Position numbers and translations under genes: made by a program. DNA of 64,000 nucleotides from Eledone cirrhosa (lineage: Eukaryota), in NCBI GenBank assembly GCA_964016885.1, contig OZ024740.1, positions 347,138,001 to 347,202,000 of the forward strand, in the 5' to 3' direction. The notes below the pieces were generated by a model, which saw nothing but the letters and a program-made list of their open reading frames with translations, made no database searches and had not been told where the DNA came from. The first letter of the stretch is position 1; the number at the start of each line of letters is the position of its first letter. This document shows, one piece after another, positions 1 to 64,000 of this stretch.

Positions 1-284
1 CATGCAGAACAACTCCATTGCAGCTCTGTTGTTCGGCTGGCATCGTCTACGCGCGTGTTGCGCAAGTACTGTGAAACAATAAATTTCAACACTTCTTTGC
101 ACAGAGATATATTCATAGGCGAAACTAAAATTGTCACTGCTGCCGCAGCTCCTGCTTCGGCAGTCCAGGTCTGCAATTCATTCACCCAGTGCCTGGCAGA
201 CGAAAAAGTGCTGCCATAAAATGGGTGGTGCGACCTAACTTTGGTAGCTTACTGAACCCGAGCAACGCCGGGCTTTAATGCTAG
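1..284 (+). mobile_element. Helitron-like 3' terminus (GC hairpin + CTAG)
   Basis: cccg-agcaacgc-cggg hairpin at 257-272, then CTAG|T at 281-285. The same motif occurs on the minus strand at 57263-57290. Confidence 0.55.
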
Positions 285-412
285 TATACATATAAAGCTG
301 ACGGTCGTATATATGTATGTATGTCTATATAATTTAACAGCTTTACTCTCTCTGTCGCTATTCACTCTCTAAATGACAACACTTTTAGTTTCCGTATCTC
401 CCTTCAATATAT

Positions 413-494
<82 letters not shown>

Positions 495-533
495 GATATT
501 AATAAATGGAAACTATATTTATAAAACCATATT

Positions 534-598
534 TATTTCATTATACATATTTCAGGGATACCAAATTAAATTATGGTATGCCTTCATCAGACAAAATA
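534..598 (-). ncRNA. Minimal type-I hammerhead ribozyme motif (family A)
   Basis: Minus strand: UAUUUUGU CUGAUGA AGGCAUACCA...UGGUAUCCCU GAAA UAUGUA UA^ AUGAAAUA. Core intact; stem I 8 bp with two G-U pairs. Confidence 0.8.
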
Positions 599-705
599 GA
601 ATATATAACAGTTTTACAAATAAGCTTTGACGTACTTGTCGAGTGCTTTATATCAGTTATAAAAATAGTTACTTGTTGTATCCCAACAATTTTAAATAGA
701 ACTTT

Positions 706-787
<82 letters not shown>

Positions 788-956
788 TATATAAATTAGT
801 GAGAATCGTATTTCGGCTATTGGAAATTAGCGAAAAACAACTTCCGAGATGTATGGCAAGCGCTCAATAGATTCTAACGAACCAGAGCTACAACATACTT
901 TAAAAGGCCAAACACACTGAGACGATGGTTAAACCCTTATCCGCACAGCCATAGAA

Positions 957-1070
<114 letters not shown>

Positions 1071-1199
1071 AGGACAATGTAACACAGTAGGGTGTGTGGT
1101 ATCTTTGCAGTGGTGTGGTGGGGGCAGGTGTACCTAGCCAGGCCCCAGCTGGGCGGGTCAGCTAGTACATAATATACATAATATACAGATAGTAAGAAA

Positions 1200-3085
1200 T
1201 AAAATTGATTTTGGTGGGGCCCTGATCAATTTAGATCATTCAAATACTTGTGATAGAGTCAAACATCACTACTTGGAGGCTGTCCACGTGGCACTGCTTT
1301 CGGTGCCGTTATCAGTAGCTGTATCGCTTCAATCTACAGTGGAATCTGTTCGGCGGTCAGAGTATATGGCCGCCTGTCGGAACCGTTTCATATCACGTGA
1401 TCTTTCCATCAAGGATGCTCTCTTGCTCTCCTTCTCTTCGTACCGACACTGACGCTGAAGCTTTTGAAGGAAATCACATTGGAACTGGGGTGCGAAAGGG
1501 CAGCGTCGGTATATACGGACGTTGTCATCATAATAATGTCGACTACCTTGGAAATCTAGGTGGCAAGCAACTTCTAAAAGGAATACTAAAAGTTCACGGA
1601 AGCAAAGATTAACCCGTATAATTCGGTGGGTTTGCAGCTCGGCAATGGAAGATTTACTCCATGCCATTCAACCACATACTCGAGCGCTAGACAGGTGCAA
1701 TGCTTAAGTTGTTCATGGTCTGCTTGTGATAATTCTCTGAGTGAATAAGAAACGAGACGAGGTAACGAGCAGCATCGTTACTCTCACACAGAAATGGACC
1801 GAGAGGTGGTAATCCCTTAAAAGAGGAGCATAATTGGTGAACTCGTACATTGCCACTCATATATTACCATCTGACAGTCATGTTTTATCCCAGTGCACGA
1901 TTCACTAAGCATGTAGAATGGTCAGTTCTCCTTATCAAGCTGTCCATCAGCGAACAACACGCTTTTCGCGTAGGATTCAAGATGACGTGGTTGAAGATTC
2001 ACAAACATACCCTCAGGTTATGGCTTTTACAGATATTTCTGAACGGTGAACATGTATGGTTGCCCTAAGTTAGGCTGGTTTTTCCATAGCTCCTCTTCTT
2101 GGTTGAGCTCTATTCCAGGATCAAGAGAAGACTGAGACTGGGTGCTTGGCATATGGAATGTTGTCAAGTGCTCACAACGTTCTTGCACTCAAGCAATGCG
2201 GTCAGTGGAAATTCCACGTTAGTGTTCTAGATTACTAGTGGGAAAAAGCGCCGAAATTCTCGGAGAAATTCTAGTCGTCTTCGAGAATAAACTACTCCAT
2301 CTGATCCGGAGTATTTTCGATTCGGGAACTATAGACAACTTCCAGAAATCTCTAAACCTGAAAGTTCGTGACAAACTCTACATGCACGGAAATGATGTCA
2401 GACTGACATGTCTAAGTTGCGCTCAGGACGATGAAAACATTCAGCTCGCACTAATCCAATGTCCGAGCATTGCTGACTTGCATAATTCGTCGAACAGACT
2501 TTCTCACGTGCATGACGGATTTTGCTTTCTGCCGACACCAACGTGAAGAACGCCCCACCGTTTACTTTTGGCTAGGAAGGACAGTCGATGTGTATCTGTC
2601 TGGTGTATGTGGCGAAACAGGTTGTGTGGTGGACGCGACTGAAAGGGCTGAAGACTCACTCTTTCCTATTCAGCCAAACTCTCATTAACTTATCCTGCTT
2701 CTCCTTGGAAAGGAAGGTGAGTGTGAAGAGGAAAATACTGCCCACATTACATTTTAACTAGTGGGTGGGTGAATGTAGCAAGGATAGTCTGAATGGATGG
2801 ATATATTCTGATTAGGCTTCTGTAGGTTGGAGAGTTGAGAGAGGAGAGGAACACCATCCTACGTTGCTCTTCTTTATTATGGTGGTTACGGATCTGTAGG
2901 GTTCCTAAGTACCCCAGGGTGGCTGTTCCCCTTTTGTGCGATTCTGTTGTTTTGATTTAATCGTTATTTTGTTAACTGTTTTCTTTGTGTACACGCTATT
3001 ATAATTTATGTAAATTTCCACTGTCCTTGTCCATTTTTATTGTTCTTGATATTTCGGCACTTGTGGCCAATAAAGAAAGAATTAT
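1200..3085 (+). mobile_element. Decayed Tx1/L1-like LINE (RT region to 3' end)
   Basis: GALINLD..CDRV motif at ~1216 homologous to 6343; many stops and frameshifts; aataaa-rich 3' end at ~3069. Confidence 0.6.
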
Positions 3086-3094
3086 CATTATTAT

Positions 3095-3190
3095 ACTGGG
3101 TCGATGAAATAAAATACCAGTCACGCATTGGGGTCGATTTAATCCCACAACATTGCTGGCCTTGTGCCTATATAAGAAACGATTATTAGA
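3095..3190 (+). mobile_element. SINE fragment (ggggtcgat...gctggccttgtgcc family)
   Basis: Shared with copies at 24448-24560(-), 26620-26760(+), 32868-32962(-), 44497-44640(-), 47280-47480(-) and 49550-49760(-). Confidence 0.6.
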
Positions 3191-3595
3191 GGTGGTGAGG
3201 ATGGTTGCGGTGGGAAATGATTAGAGAGTTGATAATGTGGGTATTTTTCATTTCATCCACAATCTTTCACGGGCTTTATTTCAATATTTCAGTTGTTTTC
3301 GATTCCCTTCGATACTGAAAGGGATATTTGCGGCGCAATTCCAGCCATTATCTGTGTCACCGATCTACGATGCCTGCCATGGTAATAGCTCAACCCCTTT
3401 GACTGACAGAAATATTCTTAACAATATCACCAATCATGCAACTAACATCATCCTTTCACTATATTTTGCTTTTACTTCTCAAATATCAATAACAACATTA
3501 ATAGAAATACGACAATATTTTTGTTTTTATCATCATTGCCTCCGTATTAACATGACTAACCGTTCCAATATCAATTCTTTAATCATCTCCATCAA

Positions 3596-3625
3596 TACCA
3601 TATTATCTTCGAGCATATAATGACC

Positions 3626-3719
<94 letters not shown>

Positions 3720-3770
3720 CATACATATATATATACAGTGGTTATTATATGCCCGAAGATGATATGGTAT
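3596..3770. repeat. Inverted repeat flanking a (TA)n tract
   Basis: taccatattatcttcgagcatataatgaccac (3596-3627) vs gtggttattatatgcccgaagatgatatggta (3738-3769). Confidence 0.8.
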
Positions 3771-3794
3771 ATATATACCATATCATATTCGAAA

Positions 3795-3921
3795 TAGCCG
3801 TCGAAACGGCTTGAGCTGTGCCGTCGGGATTAAACATTTTCCTATTATCCACTCTACTACACTAAGTATTGAGTACTCTGGTGCGTTATGGTCCATCTGG
3901 TTCCTTACCACACTTCCTTCG

Positions 3922-3925
<4 letters not shown>
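3795..3925 (+). mobile_element. Family B element (3' half of HHR + tail), 5'-truncated
   Basis: tagccgtcGAAACggcttgagc..gccGTCggg plus a tail homologous to 20996-21189 and 60596-60792; ends in (TA)n. Confidence 0.75.
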
Positions 3926-3973
<48 letters not shown>

Positions 3974-4869
3974 AAATGCTGAAAAGCCCGAGAATTATCA
4001 ATAAGATTTCCATTGGAATACATCGATGCTACCGCCACAACAACCACTACTGCTACTAATATTTCCAATCGTAAATTTTCAACTAGACCCATCATCTTCT
4101 CTTCGAAAATAGTTAAAACATGCACCTCATCGCTTATACAATTTCTCCCAATCCTATTTATATCATAACTGGTACACTACCTGTGTCATCATCAAAACTA
4201 CATCTACAATCAACATCTACCACACCATCTGCTAGAAGGGACAGTGAAATATAACCTACCACTTAAAAAAATGACACGTTTTGTAATTTAATACTACATA
4301 AATTGAGTTTAAAGTAAAAAGACAAAATTCTCCCAATTTGAGTTATTTTGATCATCGCTGACCTTGTCTTATTATTGGTTACGTTTCTCTTTGTAAATTG
4401 GTAAAACCATTCTTCTCCTCTTTTAAGTATCCGCGTACTAGAGTAGAAATAATTTACAAGCAAAGGCTTGCATTTGGTGATTACATCTGATTTTATTCTA
4501 AAGAATAACAATGGCGCCAAAGCCACCCCTACCAGTGGTGACAGCATTCTTATCTGTCGATCTCCAAATGAATTTCCAGGGACATTGTTTCGGAGGTGCC
4601 AAAAACAAGCAGAAAGAGCGAATCAATGATGCTTCTTCCAGATGAATAGCGTAACTGATCCTTCTTACTTTTTCTTCCTTTTCATCAAACATAGTCTTAC
4701 TCGGCATAGGCAGACTAAATGCACGTAGCCTCATATAGTCTTTGAAGTAGAGTAACCTGCTCAACGACTTCAGTTTACTGAATATAGATGTAGTGGCCAT
4801 CAGTGTAACCAGAATGTCTGGGCAAGAGTGTTCACACCCACCTTTGCAAATGCAAGTTTTACTCATCCC

Positions 4870-7190
4870 TAGGTTGTGTGTGTTCTGAAGGTGGGGCTGC
4901 TGTGTTGTTTTTGAAGCGTCTAGATCTCACGATACTGAACAAGAAGATAAGTTGTCGGTGCTTGACATGACTGAAAGGGAAGTGACAGATTTCAGGCCAG
5001 TGGGCATGTACGTTCGACGGGGATATGCCGGCCTAATTTCTTCAAGCACCATGAAGACTTTCTAAGAACGTCTCACAATTTAGTGTTAGCGACCAGCTAG
5101 AAGGGTATCTGAAATGCACGCTGGTATTGTGTCGACCTCACAGGTATGATAGTAAGTAGTAAAAAACTGACAAGCCTGCTCTGATGCTTCCAATTCTGAC
5201 AGGTACCGACGAGATAATCCGAATGTGTCAATGGGGATATTGTCTAAGCGAATCAGTTCATCCAGAACGTAACTAAACAAAGTATTATGTCATAGCTGTC
5301 CACATTCCACAGTAGTAGACTACACACATCACACATTTGTAATATGTAGAATAAACTTAGAGATGCTTCATGGACAGGAAACCGGTCACTGGAAGCTGAA
5401 TTCTTCCTTTCCTGAGCGCAGAGCCTATATAACCCGGAGTAGTGAACTATTTAAGTAGGCATTGACCGGGCAAACATCAGAATCATATGGTGTTTCGCTC
5501 TGAAATTTTTGATAAGTTTAATATCAGAAAGGTTTAGTAAAAGTGTAGCGATAGAGAAAACTAAACTAAAGTTAGATCCAGTTAGAAAGCTAGAAGCGTT
5601 TACGAAAGTCCGTGCAACCGACGTGTTTACGGTGATATTGGCTTTCGACCAATTCTACAACGCGTAGATCGAATGCTGCTTTATCAGAGCTAGGGTGTGT
5701 CCTCTTAGACAGTAGGTGACGAACGTCGCTCATTGGATATAGTGGCGGAGACCTGGCACGGCAGAAAAAACACAATCCGGTCTTTGGTGGACCACATGGG
5801 ACGCATGTTATTCGATCCCAAACAAATGTGTGCGGCTTTGCAGCAACACTTCGCACAATAGTTCAAGATCTGTAGTGGGTTGGATCACGTGATGGACTTC
5901 GGTGTCTACCTCGGCACTCTGCCGCGGTTTTCTGATCCGGAGAGGAGTGTTGCGAAAACCAATAACAGCCGCTGAAATACAGGATGTGAGGACTAACTGT
6001 ATGAAGGGTAGGTCAGCAGGTTTGGATGGTCGGCCTTACACATTTTACGCTTACATACTGAAGTCTTGGTAGATGTATATTGCAATTGGCAGGAGAACGG
6101 GAGAATTCACAGAACTATTAGGTGAGAAGCGATGCCGCAGCTGAGAAAAGAAAGGAAGAAGGGGGAAATGTATAGGCTAAATGCAGTGTTCAAAATTTTG
6201 GCCAAGGTGTTGGTGATAAGGTTGGTGCTTGTCGTCGATGGTCAGGTACGGCAGATGCAAACAGGTGCCACGCCTAAAATATCCATCCACGACTCTATCT
6301 TCAACTTATACGATATGCGGTGGCTTAGTAACCTGGCTCATATGGGGGCCCTGATCAACTTAGATTAATAAAAAGTTTTCGATAGGGTCGCCCATCAAAT
6401 CTTGGCCGCAGTCATCAAGGCTGCAGGCTTTGGAAGCGTTTTCAGAGGCCAGATCACCGCAGTGCACAGCTGCATCTCCTCTGTAGTCAGAGTGAACGGT
6501 CAACACTCGGAGTCGTTCATTCTTAAGCCACTAATTCACAAATTGGAGACGCTGATGTGCACTCACGTGAACTGGAATGTGGGAGATATGTGTCAACATA
6601 TGCTAACAACGTCACCGTAGTGGTATCGAACACCAGCCATATTGTGATAATAGCACCTCTCTAAGGAACTATGGAGCGATAACTGAAGCGAGAATTTACC
6701 AGGTAGGAAACTCGAATGTCTTCAAGTGCTCATAGACCTGTGCCCATCGGACAAAGCGATCGATGAAATGTCTTCCTTGGCGTTCTATAAAGTGTTAATG
6801 GCGACTAATAGCGATAACGTTCTTGGGAAAATTTTGGGCGTCGACGGAAAACAAATAGCTATTATTTACCGGTGGACTTTCGGGCCAGTGCCCATATATA
6901 ACTTCTAGCGACCCCTGTCCTAGCTGCGCTAATGGAGAGTATCGTCTGTTCAAGATAAATACTACAGGCACGGAAGTACACTCAGCCGGGCCTTTCAGAG
7001 ATGCGCGCAAAGTGACGGAACCTTCCTGCATGCTCATGTTTTGTGTCAAAAACGTGTTGTCAGTTGTATGACAGATCCGTCTATTAGCTGAGTCCACCGT
7101 GAAGATCATCTTATCACGTAACTTTAGCCGGGCGTGTTTTATGTGCATATTGGCCACATTGAAAGACTTCAAATAAAGAAGCATTTGAAA
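4870..7190 (+). mobile_element. Decayed Tx1/L1-like LINE ORF2
   Basis: PGHWKLNSSF linker motif at ~5382; FKILAKVL and GALINLD..VFDRVAH RT motifs at 6190-6395; heavily disrupted. Confidence 0.65.
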
Positions 7191-7193
7191 GGG

Positions 7194-7535
<342 letters not shown>

Positions 7536-8163
7536 TGCAGTGGGATAGATTTAATCGACTTTCTCCTTGCCTTCAAATTGCTGGCCTTATGAGAAAAGTA
7601 GAAACAATTATCACCATCGTCATCATCATCATCAATAACATCATCATCATCATCATCAACAACATCATTTGCTATGTTATTTTTATCGTGTTATTATTGC
7701 TGAAGTTGCTGTTGCTGCTGTTTCAATTGTTATTGTTGTTATTACATTTTCGACACTATATCTCTCGATACAATCTCTCTGTGTTTGTTTCAAAATTTTC
7801 CATCTTTTTTTACTTTTTTTATTTAATACATTTTATATCCTCCCCCAACACTGCATTTTTATTATTTTTATTACCTCCCATCCTCACGTTTTTTTTTTTG
7901 TAAATCTTGTTTGTATATTTTCACATTCTTTAAATTACTTGAACCTTTTTGCCACTTTTTCTCAGCGTTCTTTCTCATATTTCGTTAACCGTATCCATCC
8001 TTCTTTCCTCCCTTCTATTCTTACATCCACTATTCCCTTCCTCTTCCCTTATAAACACTCTCCCTGTCTTCTGCTGTTCTATTTCGTCCCCTCACAAATA
8101 TATTTGATCCCTTTTTAATGTTTATCTTCTCTTTCTCTTCCCCCGCCTCCTCTCTCTGCTCAA

Positions 8164-8205
<42 letters not shown>

Positions 8206-8229
8206 ATATATATACATATATATATATAA

Positions 8230-8328
<99 letters not shown>

Positions 8329-8366
8329 CATATATATATACATATATATATATATATACACACATA

Positions 8367-8399
<33 letters not shown>

Positions 8400-8415
8400 T
8401 TACATATATATATAC

Positions 8416-8508
<93 letters not shown>

Positions 8509-8509
8509 C

Positions 8510-8552
<43 letters not shown>

Positions 8553-11500
8553 CTGGTTTTATTTATATTGTGTTTCTTCCCCCACTCCATCTCTTTATAC
8601 TCATTCTCTTCGACTCCCTATCACTTTTCAGTCTCTCTTCCTTCTCTTTCTATACCCACTCCTATTTATCAATCTCTATCTCAACATCTCTTTAATCTTG
8701 TGTCTTTCTCATTCTCCTTTCTCATTTCACTCTTTTTCTGATTGTATCACTTTTATATTTTCTTTCATATTCGTCTCCCACTCTGTCTTTCCCTACATAT
8801 GTGTGCCTATACATATATATATATGTGTATGTATGTGTGCGTGTGTGCGTGTGTACGTGTGTGCGTGTGTGCGTGTGTGTGGAGGGGGTGTCTGTTTGTA
8901 TCTGTGTGTTTTTGTGCCTGTGTGTGTGTGTGTGTTTCTGTGTACATATGTATGTATATGAGCATGCTTTTGTGTATCTTTCTCATTTTATGACCACAAT
9001 TTTCCTATAACTTCGACATTCGATGCTTATCATGTATGTGTCCATCCATCGGCTCCATATTTCTATAATGTACCATCACTTTTATTAATTCCATCACAGC
9101 TCACGCCATTTCGCTTCCTTTTTGATATTTTATCACTTTTCCAATTCTGACTTGTCATTCTCCGTCGGTCTTCAAATTATATTTCTCGAACTTTCCATCC
9201 AATTTCATCAATTCGAATATCCACATAGTGAAAGATAACTATGCACTTTCATTTAATCCTTAATATCGTAATCGAGAAGATCGTTCTAATATTATAGAAG
9301 AGTCGCGATTTTCAGAATATCAATCCCTTAGTTTTTAGTCTCAAAAATATTATGGAAACTTATGACTATTTGTTTATTTCCAGTATTGTAGAATTGCAAT
9401 AGTTTAGATTGGTTAAGCATGATATATTATTTATTTGAAAGTTTGTGTAATAACATTTGTTAATGTATAGTAACAATGAGAAATTTGGAAGTTATGGGAA
9501 TGATGAGCGCTATTTTACGTGTTGTTCAATACAAGGTCTGTTTGCATTTAATCTCTTTTAACTTGAATGAAATAAAATAAATTAGAAATATTTTCCTTTG
9601 TTCTATATCAGAATACAGTTTACGATGTCGAAAACAAAAGTATTAGGTAAGATAATATGTTTGGTGAGTGAACCACTGAAAACAATAATTTGACATAATA
9701 TGCTGACCGTTATACGCACATTTAGCTCCACGTGATCTGGCTCAGTTTAGTGCAAATATGTATCATATGCAGTTACATTTTGACACTGTGGACGTAACAG
9801 AAAATAATTTTGTCATATTTACAAAGATTATAATAGCAAATTGACATATGGTATTTTTCCATAAAGGCGTACTAGCTCACAAAACTACTTAATCATAAAA
9901 ACGGTAAAGAAAGCGATGTTGATGATATGGTTGTGCTTGTTGTTGTCGCTGCTGTTTAAATTGTTTATCTCCGGATCAGCGCTGATTGAGCAGACATGTC
10001 GAAAGGTGATAAACCAAGCATTCAACGGAGTACATTGTACTTACAGAAAAGTGTATCTATTGGATCCTTTCATTTTCTAAAGACAGTGGGGTACAATTTC
10101 AGGATGTATCTGTTACTACTATCAGCTTGAGCAAGTAAGTAAAAGCTCTATCACTAAATCGACGAACTTATGTATTTCATAGTAGAAACAATCTTGATGA
10201 CTTATAAAAAATAATCTGAGCATGAATTAAACTTGGCGGGTTTTTGATAAAATATACTCCTTGCTGTCTGCAGATTATATAGGACGTGAACCTACGACAA
10301 CTGGTAGAGGTTTGGCTATCAATACAATTATTATCTATCAATACAATTAAATCTTCATTATCCTTCAAATGCCACAAATGCACAATTACACATACTAAGC
10401 CAATAATTCCATACTACACTGCTTAAATAAATAAGTCTTTAAATACGCCACCGTCCGCAAAACAATCTATATATGCGACGTACGTTGTTCAAACGAATTG
10501 ACGATCCCATAAATCAATGATTCTCAAACAGCTACAGATATGCCATACTTTATAATTAACTATTCTGCATTGCAAAATAGTAAAAAATATATATATGCTT
10601 CATCTATTTTCTCTATCTATACGTCGTTTATGCATTATTTTATATTTGCATGAGAGTAATTAGATAAATGATGAAATACCTCAAGTTTAGGGAGAGAATG
10701 ACAAGAGTAGGGCTGAGAATCACCGTCATGAAGAGATCTCACATATATGAGATAGATAAAACAACATCTTAAGGAATTCTTTCTTTTTCAGGACTGAAAA
10801 ATGAAACAACTCTACTAAGATGAAGATCACCTACAAAACTAAATGATAACTGGGCTGGTGAGAGCATATATCTGACAGCGAAAATGTTTAAGAAATAATT
10901 AAGATCGCAAATGAATGAAGAAACTTCTTTTTATTTTCATCCGTAAAGGCCCACTTAGACATTTCAAATTCAGACTCATAGCTGAGCTATTTGTTTTTCT
11001 TTTCAACTCTTCTAAAGATATTACAACAGCTTCATTATTTATGAACTAGGAACATTATCATACTTTGAGTATCTGCAGTATGTATTATGCCAAAGTGTAT
11101 CTACTCAGACTTCTGAAATTATTCGTTTTTACTGAAGAAGTCTTGCATGGATTTTAGCTGAACATCATCTATCAATCATTTTAGCATGGTCCTTTCAGAT
11201 GTACACAACAGACTTGACCAAGTGGTTTACTGCCAGGACATACAGCGAGCAAACAAGCTTCGGGATATTCTGAGGATAATTATGTCTCAGAATTTTGTTG
11301 TTATTTCACTCATTAGATAGAATCTGAGTTGACATCAAATATTAGAGATGAAATTTTGGCAAAATGTAGTAGTTTTAGTATTCAAGATAGAGTGATAAAA
11401 ACAACTGCCATCTTATTATCGGACCATACAGTAAATTTCGGCCATGTTTCGCTTCACTGAAGACACTTTTGTTTTTAAGGAGCTCTTTGTCACAGGTCAT

Positions 11501-11938
11501 TACAGTGCAAAACCCTCATACTTTGTCATGAGCTTGGCAAAGATCTTAGAGAGATTCGTAAACCAGGAGTCTAGCCCCAGAAACCTACTGCACTTCAACA
11601 TCGGATACAACAACCTGCCTGTCCAAAAACGTAGTAAATTTATCACCTGTATTATACTGTCATGTTCTATCATGAGTTAGGAAGGTACACAGATGGGATG
11701 ATACGTTTTTGTTACATAATGACGTGATGCTCTGATTGAAGTAACGAATTGACTGCAATCTGTTTCTAGCTCCAAGGTATCGGATGCTTGATTTATGGTG
11801 TAGAAAAAAGAAATAAAAAAGGAATAAATAATATAGTGTCGCAACAGTATTTAACCATTAAATGTTACAATGACTGGCATTTATATGATGCGCGTGACAC
11901 TCTTTAAATATCAGAATCCTTTACTTTAAACTTGCTGC

Positions 11939-12054
<116 letters not shown>

Positions 12055-12149
12055 ACACACACTCACACATACAGATCAAAATTCCTTTAGACGACAAATA
12101 TTTCGCACGTTTAGGTTAAAAGTATCTTTCTCTTGTATGTATTTCCAAA

Positions 12150-12184
<35 letters not shown>

Positions 12185-12435
12185 ATTTAAAACTGCACTA
12201 TTCACAAGTGTGTTTTAAACTTCATATCATGTCTCCCTATTTTATCTGACGAAAACGCAAATATTATTGCATGATGATATTTGTTTTTGAAATGCGCATA
12301 ATAGAATACATGGAACTTTTTTAACAATCTTTTGGTCTTATATATTATTATTTATACTCCAGTCCTACAAACTGTAGAGTGCTACTTATCCGATATCTAC
12401 ATTGCTTTATTGTACTACAATAAAACTCACCTCCT

Positions 12436-12484
<49 letters not shown>

Positions 12485-12513
12485 ACAGAATAGAGGTGTA
12501 ACACACAAGTTAT

Positions 12514-16094
<3,581 letters not shown>

Positions 16095-16124
<30 letters not shown>

Positions 16125-17260
16125 TACGTATCAGTTTAGCGAACGTTTATTATAACGCCCGCTTTGTCCGTTTGTAAACAAACGGACAGCCTGATTTATG
16201 CCGTACGGTGTTAAGGCAACCATGTCACCTTTTTGTTCAACACTGACACAGGAACGATGTACTAGTTTCAAGCTTCTTAGCTATCATCAGGACCGTATAC
16301 CCTTTTGCCAGATGGTTGAACGTTCGAAAGTATATACTTTCCTTATAAAAATTAACGGCTGAGCAGCCTAATTTGCATATCGAGTGAGTTCAGTCGGCCA
16401 GGCGTACCTAAAACGATAAGTTGTAATAAAATGAAACGAAATTTCATTTCTCACTCTTAGTACGGCACTTACTTAAATGTAAGTATGTATGTATACGTAC
16501 ATACATATATGTATACAGACGTACAGTAGCATGCATATATATATATATATATATATACATATATACATACAGGTACACATATATATATGTACGTATAAGT
16601 TTAGCGAACGTTTATTATAACGCCCGCTTTGTCCGTTTGTAAACAAACGGACAGCCTGATTTATGCCGTACGGTGTTAAGGCAACCACGTCACCTTTTTA
16701 TTCAACACTGACACAGGAACGATGTACTAGTTGCATACTTCTTAGCTATCATCAGCACCGTATACCCTTCTGCCAGATGGTTGAACGTTCGAAAGTATAT
16801 ACTTTGCTTATGAAAATTAACGGCTGATTAGCCTAATTTGCATATCGAGTGAGTTCAGTCGGCCAGGCGTACCGAAAACGATAAGTTGTAATAGAATGAA
16901 ACGAAATTTCATTTCTCACTCTTAGTACGGCACTTACTTAAATGTAAGTATGTATGTATACGTACATACATATATGTATACAGACGTACAGTAGCATGCA
17001 TATATATATATATACATATATACATACAGGTAGCTATATATATATGTAAGTATCAGTTTAGCGGACGTTTATTATAACGCCCGCTTTGTCCGTTTGTAAA
17101 CAAACGGACAGCCAGATATGCGGTACGGTGTTAAGGCAACCACGTCACCTTTTTGTTCAACACTGACACAGGAACGACGTACTAGTTTCAAGCTTCTTAG
17201 CTATCATCATAATAATAAACGTCCGCTAAACTAATACGTACATATATATATCTGTACCTG

Positions 17261-17320
<60 letters not shown>

Positions 17321-17383
17321 TGCTACTGTACGTCTGTATACATATATGTATGTACGTATACATACATACTTACATTTAAGTAA
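16095..17383 (-). mobile_element. Retrozyme-like tandem array (~460 bp monomer, ~2.4 copies + inverted piece), family C
   Basis: ttagcg anchor at 16136/16601/17058 (periods 465 and 457); one HHR per unit; inverted segment 17210-17383. Confidence 0.85.
16254..16296 (-). ncRNA. Minimal HHR (family C, copy 1)
   Basis: ACGGUC CUGAUGA UAGCU-AAGA-AGCUU GAAA CUAG UA^ CAUCGU. Copy 2 (16719-16761) has ACGGUG, giving a full stem I, but GCAA in the core. Copy 3 is truncated at 17209. Confidence 0.85.
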
Positions 17384-18774
17384 GAGCAAATATTGTGGGT
17401 CAACATTCATTATAGCATTTAGAGTGGCAGTACACACTTAGAGATTACATTCATATTAAAAGATACAATCAAAAATACAGGTTAAAATACATGAAATTAA
17501 GCGGTTATATAGTGCAAAGGTTATATGTGTGGCAAGCACGTGCGTCTTGTTTATATAGTGTGGCAGAGAGTTACGTGTGATAGAAGCACTTAAGCAGGTA
17601 ATCGAGAGTGTTAAAGTGGTTGATCTGGTGATGAATTCTTTATATGATTGTTATAGTCTGTGTGTAGAGAAATAATATAAGTATTAATAATAGTGTAAGC
17701 ATTAAAAATATTGGAAATGCGTAGCGAAGCGATGATATGGATTTCATGCACTGCGACATTTTTATAGTCAGGGGAGCGTATCTCTCAGATTATATGCCCC
17801 TCACATAATCCACGAGGATTCGATATTGGGCGTTTGACAATCCATTTAGAGAATCGTAGTCTGATGTTCTTTAGCTCAATACAAGAGGATGTTACGTTGC
17901 GAGAATCGACATCGAAATACTACCCGGAAGTGTGTGTGTGGCTAAGGGGAGTTAATGCATGAGGGGAGGTAACTCAGTGGTTTCTATTACTAACTATTAA
18001 ATTGTGTCTCAAAATAGACCATAACTTATATGGTTATGCGCACTTTCTAAACATTTTTTAACAATTTAAAGTATTTTAACTATAGAGTAGTCTATTAAGT
18101 TGTGCTGAAGGTGTTCTTATTATGGTGATTAACCCCCATCGTAGAGTGCCACAAATGAATATTATACACGACGAGCGAGAATTCTAAATTAATGATCTCT
18201 GTGATTGCAGTCTACTCAAAGAACCAGGCAATGTGATTGCAGAATCACTTCAACACACAATGATCTCTGGCAAGTTCTGGGTCAGTGCTTGCTACATTGG
18301 ATGTCGAAAGATAATCATCACCAGGGCCGACCAGAGGTCAATCCACAGTCCTCATGACTCCAATCTGACCATCAAATCATACATATATGTACAACCCATA
18401 CGCCACTTGCAATACATTCATTCACTGCACTCAGCGTGCCGGTCATACATCTCATCAGCGTTACTAGATTAATTCGTTTTTCATTTGTCCAACGATGTCA
18501 CTTCTTCCGCACAGCACCAACAAGACAATCAATTCAATGCTTAAATTAACTATAAAGTGGTGTAGTGCAGTTCAAGCAAGTGGATGTTGTCACACCTAAA
18601 GGGGAGGTACAAAGGGGTATTCCCCCTGTGAAGGGTTCTAGAGGGATGTCGCGATTTGTGTTATATTAGATCAAAGAGTGTTGTGTATGTGGTATAGGGT
18701 GTGCCCCTGGTGTTTGATGCTAGAGGTGGTGTTTGGTTCAAGTCCGACATTGCTATATATTGGGTTTAAAGTTT

Positions 18775-18889
18775 TGGAAGGAATGTTTGAAGCGGTGCTG
18801 GCAAGTTGCAAACACGTCAGATTTTTTGTTAAGTAGGTTACGGTTAGAGAAGATAATATTGTGGGTCTCTTACATATTGTGGGAAAACT

Positions 18890-18892
<3 letters not shown>
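18775..18892 (-). mobile_element. PLE endonuclease C-terminal remnant
   Basis: Minus-strand translation ...[25 protein letters not shown] resembles the LLNKRSE..CRH terminus of PLE GIY-YIG ORFs. Confidence 0.5.
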
Positions 18893-18981
<89 letters not shown>

Positions 18982-18985
18982 CATA

Positions 18986-19093
<108 letters not shown>

Positions 19094-19116
19094 CACAAAC
19101 ATATATATATATATAT

Positions 19117-20112
<996 letters not shown>

Positions 20113-20129
20113 GTATGTATATATATATG

Positions 20130-20227
<98 letters not shown>

Positions 20228-20243
20228 CATATATATGTATATA

Positions 20244-20319
<76 letters not shown>

Positions 20320-20370
20320 AAATTATAAAAATAAACAAAGAAGCCTTCAATATATCAAAAGTCTTTATTA

Positions 20371-20410
20371 GCCTACAATGTTTCTCCCATTAATAAGGAC
20401 TCATCAGGGC
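20371..20410 (-). ncRNA. Minimal HHR with intact core (family E)
   Basis: GCC CUGAUGA GUCCUUAUUAAUGGGA GAAAC AUU GUA^ GGC; 3' side reaches (TA)n at ~20312. Confidence 0.75.
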
Positions 20411-20669
20411 AAGTAAATTGACAAGAAGCATTAACGGCCAGAACAAACAAATCTCAGAAGAATAGGGAATTCATATCCATGAAATGTTAGGAAAGATATC
20501 AAGGGAAAGCATGCTAAAGCTAAAAGTGTGCAGTTACAAATATAGACTATAGGGCAAGAAAGCGAGTAATATGTCAAACATACGTTGAAAGTACAGTATA
20601 AGACAAATACATTAAATACAACATGGTAATATAATATGGTCCACCTGGTTCCTTACCACATTTCCTTCG

Positions 20670-20743
<74 letters not shown>

Positions 20744-20797
20744 ATATATATGTATGTATATATATATATATATATATATATACATACATATATATAT

Positions 20798-20861
<64 letters not shown>

Positions 20862-20870
20862 ATATATATG

Positions 20871-20928
<58 letters not shown>

Positions 20929-20958
20929 TATATGTGTGTGTGTGTGTATATATATATG

Positions 20959-20995
<37 letters not shown>

Positions 20996-20997
<2 letters not shown>

Positions 20998-21184
20998 CGA
21001 AGGAAATGTTGTAAGGAGCCAGGTGGACCATAACGCACCAAAGTACTCAATACTTAGGGTAGTAGAGTGGGTAATAGGAACGAGTAGGACCCCGACGGCT
21101 GAGCTCAAGCCGTTTCGACGGCTAATTCTGTCCAGAATTAGCCGTCGAAACGGCTTGAGCTCAGCCGTCGGGGTGCTACTCGTT

Positions 21185-21189
<5 letters not shown>
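20996..21189. mobile_element. Family B hairpin folded back at putative HHR stem II
   Basis: Near-perfect hairpin 21074-21189, centre aattctg-tc-cagaatt; contains GAAAC GGC...GCC GTC GGGG; (TA)n on both sides. Confidence 0.85.
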
Positions 21190-21258
<69 letters not shown>

Positions 21259-21262
21259 TATA

Positions 21263-21614
21263 TAGACAATTAAGTTAAAGTGTACATCTACATATGTATA
21301 CGGAAGTACTAGTATGCATATAAATACACACATGTATACATATGTACATGTACAGAGTTTTTCACTAGACACTTTACAGTGAGTGTCCAGCTAGTCTGGC
21401 TCTCTGGAGAATAGAGGAAGTGTGTTTCCTTGAAAACTCGTATGACTTTAAAACCCGGTTCGTCTGTTTGTTTACATACAGACTAGCTGGACACTCACTG
21501 TAAAGTGTCTAGTGAAAAACTCGGTACATGTACATATGTATACATGTGTGTATTTATATGCATACTAGTACTTCCGTATACATATGTAGATGTACACTTT
21601 AACTTAATTGTCTA
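21263..21614. repeat. ~135 bp inverted repeat with 80 bp spacer
   Basis: Arms 21263-21398 and 21479-21614, near-identical. Confidence 0.9.
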
Positions 21615-21723
21615 AGCGTCAGTCATACAAAAGTGAGTTAGAAGCGAAACGAAATTTAATTTCGTTTCGTTATTTGTTTTTATCATATATATATATATAT
21701 ACATATACTTATATATATATACG

Positions 21724-21761
<38 letters not shown>

Positions 21762-21800
21762 TGTATATATACATATATATATATACTTATATATACATAT

Positions 21801-23480
21801 ACAGGACAAAAATGGCAAGACGTTGACCACTGGAGCGGAACAGGAGCAGAGATGGATGGAGTACTTCCGGGAGACGCTGAACCAATGAAATCCGGTCGCC
21901 CTGAATGACATGAGCGCAGAGACTCCAGGAACCACTGAGGTACTCAAAGTCTGCGAGGACCTTATCACCAAGCAAGAGACGGGAGATGCGATTCGCCACT
22001 TGAGGAAGGGCAAAGCAGGCGGACTGGATGAGATCTCTGTGGAGCTGCTCAAATTCGGTGAGGAGAGCACGATAACGACTTGATGAACTACTGCTGGAAA
22101 GTTGGTTGGGTTCTCCTTGAGTGGCAGCGCGGTGTCATCGTCAAACTGCCGAAGAAGGGAATCCTGGCAGTCTGCAACAACTGGCGTGGTATCATATTGC
22201 GGTCACTTCCAGGCAAGGCGTTCTGCACTGTGCTGCTGCGTCGACTCCGGCAGGCTGTCGACTCTGTGCTCCTGGAGGAACAAGCAGGCTTTCGTAAAAA
22301 GCTATCCTGCACGGAACAGATCTTTACACTACGTAACATTCTCGAACAGTGCGTTGAGCAACAACAGCCTTTGGCGGTCAATTTTATTGATTTCCAGCAG
22401 GCATTCGACATACACCGGGAGTCGCTGTGTAATGTTGCACAATTGTACGGCATTCCTGCAAGATTCATCGCCATTTTCAAGGCCCTGTATGAAAACTCCA
22501 GCTGCTGCGTGCGGACTGAGTACGGTGTGACGGAGTTCTTTGACATTGTCTCTGGAGTCAGACAGGGTTGGATTCTCTCTACACTGTTGTTCCTGCTGGC
22601 AGCCGATTTCGTACTAAGGCGAATGGATGAAGGACCCGGTCGAGGAATCCCATGGAAAGGGCAGTCGTGGCTGAGGCAACTGGCATTCGCCGACGACATC
22701 GCTTTGATCTCTGAAAACAGTGCAGATCTGCAGGCTCTAATAACATCCCCACAAAAGAGTGCGGAAAATATCGGCCTGAGAATCAACACCAAAAAGACCA
22801 AGGTCATGAGAACGGCCAGCAACACAGGTCCAATGATCAGAGTCAAACAACAGGACCTCGAGGAAGTCGATCACTTCACCTATCTGGGCAGCATCCTGAC
22901 AAGCAGCACCGACGCGGAGCTCGACATCAACTGTCGGATCGGCAAAGGAGCCGAAGTTTTCCAGCGGTTGAGCCCAGTCTGGTCGTCATGCATTAGCACC
23001 AAGACCAAGCTCCGCCTGTACAAGAATATCGTGCCGCCGACAGTGCTTTTATGCGAGCGAGACCTGGAAGAGTACGGCAAAAATATAGAGACGGCTGAAC
23101 GCTTTCCACCAGCGGTGCCTGCGAAAGATCCTTCGTGTGTCCTGATGCGACCGAGTTCGAAACGAGGAGATCCTGTGGAGAGCCGAGTCGTGGACGCTAC
23201 AGAGAGTGGTCACAGAACATCGGTGCCGTCTGGCTGGCCATATTCTGCGTCTGCAAAATGAACGGCATTCGAAACCAGCGATGTACTGGACTCCGCCTGG
23301 CGGTAAACGGAGGCGGGGTTGCCCAAGGTTCACCTGGCGACGAACGTTCCGGAAGGACCTGATGGCAGTCAACATCACCTGGCACGGTCTCGAAACATTT
23401 GTCGCTGATCGTGACCGTTCGCAAGTACTTACTGCTCGATGCGCCGAACGGCGCGGAAGATTCTAAGACTAAAACTAAGA
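21801..23480 (+). mobile_element. 5'-truncated RTE-clade LINE with frameshifted RT
   Basis: ORF 22080-23261: KKG..CNNWRGI, EEQAGFR, FIDFQQAFD, GVRQG, FADD, FTYLGS. C-terminal GKRRRGCPRFTW; ctaag-repeat tail; (TA)n flanks. Confidence 0.9.
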
Positions 23481-23551
23481 TACATATACATATATATATA
23501 TACATATATACATATTCATATACAAATACATATACATATATACATATACAT

Positions 23552-23613
<62 letters not shown>

Positions 23614-23643
23614 TAACAGAACAAGGATTATGGCCTCCGATCT

Positions 23644-23719
<76 letters not shown>

Positions 23720-23799
23720 CAAACGTATATAAGCTTATATACAAAGCATATATATCATTACTATACATCTAATAAACTGAACGGCCAATCTTTTATTTC

Positions 23800-24030
23800 A
23801 GAATGAAGAGACAGCTGTAACAGCAATTTGAACACTTCTTACTAAACACTGCTTGTCGCAGCTGACTGCTATACAGAATGCAGTCGTTGGGTGAAGACAA
23901 TTTGGAAGCTCGATATACAATAAAGTTTTATGTTAAACTAGGCAAAAATGCTGCAAAATATTATGAAATGCTTCAGACTACTTATGGATTAACTTGTATG
24001 AGTAGAGAGGAAGAGAGAGACAATGAAACA
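23800..24030 (+). mobile_element. Mariner transposase N-terminal remnant
   Basis: EARYTIKFYVKLGKNAAKYYEMLQTTYG (~23905-23990) resembles the mariner HTH. Confidence 0.6.
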
Positions 24031-24887
24031 TAAAGATACCACTTGTTTCTCTATAATCCTTTAAATTGTATAACATCTAGGCCCTTTAAACGATTCACCA
24101 TCAGGCTACGCTGGATTTCGGCCCGAGGCGGCTACCGCACAAAATGTTGCACCCTTGATCTGCCTGAACAAGAAACAAATGGTTCCGATTAATAGCCTAG
24201 ATTTACTTGACGGTAACATAATTCTGTCACTGCCAGGCAATCACAATTCTCCTTGGTCGCGCCCACGAAGCCGAATTATCGAGTGTGAGGCATTCGGAGA
24301 TGGTTCGTCATAGCAGTAATATTGAATGTGAATGGCATGCCTTCTTCGAATCAAGTCAGTGTTTGCCGTAATCCAGTAATTTGTTACTTAATATTTGCAA
24401 TTTACAACTGATGACGTCGCCAAATTCTTACGTCATTATCTGATAATTGTTTCTACTTTTTGGCACAAGGCCAGTAATAACTCCAGTGTATTACTGGTAC
24501 TATATTTTATCGACCTCGTAAGGATGAAAGGCAAGGTTAACCTCGGCGGGATTTGAACTCAGTCATTATCTCAGTCATTAACTCAGTCATTATCAGTCAT
24601 TATCTGATAATGTAAGCAGGCCATATAAACACATACTGTGATTTTTGCAACATTAAATTAATATTTGTAATCCAGCCTTGTTTTCTTTCAAGTATTTTAC
24701 TCCGTTGTTACACCAGCCACGAGATACCTAATCTACAATGGATGATTTGCATAATGTTGAGTGCTTTTGTTTATTGCATTATTATTTGCTAACCCAAACC
24801 ACCAGATTTATCCATTAGTTAAGCGATCCAATACAAATAGCATATATATATATATATATATATATGGATCGATGTATATGTATATTC

Positions 24888-24920
<33 letters not shown>

Positions 24921-24943
24921 CATGAATATACATATACATCGAT

Positions 24944-25020
<77 letters not shown>

Positions 25021-25677
25021 GTGCCATTTTTATTTTTTTATAAGCCAACACAAGTACATTGTAGTTATCATTTAGATTTCAGTATATTGTATGTATGCGT
25101 GTGTTCATACTGAAATGTATATAATATTAAAATATACATGAATAAAACAGATAATAGAACAGTAAATTTAATGGAAAAACAATGAGTCTCGGCTTAGTTC
25201 AATAGGAATCGTTGTTTTGAACAGAAAAGTTCTGTAATTATCAAGATAAATTGAAACAATAGCTGTATAATCCCAAAATAGGATAAGTAAATTATACTGT
25301 TATTAGGAAGCCTTTTTGCTTTATCGCGACTATACGAAGATTTTCAGTTCCATAATATGATATTTTACACATATCTAACTGTGTTGATGAACAAAACATT
25401 AGATTTATACGATAAAGATAAGTTTACATGTGTTATCAATACCTTGTTTAGATCTTTTTGCCATCTACTTTTTTTCACTCATTCATTTTTATACAAACAT
25501 ACATACACACATAGATACACATAATATTCCTATATCTACGCTTATATAATATAGATATAAGAATATATCTGTATGTATATATGTATACACTCATACAGAC
25601 ATAAATATATATATATATTATATATATATATATAAATATATGTATATATAAATATATGTATATATATATATTTATAT

Positions 25678-25723
<46 letters not shown>

Positions 25724-25833
25724 ATATATATATGTGTATATATATATATATATGTATATATATATTTATATGTATATATATATGTGTACATACATATGTA
25801 TATATATATATATATGTATGTATAAATGATTAA

Positions 25834-25928
<95 letters not shown>

Positions 25929-26004
25929 TACATACATATATATATATATATATAACTATATATATATATATATATATAACTATATATATATATATATATA
26001 TATA

Positions 26005-26047
<43 letters not shown>

Positions 26048-26797
26048 ATATACATACATATATATATATACATACATATATATATATATATGTGTGTTCT
26101 GTGTGTTTGCGTGTATACATGTTTGTGTGGATGTGTGTGTGTGTTTCTACTCTATTGATCATCTGTTGAACTGCTTTGTGGTTTCAGAACAAACTTTTAT
26201 CAGAACAGATCCCCAAATATGTACAGAAAATGTTTTTATTTACCTTTTTTTTTTGGTTTCTGGTGTATTTTGCAATGCTAAACAAAATTCCATTATAATG
26301 TTATTATCACATTTTTTTGCTATTTCTCTTATGTTGTCTTTTTTCGTATTAGTTTGATTTGAAGATTAAATTTTCTTCTTAAAGCAGAGCGTATTGTTAT
26401 CTCTCAAATTTTATAAACCTTTAATCTGTTTTATTAAACGAAATCCACCTCCTCCGTGATCTATGGAATTAAATATTCGAACCTATTCTTCAATATTATG
26501 TATGAGAGTATTTTGTCTTGCTTTTGACTAAAATAAAGGATTACTTTACTACAGTTTATTATTATCATTACTTTAGGATTGGCAGTATCGGTAGGGGGTC
26601 AGACGCCATGTTTTAGAGCATAGAGTTGCGCCCCTTTATTATCTGATTTCAAATCCCGCCGAGGTTAACTTTGCCATTCATCCTTACGGGGTCGATAAAA
26701 TAAAGTATCAGTAATGTACTGGAATAATTGCTGGCCTTGTGCCAATACTAGAAACAATTATTGTTATTGGTATAACCATATAGTTATTATTATTATT

Positions 26798-27461
26798 CTT
26801 TGATTCTCAGTCATTGATGTTATTTAACTGGAAATTTGTTGAAATGAATATGAAGCTGCTACCTACAGCCTCAGATATTCAGGACGTATCGGAGGGTTCT
26901 TGCTGTTCCCAGCAAGCATGCCTTTTGAAGTGTTCCAAAAAGCGGGACTGGACTAATCTTCTTTAACCATCCTTGGAAACTCTTTGAGATAATACCAAGT
27001 GCGCCTATGACAATCGGGACGACCTTGAATTCATGGCAGTTCCAAATCCTTTTTACCTCCCACTTTTAGTCCTGGTATCGGTTAATTTTCTCCCTCTTCT
27101 TTTCTTGCACTCTCGTGTCAAATGGGCAGGCTATATCTACAATCAGGCACGATCTTTTTTCCTTGTCCAAAACCACCAGGTCAGGCCTATTGTCTTCTAA
27201 TTTCTTGTCCGTCTGTATCCTAAAATCCCATAGCACCTTCACCTGATCGTTTTCTATCACCGGCTCTGGCTTATGCTCATACCACTTCTCAGAATGTGGT
27301 AAATTGTTTACTTTGCATAGGTGCCAGTGGATCACCGTGCCCATCACATCATGTCTCCAGCCTTTATAGTGACTCTGGGCTAGGTGTTTACACTCGGACA
27401 CAATGTGAGCCACAATCTCCTCTCTCCACAGTGGGCTAGCCTCCTCCTTGTAAATACGGTG
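26798..27461 (-). mobile_element. R4/Dong-like non-LTR element 3' fragment (restriction-like endonuclease) in (TAA)n
   Basis: HIVSEC..Y..RHD, WDF.IQTD, NRPDLVV, D.ACPFD motifs (ORF 27066-27413); TAA repeats at both ends. Confidence 0.85.
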
Positions 27462-27483
27462 TTATTATTATTATTATTATTAT

Positions 27484-27536
<53 letters not shown>

Positions 27537-27899
27537 ATAGTAGTAGTAGTAGTAGTAGTAGTAGTAGAACTAAGTATATTTACTGATGCTTTACAAGCTT
27601 GTCTCACCTAACTTATCTTTTTCTATTGTATTTATAATAAATGAGGTAGCACAGAGAAATCTGTAAAATATATTTTCTTTGGAATAAAATAAATATCGAC
27701 ACATGTGGCTCTAGCACATTTCAAAATTAATTAACTATGAGAATGAAATATATTCAAAGATATAATGCAAAATCTGTAGTATGATTATGCACTGGTTCAC
27801 AAACTTGTCTAAGCCAGTATGGTTTTACTAAAGATCTAAGCAGTATCATGGTATCTTTCAAGTCCACTTCTATTTTTTACACACACATACGCGCACACA

Positions 27900-27947
<48 letters not shown>

Positions 27948-27954
<7 letters not shown>

Positions 27955-28280
27955 ATTAAGTCAAATATGTAAAATATGTAAAATTTGGTTTCGTTTATTA
28001 TAAATTATAGATATACTGCTATATATTTTGGTGACAGCCATCATTGACCTCTTCAGAATTGCTGTGGGAAAGACAGGTACACATTTTGCTGAAGTGTGTT
28101 TTACTCCGTCAATACATCGATATGTCTAGCTCCTGGTTGTGTTGTTATTTCTCTGAGGAACTGGAATCATATGAAGAGATCACAACCAATGATAGCTGTC
28201 ACCGAAATATATATATAGCAGTATATATATAATTTATAATAAACGAAGTCAAATTTTACATATTTGACTTAATTGTTTTA
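27948..28280. repeat. Diverged ~100 bp inverted repeat with partial HHR-like core
   Basis: Arms 27948-28046 and 28187-28280. Minus strand reads CTGAAGA ggt...acc (G/A)AAA tata TA, but stem I is unsupported. Confidence 0.7.
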
Positions 28281-28463
28281 CATTACTCCGGAGTAAACAA
28301 ACCAACCTGCGCACTTCGTCGAGTGCTCCAATGTGCATACTTAGGTGTCGGTAAACAACCAACATATACTAAAAAAAAAGAGAGAGAGATAAACCCATTC
28401 TGCATCTAACCATGCCTTGAGTGGTCCCATGATTTGTGGTCTCCCCAGTCTCAGCACCACAGG

Positions 28464-28525
<62 letters not shown>

Positions 28526-30330
28526 CTCTCTCTCTCTCTCTCTCTCTCATAGCTTAAGTAATTTGTCTCGTCTATTACTCCATAGGACAATTCTTTGACT
28601 TGTATCTGACGCTGTAACCCAGGGTGGACTAGCAGTACCGTTGGTAGGGGTCGAAAATGCCAAAGTCCATCTCAACGGCCGATGACCCTGAAGCTCTTTT
28701 TTTCTCTCGTTTGTATATTTATTTTCAAAAAATATTTGTTAAGGTTCCACCCCCCAAAAATTAATTTCCGTTGTGCCTTATTTTCGTTTGTAGCCTTGGC
28801 CTCTCTTTGTTGATTTTCCTAAGTGTATATATCTGTATATATGTATGTGTTTGTGAGTGTGTGTGCCTATTTATGTATGGATATACATTTAGAGACTGTG
28901 TATGTGTGTGACAGTGAGAGAGAGAGAGTGATTGAGAGAGTGAGGGAGACAGAAAGAGAGAGAGAGAGAAATCTATGTCCGGAATCAGCATGTAGGGAAA
29001 ATTCATGAGTTCGATTCTCGTTTTTGACTGCGATTATGAACATCAACACCGCCTAAATGTATTCAAATAAAACTGTATATTTTATAGAGGACCAAAACTT
29101 GTAGAAGTACGTTCCTTTGATATATCACAAAATATATCATTAAAAATTTATATATTATTAAACTATAAAAATTTAAAATATTTTTTTTCCCCAAAAAATA
29201 AACGGACTTTTCAAGACGTTATTTTATGACAAAATAAGTAAAGGATGCAGCAGTTGTTGACAGTAAAAATATAAGTACTTGTGTATATATATATATTAAC
29301 ATTTATACGTATCTCAGTATTTCAATAAAATGTTTAACGTTGAACGAAATGTACACATATAGCTGAAAATAATTATATTTGATTGTATGTACTATGAATT
29401 TAATACGTACTTATATATGTATTAACATTTGCTTGCGAAGCTTGATACATGTGCTTGGAAAAGCTATATAAATATTATCTTTCTATACATAAAAGTTATA
29501 AATATTTCACTTATTCAAGTTTGATGTACTGATTTATTTATTACCCCTCTCCCAAATTATAATTTTAAAACTACAAATATTTCAAATTTAATGTGTTTAT
29601 GTGGTCAGGAGAATTCGATTACTTATGATTTAATTTTATTATTATTTTAATATCATCATCACCATCATCATAAATATCATTATCATTTCTATTACTATTT
29701 TAATCAATGTATGCTTTTTACTTTTATTTTTAACATATGCAGGAATTCAAATGCTCTCTTGCACTGGAAAAAATATTTTATGATAAAATAAAGCAATTAC
29801 GCTTATTGACATAAATTTGTGACCGTCGTGGTTTACTTTTATGTCGATTCAAAGCGAAAGTAGATAAAACTCATGCGAATTTTTAACGTAAAAATGTTAA
29901 ACAACCATAAAATCTGTTTTTAAAACTTAAACAAAAAATTACACTCGCTGTCATTTACGTGTATAGGAGAGGCTCCGCATATGTACATCCCACCACACAC
30001 ACTTACACAGTCTCATATTGACAGTCACTCATACAGTAACGCATATGCACACGCGCACGCACAGTAACTCTCAAACACATGCTTCGCGCACACTCACACA
30101 CTCAACACAAACCACACGTTTGTCCTCTCACTCTTCGAGTACACCTATCTGCTCAGAGGATCTTTAAATACGAGTCTTATCTGATGCTGATAATTTGGCG
30201 ATACTCAGGTGAAACTCTAGAAGGAAAAAAAAACTTATCCACAAAATCAATATCATTAAACACTACTTCAATATTGAATACTCATTCTTGGGTCCGTCAA
30301 CATCATAGGGATATATATATATATAGAATT

Positions 30331-30381
<51 letters not shown>

Positions 30382-30577
30382 GAGGTTTTCTTCAAAATGG
30401 AAAAAAAACGAGATGTCCTACACGAGTGAAAGTATAAGGAAAAAAGATGAAATCGAAAATGCAACTGGAGTCTTTTTCAGAATATTTATTTGGTTCTTTA
30501 CCGGTTTCGCAGTTCTTATGCGTTTCAAAAGTAGAATTGAGATGGAGGGTTTGTGGTTTGTCTCGCATATATATATA

Positions 30578-30812
30578 TGATGGCTGCAAACTCGTGTTCG
30601 AGCACTGCCATCGCCCGATAAAATACTCAAAATCGTGAGGCTCGAATGTGGCTCTTTAAACCACCCAAAGACTTGTACCCTGTGGCACATACATAGCAAC
30701 TGTAGGCTCCTCTGTCACTTTCCATTGCTTTGTTCTGACTGGGTTTTCTCATCTGTCTTTTAAGACCTCCCATGCTAGCATATTCCCTACCACATTCTTT
30801 ACACCTTTTCAT
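30578..30812 (-). mobile_element. RTE-like LINE 3' end with C2H2-type zinc fingers
   Basis: [35 protein letters not shown]; isolated between microsatellites. Confidence 0.55.
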
Positions 30813-30862
30813 ACATAGATACATACATACATATACATACATACATACATATATATATACAT

Positions 30863-30956
<94 letters not shown>

Positions 30957-31046
30957 AGAGAGAGAGATAGTGAGGTAGAACACTGGAAGGTAATATCCGT
31001 AGTGGTAGAGTACTCAGTCCATGGCGACTTAGGTAGAAGAGGTTAC

Positions 31047-32800
31047 ACAACAGTTAGTTCACCATACCGAGAACAATTGTTTCACCTTAGCGGATCTTCA
31101 GCTCGTACTGGTCATGGTTATACGGAACAGGAAGAACAACCGTATGAACGCGCATGCGCAGAAATGGTCACTTCACCCAAGCGATACAAAGCCACTGGCG
31201 AGAGGTGTAAGGGAGATAACTACCTAAAGGTCGACTGATGGTTCAGGAAGCGTTCCTTAAATCGACCCTCTACCATACCCACATAGGATTTAGCCTCCTG
31301 TGGTTGATGTGTTCGGCTGGAAGTGACCACAGCTACATAAACTACAGCGTGTGTGTTGCATTGCTGTTGAAGGGGACAAGCTTCAGGCTTTCGGCAAGAA
31401 CATCCTGGTGGCGTGCCGCTCTTAGGGCTGTTGGTGATGTGGGCTTCCATATTCTTAGCGCAGGCAGGAGTACCCTAGTTTTACTCTGTGTCTATTAAAG
31501 ATGGAGCGGTAGTTGTGACCTATGGGAAAGTGTTTATCTAAGAGGGCTAAACATTTTTTTCCTACATTAGTTTTAACGTTGGCCTATTTATTTTAGACAT
31601 ATTACGTGTTAGATTCCCGGACATCCACACGGGAATATCCCGCGATGATGGCCTGGACTTATCGAGCCATATAAGTGGTCACGGCCTGGACCGTTTTAAA
31701 AAAGACTTAAATTCTACCTTTAATGAGTTAGGACTTAGGATAACACTAGCTACCAACCTCTCTAGCGTACGTTTCTTAGACATTAATTTAGACCTTCGCA
31801 CACATACCTTCAGACCCTTCCATAAACTAAACGAAAAATTTAATTACATATACAAGGACTCATGCCAACCCCTACTATTATTAGAAACTTCGTAAATAAT
31901 ATCAGTACTAGAATCTCTAACCTCTCCTCTCATAAGGATATCTTTGACGGAGCGGCACCATACTATAACACGGCGTTAGCTAACAGCGGCTTCTCGCAAC
32001 CAATTACTTACTCCCCCACTAACAACAACATCAATAAGAAAATAAATCGTAACAATAGACAAACTATCTCTTTCTCTACTCCATTCTCACTCAAGGTTAA
32101 AACTTATTTAGGAAAAATGTTTTAACCCTCTTAGATAGATACTTTCCCATAGGTCACAAATACCGGTCCATCTTTAACAGACACAGAATAAAACTAGGGT
32201 ACTCCTGCGCTAAGAATATGAAAGCCCACATCACCAACAGTCCTATGAGCGGCACTCCACCAGGATACTCTTGCCGAAAGCCTGAAGTTTGTCCCCTTCA
32301 ACAAACGATCATCCACGAAACTCGGGAGACACGTATGGTCCCTCAAGAACTCAGGTATAGACTACTCCATTCAATGGAAAGCCATCACTAAGTCCAAGCT
32401 ATACGCTAGGGGCAATCCGTCTTGTGGACTGTGTATTGAAGAAAGGATAAATATTCTAAGGAGAATACGCAATAGCGATTGTCTAAATCAAGAAATGAAA
32501 TCTTCTCACGTTGTCCACATGTCTGGAATCACCTCTAACATAACTACAAAGCTCCGGATTGAATAACAACAACATTCTAATGTTCTTATCAACTCGAACA
32601 TCTTTTCCAACTTTTGAAGTTATCTCCCTTACACCTTTCTCCCGTGGCTTTGTATCGCTTGGGTGATGTGACCATTTCTGCGCATGCGCGTTCATATGGT
32701 TGTTCTTCCTGTTCCGTATAACCATGACCAGTACGAGCTGAAGATACGCTAAGGTGAAACAATTGTTCTCGGTATGGTGAACTAACTGTTGTGTTACCAC
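31047..32800 (+). mobile_element. Penelope-like element fragment with inverted pLTRs
   Basis: RT end/thumb (VRFLDINLDL, PFHKLN..YI) and EN C-terminus (SCGLCIEE) on +. Inverted GIY-YIG piece CSCRKPEACPLQQQC..VVY..SYVG..FKERF.NH on - (31220-31450). Inverted ends 31047-31220 and 32620-32792. Confidence 0.85.
32734..32771 (+). ncRNA. PLE pLTR hammerhead ribozyme (mirror copy 31068-31105 on -)
   Basis: CGAG CUGAAGA UACGCUAAGGU GAAAC AAUU GUU^ CUCG; stem II weak. Confidence 0.8.
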
Positions 32801-32868
<68 letters not shown>

Positions 32869-33288
32869 TTGTTTCTACGTTTGGCACAAGGCCAGCAATT
32901 ATCCCAGTGTATTTTATCGACCCCGTAAGGATGGAAGGCAAAGTTAACCTCGGCGGGATTTATATAATGTAGGCTACTGAGTTGTGTCGGGGAATAAGCA
33001 GAGTTAAAAAAGGTACCCAATAAGTTAGTAGAGTATAGGCATCATTATCATATATAGAAATGGCTTTCAAATTCGGATGAAATCATTAGGGATGTACATT
33101 GATGATTTTATATGAATGAAACAGTTCTAGACCTGTATATGTCATTTCTAGCCCACTCTCTCTCTCCCTCTCTCTATCTCTCTCTCTTTCTCGCTTTATA
33201 TATATATCAAATATTGAGTTATAAACTCGACATAGTCTTTTACAATTAAATAGCTCAAAGAAGGGAATATTTCCGAGCCGTGTAATAC

Positions 33289-33721
33289 AAATGAATATAT
33301 GAGGGATGAACACCTATACAATTATACATGTGTTCGAATTGCAAATGACCAAGTTAGCTAGGTTGAAAAATACAAATTTAACATAATATGGTTTGCCTGT
33401 CTCGCTTTAAAATAATAAATCAATAAAAATAACAAACCTATATTGGCAATGGTCGTGATACCCGGACAAATTCTAAATTTATTTCGCAACAATTAAGTGA
33501 AAGTTACTATTCCTGTGCTCTTCTGCGGGTATCTAATTTAGAATTTGTCCGGGTTTCACGGCTATTGCCAATATAGGTTTGTTATTTTTATTGATTTATT
33601 ATTTTAAATCGAGACAGGCAAACCATATTATGTTAAATTAGTATTTTTCAACCTAGCTTACTTGGTCATTTGCAATTCGAACACATGTATAATTGTATAG
33701 GTGTTCATCCCTCATATATTC

Positions 33722-33725
<4 letters not shown>
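33289..33725. repeat. ~190 bp inverted repeat
   Basis: Arms ~33289-33479 and ~33535-33725; the right arm runs into (TA)n. Confidence 0.9.
33457..33533 (-). ncRNA. HHR motif spanning the palindrome spacer
   Basis: GAUACCCG CAGAAGA GC...GC GAAA UAAAUU-UAG-AAUUUG UC^ CGGGUAUC; 8-bp stem I, long stem III, U4>A variant. Confidence 0.75.
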
Positions 33726-33778
<53 letters not shown>

Positions 33779-33851
33779 CGTACACATATACAAGACGGGT
33801 ATATACATATATTTTGGTCTTCATAATTATTTTTACTATATATATATGTAT

Positions 33852-34731
33852 ATATTGTTATACTTTGGGAGGGTCATGTTGCCAATAAGAAACACACGCA
33901 CCAGTTGCTTTCACTTCAATTTATTATAATAAATTTATAATAAATTTATAAATTTATAAATTTCTGGTTGGTTGGTTCGTTCCACAACCAGATAGTTGTT
34001 TATATATTGTCATAGTTCTTTCGTCATACACTCTGTGACCTCTGCAGTGACTGGGGATTCCTTTCTTTGTTTCTGTGCCTCTCCTTTGTTCTGTCCTACG
34101 CCATTTTGTTTCTGTGTGTGTGTTGTGTGCTCAGTCTGCGCATGCGCCACATCCGGGTGTCTGTGTGTGTTTATGTTCATTTATTTATTTGTTTATTTAC
34201 ATGTTACTAGTTGGTTGTTTGTTCTATGTGTGTGTGTGTTTTAAATAAACATAAAAGAATTACAACCAAAATTAAATAGAAAATATGAGTGGAATAGCAA
34301 CATCACAACTTACAATTAACGACAAAATGAAAACACACACATACATAGAACAAACAACCAACCAGTAACATGTAAATAAACAAATAAATAAATGAACATA
34401 AACACACACAGACACCCGGATGTGGCGCATGCGCAGACTGAGCACACAACACACACACAGAAACAAAATGGCGTAGGACAGAACAAAGGAGAGGCACAGA
34501 AACAAAGAAAGGAATCCCCAGTCACTGAAAAGGTCACAGAGTGTGTGACGAAAGAACTATGACAATATATAAACAACTATCTGGTTGTGGAACCAACCAA
34601 CCAACCAGAAATTTATAAATTTATAAATTTATTATAAATTTATTATAAATTTATTATAATAAATTGAAGTGAAAGCTACTGGTGCATGTGTTTCTTATTG
34701 GCAACATAACCCTCCCAAAGTATAACAATAT
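33852..34731. repeat. ~390 bp inverted repeat with an HHR in each arm
   Basis: Arms 33852-34243 and 34327-34731. HHR GUCA CUGAAAA GGUCACA..UGUGAC GAAA GAAC UA^ UGAC at 34521-34563; mirror 34009-34051 has CUGCAGA; consensus CUGAAGA. Confidence 0.9.
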
Positions 34732-35201
34732 CGGTTTCAACACACGATTTCAGATAAAGAATCTTGCTAAACAAATTCAGAAACGAAATATATGTATATA
34801 TATATATATATATGTGTCAGTGAGTGAGTGTGTGTGTGTACGCATGTGTGTGTGTGCGTGTGTGTACTTTAATCTTATATTAATTATACATATATGTGTT
34901 TGTGTGTTCCTTTGTTTACTTGAAAGAGTGTGTCGAATTCATACCATGCAATGAAAGACAAAATATCGTCATCAGAGATATGAATAATTATTTTAATCGA
35001 TATATTTAGCGCAACGAAACGTTTTCGTTAACAGTTTAAACAGTTCAAAACGAGATATGGACATATAATTAAACATGTATATCACCTTAGTCATATGTGT
35101 AAATAATTTACAAGCATGATTCGACAATACATATTTTATGTGTGTGTGTGTAAACTCTAATGCATGTGTGCGCACATTTGACTGTCTGTGTACGCTTGTG
35201 T

Positions 35202-35264
<63 letters not shown>

Positions 35265-36049
35265 CTAGAGACGTTTATTAATGAGAATGCTCTACAGCAG
35301 ATAAGTATTACGCTTGGTTTATGAACAATTTCTGTTGGAAAGAAACAGAAAAAAAAGACTCTGGAATGTAGTCATATATTGAAAATATACAATAATTTCA
35401 TTTATCTTAAACTTATGATAATTGTTCGGGTTATCTAGAACTTTTTGCAAGTACAGGCTTCATCAGCTTATCAATAGGGTGATTCCCGAGTAGATCTATT
35501 CTCAAAATGATCGATCACGTGAGAATGAATATGTAGCGACATGAAATGATCAGAGCGCTTTTGTAAACAAGGTTGCTCAGTTTTTGAGGGCACTATTATT
35601 AATAGCTCTTACGTTTTCCTAACTTATTCTGATTTTCATTTATCTTCACTTATTTACTCTATATATATATATAGTTATGCGTGTGTGTGTATGTGTGTGT
35701 GTGTGTGCGTGTATGCGTGTGCGTGTGTGTGTATGCGTGTGCGTGTATGTGTTTTTGTGTGCGCGTGTGTGCCAAGTGTATCACAATGCATTCAAAGAAG
35801 GAGTCAAATCATTACATATGTAAATTATATAAACAAATACGTTTACAGTGTCATATCCATATTTAATACCCACATACTTGAACAGTTCTCAGTAGCTTGG
35901 GAAAACAATATAACCATCATACACGTGTCTTCAACGCAGCTGAAAGGAGAGGGCGTTAATTACAAATAAAATGGAATAGTAGAAAATATAGCAAATATAT
36001 CTTTGTGCATATTTTATATATTTGATATAGCCACAAATCGGCAAACCAC

Positions 36050-37000
36050 ATCGTTCACAAGTTTGAGGCAAGATGAGGGCTAGCTATTTAATGATCCTAT
36101 AGAATCTAAATGATTTCTCTGATAGGTGTGTTTACCAGACGTGGTGACTTATTTAATGTGGTCTCAGAGCAGCTGGTATTAACTTTTTTTTACTGATTAA
36201 CATATCCCAATGTTTAAAAATAATTACCTTTTCTATAAATTATTATTGATATTTATTAAATAGCGCATTCCTTCGTATCAGTAGCATTCTTAAAATTTTT
36301 CAGAAGTAATTATTTGGCTGTTAATCACCAGGAATCTTCGAAACTTTCTGAATGCTATGCAATCAACATTGATGTTCAATCGACACATACTCTGAAATGA
36401 AGCTCTTTATAGCCATTTTTAAATCATGTATTATAAGAATATCGAAGCACTTACCATCTCACTTTATTAATATCAACAGATTCTTCATGAACACATATCT
36501 AAGAGTGTCTGTAAACAGAGGAGCAAATTCTGCTATGCACCAGCTACCCAACACTGAGACGTTGTTATAATTTAAGAGACTGCCGTTTGCATTTTCATAA
36601 TCAACTGCATGCATCGCTCTCCCCAAGTAAAAGAGAATAAGTTTGAATCATTTATATATGTAAATATCAGAGGTGCTATCCAATGAGATATTTGTAAATT
36701 GTAGTGTGTCCTATCTGCTAACACTAATAAGCTGTATGTCTCTGGGGTATAATTCCAGAGTTTTGTTGACTGGCGCATTGAACATTAGGTAATATTTGAC
36801 CTTGAATACGAACCGTCAACATTTTCTACTTTATACATTGCGATTCTATCTTTAACGCTCGCTACCCTAAATATATTTCAAATCTTTCAATCAGCCTATC
36901 TTAATACTGGTCCATTTTAATCAAAATGAATCAGTATCATTAATAATGGATAAATGTATTCAACAATAATCTATTTATACAGAAAATCATTTTCTAAATG
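36050..37000 (-). mobile_element. Possible highly decayed hAT-type transposase
   Basis: Faint LDSTSDI (cf. LDESTDI) and CVFHEES (cf. CIIHQES) motifs on the minus strand. Confidence 0.3.
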
Positions 37001-38860
37001 TTAACATAATTATTAAACTTACACCAGGACATATGAGTCTGAGACATATTTCTCACCAGATTAATGACAACGGCTGGTATAGTAATTAATAGAGTAATAG
37101 ATATCCCAAGTCTTTTTTCAGCAAAACAATTTTAGTCTGTGTTATATCGTTAATTTGTTCTAAACAATAAATGAATGAATACTAACATATAATCTTCTTC
37201 CACTGATTCAGCGTTCAGAGAAATTTCCGCATAATGAGAGTTAGTAATATTTATAGATATTGAATGTATATTTTTATCAGAGAAATTCTGAAATCAAGAA
37301 TTCTCAATCCCCCCCCCCCCCCCCCCCCCCGAATCACAGGGAAAAAATGTGTAGGTAATGTCCAAGTTATTGCAAAAGTGATTATCTTCGAAATCTAGTT
37401 GGATAGATGTATACATTATCAATTTATCTTTTGTATAATTATAACCTCCCTTATTCGCAACATATATCTTCAAAAAATATTATATATATTCAAGAAATAT
37501 TTTGCTCGCTTAATCTTGTCACACATTCAGGCATACAATGCTAATAATGTTGTAGCTAGGACATAACTGATCGTTATATAATTTTCATAATCAATACAAT
37601 ACATTTTTCTTAAAGCATTGCAATAATAGCAAGTTGGTAAACCGAAGTGCAAAAAAATATTTCCTACCAGAGAAACAAAGAAACACCTCCAGCAAATATG
37701 AACATGAAAACCATACCTTGTTTAACAGTAACATACTTTAGCCACTCTATCATATTCTTTTTACACCATATAATATTATTAGCACTTTGGAAGATTCATC
37801 ATAAAAACCTTATATTGATTGCTCATATATTTTGTCAAAACTTCACGTAGACATTTACTTCAGATCATAAAACTACTCATGACAGTCATCTTCTTCGATA
37901 TGATGATGCAGCTTATATTTTTTCGTTACTTTGATAAAAACGAAGTTTCAGAAAAACATTTCTTCAAAGATACTTGTACTGTTTTATTCTCGTTTCATCC
38001 CTGGTATTTTACATTTCCCCGCAGTTTCTTGGCTGTTTCATATCCACGTTCGATTGCATTCTTCATTCTATTGAGTTTGTTTTTTCTCTTTTCCCATAAT
38101 GTTATCTGTCATCTATTTTTGTTTCCTTTTTTATCATATTTTTTTTCCATTGAATGAGTTGTCAGAAATATTGTGAATGTGTGTGTGTGTGTACGTTTGT
38201 ATATCAGCAAGGTTGTAGATATACAAATGAGTTACAACGGTCAGTAAAAGTAGTCTATAATGATAAATGCATAAAGCCAGGGCAGACAAATGCGATGTAT
38301 ACGATCGCCCTCTTGTATCCATGTTATGCTTCAGCGAAGATTTTCTTTTAAGAACGCCTCAAGTGCACAAAAAAAAATCGCTTCAAACATAAATGACGGA
38401 TTCAGCGATGGATAAGGGGTGTATGGAGATATGTGTCGGAATGTGAATGTCTGTGTGTTTGTGTGTCACCTATGTTTTGAGAAAATATTGTGATCGAACA
38501 TAAAATCAAGAAAAATATGGAATCAGTGAAAGTCGCTTTCAAACGAAATATAAAAGTATACTGTTCAGCGAATTTGAATGTCATCATAATTCAGAAAAAT
38601 AATTGAAGTGACCATACTCGCAACTAAGAGTAATATGTATATATATATATATATATAACTATGATGATAATAATAACAGTGTTGCAATTCATGGGTATAT
38701 ACTTAAGCAGAAGGTTTAAAGCTCTATACAGTAGGGTTCATGCAGATTTGATATATAAAGAATAATGGTGTTTATTATTCTTTACACACACACACACGCA
38801 GACATATATATATATATCCATACACACACACACACATATGTATATAAATATATATATATA

Positions 38861-39505
38861 TATAAAGAATAAATATATCTACCGACATATGTATACAGAT
38901 GCATACCTACGCTAGCAGATATATATGTTTTGTCTTAGTAACGTTGTAGTTCTATGCAGGGGAATGCAGAACAATTATATGAAAGACGTAAATAAGAAAG
39001 TTATGAAAATTGACTTACTAAGACAAAACATATATATCTGCTAGCGTAGGTATGCATCTGTATACATATGTCAGTAGATATATTAATTCTTTATATTCTA
39101 CTCCAAATTATTTGTTGAGCAAAATTTGCCAAATTACTACTGTGACTGCTAGTAGTGGCTAGGCTCTGTCTTAATAGCACCCCCACTCCAAGCTGGTTAA
39201 CCTCAGTGTCACGTGATTAATTCTTTTGAATTTGCCACTTGACCAAGAAGGCAGCGAATTTTTCAGTGGCTTAGAATCTAGCCCCGCTCGATTTTTTTGC
39301 TTTTTTCTATCCACTGAATTATTGTTATATAAGCTCCCAGTGTCCCCGCATTGCCTGGTGGCTTAGCTGAGAATAGACTCCCTGATGACGTAAGGCTTCT
39401 CTACAGGTATTACATAACTGTATTTATCCCCTTACAAAACTAATTAGTTGGAGTGAAATTTTAGTAAGTAAGTCAATTTTCATAACTTTGTTATTTACGT
39501 CTTTC

Positions 39506-39510
<5 letters not shown>
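38861..39510 (+). mobile_element. Circularly permuted ~530 nt HHR element with inverted junction copy
   Basis: Forward unit 39015-39510. The reverse complement of 38861-39021 joins the unit end to the unit start. HHR at 39377-39454: ACUCC CUGAUGA CGUAAGG..CCUUAC AAAAC UAAUUA GUU^ GGAGU. Confidence 0.8.
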
Positions 39511-39558
<48 letters not shown>

Positions 39559-39586
39559 CATATATATATATACATATGTATATATT

Positions 39587-39626
<40 letters not shown>

Positions 39627-39635
39627 TATATATAC

Positions 39636-39725
<90 letters not shown>

Positions 39726-39778
39726 GTATGGTTTTATAAATATGGTTTTATAAATATAGTTACCATTTATTAATATAT

Positions 39779-39816
<38 letters not shown>

Positions 39817-39965
39817 TATATACAAATATACATATATATATACATATATATACATATATATAGTAATAATAATAAATTTGAAGACTAAAATCCAAAGAGG
39901 GCTCCATAAGGATAAATATATATCAAATATATAAGAACCGTAGAGCAAATAATTATTAAAATAAC

Positions 39966-40019
<54 letters not shown>

Positions 40020-40049
40020 ACATATATATATACATATATATATACATAC

Positions 40050-40085
<36 letters not shown>

Positions 40086-40154
40086 GCATATATACATATT
40101 TATATATATATGGAGGAAGTTGTAGTTTTCTTGAAGCATTGCGTAATGAGGTAT

Positions 40155-41896
40155 AAACGTTTGGAGTTAGAAGGCCAAAACAATGCAGGTATGGATATAG
40201 AATATAAATACAAATGCAAAAGATATTGCTGACAATTATTATTTTACCTTAAATTTATTTGAATATCCCTAATTTTCGAGATAATATCTCTTCTTCGGAG
40301 GGAAGTAAAAGGGGTTAATCCAGTGTTCTAATTAGCTTGCCAAGTCATGCTGACAGGAAATTGTATAGAAATTACATTGTATTTCTAATGTCAAAGAGTG
40401 AAGGTTAGGTGGATAAAGAGTTGTCTCCCTTTATAAAGTGATTTGGACATGTATGTTTAAGTGTGTGGGAGAAAACGTGAAGGTGTAAGCATGCGTGTGT
40501 TTGCGCGCGCGTGTGTGTGAGTGTGAGAGGATATGTTTATATGTAAATGTTGGGGCTAGATGCTTTATCATGTTAAAACTGCTCTTTGTGTGTGTATGTT
40601 TGTGTAGGAGAGGGAATAAGTGGAGGTGTAAGCGTGTGTGTGTGCGTGCGTGTGTGTGTGAGAGAGGGGGTATGTGGAGGTTAAGTGTGGGGCTAAGCGC
40701 TCTATCATGTTAAAAATTGGGTGTTGAGTTCTAGTCTGTTATTGATTGGTGGTTGCGATTTGTCTGTAATCAGTGCTTCTTTAATTTTAAGATTGCCGAG
40801 GTTTCTTTCCTTAGCTTCTATCCTAACTATTATGTTTTTGTCGGTGTTTCTGCATTTCACTAGGTGTTTCTTAAATGAGAAAGTGTTAGTATTGAGGTGT
40901 ACTTTTATTCTTATGTGAAGTGGTCTGGTGGTGCTAACTATGTAGAAATTGCTGCATTTGTCACACTCTAATCTGTACACGACGTAAGCCTGGTGGCATA
41001 GGTCTGTGTCGTTGATGGGGCAGTTGGCTAGCCTGCAGCGGTTGTCATGTCTGGTGGAGTGTCTTTTGGTTAGCTGTCCGGGTAGAGAAGGTCCTGAGTG
41101 GGCTAGTTGGATATCAAGTCCCTCTCGTCTGATAGCTCTGCGGATGGCTGTTGTTGTTTCGTCACTGATATACGGGAGCTTCAGGAAGCAAGTGTTAGTG
41201 CCTCGGGTGTGGTGTCCTCTGTTGTTTCTGGCACGGTTTAATGTAGTCGGGTATCCGTTCAGTTTAAGTACTTCCAGGAAATGTGTGGTGTGTGTGTCTT
41301 GGTCTCTTGCGTCGGTGCATTTGTTCCGGATACGTAGTTCGTTCCTTATGTATCCGAACTTAGCGCTGGCTGGGAGGGCCGATCTGAAATGTACGAACAG
41401 GTCCCTGCTGTCGGCTTTTTTATAGAAGCAGGTGTGGATGTCGCCCTTCTCTAGTACCCTGAGTTACTCAACTCAGGGTACCCGCTCTCACACACACACA
41501 CACCAGTTTTAACATGATAGAGCATCTAGCCCCCACATTTACATATAATCATATCCTCTCACATTCACACACACACACACATGCACACACACACGCATGC
41601 TTACACTTTCACGTTTCTCCCACTTACATGTCCAAACCCCCTTTTAAAGGGAGACAACTCTTTATCCACCTAACCTTCACTCTTTGACATCAGAAATAGA
41701 ATGTAATTTCTATACCATTTCCTGTAAGCATGACTTGGCAAGCTAATTACTTCCCTCCGAAGAAGAGATATTATCTCGAAAATTAAGGATATTCAAATAA
41801 ATTTAAGGTAAAAGACTAATTGTCAGCAATATCTTTTGCATTTGTATTTATATTCTATATCCATACCTGCATTGTTTTGGCCTTCTAACTCAAAAC

Positions 41897-41900
<4 letters not shown>
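40155..41900 (-). mobile_element. Penelope-like element fragment (RT thumb + GIY-YIG) with inverted pLTRs
   Basis: VYRLECDKCSNFYI.STTRPLHIRIK.H..IKEAL..PPINN (40705-40980). Inverted ends 40155-40590 and 41500-41900. HHR-like CCGAAGA agagatattatctc GAAA at 41751-41790 and 40266-40304. Confidence 0.85.
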
Positions 41901-41933
<33 letters not shown>

Positions 41934-42059
41934 TGCATATATACATTTATAAATATAGATACATATATATATATTTATATATATATACATATACATATAT
42001 ATATATATACATATATATATGCATATATATATGCATATATATATATGCATATATATATA

Positions 42060-42125
<66 letters not shown>

Positions 42126-42280
42126 TATATATATATATATATATATGTAGATAAATCTACCAAGAGTTTACGGTAGTGTCCAATCCGTATGAAGAACTCA
42201 ATGTATTCCGGATATCATGGAAAGAAGAGATGTAATGAAAATCCACTTTCGGTGAAAGATAAACGGTATACAGAGTCAAG

Positions 42281-42802
<522 letters not shown>

Positions 42803-42903
42803 GAGTGTGTGTGTGTATGTGTAATATGACAAGCATACACACCTGTCCACATACAAAGTCACTCGTGTATACGTATATATATATATATGCATATATATAT
42901 ATA

Positions 42904-42950
<47 letters not shown>

Positions 42951-45269
42951 CGAGAGAAGTAGACACCTATACACAGACAAAGACAGAGATGTAGAAAGAA
43001 AATGAAAGTTATAATGAATGAATGAATGTCAGTCGAGAAATAGAAGAAACGTGAAGGATTATTATGAAAATGGAAAAGAAACGAAACAAATATGGGAATA
43101 GAACACATAAATGAAAACCAATAGAAAGAGAAATAGAAAGCAAATTGGAAGGACAGAGGAAACAATATAGAATAGGAGCATTGACATTGAGCAAGAAAGC
43201 ATCGAACAGATTGTTTAGTCAAGTTCGTGTATGCGTCCAGACATGTCTGTGCGTGACTATTTGTGTGTGTCTGTAAATAATCACCCCCATCCACCTTGAC
43301 GTAATTTTTCAAAAATTTGGATTAACTGGTAACTAGTTTTGTTGACGTTATCTGCCTTGTTGTTGCCTAGGTTTTTAAAGGACCTCGTGTAGGTTTGTGA
43401 CTAGTGATTGTATGGATAATCTCAGTAAGCCAATGTTTTACTCTTCTCACGATATTATATTTGAGAATCCACTACAGAACCTGAGTGCAAGAAATTAGAA
43501 CCTCTACCGTATTTCAGATGCCAACATCTTCCTAGTTATGATGATTATCGATATACAAAACCTTTAAGCAACATGCTAAGTCATCAGTTGTCTATATGCT
43601 CTACTTCAAACTGCTGTAACTAGCAACCAAATCGTCCATAAATCATACAATATCATCATGAAAAAGAACGGTACATTGAATAATATATAACTAAATGATC
43701 TGATAGATCGGGATTTTTAGGTATAAAAACGCTTTGATTATACATCATGGACGACCTGAAATTAAACTAACAATAAATAAGCAGAAAGTGGATACAATGA
43801 ATGGGAAAAGAAAGAGGAACTATACAAAAATAAAATGATAAAATTTAAATGGAATTAGTCAAAAAAGAAAAAAATACTAACTAATCACTGCTCTTCGAGA
43901 TTCTACACGAAAAAGGTAAATCAAAGCTAAGAACAGAATTAAAAAAGAAGATCAGGATATATTCAGAGACAGTATTAAGTTGAAAGCTATGTTCAGCCGA
44001 TAATATGTTAACAAAATGTAAAATCTGTGAGGGTGTGGTAGACGCACGCAGCAACCATAATATATACCGTTCAGATATAGTTATCACAAACAGAAACGAG
44101 AATTTCTGTGCTGCGACAGACACTTCGATATATTCTGTGCGGAGAGTAACCTATCTTCTATAACATTTCAAGGATATCCAAACAAAAATAAAGAGATGGT
44201 ATATTAGTGAAATCACAAAAATTAATATATGGATCACTTTGATTATAAAACACTACCCACCGTCCAAAAAGCATCGCAGCTATGGACAGTCAATTTTCTG
44301 CACAAGTTAGTTGCGGTTCAATCGCAGAATTCAGGTACAACGTACAAAACATACTTGACAGTTTGCTCCATAAAATAAAAACATTCACATAAATAATCAA
44401 CACCCGCATAACATATTCCAAGCATACCAGTAACTCGTATTTTACAGAATTGCCACCCAATTGATTACACAATTCATACAGAATATACTCTACACAATAA
44501 CTGTTTCTACTTTTGGAACAAGGCCAGCAATTACCCAGTGCATTACTGGTACTTTATTTTATCGACCCCGTAAGGATGAAAGGCAAAGTCAACCTCGGCG
44601 GTATTTGAACTCAGATCGTAAAGGGACGTAACTAACATCTTCCAACTATAGTACAACACACACGACAAATAACCTCCATCCAAGAAAACATAGTGCCTCT
44701 ATATAAATTAGTGTACACAATAAACGGATAAAACAATAAAGCAACATCACAAACTACAATACAACACCCGCAACATAATTAAATATATGTAACATTTGAA
44801 CACAATTATATACCCACAAAAGACAATGCTAAACACAACCTGAGTGGAACTGTATTTTGTTAAGCCTCGAAGCCTTAATAGAATCGGTGGTATTTTAACT
44901 CAAGACGTAAGGCACTTTTCCCGACATGCTAACGAAACTGTTTAGTCTGCATACATAATAATTTCAGTTTGCCACCATAGCGCTACAAATAAGTAATAAT
45001 AAGTTATAATAATAAACAATTATTTGTAGATGTATATATATAATTCTAAAACGCAAATTACAAACATGAAAATATAGGAGGGGTGCTGACAGGTTTTCGG
45101 ATTATCTCCTCAGTGAGGAAGTGGAAAATAATATTGGGAAGGGAGTTTCGTATACTAGTATATAAATATATACATGCATATATATAAAATAATTCATACA
45201 CCTACACGTATGTATTAACTTATATGACGCACCGACGCCCACGCGCACCCATGCACACGTACACACACA

Positions 45270-45306
<37 letters not shown>

Positions 45307-45313
45307 TCACACG

Positions 45314-45358
<45 letters not shown>

Positions 45359-45359
45359 C

Positions 45360-45735
45360 TTCTTCTTCACTCACTTATTCCTGAAAGAGGTCTGGGAGAA
45401 GAGCCCTCAAACACTCCTTCCAGCGAGTCCTGTCAGAAGCACAGTCTCCAACTGATCCGGCTGGATCCCCAAGCGTGACCAGCCCAGCTCATTGATGTTG
45501 TCTAACCATCTTGCTCAGGGTCTACACGTGATTCTCCTGGCGGTTTTTCTTTTGCCCGGAAAATCTGTCCAGCGATTCTTTCCTGAGACTCTCTAACCAC
45601 ATAACCATAATATCGGAGTTGTGATCTCTCAATTTGGAGAAGTAAGTGCTCTACCCGGAGTGACTCTCTGATCTCAGAGTTACGCACTTTATTGCGTAAC
45701 GTTATTCCAAAGAGACTTCGGAAGAATCCCATCTA
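45360..45735 (-). mobile_element. RTE LINE 3' fragment
   Basis: GITLRNKVRNSEIRESL..IERSQLRYYGYVVR; gaa-repeat tail. Confidence 0.75.
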
Positions 45736-46441
45736 TTTTCTAAAACTGAGTGAAAGAAAACGGAGCAACGTGAAATAAAGAGTCTTGTTTAAGGAGGGAA
45801 TGCATGACCCAGTCCGAAATTCGAACTCACACCTCACGTTTGCAAGCCCAGCGCTCTAAACCTTCAGACAGTATATAACGAAAAATACACAAAGAATACC
45901 ACCAAAGTGATAAACATATTGTCTACGAAAGGAAAGGAGAATACATATTAATTAAAAGAATAAATTAAAATGTACAAACCAGCTGCGGTTTTTAGCGGTC
46001 TTTTGGTATATTCAAGACACCATGGGATACATAGCGTGCGTGTTTTCTCTTTCCACCATGTGCGTTATTTAATATATTTTTAGAAGTGTTTGGTGGTACT
46101 TTCGCGCCAAAAGTAGCAGCGTCGTGGTCAATGTATATAGACAGCAGTAAGACATAAAAAAAATAGCTACACACATTCATAAACGATTATTATTATATTG
46201 TTAGTTTTGTTGTTATTATAATTGATATTCGGACATTGCAGGAAACAAAAGCACTACACACCCACACACACACACGTGCAAACACACACATCCGTAAACA
46301 TTATTCCTGTATTTTTGAAGTTTGGGGTTTGCTAGAAATACAATACCAACTACTATTGACTATTGAATAAAACGGATATATTTTTACCCGTGTGGTGAGA
46401 TATATTATAAAATCTTACTTTCGAGTATATATGTATATATA

Positions 46442-46830
46442 TCATCATCATCACCGTTTTACGTCCGTTCTTCCACGCTAGCATGGGGTAGACGTGTTGT
46501 CCAGTTGTGGGCAGTGTCCGGTGGGCTGACATTGTCTTGCTCATACGGGAACTGATCTGGCTTGATTTCTACAGCTGGATGCCCTTCCTAAAACCAACCT
46601 CATTTACAGTGAATGCTCGATGCTTTTTTGCCGTGGCACCTCCACGACCACTTTGTAGTGGAATGATAGGGACCCCAGTCCTATCATTTCATTTCTACAG
46701 CTGAGTAAACTGGAGCAATGTGAAATAAAGTGTCTTGCTCAAGGAAACAACACATCACCCAGTCCGAGAATTGAACTCACAACCTTTCGATTGCAAGCCC
46801 AAGCTCTAACCACTAAGCCATGCGCCTTCA
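46442..46830 (-). mobile_element. Adjacent SINE fragments
   Basis: The 46690-46830 family recurs at 45735-45865 and 53690-53865; the 46442-46640 family recurs inverted at 63480-63665. Confidence 0.6.
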
Positions 46831-46837
46831 TGTATAT

Positions 46838-46960
46838 ATATTTAATATAGAAAGGCTTCTACAGGACTAGAACTGTTTCATTCGGGAGACATCATCAGCT
46901 GATTTCATTCTCCCGAATGAAACAGTTCCACTCCTGTAGAAGCCTTTCTATATTAAATAT
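46838..46960. repeat. ~120 bp hairpin made of two back-to-back degenerate HHRs
   Basis: Minus 46862-46901: CAG CUGAUGA ..GAAAC..GUC^ CUG. Plus: cag CTGATTT cattc-tccc-gaat GAAAC..TC ctg. Confidence 0.75.
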
Positions 46961-47024
46961 TTATACTCTGCTTTGTATTGAGAACTAACTTACTGTGGTT
47001 ACCCCCGATTGAACCCGGGAAAAA

Positions 47025-47097
<73 letters not shown>

Positions 47098-48660
47098 GCG
47101 CGCGCGTGTGTGTGTGTGTGTAACTGTGTGTAAGTGTATAATATGTAAAAGTTAAATTTAAATATATTTACATAATAAGCACAAACCAAAATTAATACAT
47201 ATTCATATTGACTCATATAACACATACACACATGGTGTGTATTATACTTTTTAATTTATATTTGAAAGTACGTATAATGATTTCAAATCTAGGTGCAAGG
47301 CATGCAATGCACGAGAGTGGAAGGGCGATTATATAAACCTAATTATTTGACTGGTACTGTATTTTATCGACCGAGAAACATGAAAAGCAAAGTTGTCATC
47401 TGTGGTATTTGAACTCAGAATGTAAAGAGCAAATGGAACAAAACATGTTATGGAAAGCTCTAACAATTCTTAAAATCCACCGACCTAAATACAAGTATAA
47501 TAAAGCTCGGTTAATGGAAAATCAAGACATCTAATATCAGTCTCAACCATTTGTATCTGATTTTGTTCATTAACGATTACAATCACCACGCTAATACAGT
47601 TTTATTTGGGCTTCTTTCGGCAGTCTCACTCAAAAGTGACACAGTTTAGTGAGTTAGAAGCCAGTACTTATTTCCACATCTGATTTAAATGATAAAACAC
47701 TGATTCTTTTATTTTAAATGCTATAATAATGAAAAATCACTATTGTCAGACAGGGCACCATCTCACACAATACGAATTCTTCCCACAGAATCTACAAAGA
47801 ACAATTTTTTTTTAAATTCAACTTACAAAGTTAAGGTGATGAGGTGATTTTCATTAATCGGAGTTGGTTTCTTCTTATATGAGATAACAGTTTAATAGTC
47901 CAGCATTCTTAGATCGCCAAAATAGTGCAGGAAATACGGATTCGTGGCTCTCTTTGCCTATACGACACGTCCACTATTTGCTACTATATATTTATAACAT
48001 ATCCTGAACCAAAATGTCTTGTAGAACAGTCTGATCAAAGATTCTGGTGAATGTTCCTTTTTGCCTGAGTGAAATACCTCTAAAACGAGGAGGTTTAAAA
48101 TATTTTTCCATCAGTACACAGCGTATCTCCAGGACATCATTGGCATTCATCTCCTCTCTCAATTAACTTTGTTTAGTTTGTAAAATTTGAAATTTCAAAA
48201 AATATTTTACCAAAATATGGTATATAGTTTACATATTAAACACATCGTCTGTCATTGCATGATAAAAAAAAATCATCTCTGTCAAAGAAAGGAGCTGTCG
48301 GAAAGCATGTCACAGAAATTACTTTGCTGAGAAGGCAAATGATGAGGAAAATGATGGTGATGAAAACGAGAGTGTTTTTGCTGTTGTTCTGGCAGATGGT
48401 GGTGGCGTTGTTATTATTGTTGAAGATGTTGGTGTCGGTATGAGGACGTTGATGATGATGAGTGGGGTGGGGATGGTTGGTGGGGTTATTGGTTTTGGTA
48501 ATATTAGTGAAAATGGTGGCGTTGCAGGAGGATTGATGGACTTGTTATTTGGAAAAGGAATTCTGAACAAAATAATAATGTCAGGATCAACTTCACATAT
48601 CACCTCAACTATCAAAACAGAAGAACTGCCACAGACAATGAGCAAAACTAATACAGGTCG

Positions 48661-48722
48661 TTAATATTCTAATAGGCAAGGTGAATGAAATACAGCGGAC
48701 ATGTACTTGTCATTGTCGACTG
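48661..48722 (-). CDS. Putative terminal coding exon C of an unidentified host gene
   Basis: Acceptor ttgtttttag, phase 1; encodes (T)VDNDKYMSAVFHSPCLLEY*; compatible with the donor at 51402. Confidence 0.55.
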
Positions 48723-48897
48723 CTAAAAACAAATATCAAAAGACAAAAAATGCTATTAATATTGGATATCTGCGATTTATTATGTATATAGACCAGCATA
48801 TTGATTCCTTCGGCTGGTAGAAAACTATGAATGTTTAGAAGATGGATATAATTTCGTTGAATCAAATTTAATAAAGTCTTAGTTCATATTGTATTGA

Positions 48898-49240
48898 ACG
48901 TGGGTGCCACATGGCTGAATCGTTAAGAAGTTCATTTTCAAATCATTCGAGGCTAGATTCAATCTTACTGAGTGTAAACTTGAACAGGTGGAATTTAACA
49001 TAACTTCGGATCCACCCATGCTTTGTGAGTGATGTTTGGTAGGTAGAAACACTTCGTCAGCACGGTGAATGGACTGTCCTTGTATGCCAGGCTCGTCACG
49101 CATTTTGTCACTCAGAATCTCTCTGAGAATTACTATAACTATACATGTGTCTGTGAAATGCTCAAGCACTTACAAGTTGATTTTATGAGAAAGCTGTTCC
49201 GTTGTTTCAACATCTGGAAAATTTAACACAATTTAGAAAT
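48898..49240 (+). mobile_element. Probable tRNA-derived SINE
   Basis: A/B-box-like tggctgaatcgttaag and gattcaatc head. Confidence 0.4.
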
Positions 49241-50045
49241 AAATATTTTATTGTATATATATATATATATATATTTATGGTAAGCACATTACACTCTGCA
49301 TTATTGTATTCGAGAAGGAAGAACACAGTGAGCATAATAAACATACATAAAAGACGATACAGACGTATCTTTGATAGTAGGTTTCCTTGATTAAGGATAA
49401 ATAAACACGAATCAACATTTTGTGTAACTTCTGTAAATTCTTCCTCGCAACGGGCGAAATATTCTAGTGCTCATTTGATAGATTGTTTGGGATCTATTTT
49501 TTGTTTTTGTTTCACTATGTTAGGCACGATTAAGCACAAATATGATGGTTTCTGATTTGGGCACAAGGTCTACAGTTTTGGGGGTAGGGCAAAGTCGATT
49601 AATGCGACCCAAGTTTGTTACTGGTACTTTTATTGATTCCGTAAGGGTGAAACGCAAAACTAACCTCCGCGTGGTTTGAACTAACAACGTAAAGGAACGT
49701 AACTATGTGCTGCAAAGCACGTTGTCCGACGCCATACCGATACTGTCAATCCAGCGCCCTTAGATCACAAATATAATAAAAGGTACACAGACTGTATTCC
49801 TCCACTTTTTTTCAGAGATATGTAGGGCTACATTAAATATTGCGCAATTTCTTTTCATAAAATGTTACATGTTGTTTGAGAGGAATGGATATTTCGTTTC
49901 CTGAATAGAGAGATGGCTGTATCATACATAAATGTTGTTTATTGTAAAACCTTAAATCACTAGTTTGATACTACTCCCTTTGCCGTGGTGAGTGCGTAGT
50001 TCGATAATATTATCGTTGGTTCTAGCCATAGGTTACACACACACA

Positions 50046-50103
<58 letters not shown>

Positions 50104-50156
50104 TGCACACACACACATACATGCACACACACATGCATACACACACACACGTATAC

Positions 50157-50210
<54 letters not shown>

Positions 50211-50932
50211 ATGTATATATATATATATATACGTGTGTGCGAGTGTATATGTGTGTGTGTACTTATGTATGGGATGAGAATGCACACTTAATTACATATA
50301 AATGGAAGGGGATGGCGGAAAACGAAATGCCAAACGACCATCCAGTAAGAGTATTGACATCTTGTAAAATATGTGACAGATTGCTAATGTTCTTTGCTTT
50401 CATTTATATTTTTCTAAGATAATGATATTGATGACGATGACAACAACGACACTGAATAGGATGGTGATGGGATTGTGATCAGGATGATGGTGGTTATGAT
50501 ATTCATAATGATGAAGGAGGAGGAGAAGTGTATTTTGGTGTTGTTTAGTCCCATGCCATCTCCGAGCGAGTACACCTATCATCAAAGTATTCCAATCATG
50601 GCCATCCCTTGTTTTTCATATATGTAGGACTCAATTATTACGTGTTCTAATTTTAAGGCAGTAACACTTTCATGGTGCTGGGAGTGACGGGGGTTGGGAT
50701 GAGAATGCAGTGGTGGTGATATATTTTTCTTGTTGGAGCTGGTGCGGTTGATGGGGTTACAGTTGTTGTTGTTAGTGGTGAAGGTGGTGATGGTTTTGGC
50801 GGTGGTGGTGGTAGTTGTGGTCATGGAGGAGGAGATATTGGTGGTGGTGGAAGAGGAGATATTGGTGATGATGGAAGTTATGGTATTAATGTAATTATTA
50901 TTAATAACATTATTATTATTATTGTTGTTGTG

Positions 50933-51039
50933 TCAATGTTGGTGGTGATGTCCATGACGATTACGCTGGTGTAGATGATGTGGCCAGTTTTGTATCTGTG
51001 TGCCATGTTTTGAGGTCGAGGTAACTAGAGCCATTACAA
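50933..51039 (-). CDS. Putative alternative His-rich terminal exon B
   Basis: Acceptor gattttgtcag, phase 1; encodes (I)VMALVTSTSKHGTQIQNWPHHLHQRNRHGHHHQH*. Confidence 0.4.
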
Positions 51040-51396
51040 CTGACAAAATCAAGAAATGGTTATGGGTAGGAGAAACAAATTAAAGAAATAAAAATAAAAC
51101 ATTTAACAAAAAAAATGAACATCAGCAAAAAATGAAATAAAAATAACATTCAGAAACAGGAAGCGTAACAGAAAAACCACCAACAATAACAACAATAAAA
51201 AATACAACAACTATATTCTGCCTCTTAGAGATCCACACTACCACGCCCATGTTCAAATCTTTGGTTGAGAGACTTCATTTATCGTGCAAATCCCTTGTGA
51301 CGTCATTTTCGTGGTGTTTAGATGGGGGCAGCCATATTTTTCCAAGAAACGCAAAGTCGTTGTTTTTAATTTGCTCGCTTTTTGAAATCCCCTGAG

Positions 51397-51564
51397 CTAA
51401 CTGTTGAAGATTATTCCATTATGAACAACACGCACTGTCAGCTCGTTGGCAATTCCCAGATCGCTATATCGTTGGAGCTGCAAGACTCCCTGGGAACTGT
51501 CTACAAACATTGTCAGCACGGCCAGTATGTTATCAGGGTCGAAGTTCGGCCGCTTAGGATTCAG
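51397..51564 (-). CDS. Coding exon A of an unidentified host gene
   Basis: Polypyrimidine acceptor ttttcttttttatcctgcgttag; GC-richer open frame LNPKRPNFDPDNILAVLTMFVDSSQGVLQLQRYSDLGIANELTVRVVHNGIIFNS*; internal donor A|gttag at 51402/51401. Confidence 0.7.
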   Translation of the reverse strand: MNPKRPNFDPDNILAVLTMFVDSSQGVLQLQRYSDLGIANELTVRVVHNGIIFNS

Positions 51565-54327
51565 CTAACGCAGGATAAAAAAGAAAAAAATATAAAGAGA
51601 ACTAGAAGAGAAATTGCATATATATATATATATAGTCTCAACATATATATATATATGAGTGAGAATTATGTATGTGTATGTGTTTGTCTCTGCGCAAAGG
51701 GTGAGAGAAAGAAAAGTAGTGAGACATTGAAGTGTAGGGAGAGTGAAAGACACATAGATAAATAGATAATTATAGGAAGAAAGAAAGATAGAATCGGGCC
51801 ATATGCTGACAGTGATGTCCTTCCTTATAAAATAATAATAAAAATTATAAAGAAATTAAAATAAATGATAAAAACTATTATATATTATTTTTATTTGACT
51901 TCTTCGTATATTGTTATTTTTTTTTGTTTATTTCATTTCTTGTTTTCTTTTTTTCTTTTTTTTTTGTTAATTATGCTTTTATTTTTTTCTTCGGGATTTT
52001 CTATATCAACCTCTCTCTCTGTTTTTCCTGCTTTCTTTCACTCTCTGTTTCTTCCCTTTTTTTCTTTCTCAGTCTTCCCTCCCCATCTCTCTCTCTCTCT
52101 CTTGTTTTCATAGTTTATCAGTTTCCAATTTAGCTTTCTTTATACTATTTCCTTTCTTTCTAAGATTACATTTTTACCATCTCACCTCATTCTTTGTGGT
52201 GATTCTTTCTAGCTCACATCACTTGTCTTTCCTTTTTCCTTCTTTTTCTTCCTTTTTTCCTTCTTTTTCTTTCCTTGTTTCCACGCTTTCTTTCTATATT
52301 CCATGCTTTATTTTTCTTGTATATATGTATTTCATAAACTTATTCATACAGGGATCTTTCTTCACACTTTTCTATTCATAAGTTTTTTCGATGCGTTTCC
52401 ACCGTTCTAATTCCGTCTCTAATTTTCCTCTCATTCTTTCTGTCTCTCTTTTTTCTCTCCTTCTTTTTTTCTGTTTTATTAGCCACTCCCTTTATCATAT
52501 GTTCCTTCTCTCTATATCTCTTCAGTTCTCTTTCTCTTTCATCCTCTCTTTCATGCGTTTAATCGGTCAACCATATGATGTATTTCATATTTGATACTAG
52601 TAATCCCACTGATGATTAATATGACGATGTTGATGATGGTTAAGAACAGGAAAATGATTTCATGAATGTACGAGCCAATCCATGAGAATTTATGCCGTCG
52701 CTCGAAATGCTGCACAGGGCAAAGAGATGATCTATAAATCTCAAATAACTTATTAAATAAAGTAGTCATTCATATGAAATTTATGAAACCAAGGCAGAAT
52801 GTTAAATTTATTTCTGTATTGCTTAAACAGAGTGAAAAGCGCAATGCTTCCAAGACCGGTGAGAAGGAAGAATAAAATTATTTTCAAAATTGAGACAAGG
52901 TCTCGAATGCTTGCAGCACTGTACTCTGCTAAAAATACCTAAGGAATAGGAATGGATAAGGTTTAAAAGTACACGAACTAAGTCCACCACGGTAGTAAAC
53001 CGAAATGGTATTTGTGCTCAGAACACAAAAGTCAAAAGAATACTTCCATATATGTAGTTCGACGCTCTAAAATTCTACAAATGCTGTTCTCTTGACTAGA
53101 CATTTTATTTTATGAAAATAATAAGTCCACAGTTAACTTCCTTTGGTTGGCTTTTTGTTTCTGATCAAAAGTGTTTCTCTTTAGAGGAAAATAAATGCAT
53201 TCCAACGTCTTGATGTCTCAGCGTGCTTGACAAGCGCTTTGCGCGTATCAGACAATTATTTTTTATCTTTGCAGACATGAATTAGCCTTTCTGCATCACA
53301 TATATTACGTTTAACGGAGATCCTCATGCAGCATTCTTGCGAAAGAATGTCTTAAAATTATGAGCTCCTTAGCAATGGCACTCATTGAATTCCTGGGTGT
53401 TTATGGATAATTATTTGCACCTTCCATAGATTTTTGGGTGCTCTGATTGGATTTGAAATTTATGGCAGTCGTTTTACGCTTGCTTACGAACGGAAAACGG
53501 GCACCAGCATACATGTGAATCGAAACCACTCATCTTACTTTCGAGATAATTGGGCTAACCGATTACCCCCCCCCCCCTAGTGATTATTAGACTATTTTGT
53601 GTTGTCAAAAATACGGCGGCAGTTGGTAATTCAATTCAACAAACACAGCAGACATACCTCCCCACGCCCCCGATGTCGTCCAAGGGAAGAGCAAAGGCCG
53701 TTGCAGCTTGGCAGCAGTAAAGTCGCAACTCATTTTCCAGTGCAATGAACTGAATCAACCTAAAATAGAGTGTCTTGCCCAAGGATACAATACAACACCC
53801 GGTCAGAGAATTAAACTCACAACATCACGATTGTGGACACAACACTCTAACTACTGAGTCACGCAGTGTGTTAAGCTCTAAAGCTGTCAAGATTTTCGTA
53901 TACCAAATATCCCAATATTTCACCAGCCACAAAACTGAAAATTTTCTTTAATAATAAAGTTTTCCACATCCTTCTTTTGCTACACACTCTATTTTAGTCT
54001 CTTCCTTTCTTTTCTCGCATATTTGCTCATATTCCTCACCCCCACATCATGCATCTTTATTCTACTGTCTCTTCTTTCTAACGCTCACTCGTAACAACTG
54101 CATAGTACCTGCTACTATCTGTATGGGTTTATGCATCTTTCCCGCTTATAACTCACACCTCCTACTTCTGTATGCCATTACACTCCCAATCCGCTTTCTC
54201 TGTTTTCCTTGCTCTCTACGTCTCCTTGTTCTTTGCGTTCTCCCTGTATCTTCCTTCAGCTGCAACATTCTAGTTTAGCAAGAACACACGTTATTTTCTC
54301 TCTCCGACTTTGTCCATACACAAACGT

Positions 54328-54385
<58 letters not shown>

Positions 54386-55008
54386 ATATAACCGTCAATT
54401 GCTTTAACGTTAACGTAAAGGCATTCAGATTAAACCAAACGTACACACACACACACATACACACACATATATATATATTTATTTATATATATATATTATA
54501 TTTATATATGTATGTGTGTGTTAATATATATATATATATATCCTTTACCTGTCATACTTTATGCCCCCTTCTTCTTCTCCTATACTCCTACTTTCACTTT
54601 TACTCTTCTATTCCCCATATCTCTCTCACTCTCTCATCACATTCAGTTAATTTTTCGTTTGTCTCCGCCTTCTCTTTCTCCCACACTCTCTTCCCTACCG
54701 CCACCTTCTTCAATTTGCCCTCTTTATTTCTCACACTCTTACACTCACATACTCTCTCTCAGTCTTCCTGTCTCTCTCCCTCTCTCCCTCTCATTCTGTC
54801 TCTCTCTCTTTCTCTCCCTCCCTCTCATTCTGTCTCTCTCTCTCACTCTCATTATGTCTCTCTCTCTTTATCACTCTCTCTCTCTCTCTCTCTCTCTCCT
54901 CGTAATTTCTCTCAATAGCACTCGCTTCTTTCTTTCATTCGCCCACTCTGACATTAACTCCTCCTCACCTCCTTCCCCCCATTTCTTTCTCACTATCACC
55001 CCCCCCCC

Positions 55009-55132
<124 letters not shown>

Positions 55133-55569
55133 CAATCCATCTATTACTATCTCTCTGCCTTCCTTTCACTCTACTGTCCTCGCCTTCTTTTCTACATCGC
55201 TATTTTCGTTTTTCGATTTCCGAATCGTTGTTTATTTTTTTTTTATTTGTTTCCTATATAACTGCTGGCGTGTGCTTTAAACATGTGTATGCGTACTTCA
55301 ATATGTGTGCTTCTGTGTGTGCACTTGTATATGTGTGCACAGGCGTATACATGTGTATGGGTCTGATATTTTGTTTGTTGTTTGTGTGTCTTCTGTTATT
55401 GCAACTATAGCTGTTGTTGTAGTGAGTGTGATAGTTGCGGTTTATTTTCACGTTGTTGTAGATGCTGTTGGTGATATTGTTGGACCCAATATGATCGTAT
55501 TTCTTATATTTTATTTGTATTTTTCTTCCTATCTTTTCTTTGTTTCGTTCATTTTTCTATCTCGTCCGT

Positions 55570-55609
<40 letters not shown>

Positions 55610-55620
55610 ACGGACGGACG

Positions 55621-55656
<36 letters not shown>

Positions 55657-55765
55657 ATGTGTGTGTGTGTGTATGTGTGTGTGTGTGGGTATGTGTATAT
55701 ATGTGTATATATGTGTATATGCATATATATATATTATATATATAATATATATATATGTATATATA

Positions 55766-56106
<341 letters not shown>

Positions 56107-56520
56107 CCATTCTTCCGTTTCTCTTGGCGGCATCACGAAATATGGGAGCAAAATCAATGCAAGTTTCGGTCCCTGCAGGGTGGCTATTGATGTCCAAAAT
56201 GTGTGTGTTTGTGAGTGTATACAGTCGCACATGTCTCTACCTAAAGACTATGTCTCTAGGTTTTCTGTATAGACTTGTTTACGTAAGCTTTCGTGTGAAC
56301 ATCACGATACGTGTTCGCACCACAGACAATATCCATGGTGTGCCGAGTAGTAAGGGGAATGATAATAAAGAAGCGAAAAGAAAAGAGAATAAAACGAAAT
56401 ATCAAAACAACAAACCCGCACACACACATACAAACACATGCAAGTACAACACATATAAACACACACACACACACATAAACACACATAGACACACACACAT
56501 ACAGAATAACATTCTGTATG

Positions 56521-56580
<60 letters not shown>

Positions 56581-56587
56581 GTATGTT

Positions 56588-56640
<53 letters not shown>

Positions 56641-56787
56641 TTATATATATATATATCGCATATAGAATTTTATTCAAATACACACGCAAACAATGAAGCA
56701 CGCACGCAAAAATGCAGACAGATATACAAAAACTAAGCACACAATACCGATATATATAGGCTCATAGAAGCGTAATGCATATATATG

Positions 56788-56860
<73 letters not shown>

Positions 56861-57196
56861 ATATAATAAAACGCATGTGTTAAACGCGCACGTGCCAGTG
56901 TGTTTCCTCGTGATATTGCGTGTATGTAAATGAAAAGCCACTGTTCTTTTTTCTCTTGTTGTCGTACACGATACACACACAGTCACACACAGTCACATAG
57001 AGTCACACACAGTCACACACAGGCACGCACTCACACACAGAGATGTCCTATATAGTGTTTGTGTTCACGCGTATGTGTTCACGTGCGTCGATCTGTGTGC
57101 ATAAGTACACACAGGGAACACAATTCCGTTCGCATCTATGTGGAATTGTGAGATCTTATGCGAAAACACATAGAGAAACAAACGCCATTGTATAAT

Positions 57197-57261
<65 letters not shown>

Positions 57262-57262
57262 A

Positions 57263-59933
57263 CTAGCAGTGTTTCTCGGCGTTGCACGGGTAAACATTGG
57301 TAATAGCACCTCCAATGAGAAACGTTTATTTGTGAGTGCCTGTTAAAAACTCACGAAAATATACCGACAGGAAACTTGTTTTATCTGGAGAAAATTAAGA
57401 AGTTGAAAGTACAGTTCAGCTGTCTACGTGCATTGTTCATAGAAATATTGTTGAGCCCCTTCTTTTCATACTCCTCTGTTTTGGCCTATTAGAGTAAATG
57501 TGAAAGAGAAGGTCACAGGTTAAGTTGGCAGAAGGTTCCAGTGTCATAGCAGTAAGGCATAGGCTACTTACCTCAGAAGTTCATTCGCACTCTTGTCACT
57601 AAGTAACTATTTCTCTCTATCCCTCTCGGTGCAGTCCCTTGCGAATTTCTCGCGTAGGCCTGGTGTAGATTTGCACGCCATCCATCTGCCCGATGCTCAT
57701 GTCCGCTTTGTACGGCTTTTGGAGGAAGGAGTGACCAGCAGTACGTAGTTCGGTATTATTACGAAAAGGTGTAGCAGATAATCTCGCGTGAACTAAGAAG
57801 AAACTGCTTACATCGAAGATTCATTCGCCCTCGTTCTTGTCAACGCTCCGTTTAGTTGGTATTTGTTGGTCTACAGTTAGATGAATGGCGCACAATGGGT
57901 TAATGTCGTTGGTGAGAAGTGGCAACCGGGCTGGCTTGCCTCGCTTATATTATATATTAAAATAATAGATTAAAGTTTAAGCAAAGAATCGCTGCTTTCA
58001 CCCTTAACGGGATATTCTGAAACTAAAAAAATCAATCTATGAACGCAGTGGTACCCGGCGTTAAACGGGATAAGGTATTTTTGAACGCGGGCCGCCAACA
58101 GACCTAATTGTGGAAAAATTGCATTCCTGGACAATATGTAAAGAAAATAAACCGAATACTCTGATGGCTGGATAAACTTTAAGATTTTCCTCGATGAAGC
58201 AGGAAAAATACAGGTTTTCACCTAATGCGGGCCCTAAGGGATCAAGAAAATGAATTTTTTTATGTGCATAATATGCCTTAAAATTTCGGGAAAATCGGCT
58301 AGACGTATCGCCTCAAAAAAAGGCTTAAAAAGCTGAAAAAATTAAGTTTTTCACCTAATACGGGCCATAAAAAAGCTGGATTTCTTTGCTCACGGTATGA
58401 AGACGTGACTGACTAATAGATAGGTACAATTTCAATGAAATGGGTCTGACTTAACGCCTCAAAAAAGACCCTAAAATGCTGAAAAAAACGCAGTTTTTCA
58501 CCTAATGCGGGCCCCAGGCCATAGAAAAGTTGGATTTTCTTTGCTCACGGTATGAAGAAGAGACTGACTAATACATTTTACAATTTCAAGGAAATCGGTC
58601 TGACGTAACGTCTCAAAAAAACCCTAAAAAGCTGAAAAACGCAGTTTTTCACCTAATACGGGTGCTAGGGGATCAAAAGGTTGACTTTTTATGTGCATAA
58701 CACTCCCTGAAACATAAGTAATACACATGTAAAGTTTGAAAAAATTCGGTTGGGTACACCTCACACACACACACATACATACACACGTACATACATACAT
58801 ACATACATACATACATACGAGGTGGCTGCCAACTCGTTTTCGAGTACGGCCACTACTTTATATCCATGTAGGAGAACCCCTACCCATGCACTGAACAAGT
58901 GTGACTTTTTAGTCTAGCCAGCGACTTGAAAACTCTGGTACAAACACTACACTTGTGACAATTATTGACACATAGTGCTGGACCCATGGTACCATGTGAT
59001 GACAAGTGCAGAGAGATCTTCAGATACAAAGCAATGCCTGTGCCATGAAGCTTTTATAGTGAGCAAGGGCACTGCACAAAGCCAGTCCAACTCTCTTAAC
59101 CAAGATGATATTTACCAAAAAGAAGAACAAGTCAACATCATTGGATACCATCAAGGTTGCAGGTGTTATATCAGAGTTTTCCTTCTCCTAGAAATCTGCC
59201 TTGACAAAGGCTAATGGGTCATCTCTCCCGGTGATTTTGGATGGCCATTGACTCTTAAGAGCTCCTTTGCCCTTTGACAGGTTTTGTTTTTAGTCCTGCG
59301 GGATGTTCAAAGTCACCCTCCTCACCAAGAAACCTTGGTGGGGTTGCCAGTTTAGTCGCCAACGAACCGACCATGAAACAGGTTGTACTGGGATACATTT
59401 TACCAGTAGCACCATACACACATACATCCTTCCTCAGTTTTATATATATACATATATAGATTAAAATAACAGATTAAAGTTTAAGCAAAGAATAGTTGCT
59501 TTCACCCTTAACGGGATCTTCTGAAACTAAAAACATCAATCTGTGAACGCAGAAGTAAATATTTCGAAAAACGTTGCAACCGAAGGAAAACAGGAAGACG
59601 ATACTTTGGTTCGTGAAGACGTTGCTTGGCAATGAGCGGAAAATTAATATAGCGAACATAATACGTCATCAATGTTCGTCAGAATGTCGTAATGAAGACT
59701 GCCAAGCATACAGACAGATATTATAAGAGCGCTATGGAGATGGATAACCGGCGCCTATCACCCCCTTTAACAAAAGAAAATTGAAAAATAAAAGCTGCAG
59801 TTAATATATATAGACCGCAAGGAATGTATAAATGCAAGTTTGAAGTCAATCGGAGTAGAAATGTGGATTTTATAGACTTTGCAAAAATGAGGACACACAC
59901 ACACACAGACAACAACAGTTTTATATATATAGA
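57263..59933 (-). mobile_element. Composite non-autonomous Helitron-like element(s) with internal minisatellite
   Basis: 3' hairpin + CTAG at 57263-57290; 5' TCTATATATATAAAAC at 59933; ~130-150 bp repeats (gtttttcacctaat.cggg) at 58210-58750; internal duplication 57956/59460, also present at 14174. Confidence 0.5.
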
Positions 59934-59947
59934 TATGTGTGTGTGTA

Positions 59948-60002
<55 letters not shown>

Positions 60003-60003
60003 T

Positions 60004-60567
60004 ATAAAAGTATTTTGGATAGGTAAATAATTAAATCGTATTTTAATTGATTTAAAAGATTGTTTAGTGTTTACTTGTACCGCTCATCTCAATTTTATAG
60101 TTCTGGTATCTCAAATTAATACCATTGAACAACAAATGTATTATAGATACCCTATATATTTCCGTGGGTACTTAGTACCTGTGGGGATATTAATCTAATT
60201 TTATATATATTCTCCCATGTGTGTAGAGAAAATGCGTTGTACCTAACTGCTATATTTAGTAACGTGGCAAACAAAATGTCTATAATATTCCCACTTTTAC
60301 TAATGACCAGTTTATGTGTGGGTCATTTTAATGACCTGACCTTACGTTAGCTGGCAGTAGACGATATATTTACAAACTGTGAGACTTTACGTCCTATAGA
60401 ATGGAAATAGCTTTCTGAAGAGCCGATCTTTCCATTGGAAGTCCTTTGGATTCCCAATATTTTGTGAGGCAAAACCGTCGGTAAAAGCATTTTGAATAGG
60501 TAAATATTTAAACCGTATTTTAATTTATTTAAAAGATTGTTTAATGTTTACTTGTTCCGCTCATCTC

Positions 60568-60578
<11 letters not shown>
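60004..60578 (+). mobile_element. Retrozyme-like unit (477 bp period) starting at the HHR cleavage site
   Basis: Direct repeats 60004-60098 and 60481-60576. HHR 60410-60488: GCUUU CUGAAGA GCC..GGC AAAAC CGUCG GUA^ AAAGC. (TA)n on both sides. Confidence 0.8.
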
Positions 60579-60595
<17 letters not shown>

Positions 60596-60599
<4 letters not shown>

Positions 60600-60788
60600 G
60601 AACGAGTAGGACCCCGACGGCTGAGCTCAAGCCGTTTCGACGGCTAATTTTAATCCAGAATTAGCCGTCGAAACGGCTTGAGCTCAGCCGTCGGGGTCCT
60701 ACTCGTTCCTATTACCCACTCTACTACCCTAAGTATTGAGTACTTTGGTGCGTTATGGTCCACCTGGCTCCTTACCACATTTCCTCCG

Positions 60789-60792
<4 letters not shown>
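60596..60792. mobile_element. Family B hairpin, another copy
   Basis: Hairpin 60596-60712 plus tail; same architecture as 20996-21189 in the opposite orientation. Confidence 0.85.
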
Positions 60793-60854
<62 letters not shown>

Positions 60855-60861
<7 letters not shown>

Positions 60862-61988
60862 CAGGGTCAAGCAAATTGAGAAAAAGTTTTAAAGTAAATT
60901 TTAAAAAATTCACTGTACTTACTATATGTGCCTTTTCCGCGGTTTCCGATCCCAAAATAAATAGATAATCCAAGCGGAATTACATTGAGAAAGAGATCAT
61001 CAGGAGGCTTTTCTCACTCGGAGAATATAAAATTCTCGAGTTCAAATCACAAACTGGCGCCACACAAACCTGTTCCCGAATGAGAGTGAATGAGAGAAGA
61101 AACAATTCTGTCTGGTACCGTGTGGAAAGACAAAGACTAGGTGGACACGTCAATGTACTGCTATTAAAAATAGCAGCCGTTCAAACGACCAAAGTTTTCT
61201 CTACCGTAGGGGAGAATAATAATAAAAGTATGTATTCCTACATCTAAATGTTCTGGCTTGTTAATTTATTAACTTGCCATTTAACCACACTGGCATACGG
61301 TTGGAAAATAATTGTACCCCTATGTGTATTATTTAAATGTAGGAATACATACTTTTATTATTATTCTCCCCTACGGTACAGAAACCTTTGGTCGTTTGAA
61401 CGGCTGATAATTTTAGTAGTAGTACATTGACCTGTCCACCTAGCATTTGTCTTTGCACACGGTACCATACAGAATTGTTTCTTCTCTCATTCACTCTCAT
61501 TCAGGAACAGTTTTGTGTGGCGCCAGTTTGTGATTTGAACTCGAGAATTTTATATTCTCCGAGTGAGAAAAGCCTTCTGACGATGATCTCTTTCCTAATG
61601 TAAATCCGCTTGGATTATCTATTTATTTTGGGATCGGAAACCGCGGTGGAGGCACGTATAGTAAGTACCGTCAATATTTTGAAATTTATTTTAAAACATT
61701 TTCCCTAGTTGCTTGACCTTGATTTTATATGTTCTGGCTTGTTAATTTATTAACTTGCCATTGAACCACACTGGTATATGGTTGGAAAATACTTGTAACC
61801 TTATGTGTATTATTTACATGTAGGAATAGATACTTATTTTAACACTTTTTCTCTATTTGCTTGACCTTGATTTTATATATTCTGGCTTGTTAATTTATTA
61901 ACTTGCCATTGAACCACACTGGCATAAGGTTGGAAAATACTTGTAACCCTATGTGTATTATTTACTTGTAGGGAAATACATACTTTTA

Positions 61989-61992
<4 letters not shown>
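60855..61992. mobile_element. Family D palindrome + tandem (481 bp period) with two HHRs
   Basis: HHR 61572-61653(+): GCCUU CUGACGA UGAUCUC..GGGAUCG GAAAC CGCG GUG GAGGC; mirror 60930-61008(-); ttctggcttg anchors at 61251/61732. Confidence 0.85.
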
Positions 61993-62059
<67 letters not shown>

Positions 62060-62167
62060 TACATTTATATATATATACATATATATATATGTTGTACATG
62101 TGTGTATATATATATATATACATATGTGTGTGTATATATATATATTATACATATATATATGCATGTA

Positions 62168-62199
<32 letters not shown>

Positions 62200-62207
<8 letters not shown>

Positions 62208-62588
62208 TAAGAGGAATTCCAACTTTGTCTGATTTACTCGTTTTATTTACAATCCTTTAAAATTTATAATGGTATTATAATGAAATAGTATGATAGAATA
62301 TTAAATTCTAAGTGTTAATTGAACAAGTACTTTCATGCTTTCGCAATCTTCAGGTTCATAATATGTGGTGACAGTCAAGTTTGCAATTTTCAACTTGAAA
62401 ATTGCAAACTTGACTGTCACCACATATTATGAACCTGAAGATTGCGAAAGCATGAAAGTACTTGTTCAATTAACACTTAGAATTTAATATTCTATCATAC
62501 TATTTCATTATAATACCATTATAAATTTTAAAGGATTGTAAATAAAACGAATAAATCAGACAAAGTTGGAATTCCTCTTATTAATATA
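62200..62588. repeat. Near-perfect ~390 bp palindrome
   Basis: Centre ttcaa-c-ttgaa at 62394; about one mismatch seen. Confidence 0.95.
62430..62468 (+). ncRNA. Well-formed minimal HHR (mirror 62320-62358 on -)
   Basis: UGAAC CUGAAGA UUGC-GAAA-GCAU GAAA GUAC UU^ GUUCA; 5-bp stem I, GNRA loop 2, palindromic loop 3. Confidence 0.85.
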
Positions 62589-62615
62589 ATCTTCTATACA
62601 CAATCATACACACCC

Positions 62616-62712
<97 letters not shown>

Positions 62713-62716
62713 TATG

Positions 62717-62749
<33 letters not shown>

Positions 62750-62790
62750 GTATATGTATATATATATGTATATATATATATATATATATG

Positions 62791-62908
<118 letters not shown>

Positions 62909-62934
62909 CATATATATACATATATATATATATA

Positions 62935-63290
62935 CAGAGGAACGAAGCTTGCATGCTCCGCTGGATGTGTAACAGTAATATACGTGAACGGCAAAGCATA
63001 AACGAACTAAGGAAAAAATTAGAAATAAGAGGGATCAGATGTTGTTTACTCGAGAGAAGGCTACGTTGGTATGGACACGTGATGCGCATGAAAGTCGATA
63101 GCTGTATAACAAAGTGCAGGGCAATAAAGATAGATGGTAGCCACGGAATAGGCAGACCTAGAAAAACCTGGGACGAGCTGATAAACTCCGACCTCACACA
63201 CTTACACCAAGACAATGTCACTGGACCGAGACCTTTGGCGGTACTCAGTAACAGAGAAGACCCGCCTTACCTAAATACATAGTAAAACCT
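62935..63290 (+). mobile_element. RTE LINE 3' fragment
   Basis: [34 protein letters not shown]. Confidence 0.8.
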
Positions 63291-63727
63291 ACTACAGCCA
63301 GTAGGCATCTCTAACAAAATACACCCCGTCCCACCACCACCACCCCATCCACACCACCCCGTTCTATGTAAAGTTATGTTGGTGCCGCGCCATCCAGGCC
63401 GAAACAAATGAGATCGTGTAGGTGTCACGACAAAAAAAACACACAGTCCACGCTGTAATGTGGCCGTGTAGGCAACACGGTAAAAACCTCCCAGACCCAC
63501 ACTGTGAATGTGGTTTGTGTTAGGAAGGGCATCCAACTGTAGAAAACCTGCCAGACAGTCCTATGCGAGCAAGACAATCACTCTTGCCTCAAGTGGGAAT
63601 ACCCCCGTCCAAACCCATGCAAGCGTGGAACACGGACGTTAAACGTTGATGATGATGTTGATGATGATATATATATGTATATATATATACACATATATAT
63701 ATATACATATAAATATATACATATATT

Positions 63728-63777
<50 letters not shown>

Positions 63778-63819
63778 TACATTTATATATATATATACAT
63801 ACATATATATATGTTGTGC

Positions 63820-63850
<31 letters not shown>

Positions 63851-63853
63851 CAT

Positions 63854-63887
<34 letters not shown>

Positions 63888-64000
63888 GATATATACATAT
63901 ATGTGTATATATATATATATATATACATATATATATGTATATCTATGTATATATATATGTATATATATATATGTAAATATATGTATATATATATATATAT

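Follow-up and report, generated by a model that had tools for sequence, protein, structure and literature searches.

Published insertions of Penelope-like elements (PLEs) display 5′ truncation, partial tandems, and an adjacent inverted copy, with a tail of 30–40 bp that is often found at one end only (PMC8557442, PMC3846280). In vitro, the tail corresponds to the stretch between two internal priming sites, and an anole PLE takes unprocessed RNA as its main substrate (PMC11167929). For the non-LTR retrozymes of metazoans, in turn, mobilisation by PLEs via circular RNA has been proposed (PMC7229834, 10.64898/2026.07.22.740005)—in coral, mussel, and axolotl they occur as circles in vivo (PMC7229834)—and a recent preprint derives them from PLE pLTRs on the grounds of co-occurrence and phylogeny (10.64898/2026.07.22.740005). 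A further source, in its accessible part, counts hammerheads in a squid assembly only (PMC6962438). Two questions are open in this literature: are animal retrozymes really mobilised by the enzymes of PLEs, and do hammerheads of the PLE type cut in vivo and supply the cycle with circles?

The locus described here lies in a 64,000-nt stretch of the Eledone cirrhosa genome (assembly GCA_964016885.1, contig OZ024740.1), which we refer to in its entirety as the window; the genome is 3.0 Gb in size and rich in microsatellites. By self-BLAST and mapping onto a natural dimer, positions 38860–39510 of the window resolve into a head-to-head pair of arms, each running out into (TA)n. Monomer coordinates are those of a reference taken from this natural head-to-tail dimer in locus L025, which has a 530-nt period and on which the predicted ribozyme cut falls at 353/354, one 3′ end (A) at 414, and the other (B) at 530. 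The features of the locus are as follows:

38838..38864, no strand: (TA)n target tract at end B, read from the sequence
38860..39019, minus strand: inverted, 5′-truncated arm, monomer 371–530, ending at the distal 3′ end B (tailed) in (TA)n
38942..38975, minus strand: the 34 nt missing from the forward arm, monomer 415–448, first part of the 116-nt A–B tail
39015..39019, no strand: head-to-head junction overlap (microhomology) of 5–7 nt, from self-BLAST
39015..39510, plus strand: forward, 5′-truncated arm of 496 nt, monomer 449–530 and then 1–414, ending at the proximal 3′ end A (untailed) in (TA)n
39506..39730, no strand: (TA)n target tract at end A, read from the sequence

A sequence-only reading of this stretch had described the inverted segment as the end of a unit, 34 additional nucleotides, and the start of the unit, and self-BLAST and dimer mapping agree at 38860–39019. 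As its reverse complement, the inverted arm (L001 1276–1435; 98.1% identical to the reference monomer) begins with the last 44 nt of the forward unit (43/44 identical) and continues through the 34 nt into the first 82 nt of the forward arm at 97.6% identity, followed by (TA)n. The forward arm (L001 1431–1926; 96.8% identical to the reference) passes through site B at 39096. Since the 34 nt do not occur in the forward arm, the inverted arm was not copied from that arm's DNA; they are merely the portion of the 116-nt tail that the forward arm lacks. The forward unit had also been drawn from 39015 to 39510, and while its end in (TA)n stands, its 5′ start does not: only 1 of 114 sampled arms begins at monomer 445–453, where the window's forward arm begins (at 449), and 39015 is thus a random 5′ truncation and not the start of an element. 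Taken alone, the window locus is an ordinary decayed copy with a broken ribozyme.

Two local features accompany the pair. A perfect 15-nt direct repeat (38751–38765 and 38858–38872), which includes a base private to the inverted arm, places the B end of that arm a second time in the flank, 107 nt upstream. A strong hairpin is predicted just before end B (38885–38925 on the minus strand, 39028–39083 on the plus strand; monomer ~462–517), and is a candidate recognition element for priming at B.

By exact-pattern counts, the window element is one among thousands of copies of a 530-nt non-coding element with a putative hammerhead motif. A DNA search of the species' own genome gave 2,940 candidates, of which 40 were scored, the best being 95–100% identical, and exact patterns place the lower bound for intact ribozyme sites at no fewer than 3,338 genome-wide (2,713 and 625 in two sequence variants). 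We mapped 47 top-hit loci and, in positional order, 70 loci from the first 91 Mb of contig C1, the latter set being conditional on an intact ribozyme site and including one duplicate of a top-hit locus. The junction of unit end, 34 nt, and unit start extends for at least 200 nt in direct, head-to-tail orientation in 27 of the 47 top-hit loci and 32 of the 70 positional loci; its recurrence in so many other copies means that the junction is not due to chance and that the permuted monomer is real. In this respect the sequence-only reading fared well—its estimate of a ~530-nt permuted monomer with one hammerhead matches the period measured directly in L025 and the single type I motif per monomer, and the other genomic copies did not turn out to be a fixed linear element with these segments apart. 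Its suggestion of a template longer than one unit, or an equivalent, is likewise in keeping with arms that cross one (66/114), two (24/114), or three (3/114) ribozyme sites, so that 27 of the sampled arms are partial tandems spanning two or three. Permutation of the ends applies on one side only: 5′ starts vary, whereas 3′ ends are fixed at two sites. Random 5′ truncation and (TA)n after both A and B recur across the mapped copies, the (TA)n target masking target-site duplications, and subfamilies down to ~70% identity share this layout.

Dimer translation and arm maps show the element to be non-coding and without an LTR; six-frame translation and tblastn of the natural dimer gave no ORF or PLE protein match, and the RT/GIY-YIG ORF required of an autonomous PLE is absent from the element. 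These results bear on the proposal that the copies are mere truncated 3′ ends (pLTRs) of a coding PLE. All of the hallmarks are indeed those of PLE ends, and most PLE copies are described as 5′-truncated. Yet every long arm is preceded by another monomer and not by an ORF (reaching 1,525 nt among the positional loci and ~2,050 nt in L160), the dimer is devoid of PLE protein matches, and one locus that adjoins a PLE, L205/L260, involves a PLE family with unrelated ends. With two coding PLE families examined, we consider the pLTR explanation very unlikely.

The 3′ ends of arms are fixed at A or B, 116 nt apart, with TA following each. Among 75 head-to-head pairs (not counting L146, a duplicate of L020), 59 had both ends classifiable and 16 had a damaged or atypical end; all 59 classifiable pairs joined an A end to a B end, with no A+A and no B+B, and the closest to an exception was L222, whose ends fall at B and 12 nt past B. 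Microhomology of 1–18 nt was found at most young junctions. The same architecture, with (TA)n ends at two sites ~40 nt apart, was seen in two coding PLE families of this genome, and in the coding PLE loci L092 and L093 the two ends are unlike. The inversion had been read as the footprint of a circular template; it is instead the known head-to-head insertion of PLEs, as published, with the tail at one end. The tail itself, at 116 nt, falls outside the 30–40 bp usual for PLEs.

How the two arms came about can be narrowed further. In 24 of the 59 classifiable pairs, the window pair included, each arm has sequence missing from the other, and the remaining 35 are nested. Fold-back of the first cDNA (snap-back) could in principle produce the inverted arm, as could an inversion or duplication of DNA after insertion; self-priming has been proposed in the literature for PLE inverted repeats, and both the junction microhomology and the nested pairs are compatible with it. 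The non-nested pairs, however, mean that neither arm was copied from the other, which rules out fold-back on one cDNA as a general route and indicates two primings on RNA. Moreover, the outer ends are fixed and in every classifiable pair one is A and the other B, and at the window locus the 34 nt contradict fold-back directly, making this origin highly improbable. In the LINE-type twin priming model, a second primer anneals at a variable internal site near the point where the first cDNA stops. Acting on a SINE-like RNA, twin priming would give an inverted 5′ arm and junction microhomology, and fragments of RTE and other LINEs are present in the window; against it, the inverted arm has a fixed outer end, A or B, wherever its partner was truncated, the arms overlap in sequence by up to ~500 nt, and poly(A) is lacking. 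We regard this model as barely credible, and return below to priming at A and at B by a PLE enzyme.

The ribozyme motif of the window copy lies in the forward arm:

39377..39454, plus strand: type I hammerhead, predicted cut between 39449 and 39450
39377–39381 with 39450–39454, plus strand: stem I
39382–39388, plus strand: CUGAUGA
39390–39395 to 39430–39435, plus strand: long stem II
39440–39447, plus strand: palindromic stem III

Across the family, the motif combines CUGAUGA and GAAA with three stems (a 5-bp stem I that is extended, a long stem II, and a palindromic stem III) and has GUU as its cut triplet. The window copy is without the G (G12) of the conserved GAAA that is present in the family, and its ribozyme is predicted to be inactive. 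Among 17 diverged copies, two-sided changes affect six pairs of stem II, and 91.6% of stem II cells are paired, compared to 35–46% for slid controls; three of five whole-structure covariation measures exceed all 500 shuffles and the other two do not (172/500 and 373/500), and no two-sided changes were found in stems I and III of these copies. The stem III palindrome gives a 10-bp self-duplex. Rfam made no hammerhead call, either on the window at gathering score or on an intact copy by E-value, and free folding of the window's ribozyme region (z = −1.07) did not recover the hammerhead fold.

Arms that stop at the predicted cut offer a view of whether the motif is active. A pattern for arms starting at 354 has 31 matches genome-wide, and the 30 inspected comprise 25 true 5′ ends (at 22 loci), three junctions in L080, and two small mutations; at control positions, true 5′ ends numbered 5/18 (337), 4/6 (350), and 2/5 (357). 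The 25 arms beginning at the cut compare with ~4 expected, a 6.1-fold excess (p = 2e-7) that falls to 3.2–3.6-fold (p = 0.001–0.005) without the 10 arms of a subfamily invisible to two of the controls. For 3′ ends the excess is not clear—three arms end exactly at 353, alongside two deletions, among eight matches, and the one control gave one end and one deletion among five. Nine of the 22 loci have both arms stopping at the cut, with spacers of 0–3 nt in eight of these nine, the search pattern somewhat favouring such double-stop fusions. With a stop rate of 1–2%, double stops would be rare if the two RNAs were independent, and a single RNA, or two cut together in a dimer, would thus be the likelier template. 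These arms are likely a trace of ribozyme cutting in living cells.

A pile-up of 5′ ends at 354 might also reflect a transcription start or a structural pause. A TATA-like stretch lies 22–28 nt upstream in some subfamilies, and PLE promoters are placed by the literature in the pLTR; on the other hand, hammerhead geometry predicts this very base, which shifts together with the cut in a subfamily that has one added G after it. The extra G seen at cut junctions, which could have been mistaken for a cap trace, is mostly this subfamily's own base. A start or pause is an unlikely source of the pile-up.

We consider it probable that the window element is a non-LTR retrozyme insertion, likely copied into (TA)n by a PLE reverse transcriptase/GIY-YIG endonuclease. 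The observations behind this proposal are the monomer, the motif with its covarying stem II, the dispersed copies, (TA)n, truncation, tandems, the A and B ends with their strict pairing, and the excess of 5′ ends at the cut. Tandem genomic copies would be transcribed, and the hammerhead would cut some of the junctions, probably as a dimer formed via the palindromic stem III; the PLE enzyme would then nick both strands of a TA tract and prime two cDNAs, at A and at B respectively and likely from a single RNA, and these truncated cDNAs would be fused head to head, either through microhomology or bluntly.

Whether the template is a circle or a linear multimer is a separate matter. The more far-reaching version, in which the copies form a fossil record of a whole life cycle—cutting in vivo, circle closure, and a PLE dimer priming both strands at A and B and rolling round the RNA—is one that we hold tentatively, at a little below even chances. 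If true, the copies would be direct evidence, at the genomic level, that retrozymes are transposed by PLEs from circular templates and that the ribozyme is active within a PLE-type cycle whose tail is three times as long as usual. The same element and enzyme could also operate with no circle, on linear read-through transcripts that are partly cut by the ribozyme and with occasional end-to-end template jumps, a possibility to which we likewise give somewhat less than an even chance. Arms that stop at the cut with short spacers resemble run-off at a free 5′ end, three arms have a 3′ end that coincides with the cut, genomic arrays of 3–4 units occur and are possible sources, and the preference of the anole PLE for unprocessed RNA in vitro (PMC11167929) points in the same direction. 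In addition, five arms of 591–592 nt (L104, L105, L107, L114, and L116) pass one site and stop at the next, for which a partly cut linear multimer is a simple explanation; template jumping, or stalling at a ligation scar, fits as well.

Against an exclusively linear route stand the circular retrozymes of coral, mussel, and axolotl (PMC7229834), the consideration that a ligation scar could stall the enzyme at the same base, and one locus in particular. In L080, positions 281–353 have been removed and 280 is joined to the cut base, with loss of the ribozyme core; this private junction occurs three times in one insertion—in both passes of the direct arm and in the inverted arm—and in no other locus among the 30 inspected matches. 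For L080, a single locus, the best explanation is that one trimmed monomer was copied repeatedly, either closed into a circle or by jumps from end to end, and a route with no circle needs a repeatedly copied monomer-length RNA, or a source array since lost. The argument for a circle comes from L080 alone. Divergence within insertions is 3.5% (70 tandem segment pairs) and 2.9% (94 arm pairs), compared to medians of 10.1% and 8.1% to other loci and 3.1% and 2.5% to the nearest outside copy, respectively; as it is not below the latter, these values indicate templates of the same subfamily only and single out no one-molecule template. Shared indels did not separate circle from multimer either. Most cDNAs pass the cut site, meaning that templates usually carry junctions that are uncut or have been rejoined, and cut linear RNA also appears to serve as template in roughly 1–2% of passages. 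That a religated monomer circle templates a real share of insertions is, in our estimation, evenly balanced. The window locus is compatible with both circle and linear multimer, and the family shows both cut linear ends and repeated monomer copying.

Neither of the two coding PLE families examined (900-aa and 796-aa, both encoding RVT_1 and GIY-YIG) shares DNA with the monomer. Intact copies of the 900-aa family occur in 3,127-bp tandems elsewhere in the genome, and the family carries a minimal hammerhead-like motif with the core CCGAAGA instead of CUGANGA, located ~120 nt upstream of the first 3′ end (window ~40270–40305, minus strand; L091 ~5590–5630). The window also holds a separate, decayed head-to-head insertion of this family (40112–41465, minus strand, and 41485–41949, plus strand; ~80% and ~70% identical to intact copies, respectively), in which the C-terminal portion of the ORF lies at 40705–41460. 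The 796-aa family, found in L261–L274, is young, and a second long open frame lies ahead of its RT/GIY-YIG frame (455 aa in L265; in L267, there is one 1,289-aa frame). Its long 3′ UTR is filled with microsatellites, and no canonical hammerhead core was seen near its ends; from the cysteine motif in the linker, we take it to be Neptune-like. At the L205/L260 locus (L205 1131–1193), a piece of the monomer tail (417–479) is joined directly to a 5′-truncated copy of this family, the PLE fragment sitting opposite a monomer arm that ends at A; the chimera may be a template switch or a nested insertion.

Several other features were noted in the flanks of these loci and in the window. Unrelated CUGANGA...GAAA motifs with a palindromic stem III occur in the flanks of L262, L267, L268, L269, L271, and L275, which suggests further PLE or retrozyme families in TA tracts. 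The window contains a degenerate non-LTR reverse transcriptase frame at 22062–23261 on the plus strand (RVT_1, E 1e-25), along with tandems at 16065–17209 (465 bp), 12740–12987 (123 bp), 58292–58662 (154 bp), and 61686–62028 (148 bp).

Among described systems, the metazoan non-LTR retrozymes (Cervera and de la Pena 2020, PMC7229834; Li, Clavereau and Pollet 2026 preprint, 10.64898/2026.07.22.740005) are likewise non-coding, low-GC tandem monomers with one type I hammerhead, dispersed as monomers to multimers. The monomer is 530 nt here, against 220–390 nt (PMC7229834) and 51–972 nt (10.64898/2026.07.22.740005), and for retrozymes the accessible text of these two sources contains nothing on head-to-head arms, a pair of fixed 3′ ends, targeting of (TA)n, or cut-site 5′ ends. 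Expression and circularity have been shown for those retrozymes (PMC7229834, 10.64898/2026.07.22.740005), whereas the 530-nt element is known here from genomic copies alone. Within the literature searched, no description of the 530-nt family or of 5′ ends at a PLE-type hammerhead cut was found; the family may already be named in supplements or in Repbase or Dfam.

Endonuclease-bearing PLEs (Penelope/Poseidon, Neptune, Nematis, and Naiad; PMC8557442, PMC3846280) are alike in truncation, tandems, the inverted copy, the single tail, the preference for (TA)n, and a hammerhead near the 3′ end. Unlike them, the 530-nt element has no ORF, its tail measures 116 nt and not 30–40, and the pairing of tailed and untailed ends is strict (59/59) where these sources say "often" or "optionally." The hammerheads of PLEs that have a short palindromic helix III and act as dimers (Cervera and de la Pena 2014, PMC4209133) share the common type I topology, the palindromic helix III, an extra base after position 9, and the G10.1–C11.1 pair; in contrast to these minimal motifs, the Eledone element has a stem II of ~48 nt with an internal loop and an extended stem I. 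With the Anolis Poseidon element PAc in vitro (Frangieh et al. 2024, PMC11167929), it has in common an AT-rich target and, on the proposed mechanism, a tail set by two internal priming sites downstream of the hammerhead, cutting and extension of both target strands, and use of mostly uncut RNA. PAc starts at sites non-homologous to the cut DNA, whereas both ends here share TATA-like bases with the target, and that study found none of its RNA-seq reads to end at the ribozyme cut (PMC11167929), a position at which genomic arms do stop in Eledone.

The family bears on both of the questions raised at the outset, through its strict tailed/untailed pairing, its cut-site 5′ ends, and one repeated private junction, and it provides a small non-coding substrate for tests with PLE proteins of the same genome. 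Overall, the element fits the non-LTR retrozymes, and its insertion is PLE-like in every tested respect except tail length; the locus is thus mostly explained by known PLE and retrozyme biology, and the family-level evidence is new within the literature searched.
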